A stretch of DNA of 64,000 nt from a bacterium. Lineage in GTDB: Bacteria > UBA8248 > JACPRG01 > G963555815. Below the pieces are notes generated by a model, which ran no database searches, was not told the DNA's origin, and worked only from the letters and a program-made list of their open reading frames with translations. Below, one piece after another: positions 1 through 64,000 of the stretch. Each line of letters starts with the position of its first letter. Within the stretch, counting starts at the first letter, position 1. The DNA is taken from the NCBI GenBank assembly GCA_965218795.1, contig OZ244653.1, forward strand, positions 3,968,001-4,032,000, written 5' to 3'. A program made the position numbers and the translations under genes.

Positions 1-6
1 GCGGCG

Positions 7-531
7 GTGGTCATCGACCGCATCAAGCGGGGGGAGGACCCCGCCCCCGCGCCGCCCGAACGGGAGCTCACGGTGGCCGAACTGTCCGAACGGTTCCTGC
101 GCGTCCATGTCAAGGTGCATTGCAAGCCGAGCACGGCCGCTAAGTATCGGTTGGTGCTCGACAAACACATCTTGCCGGCGCTGGGCGGGATGTCAACTAG
201 CGAGGTCGGACGAGGGGAGATTTCCGCGCTGCATCACCGGCTTCACGACACGCCGACAATGGCCAACACGGTGGTCGATATCCTGTCGAAAATGTTCTCG
301 CTGGCCGAGGCGTGGGACCGGATACCGCCCGGACGGAACCCGTGCCGGTCGGTGCGCCGTTACAAGACGCGGTCGCGGGAGCGGTTTCTGACGCCGGAGG
401 AGTTTAGGCGCCTGGGCCGTGTATTGAGGGATGCGGAGGCGGACGGCTCGGTGTGGCCGGCGGCGATTGCGGCGCTCCGGCTGCTGATGCTGACCGGATG
501 CCGGAAGAGCGAGATCCTGACCCTGCGCTGA
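7..531 (+). pseudogene. Truncated tyrosine recombinase/phage integrase
   Basis: SAM-like N-terminal region and box I motif LRLLMLTGCRKSEILTLR, followed immediately by a stop; box II and the catalytic Tyr are missing; the 5' end may lie outside the window. Confidence 0.85.
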
Positions 532-904
532 GATTTCATGGATCGCTTTTTCCCACGCGTTGCGGCTGTTACATAACATATTGATATTATATGTAGATAT
601 CTGTTTCTCCATGCTTCCTGACTGACGGCTACCTGCAAAGTTCAACACTATTTCAACACGGAGATCGTGTCGTACCGAGTCGCGCTCCTGACGCCGTGTG
701 CCGCCGCCGATCCGCCGTTTCCGCCGATTCGAGACCATTCGCCGCGCGAATCGTAGCCGTTCGGCCTCCGGCCCGGATCGCCCCGAACCCGGAAGCCCGA
801 CCGCCGGCGGGGGCCGCAATGATGGCGTTGACCAATGCCATCGCGCTGCCGGTGCCCGTCCGTGGCCGCGAACCAATGCCGCGGGCGATCCCGTTACAGG
901 CGGT

Positions 905-1365
905 TCACCTCCATTCCGGAACAATACCGTTTTCCCGCAGGAACTCTTCCACCAGCTCCGCAACCTGCTCTTCCTAGGAGGCGTAGAAGGCATGGACCGC
1001 ACCCTCGTCGCGGACATCAGTTTTCCATCTCCCGATCGAGCCGGTATACGCCGCGTCAGCGCGGCGACGACGCGTTTCGTCGTCCGTCCAGCCCGACCTC
1101 AGGAATTGCTTGAGAATCTCGTGGTGTCCGCCGTGATCGAGGCCCGGGATCTCCAGATAGCGCTCCGGCTCCGCCGCGACGCGCTCGCGCCCCTCCGGTT
1201 CTCCCCGGCGGGTATCCCTACTTCCCAGTATGCGTCGTCGTCGCACTCGTAGAGCCAAAGCACATCGCCCGTGCGCCGGTCAAGGTAAGTCCGTTGGGGA
1301 ACCGAATCCTGGTAGTCGACGTCGCGCCCGAAAGCCATCATGAACACCGTTCGGTCGATGGTCAC
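905..1365 (-). pseudogene. UPF0158-like protein, disrupted
   Basis: YLDRRTGDVLW...ERYLEIP...EEFLRENGI pattern spread over two frames (shift near 1192) with an internal TAG at 974-976. Confidence 0.6.
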
Positions 1366-1382
1366 GAGTCCCGGCCTCCGCC

Positions 1383-1650
1383 TCAGAACGCGTAGCGCAG
1401 GGAAAGCCGGACCCGTGGCTCGTAAGCTTCGCCCGCGTTGCGGCGAGATCGAGCAACAGCGGCTCACGGCTCCCGTCGCGCGAGACCACCCGGCCCTCGC
1501 CCCTGCCGGTGCGGACGGTGCCGAGGTCCGTGTATCGCCAGGCGAGATCGAGCATCGCGCGCTCGCCCAGCGCCGTCGCGACCCCCGCCGTCAGCATCCA
1601 GGCGAGGCCGGCCCGGCTCTCGCCCGGCACGACGGTCGTCGTCTTCGGAA
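1383..1650 (-). pseudogene. C-terminal fragment of an outer-membrane beta-barrel (opacity/Ail-like) protein
   Basis: AWMLTAGVA...LDLAWRYTDLG; after a 1-bp shift it ends RLSLRYAF-stop, a typical terminal Phe beta-signal. Confidence 0.6.
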
Positions 1651-1741
1651 AGGCATGAGGCTGGATGACGAGGGTGGACCGGACATTTCAGTATCGAACG
1701 CTCTCGAACCGCACGGTCGAGAAGGACACGGTGTTCTGGGA

Positions 1742-2080
1742 GTGCGCCAGGCGAACTGGTGCAGTGCAGCCGGTGAGAGTCCGGCAGGAGGGAGAAGGCC
1801 AGCCACCACCTCCACCCCGAGTCATGGGCCGCCATCCGCGAGGGTGGGAGTCAAGCGTTGACAGGGGCGCGGGCGGGCGGGGCGATTGAGCACCGAAAGT
1901 AACCTGTCCGGGATGCCGAGGCCTTTCCCAGAGCCGAAGGCAGCATCCGACCCACCGATAGGGCGAGGGGGGCCGGAGTTCCGCGGTGTCAAAGAACCCA
2001 GGCACGCACGTACGCACTGCACCGGGACCTGGGAGGTCTCCATGCTATCCCGCTGTCGTGGCGGGGTCGCAAAGGAAAGG
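1742..2080 (+). mobile_element. Outer group II intron, 5' part (domain I) only
   Basis: Starts GTGCG; GCCGGTGAGAGTCCGGC hairpin; domain I-like motifs GCCGAAGGCAGCATC and GGGACCTGGGAGGTCTC; candidate EBS1 TCCCAGA (1926-1932) is complementary to upstream exon TCTGGGA (1735-1741). Confidence 0.8.
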
Positions 2081-2911
2081 GTGCAGCGAGACTAGCTGCT
2101 GTGCTTGCGGGTGAGAGTCCCGCCGGCGCAATTCTCAGTTTGGCGCCGTAGTTATATCCGGCAGGCACTTGGGGCGACCCGAATGACCTGAAAGCCCGGA
2201 AGTAACAGCCTCGGGAGGCCGGGGAACCTTAGGGAACTCCAGGTCTGGTCAGCCCGGTGAGGCGAGCAAGCAGGAGGGCCGTAGCGAGAGCGAACGGACT
2301 AGACGCCGAAAATTGCGATCCGCATGAAGCTGATTCGAGCGGGGTTATCGGAGCTGCCAAGGGTTTCTCCTTTCTACTCGATGGCCAGTGCCGATACGGA
2401 AGAACTGAGGCGCACGTATCGGAGCTCCCGGCGTAAGCTGAAGGCGGCAATCCTGGAAAGTACAGCAGTGAAAGTCCGGAAGGTGTGGAGGTTGGACAGG
2501 ATGACCCTGTGAATGTCGAAGACCGTCTCTATAACCGGGCGACCTGGGAAATGAGACGGAGATCTCCACACTGGCGGATGAGGTCGCCAAGCGTTGAAGG
2601 GTGGGACAACACAACCCACCCGGAGCGAGGACCTCTAGGCACAGGTGGCGAAGCTGTGGCAGGCAACCCGCACACAGCGGCGGACGAATCGCTCTGCACA
2701 TGGTGACGCCTGAGGACGGAGTAAACGTTGGATTCGCTGAGGGGTATGGCGGGGTCGGTCTTAACCCCGGCAGTCTCGCGGAAGGCTCCGCTCCAAACTG
2801 GGAGGTGCCTGGTGCTTGAAGCCGTACCGAGGGGAAACCCGATGTACGGAATTTCAGGGGGGGCGGCTGGAAACGTGGCCTACGGGTGCGCGCACCAGTG
2901 CCCTACCCGAC
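2081..2911 (+). mobile_element. Inner ORF-less group II intron (831 nt)
   Basis: Starts GTGCAG with GCGGGTGAGAGTCCCGC hairpin; domain V GAAGCCGTACCGAGGGGAAACCCGATGTACGGAATTTC from 2818; domain VI ends CCCTACCCGAC at 2911; no RT ORF. Confidence 0.85.
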
Positions 2912-4114
2912 AGCAACGTCATCTCCACGACGGGCGCGAGCGGCCACGGCATCGCGGCCTACAACTACGGGACGCTGGCCGGCAGCGCCACCTCCATCAG
3001 AGTCGGGGGAAGCATCAACGGAGCGGGCTCGGGCGCGCAAGGAATCCGTGTGGGCGTCGTCAGCAACGCCGGCGTAGCACAGCGCGTCGCGCCAATCGGC
3101 GAGGACGGCTACCGCCGGCAGACGGTGACGGTCAACGGCTCGGTTACGGGCAACGCGGCGGGCGTTTTTCTGGCGGGTGGCGGTAGGGTCGTCATCGGAC
3201 CTAGGGGAAGCATCGGCGCAGCGTCGGGGATCGCCATTCTCGCTTCTGGCGACACGCCGGGGGCCAACGCAGGAGACCCGGCGATCAAGCCCAAACTCCG
3301 CGTCGACATGAACCTCGACGGCCGCCGGGTGAGGAATGTCATCGGTGACGACTGGATCATCAATGACGGAGGCGAGACCACCATCGCGGTCAACAGGATG
3401 GTGCTGCATGACGGCGAGATGGGCGTCACCGACGCGGTAGACCGCAACGGGGCGTACAACGTCTCGATCAGAGAGGACGGGCTCACAGTGACGGATCGCA
3501 CGACGGACCCGTGGACCTTTTCCGCGGGTTCGACGAGTACGGTCTCCGACCGGGACTTCTCGGCGGCGCACTTCACCGAGACTGCCGCTCCAACCTGTTC
3601 GGAAGGACAGGTTGGCACGCCGCGCAACTGCTCTAATCCGCCGTCCGTGGAGCCGGAAACGCCCATGATCATGGAGAAATACGCGCCACGCTCGGCGGTC
3701 TACGAGGCGCTGCCGGGCTTTATGCTCGGGCTCGACGCGCCGGGACTCGATGAGGAGCGCGTGACGTCGCCCGGTTCGCCCGTATGGGCGCGCATATCGG
3801 GCGGGCGCGGTTCGTACGAACCCGTTCGCGCGAGCGTGGGCGCGGAATACGACGCGAGCCGCTTCGCGGCGGAGGCGGGGCTGGACTTCTCGTTCGGCGA
3901 GAACGTCGTCGGCTCGGCCTCCGTTCGCAGCGTGCGGGGCTCGGCGGACGTGAAATCCTCCGTCGGAGGGGGGAAGATCGATGTATACGGCCTCGGCTTC
4001 TCGCTCGGATTTTCCGTGGACGGGTATGGCTTCTACGCGAAGGGGGACGTCTCGCTCACGCGCTACGACGTGAATCTTTTCTCCTCCGCACTTGGCCTTC
4101 TCCGCAAGGACTGA
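2912..4114 (+). pseudogene. Autotransporter fragment (Gly-rich passenger plus start of the beta-domain)
   Basis: TTGASGHGIAAY-type passenger repeats, YAPRSAVYEALP linker, WARISGGRG beta-domain start; bounded by the intron and cut by IS3 at 4112. Confidence 0.8.
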
Positions 4115-4173
4115 GGTGGTCCCACTTTTTTGGACAGGATGGCGGCTGCGTTAAGGTGTAATCCATTCGTTGA

Positions 4174-5145
4174 TCATGCCGCCAGAGTCCTGTTTGACCC
4201 GTCTTCCTGTTTCGGTTGAGCCGGCAGAGGGGCAGGCAAGCGTTGGGGCTTGGCCTGCATCTGCGGCGGCATCCCTCTTTCGTAGGCCTCGGCCGGGGTG
4301 GAGTCCGCCAGGGCGGAGTGAGGCCTTTGGGTATCATAAAAGGCCATCCATCGGGAGATAACCCGTTGGGCTTGGAAGCCGTCGGTGAGCTCGTGCAGGT
4401 AGACGGCCTCGTACTTGAGCGAACGCCAGAGGCGCTCGATGAAGATGTTGTCCATGCACCGGCCCCTGCCGTCCATGGAGATGGCGACGCCGGCGTCTTG
4501 GAGGACATCGGTAAACTCCAGGCTGGTGAACTGGCTGCCTTGGTCGGTATTGAAGATCCGAGGCCGGCCGTAGCGCTCCAGGGCTTCAGTCAGGGCTTCG
4601 ACGCAGAAGCGGGCATCCAGGGTGTTGGACAGCCGCCAGGCGAGCACTCGGCGGGTGGCCCAGTCCATGACGGCTACCAGGTACAAGAAGCCGCGCTGGA
4701 CGGGGATGTAGGTGATATCAGCGGTCCAGACCTGATTGGGCCGGTCGATGGCGAGTCCCTTGAGAAGATAGGGATAAACCCGGTGTTCGGGATGTGGTCT
4801 GGTGGTTCTCGGCGCTTGGTAGATGGCCTGTAGGCCCATCAGCCGCATCAGCCGGCGTACCCGGTGACGACCGACACGGACTCCATCCCGCCGCAGATGA
4901 CGGACCATCTGGCGGCTGCCGTAGAACGGGTACTTCAGAAACAATTCATCGATCCGCCGCATCAACGCCAGGTTCTGCGCACTCTCGCCCTGCGGCGTGT
5001 GATACAGCGAGGATCGGCTGATGGAGAGCAAGCGGCATTGACGGCTCAAGCTGAGCTTGGGATGGTCGCGACGGATCATGGCCCTGCGTCCCTCCCGGCT
5101 CACCACTTGAGCCCTTTTGGACAAAAAATCCCGCTCCACTGTCAA
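4174..5145 (-). CDS. IS3 transposase OrfB (DDE)
   Basis: WTADITYI, FNTDQGSQF, DNIFIERLWRSLKYE motifs. Confidence 0.95.
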   Translation of the reverse strand: MTVERDFLSKRAQVVSREGRRAMIRRDHPKLSLSRQCRLLSISRSSLYHTPQGESAQNLALMRRIDELFLKYPFYGSRQMVRHLRRDGVRVGRHRVRRLMRLMGLQAIYQAPRTTRPHPEHRVYPYLLKGLAIDRPNQVWTADITYIPVQRGFLYLVAVMDWATRRVLAWRLSNTLDARFCVEALTEALERYGRPRIFNTDQGSQFTSLEFTDVLQDAGVAISMDGRGRCMDNIFIERLWRSLKYEAVYLHELTDGFQAQRVISRWMAFYDTQRPHSALADSTPAEAYERGMPPQMQAKPQRLPAPLPAQPKQEDGSNRTLAA

Positions 5146-5377
5146 CTCCCCGATCTTCGCGTGCAGGTCCCGGATATCCGCCTCGTGGTCCCCTCGACTC
5201 CGCTCCCTTGGAGAATACCTCGCTCAGCCCCTCCACCGCCCGCTGCTTCCAGGCGCTCACTTGGTTCGGATGAACCTTGTGCCGCGTCGCGATCTCATGG
5301 ACCGTCTTGTCCCCGCGCAGTGCTTCCAGCGCTACCTTCGCCTTGAACTCTCCCGTGAACCGCCGTCGTGTGGTCAT
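5100..5377 (-). pseudogene. IS3 OrfA with an extra frameshift near 5190
   Basis: RRRFTGEFKAKVALEAL HTH; the leucine zipper DHEADIRDLHAKIGELTVERDFL is in another frame. Confidence 0.8.
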
Positions 5378-5444
5378 TGCGTATCCCTCCCTCAGTCGGT
5401 GGAATACACCTTAGCAAACTGTCTTATTTGCTGGGACCACCTCA

Positions 5445-5630
5445 ATCATCAAGACTTGGGAGGAGCACCTCGCTTCTTATCGGGAGCGCGAGGTGGTGTC
5501 CTACCACCGTGTCTGGTCCTATTTCTTCGATTGGGTCGGCCTTCAATACGCGGGAGTGATTGAGGACAAGCCCGGCATTCCAGCCTCCCCGATTCACGTC
5601 ACCCGGCTGGTCAAAACCATGCGGGCCCGA
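5445..5630 (+). pseudogene. Internal fragment of a ZnuA/TroA-like metal ABC substrate-binding protein
   Basis: IKTWEEHLASYREREVVSYHRVWSYFFDWVG...IEDKPGIPASPIHV. Confidence 0.7.
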
Positions 5631-6055
5631 CCGGGTCTTGAGAGGCGGAACCACGGGCGCGTACCCCAGCGCCAAGGCCAGTTGGCGTGTCTCGCTGCCC
5701 TCGTATGCGCGATCCATGACCAGGGACGGGTTGCCGTGCCGCCGACCCAGGCCGTTCAGCAGCTTGCGCCTGTCCGGGCGACAGCGAGAACGTCAGGGCC
5801 GGTCGAGCACCCCGTTCCTGGACCAGCGGTTCATCCGGGTGTAGATGGTGTGCCAGTTGCCGACCCGGGTCGGCAGCCCCCGCCACTTGCAGCCATGCTC
5901 GGCGACGTACAGGATGGCGTTGAGCACTTGCAGGTTCGACAGGCTGACGTTGCCGCGTTGCACCGGCAGGGAGGGCGCAATGCGTTCGTACTGAGCTTGG
6001 GTGATCTCCATCCGCAAAGGATAACATAACCCCACCCATTAGTGCTAACAGGCCC
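5630..6055 (-). mobile_element. Internally deleted IS5-family element
   Basis: End GGGCCTGTTAGCACT; OrfA MEITQAQYERI...NAILYVAEHGCKWRGLP; OrfB piece MDRAYEG...PVVPP; other end missing. Confidence 0.85.
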
Positions 6056-6098
6056 TAGGCCCTGAACCTGGCGCGTCAACCAGTTCCGCCACTTCGGC
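6055..6098 (-). pseudogene. 5' half of tRNA-Leu(CAG), truncated by IS5
   Basis: GCCGAAGTGGCGGAACTGGTTGACGCGCCAGGTTCAGGGCCTAG gives acceptor 5' strand, D arm and CAG anticodon arm; variable arm, T arm and 3' end are absent. Confidence 0.85.
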
Positions 6099-6124
6099 AC
6101 CTGAATATCCCGGCGGGCATTTGG

Positions 6125-6153
6125 AATATAGCACCGGCGACCAAACCCGACAA
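6125..6153 (-). promoter_or_regulatory. sigma70-like promoter of the tRNA-Leu remnant
   Basis: TTGTCG-17 bp-TATATT with extended TG. Confidence 0.55.
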
Positions 6154-6386
6154 GACTGAGAAATCAGGAAAAAACGGGCGGGCGGCCATTGGCTGAAACT
6201 CCCCCGCGTTCCTCGGGACAGGCCCCGCCCGGCCCCTGCATTTCAGGATACACGCCGCCGGAGGAACAATATCCCCAACGCGGCGAAATCGCTGCGGCGC
6301 GTTTGAGTCGGTGGCTCTTGAGTCGATGACCCTGCCGCCGCCATGATATGCGACGCCAATAGGGTCCCCAGGTCAATGACCTGCCG

Positions 6387-6745
6387 CTAGCGGCGCTTGT
6401 CGAGGACGATATCGACCGACGTGTCGCCCACCTGAACGGGCTGTTTCGCCCGCCCTTCCAGATCCCCGGGCTGACTGCCCACCCGACCGTCCCCGTCCAG
6501 GCGGACCGTGACGTTCACGCTCCCCTGAAACGGCATCCCGCGGATCATCACGTTCGCCTCGCTCACCTCATACTTCAGCGGAAAGCCCGAATTTCTCAAC
6601 CGCCTGACGGCCAGCGGCGGACCCGCGTTGACCCCGGCGGGCCGAACAATCACGAAGATCACGCCCCCGCCCGGCGCCCGGCCGAGCGATGGGGAGACCG
6701 TGATCGTCCCCGAGATCGACTCCCCGGCGGAGGCCTGACCGGCGG
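6387..6745 (-). pseudogene. CcmI/CycH-like C-terminal domain fragment
   Basis: ISGTITVSPSL...VIFVIVR...GPPLAVRRL...FPLKY...PGDLEG; N-terminus missing. Confidence 0.65.
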
Positions 6746-6747
6746 CG

Positions 6748-6875
6748 CGGGCGTCGATCTGATCATAGAGGTCGATTTCGGCGGGAACCTCGGCACCTCG
6801 CTGGAAATTCTCAAGAACAACGGGTCCATCGCCACGTACGCCTCGATGGGGAACGTGATCCTTGAAATTCCGTGA
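6748..6875 (+). pseudogene. NADPH:quinone reductase (zeta-crystallin-like) internal fragment
   Basis: GVDLIIEVDFGGNLGTSLEILKNNGSIATYASMG. Confidence 0.55.
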
Positions 6876-6907
6876 ATTGGAGGTTTCGCTTGAACCCGTT
6901 GGTTTCG

Positions 6908-6936
6908 TTGACAGGCGGGGGTGGTCGGAATATGCT
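6908..6936 (+). promoter_or_regulatory. sigma70 promoter of tRNA-Arg
   Basis: TTGACA-17 bp-TATGCT. Confidence 0.75.
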
Positions 6937-6956
6937 TCCCATAAAATCCGAATGCA

Positions 6957-7033
6957 GCGCGATTAGCTCAGCTGGATAGAGCGTCGGCCTCCGGAGCCGA
7001 AGGTCGCAGGTTCGAGTCCTGCATCGCGCGCCA
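6957..7033 (+). tRNA. tRNA-Arg(CCG)
   Basis: Full cloverleaf: GCGCGAT/ATCGCGC acceptor, TCGGC-CTCCGGA-GCCGA anticodon arm, GTTCGAG T loop, encoded CCA. Confidence 0.97.
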
Positions 7034-7044
7034 TTCATGCCAAT

Positions 7045-7081
7045 CAACGACAGGGGCGGCCATCGGCCGCCCCTGTCGTTG
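7045..7081. terminator. Long GC-rich hairpin, probable bidirectional terminator
   Basis: CAACGACAGGGGCGGCC-ATC-GGCCGCCCCTGTCGTTG between convergent genes. Confidence 0.7.
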
Positions 7082-7136
7082 TTCTGAATTCATGAAAAAA
7101 CTTCAGCGGCTGAATCAATGGCCGCCGGCGCCTCCC

Positions 7137-7934
7137 TCAGGATTTTTCGATCTGAAGCATGACGTTCCGATCCGCCCAGCGGATATCTTCCGGGTCGGAG
7201 AAATTTCGATTGATGTTTTCCCTGAAAACCTCGATGGCCTCCTCCAGCTCGTCACGCCGATACAGTGAAAAAGTCGAATAGTGCCTGCTGCGCACTTGAG
7301 CCAACAGCCGGTCCAGGCTGAAGCACCGGGGATAATTGAACATCCGGGTTGCCGCGAGGTGGAGCGTGTCGGACTCATGGATTGCCTTCTGCATCTCCGA
7401 CAACTCGAAAAGGCGGGTTTCTTTCTCGGTGAACTTGGGAAAATATTTCCCCCAAACGGACTCGCCGTTTTGGCCGGGCGTCCGCGTATAGATGAAAATC
7501 CTCCCGGCCTCCCGTAGCGCGCGGCTGATGATCCGCAGAAAGGCGGGGAAATCAAAATGGTGCACCGCATTGAATGTAAAGACGGCATCGAGTGATTCTC
7601 TTTCCAGATCGAGCGTTTCAATCCGCCCGAGGAGGGTCCGGAATCTGGAGACGCCACTGCGGCCCAAGTTGATTTCCAGCTGATTGAGCATCTCCCGGTT
7701 GACGTCATTACAAGTCATTTCCATTTTCTGGAGGGCTTGAAAAAGGAGATGCGTATAACGGCCGGTTCCGCAGCCGACCTCCAGGGCCTGCACGTCGTCA
7801 CGATCAGCGAGGGCCCGCCGGATGAATTCAACCGGCTCATTGTCCGTCGTCCGGACGTCGCGGTACACCTTGGCGATGCGCGCAAAGTGTGGGTACATCT
7901 CTTGTTGATTCTTGATGACCGTATCGATACTCAT
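7137..7934 (-). CDS. Class I SAM-dependent methyltransferase
   Basis: Motif I LEVGCGTG, DAVFTFNAVHHF, ALREAGRIFI. Confidence 0.9.
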   Translation of the reverse strand: MSIDTVIKNQQEMYPHFARIAKVYRDVRTTDNEPVEFIRRALADRDDVQALEVGCGTGRYTHLLFQALQKMEMTCNDVNREMLNQLEINLGRSGVSRFRTLLGRIETLDLERESLDAVFTFNAVHHFDFPAFLRIISRALREAGRIFIYTRTPGQNGESVWGKYFPKFTEKETRLFELSEMQKAIHESDTLHLAATRMFNYPRCFSLDRLLAQVRSRHYSTFSLYRRDELEEAIEVFRENINRNFSDPEDIRWADRNVMLQIEKS

Positions 7935-8110
7935 CGTCCCTTCCAAATCCAGTGTCGGCCTGGGGTGAAAATGAAAAATACAGGCCGAAAAAGAGGCCGC
8001 CGCGGGTCCGAATCGAACTGCAAGCGACGCCCCGCAGGTTCAGAATCACAAGACGGCGAACAGAAGCATATCGCGTCAGTGTCTCGTAAGTCTGGGATGA
8101 AAGAAACGGC

Positions 8111-8139
8111 ATTTTATCAGAAGGCGAGCGGTTGGACAA
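8111..8139 (-). promoter_or_regulatory. sigma70 promoter giving a ~170-nt leader before the methyltransferase
   Basis: TTGTCC-17 bp-TAAAAT with extended TG. Confidence 0.55.
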
Positions 8140-8723
8140 GCGATTTCCCCATCAGCCGAGTACTCCCCGGTTTTGGGGCAAGCGCTCCAGGGGAGCCTTT
8201 TCGAGGTGACGCGCCTCACCGTTTTCATCGTGCTTGGGACGATGCCCCTCCGCGGTGGCAACGTGCCACCCCGATTTCGCCGCCCTTCGGGCGGCATGTA
8301 AAGGCCGCTCTTCAGCCTGTGGCGGTCAGCCCGCCAAGTCTTTTGTCGATTCTGCGAAATCCGCGTAATCTTTGGATTTTTTGTTTCCTCGACGAGTTTC
8401 GGGCGTCTTTGGATTCTCTTTACCCATCGGTAGAACCGATAACCGAAACCCAAACATTCGGCTTTCCCGGCCTGAACCCAAACGCAATTTCCTTGATTTC
8501 CAAGAACTATTTGGGTTTGTTTGGTCCTTTTTTAATGTTTACGGAGGACTTCCCGGGGGGAAATCTATCGATTATTCCGATATGCTTCTGAAGACAAAGA
8601 CACCACCACTTTGCCCCGACTTGGATCCCTTCAAAATCGTCCTCTTAACCTTCTTTTCGAGCTATTTTATATTGCAAGGAGGTCTGGACGAACGACAACC
8701 GGGGCTGCAAGTGGTGGGAAGCG

Positions 8724-8806
8724 CGATGCGGAGAGCCAGCTTGCCGAGCATCGACTGAGCGTTCTGGAGTTGGCGCGCGAACTGGGCAACGTATCGGAGG
8801 CCTGCC
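8724..8806 (+). mobile_element. IS481-family transposase N-terminal relic
   Basis: HRLSVLELARELGNVSEAC, then runs into a palindromic repeat. Confidence 0.7.
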
Positions 8807-8980
8807 CCTGCATGTATCCGGCAGGGGCCTGTCCTCGGCTTCCTGTTGCAACCTGCCGGCTTACCCCCTCCCTGGATTCCTGCCGCAGCCTGTCCTCGAA
8901 TGTCTTGGTCGGGGGCAGGAATGACAGAACAGGACCATGCAGACCCCCCCGTCTTGTCATTCCGCGTAGGCGGGAATCCA
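8804..8980. repeat. REP-like palindromic repeat cluster (GTCATTCC...GGAATCCA family)
   Basis: Units at 8804-8828, 8872-8925 and 8956-8980; 8872-8925 is a near-identical reverse complement of 54616-54668. Confidence 0.75.
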
Positions 8981-9447
8981 CACCGAACGACCCCATCCGA
9001 GATATCGAAACCAGGGCCGAAGGCCCATCGAAACCATCAACCTGCTCGTTAGCCAAGATGGTTAAGATGACACTTCAATAGCAACTTATAACAGAAAAAT
9101 CGAAATTCAAGCGAAATTGGACTTCCCGCGTCTGCATACACGGAAGGCATCCTTTCATAATCCGTTCTCCTGAAAGGGATGAAAGGGGTTCCCCGGATCA
9201 TGAGGAGGGATTGGATAACCAGGCTTTCGTGAGCTCTGCCAGAGGGAGGCCGTGTCAATCATTCAGTATGGTGTCCCCGTAATTATGCATAGGCTGTGGG
9301 GCTGGAAACCGAGACCCCCTTGAGCTTGAGTTGCCGGCTCAACCTCACGCAACCCTCACATGGGATGCTCCTTCGAGAGCGCCAGGGTCTGCTCCACCAC
9401 CTCGGGGGGGGGATGGGATGGGATTTGTGAATCGGGACAGGTCTTTC

Positions 9448-9510
9448 CTGGATTCCTGCTTGCGCAGGAATGACAGGCTGCTATGCGTGGGCCTCGTTTG
9501 TCATTCCCGC
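9448..9510. repeat. REP-like palindromic repeats
   Basis: CTGGATTCCTGCTTGCGCAGGAATGAC and GTCATTCCCGCG. Confidence 0.7.

Positions 9511-64000: not shown

What the first reader, a model, noticed from the sequence alone, without database searches (positions are those of the whole stretch)
1742..2911. Group II twintron: an ORF-less intron inserted into another intron's domain I
Seen: two intron 5' ends (GTGCG at 1742, GTGCAG at 2081) but only one domain V/VI (2818-2911) and no RT ORF. Each 5' end has its own candidate EBS1 matching the bases just upstream: TCCCAGA (1926-1932) pairs with TCTGGGA, and CCTTTC (2369-2374) pairs with GAAAGG (2075-2080). Established: EBS1-IBS1 pairing defines group II target sites. 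Inference: the 831-nt inner intron, with a non-canonical GUGCAG start, targets a conserved motif of other group II introns and is mobilised in trans.
Basis: partly seen in the sequence, partly recalled or inferred. Interest (0 to 1): 0.8.

Follow-up and report, generated by a model that had tools for sequence, protein, structure and literature searches.

The report
Remnant of nested group II introns
A complete protein-less self-splicing intron sits inside the leftover front part of a second intron; it belongs to a widespread family that often lands in other introns, but this copy is a stranded relic.

Summary
The sequence features are real. 1742-2080 is the 5' part (domains I-III) of an RT-type group II intron ("O"; RF02005, 156.9 bits). 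It sits in the N-terminal coding region of a tyrosine-integrase gene, with 7/7 EBS1-IBS1 pairing. 2081-2911 is a complete 831-nt ORF-less group II intron ("I"; RF02003, 53 bits). A six-domain fold is supported by covariation in 18 copies. It is not in O's domain I: it lies 10 nt past O's domain III, in the linker before the RT ORF. Other copies do sit in domain I of O-type introns. I belongs to a family found as 48 stretches in MAGs labelled as several phyla. All copies examined lack an ORF, and nearly all start GUGCAG. EBS1 and EBS2 covary with the 5' flank (19 of 26 distinct sites pair 6/6). 14 of 33 distinct sites lie in or behind another group II intron. In this window O's domains IV-VI and the rest of the integrase gene are missing. 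I's last base abuts an unrelated autotransporter fragment, and the genome has no group II RT. This copy is therefore an immobile relic. The arrangement resembles the Thermosynechococcus TeI3-in-TeI4 twintrons; the family itself may be undescribed.

The parts
1652..1741 (+). 5' exon of the outer intron: start of a tyrosine-integrase gene (ATG 1665, reads ...TLSNRTVEKDTVFW). IBS1 for the outer intron is 1735-1741 (TCTGGGA).
   Evidence: Six paralogous uninterrupted sites in the same genome read ACGGTGTTCTGGGA|YCACGAGCTCAC. One paralog has Phage_integrase and Arm-DNA-bind_3 domains.
1742..2080 (+). Outer intron O, 5' part only. 5' GUGCG; DI with closing helix 1758-1767/2014-2023; EBS1 loop 1926-1932; DII 2024-2040; DIII 2044-2070; linker 2071-2080. 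DIV (RT ORF), DV and DVI are absent.
   Evidence: RF02005 156.9 bits. Consensus fold of 5 copies. Same composite at 90% identity in L019 with a different flank and a compensating EBS1.
2065..2080 (+). Target site of the inner intron inside O: IBS2 2065-2072 (GGTCGCAA) and IBS1 2075-2080 (GAAAGG).
   Evidence: Pairs with EBS2 2313-2320 (8 bp) and EBS1 2369-2374 (6 bp). Both covary across copies.
2081..2911 (+). Inner ORF-less intron I, 831 nt. 5' GUGCAG; DI 2087-2478; EBS2 2313-2320; EBS1 2369-2374; DII 2479-2575; DIII 2580-2635; DIV 2638-2816 (no ORF); DV 2817-2856 (AGC 2820-2822); DVI 2857-2908 with bulged A 2905; 3' end ...CCCGAC.
   Evidence: RF02003 53 bits. 18-copy alignment and fold: 217 pairs, 71 with compensatory change, 97.5% of cells paired against 34-44% when the partner is slid. 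Coordinates.
2912..4114 (+). Unrelated 3' flank: internal fragment of an autotransporter gene (passenger repeats plus the first ~100 aa of the beta domain). It lacks its first ~310 codons and is cut at about 4114-4174 by an IS3-family element.
   Evidence: Pfam Autotransporter for P0002; transposase with rve/HTH_21 at 4174-5145 minus. tblastn aligns paralog aa 313-746 to 2915-4111.

Best explanation
The stretch is the relic of a nested pair of group II introns.

Shown: an RT-type intron (O) is inserted in the Arm-DNA-binding coding part of a P4-like integrase gene. Its EBS1 (UCCCAGA) matches the 5' exon (UCUGGGA) exactly. A second, ORF-less intron (I) is inserted in O's DIII-DIV linker, about 20 nt before the point where O's RT ORF starts in complete relatives. 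I has all six domains. Its DI carries EBS1 and EBS2 loops that pair with the 16 nt of O just upstream of it.

Inferred from established group II biology: I inserted by reverse splicing into DNA, guided by these pairings, and was copied by a reverse transcriptase supplied in trans. The same family has re-aimed EBS1 and EBS2 at many other sites.

Shown: O's DIV-DVI and the rest of the integrase gene are gone, and I's 3' end is joined within 0-3 nt to an unrelated autotransporter fragment. The genome encodes no group II RT.

Inferred: the junction arose by recombination between this I and a second I copy once resident in the autotransporter gene, or by another event tied to I's 3' end. In this genome both introns are immobile fossils. 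I might still excise itself from a transcript, but that would restore no gene.

The confidence given applies to the anatomy (two introns, their boundaries, the insertion site, the truncation). The recombination step alone I put at about 0.4.
For: Rfam matches. Only one copy in the genome.

Other copies of I start exactly at 2081 and end at 2911. They occur in 3 other genomes of 51 in the class and in 48 stretches of genome contigs.

The six-domain fold has 71 of 217 pairs with compensatory change, against 8-15 in slid controls, and 0 of 500 shuffles reach it.

EBS1-IBS1: 19 of 26 distinct sites pair 6/6 and 24 of 26 pair at least 5/6, with 13 different EBS1 6-mers and 0 of 2000 permutations as high. 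An unbiased column scan finds only the EBS1 loop for flank -1 to -7.

EBS2-IBS2: runs of at least 5 bp in 15 of 18 copies, against 98 of 294 cross-pairings.

Position in O: fold of 5 O copies and the empty site in L021. The same site is occupied in L034, L036 and L074.

Flanks: integrase paralog sites and autotransporter alignment.

RT: 0 matches in G000. There are 3, 21, 14 and 61 matches in four genomes that hold I, and 9, 2 and 0 in G013, G027 and G021.
Against: No splicing or mobility was tested.

RF00029 does not recognise I's DV/DVI in the window or in the five other loci with I-type 3' ends that I scanned at E<=0.1.

The DV lower helix carries a 2-nt AA bulge beside the AGC triad in 13 of 18 copies. 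I know of no precedent for this, so catalytic competence is not assured.

The window copy has an A.C mismatch in the upper DV helix, lacks the inner DVI hairpin and has 6 private changes at columns invariant in the other 17 copies.

I found no intact twintron (complete O with I at this site). The O copies in L026 and L034 are also truncated or interrupted.

The second I copy needed for the recombination step is not in the genome. That step rests only on the precision of the junction.

The trans RT is unidentified. Of 5 genomes holding I, 2 have only RTs 39-40% identical to the O-type RT.
Confidence: 0.85

Rival explanations
1. One reading: the inner intron sits in domain I of the outer intron.
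For: True for other copies. In L056/L020, L032 and L043 the inner intron follows GGUGNAAGUCC...GGRARGG at about position 52 of an O-type domain I. In L022/L023 its 3' end is followed by the sequence homologous to window 1793-1898.
Against: In the window the outer intron's DI closing helix (1758-1767/2014-2023), DII and DIII all lie upstream of 2081. The uninterrupted site in L021 is followed at once by the RT ORF region.
Confidence: 0.03
2. The composite 1742-2911 is one functional hybrid intron. It would use O's 5' splice site and EBS1 with I's DV/DVI and 3' splice site, and would move as a unit.
For: O's 5' junction and I's 3' junction are both exact intron ends. Two other O-5'/I-3' chimeras exist: L020 (52 nt of O, then I, then non-O flank) and L021 (O DI-DIII plus the ORF start, fused to I from mid-DIII to the end).
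Against: The two flanks come from unrelated genes: an integrase N-terminus and the middle of an autotransporter. No single insertion event explains them. I carries its own complete DI with its own 5' splice site 339 nt downstream. The composite in L019 is followed by O's DIV, so there it is an ordinary nested arrangement.
Confidence: 0.05
3. The junction at 2911|2912 is an assembly artefact. Two real I copies, one in O and one in an autotransporter gene, or copies from different organisms of one community, were collapsed into one.
For: I is a repeat shared at 83-98% identity among different genomes. Relatives are abundant in the metagenome contigs I laid. The genome has an estimated 6.36% contamination.
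Against: The genome is a single 5.17-Mb contig. An 831-nt repeat is short for long reads to collapse. The region is in any case a mosaic of broken mobile-element and gene fragments: an IS3 in the autotransporter and a truncated integrase. No read set of the source was available. The best run held 24% of the sampled words.
Confidence: 0.1
4. The loss of O's 3' part was an ordinary illegitimate deletion. Its left end fell next to I's 3' end by chance.
For: The two bases after 2911 (AG) are the same as the first two bases of O's DIV (AGGAAUCC). The break could therefore lie 2 nt inside O.
Against: By my own rough estimate, an endpoint within about 3 nt of I's end among roughly 2 kb of possible positions is unlikely, well under 1 in 100. 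O's native 3' end (L041) is unlike I's, so homology between the two 3' ends cannot have guided it.
Confidence: 0.15

Closest known systems
Thermosynechococcus elongatus twintrons: ORF-less TeI3 introns inside RT-encoding TeI4 introns (PMC2882425; passages read)
   Same: An ORF-less intron is inserted at a conserved site at the very start of the RT ORF in DIV of an RT-encoding intron. [quoted passage not shown] In that system mobilisation in trans by the outer intron's protein was shown experimentally. Families have diverged to different target sites.
   Different: There the inner and outer introns are close relatives within one genome. Here the two match different Rfam 5'-domain families, the inner family occurs in MAGs labelled as several phyla, the site is in the DIII-DIV linker before the ORF, and this genome has no RT. 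Nothing was tested experimentally here.
Methanosarcina acetivorans nested introns (as summarised in the review PMC4424553; passages read; the original paper was not read)
   Same: Repeated site-specific homing of group II introns, some ORF-less, into other group II introns. Nests are several introns deep. Copies are lost by homologous recombination. I saw comparable nests in L030 and L041.
   Different: Those are archaeal, and the title cited says they home into related intron ORFs. Here the hosts are bacteria and the targets are DI, the DIII-DIV linker and DVI.
[quoted passage not shown]
   Same: Head-to-tail copies with the junction ...CCGAC|GUGC.... The paper explains them by an EBS3(U)-IBS3(G) wobble that lets a second copy enter the occupied site. 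Natural I-I arrays with an 878-nt period and the junction CCCGAC|GTGCAG occur in a Rhodobacterales MAG.
   Different: That intron encodes its own RT and homes only into groEL. EBS3 of the I family was not located here.
Rfam group-II-D1D4-4 (RF02003), D1D4-6 (RF02005) and Intron_gpII (RF00029)
   Same: Both 5' parts score above the curated thresholds.
   Different: The DV/DVI of the inner intron is not matched by RF00029. It has 0-2 extra bulged bases beside the AGC triad and a long DVI.

Membership tests
Group II intron ribozyme (inner intron, 2081-2911) | Six helical domains around a central wheel, supported by covariation | tested here: met
   217 pairs in 36 helices. 71 pairs have changes on both sides, against 8-15 in slid controls. 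97.5% of cells are paired.
Group II intron ribozyme (inner intron, 2081-2911) | Domain V: a ~34-nt hairpin with an AGC (or CGC) triad near its base and a 2-nt bulge on the 3' strand | tested here: inconclusive
   The AGC triad (2820-2822), the G.U pair and the 2-nt bulge (AC, or AU in the window) are present, and the upper helix covaries. However, 13 of 18 copies have an extra AA bulge, 3 have a single A and 2 have none, between the C-G and G.U pairs. RF00029 gives no match.
Group II intron ribozyme (inner intron, 2081-2911) | Domain VI with a bulged adenosine 7-8 nt from the 3' end | tested here: met
   A2905 is unpaired between pairs 854:962 and 853:964 of the alignment, 7 nt from the end. 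It is conserved in 18 of 18 copies.
Group II intron ribozyme (inner intron, 2081-2911) | 5' consensus GUGYG. This is typical rather than absolute: quotes an active intron with a 5' U. | tested here: not met
   GUGCA(G) in 17 of 18 aligned copies and GCGCAG in 1. Position 5 is A, not G.
Group II intron ribozyme (inner intron, 2081-2911) | Exon recognition by EBS1-IBS1 and EBS2-IBS2 (the IIA/IIB way) | tested here: met
   EBS3 or delta was not located.
Group II intron ribozyme (inner intron, 2081-2911) | Self-splicing or protein-assisted splicing through a lariat | not testable with these tools
   No run holds this locus. Contigs from RNA libraries that run from 2080 into O's DIV cannot distinguish an empty site from a spliced RNA.
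Twintron | One complete intron inside another complete intron | tested here: not met
   The outer intron lacks DIV-DVI in the window. The window therefore holds a twintron remnant. The O copies at this site in L026 and L034 are also truncated or interrupted.
Mobile group II retroelement | Intron-encoded reverse transcriptase/maturase in DIV | tested here: not met
   No ORF with an RT match in 1742-2911. No TIGR04416 match in the genome. The two long ORFs found in family loci and scanned with Pfam (L064, L031) are transposase-like, not RT.
Outer intron O as an RT-type group II intron (RF02005 type) | 5' GUGYG, DI with an EBS1 loop matching the 5' exon, and an RT ORF in complete relatives | tested here: met
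   GUGCG at 1742. RF02005 156.9 bits. EBS1/IBS1 pair 7/7, with a compensating change in L026. A complete relative in L041 has a 505-aa ORF with RVT_1 and GIIM and no HNH match.

The most novel reading that the evidence does not exclude
The inner intron represents an undescribed, widespread family of non-autonomous (SINE-like) group II introns. Its members have no ORF, start GUGCAG and carry a domain V with an extra bulge that the standard DV/DVI model misses. The family has spread through MAGs labelled Alphaproteobacteria, Gammaproteobacteria, Deltaproteobacteria, Binatia and Bryobacterales and through this genome's class. It does so by re-aiming EBS1 and EBS2, often at other group II introns whose RT it would borrow, and it builds tandem arrays. 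If so, ORF-less introns in bacteria are less rare than surveys based on the RT ORF or on RF00029 suggest. [quoted passage not shown]
Probability: 0.45. Interest if true: 0.7.

Novelty: new member of a known kind. Interest (0 to 1): 0.5.

Why it matters
Bacterial twintrons, and ORF-less introns moved in trans, are the best living models for how introns could multiply once a shared splicing and mobility machinery existed. The passages read make this argument.

This window adds a decayed example. More usefully, it points to a family that shows three things:
- It has many independently re-aimed target sites: 13 EBS1 variants among 26 distinct sites.
- It parasitises other introns in 14 of 33 distinct sites.
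- It escapes the usual DV model.

The window copy itself has no consequence for the cell. Both genes beside it are already broken.

Tried and rejected
1. I first read the 5' flank in the frame giving ...GHGVLG and took it for autotransporter passenger sequence continuous with 2912 onward. The blastx support was weak (E 0.4). One search showed that the flank is the start of an integrase gene in another frame, so I dropped this reading.

2. I called 1383-1647 (minus strand) an outer-membrane barrel C-terminus from its ending ...LRYAF*. Its only support is one 76% DNA match elsewhere in the genome. It remains unproven and is not used.

3. I considered deletion of O's 3' part by homology between I's and O's 3' ends. 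I rejected it because the complete O relative in L041 has a different DV/DVI and the 3' flank is not the integrase gene.

4. I looked for signs that the window's I is a hybrid of two lineages. It is closest to L034 in all 8 segments compared, so there is no such sign.

5. I looked for RT-encoding relatives of I among the pattern loci. The two long ORFs I scanned with Pfam are transposase-like.

6. DNA searches for I gave nothing in the family's 6 other genomes and nothing in 72,556 plasmid records. For the whole 1170-nt query, 82 plasmid records matched. The 30 listed all lie in query positions 1-298, the O part. The other 52 were not shown.

7. Sequencing runs: none held more than 24% of the sampled words. 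Laying four of them gave only contigs of relatives. Parts without cover (2662-2753) mean nothing.

Supplementary files of papers were not opened. Intron lists in the supplements of PMC8919778 or PMC2882425, and the Zimmerly database, may already hold this family.

9. Whether the family is in print: four text searches and passages from four papers showed no description of it. These searches do not cover subscription journals.

10. The alignment used 18 of the 31 distinct full-length copies I had (30 plus the window), picked for diversity. In the column scan I left out L030, a tandem second copy whose flank is another intron. In one search, 16 of the 60 pattern occurrences were unusable (cut by the locus end, divergent 5' end, or no GATGGC anchor).

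Full report
What is there. The window has two independent matches to Rfam models of the 5' part of group II introns. RF02005 matches 1776-1998 (156.9 bits) and RF02003 matches 2105-2289 (53.0 bits, threshold 49). In a second intron of the same genome both models hit the same stretch. They therefore describe the same region of domain I, and the window holds two intron 5' parts in a row. No match to the DV/DVI model RF00029 appears even at E<=10. The 1170-nt stretch is unique in its 5.17-Mb genome.

The inner intron (I, 2081-2911). Other copies begin exactly at the base homologous to 2081 and end at the base homologous to 2911. They occur in 3 further genomes of the 51 sampled in the class and in 48 stretches of public genome contigs found with a 29-base pattern. 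The records are labelled Paracoccaceae, Rhodobacterales, Rhodospirillaceae, Alpha-, Gamma- and Deltaproteobacteria, Binatia and Bryobacterales.

I aligned 18 of the 31 distinct full-length copies. The consensus fold has 217 pairs, 71 of them with compensatory changes. 97.5% of cells are paired, against 34-44% when the partner is slid by 1-3 columns. No shuffle of 500 reaches the observed values.

In window coordinates the domains are:
- DI 2087-2478
- DII 2479-2575
- DIII 2580-2635
- DIV 2638-2816, with no ORF
- DV 2817-2856
- DVI 2857-2908, with a bulged A at 2905, 7 nt from the end

The motif GTGAAAGTCC at about 2470, which at first looked like a third intron start, is the 3' strand of DI's basal helix.

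DV keeps the AGC triad, the G.U pair and the 2-nt bulge. It also carries extra unpaired bases between the C-G and G.U pairs: AA in 13 copies, A in 3 and none in 2. This, together with a long DVI, probably explains why RF00029 misses it in the window and in five other loci scanned. The 5' end is GUGCAG in 17 of 18 copies.

Target recognition. Of 60 pattern occurrences, 44 were usable and gave 26 distinct combinations of flank and EBS1. The six bases before the intron pair 6/6 with EBS1 in 19 of them and at least 5/6 in 24. There are 13 different EBS1 sequences. The mean is 5.5, against 3.59 (sd 0.22) when EBS1 is permuted, and 0 of 2000 permutations are as high. The two poor cases are L030, a tandem second copy, and L061.

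A blind scan of all DI columns against the flank picks out only this loop for positions -1 to -7. A second loop (window 2313-2320, UUGCGAUC) pairs with 2065-2072 (GGUCGCAA). Runs of at least 5 bp occur in 15 of 18 copies, against 98 of 294 cross-pairings. The intron therefore reads its 5' exon through EBS1 and EBS2, as IIA/IIB introns do. I did not locate EBS3.

Where it sits. A fold of five copies of the outer intron puts DI's closing helix at 1758-1767/2014-2023, DII at 2024-2040 and DIII at 2044-2070. Only 6 of its 102 pairs covary, because these copies are similar. I follows 2080, in the linker after DIII and not in domain I. An uninterrupted copy (L021) reads GGGAAGG|AGGAATCCG there and continues into the start of an RT ORF. 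The same site is occupied in L034, L036 and L074.

Elsewhere the family sits in several kinds of place:
- domain I of O-type introns
- near the 5' end of a related intron type
- DVI of another I or of a canonical intron
- head-to-tail arrays

In all, 14 of 33 distinct flanks are in or directly behind another group II intron. The other 19 are other or unknown sequence.

The outer intron (O, 1742-2080). It starts GUGCG. Its EBS1 loop (1926-1932) pairs 7/7 with 1735-1741. In L026 both the loop (CCCCUC) and the flank (GAGGGG) differ in step.

The 5' exon is the start of a tyrosine-integrase gene. Six paralogs in the same genome have the uninterrupted site ACGGTGTTCTGGGA|YCACGAGCTCAC. One of them has Phage_integrase and Arm-DNA-bind_3 domains.

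A complete O-type relative (L041) has a 505-aa ORF with RVT_1 and GIIM domains. Its DV/DVI resembles that of the genome's other intron and not that of I.

What is missing. After 2911 comes the middle of an autotransporter gene: paralog residues 313-746 align to 2915-4111. That gene is itself cut by an IS3-family element. The rest of the interrupted integrase gene is nowhere in the genome. So O's DIV-DVI and its 3' exon are lost, and I's exact 3' end (give or take the shared bases AG) is joined to foreign DNA.

The precision of that junction suggests an event tied to I. I favour recombination with a second I copy that had entered the autotransporter gene. There is no direct evidence for this. 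A chance deletion or an assembly collapse cannot be excluded.

The window's I is closest to a Binatia MAG copy (90-98% in all eight segments). It has lost the inner DVI hairpin between two CCTAYGG repeats and has six private changes at otherwise invariant columns.

Mobility. The genome has no match to the group II RT model. Four other genomes holding I have 3 to 61 matches. G013, G027 and G021 have 9, 2 and 0. RTs at least 60% identical to the O-type RT occur in 3 of 5 genomes tested. The other 2 have only 39-40% relatives. The helper RT is therefore unidentified. In this genome both introns are stranded.

Expression. No public run holds this locus. Contigs from sponge and coral RNA and DNA libraries carry relatives of both introns, and some run from O's DIII straight into DIV. 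That could be an empty site or a spliced RNA.

Comparison with the literature. The arrangement is closest to the Thermosynechococcus twintrons. There, ORF-less TeI3 introns sit at the start of the RT ORF of TeI4 introns and are moved in trans by the TeI4 protein (passages). Nested homing into other introns is known from Methanosarcina (review passages). Tandem insertion through an EBS3(U)-IBS3(G) wobble has been shown for a groEL intron (passages). The review notes that ORF-less introns seem rare in bacteria unless their DV is unusual. Pipelines that rely on RF00029 (passages) might miss this family. Four text searches found no description of it. Supplements and the intron database were not seen.

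Verdict. The window copy is an ordinary decayed mobile-element relic. The family it belongs to deserves a proper survey.

Noticed in passing
own genome C1:2638955-2639805 minus strand (L094/L005), outside the window: A second ORF-less intron of about 850 nt: RF02005 114.8 bits, RF00029 35.2 bits (below threshold). It starts UUGCG, and its DV reads AAC where AGC is usual. It contains an unoccupied site GGAGAGG|AGGATGAG like the one occupied by I in L049/L052. A 3' fragment of it with the same downstream flank lies at C1:1997737-1997811.
   Followed up: partly
window 540-1019: A repeat with copies of 94-96% identity at three other places in the genome. Each lies directly behind position 785 of an integrase paralog, as in the window (integrase fragment 228-533). 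It looks like a site-specific element in the integrase genes.
   Followed up: no
L032, L043, L051, L052, L055, L071, L076 (one Rhodobacterales MAG record): Head-to-tail arrays of two or three I copies with a period of 878 nt and the junction CCCGAC|GTGCAG.
   Followed up: partly
L021:873-1730: A chimera: an O-type DI-DIII plus about 58 codons of the RT ORF, fused to an I-type sequence from mid-DIII to the 3' end. L020 has 52 nt of O, a full I, then non-O flank.
   Followed up: partly
L041 (reverse strand 4657-7560) and L030:506-4600: Deep nests. In L041 a full O-type intron is followed by an O-type DI fragment holding one I, then another I 10 nt later. In L030 there is a tandem I pair in O's linker, and a different RT-encoding intron sits inside O's ORF.
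   Followed up: no
window 4174-5145 minus, 6957-7030 plus, 1-531 plus: An IS3-family transposase cutting the autotransporter beta domain, a tRNA gene, and an integrase fragment. The region looks like a decayed genomic island.
   Followed up: no
window 1383-1647 minus: A short frame ending ...LRYAF*, like the end of an outer-membrane barrel, with a stop upstream. One 76% DNA match elsewhere in the genome. Identity unproven.
   Followed up: no
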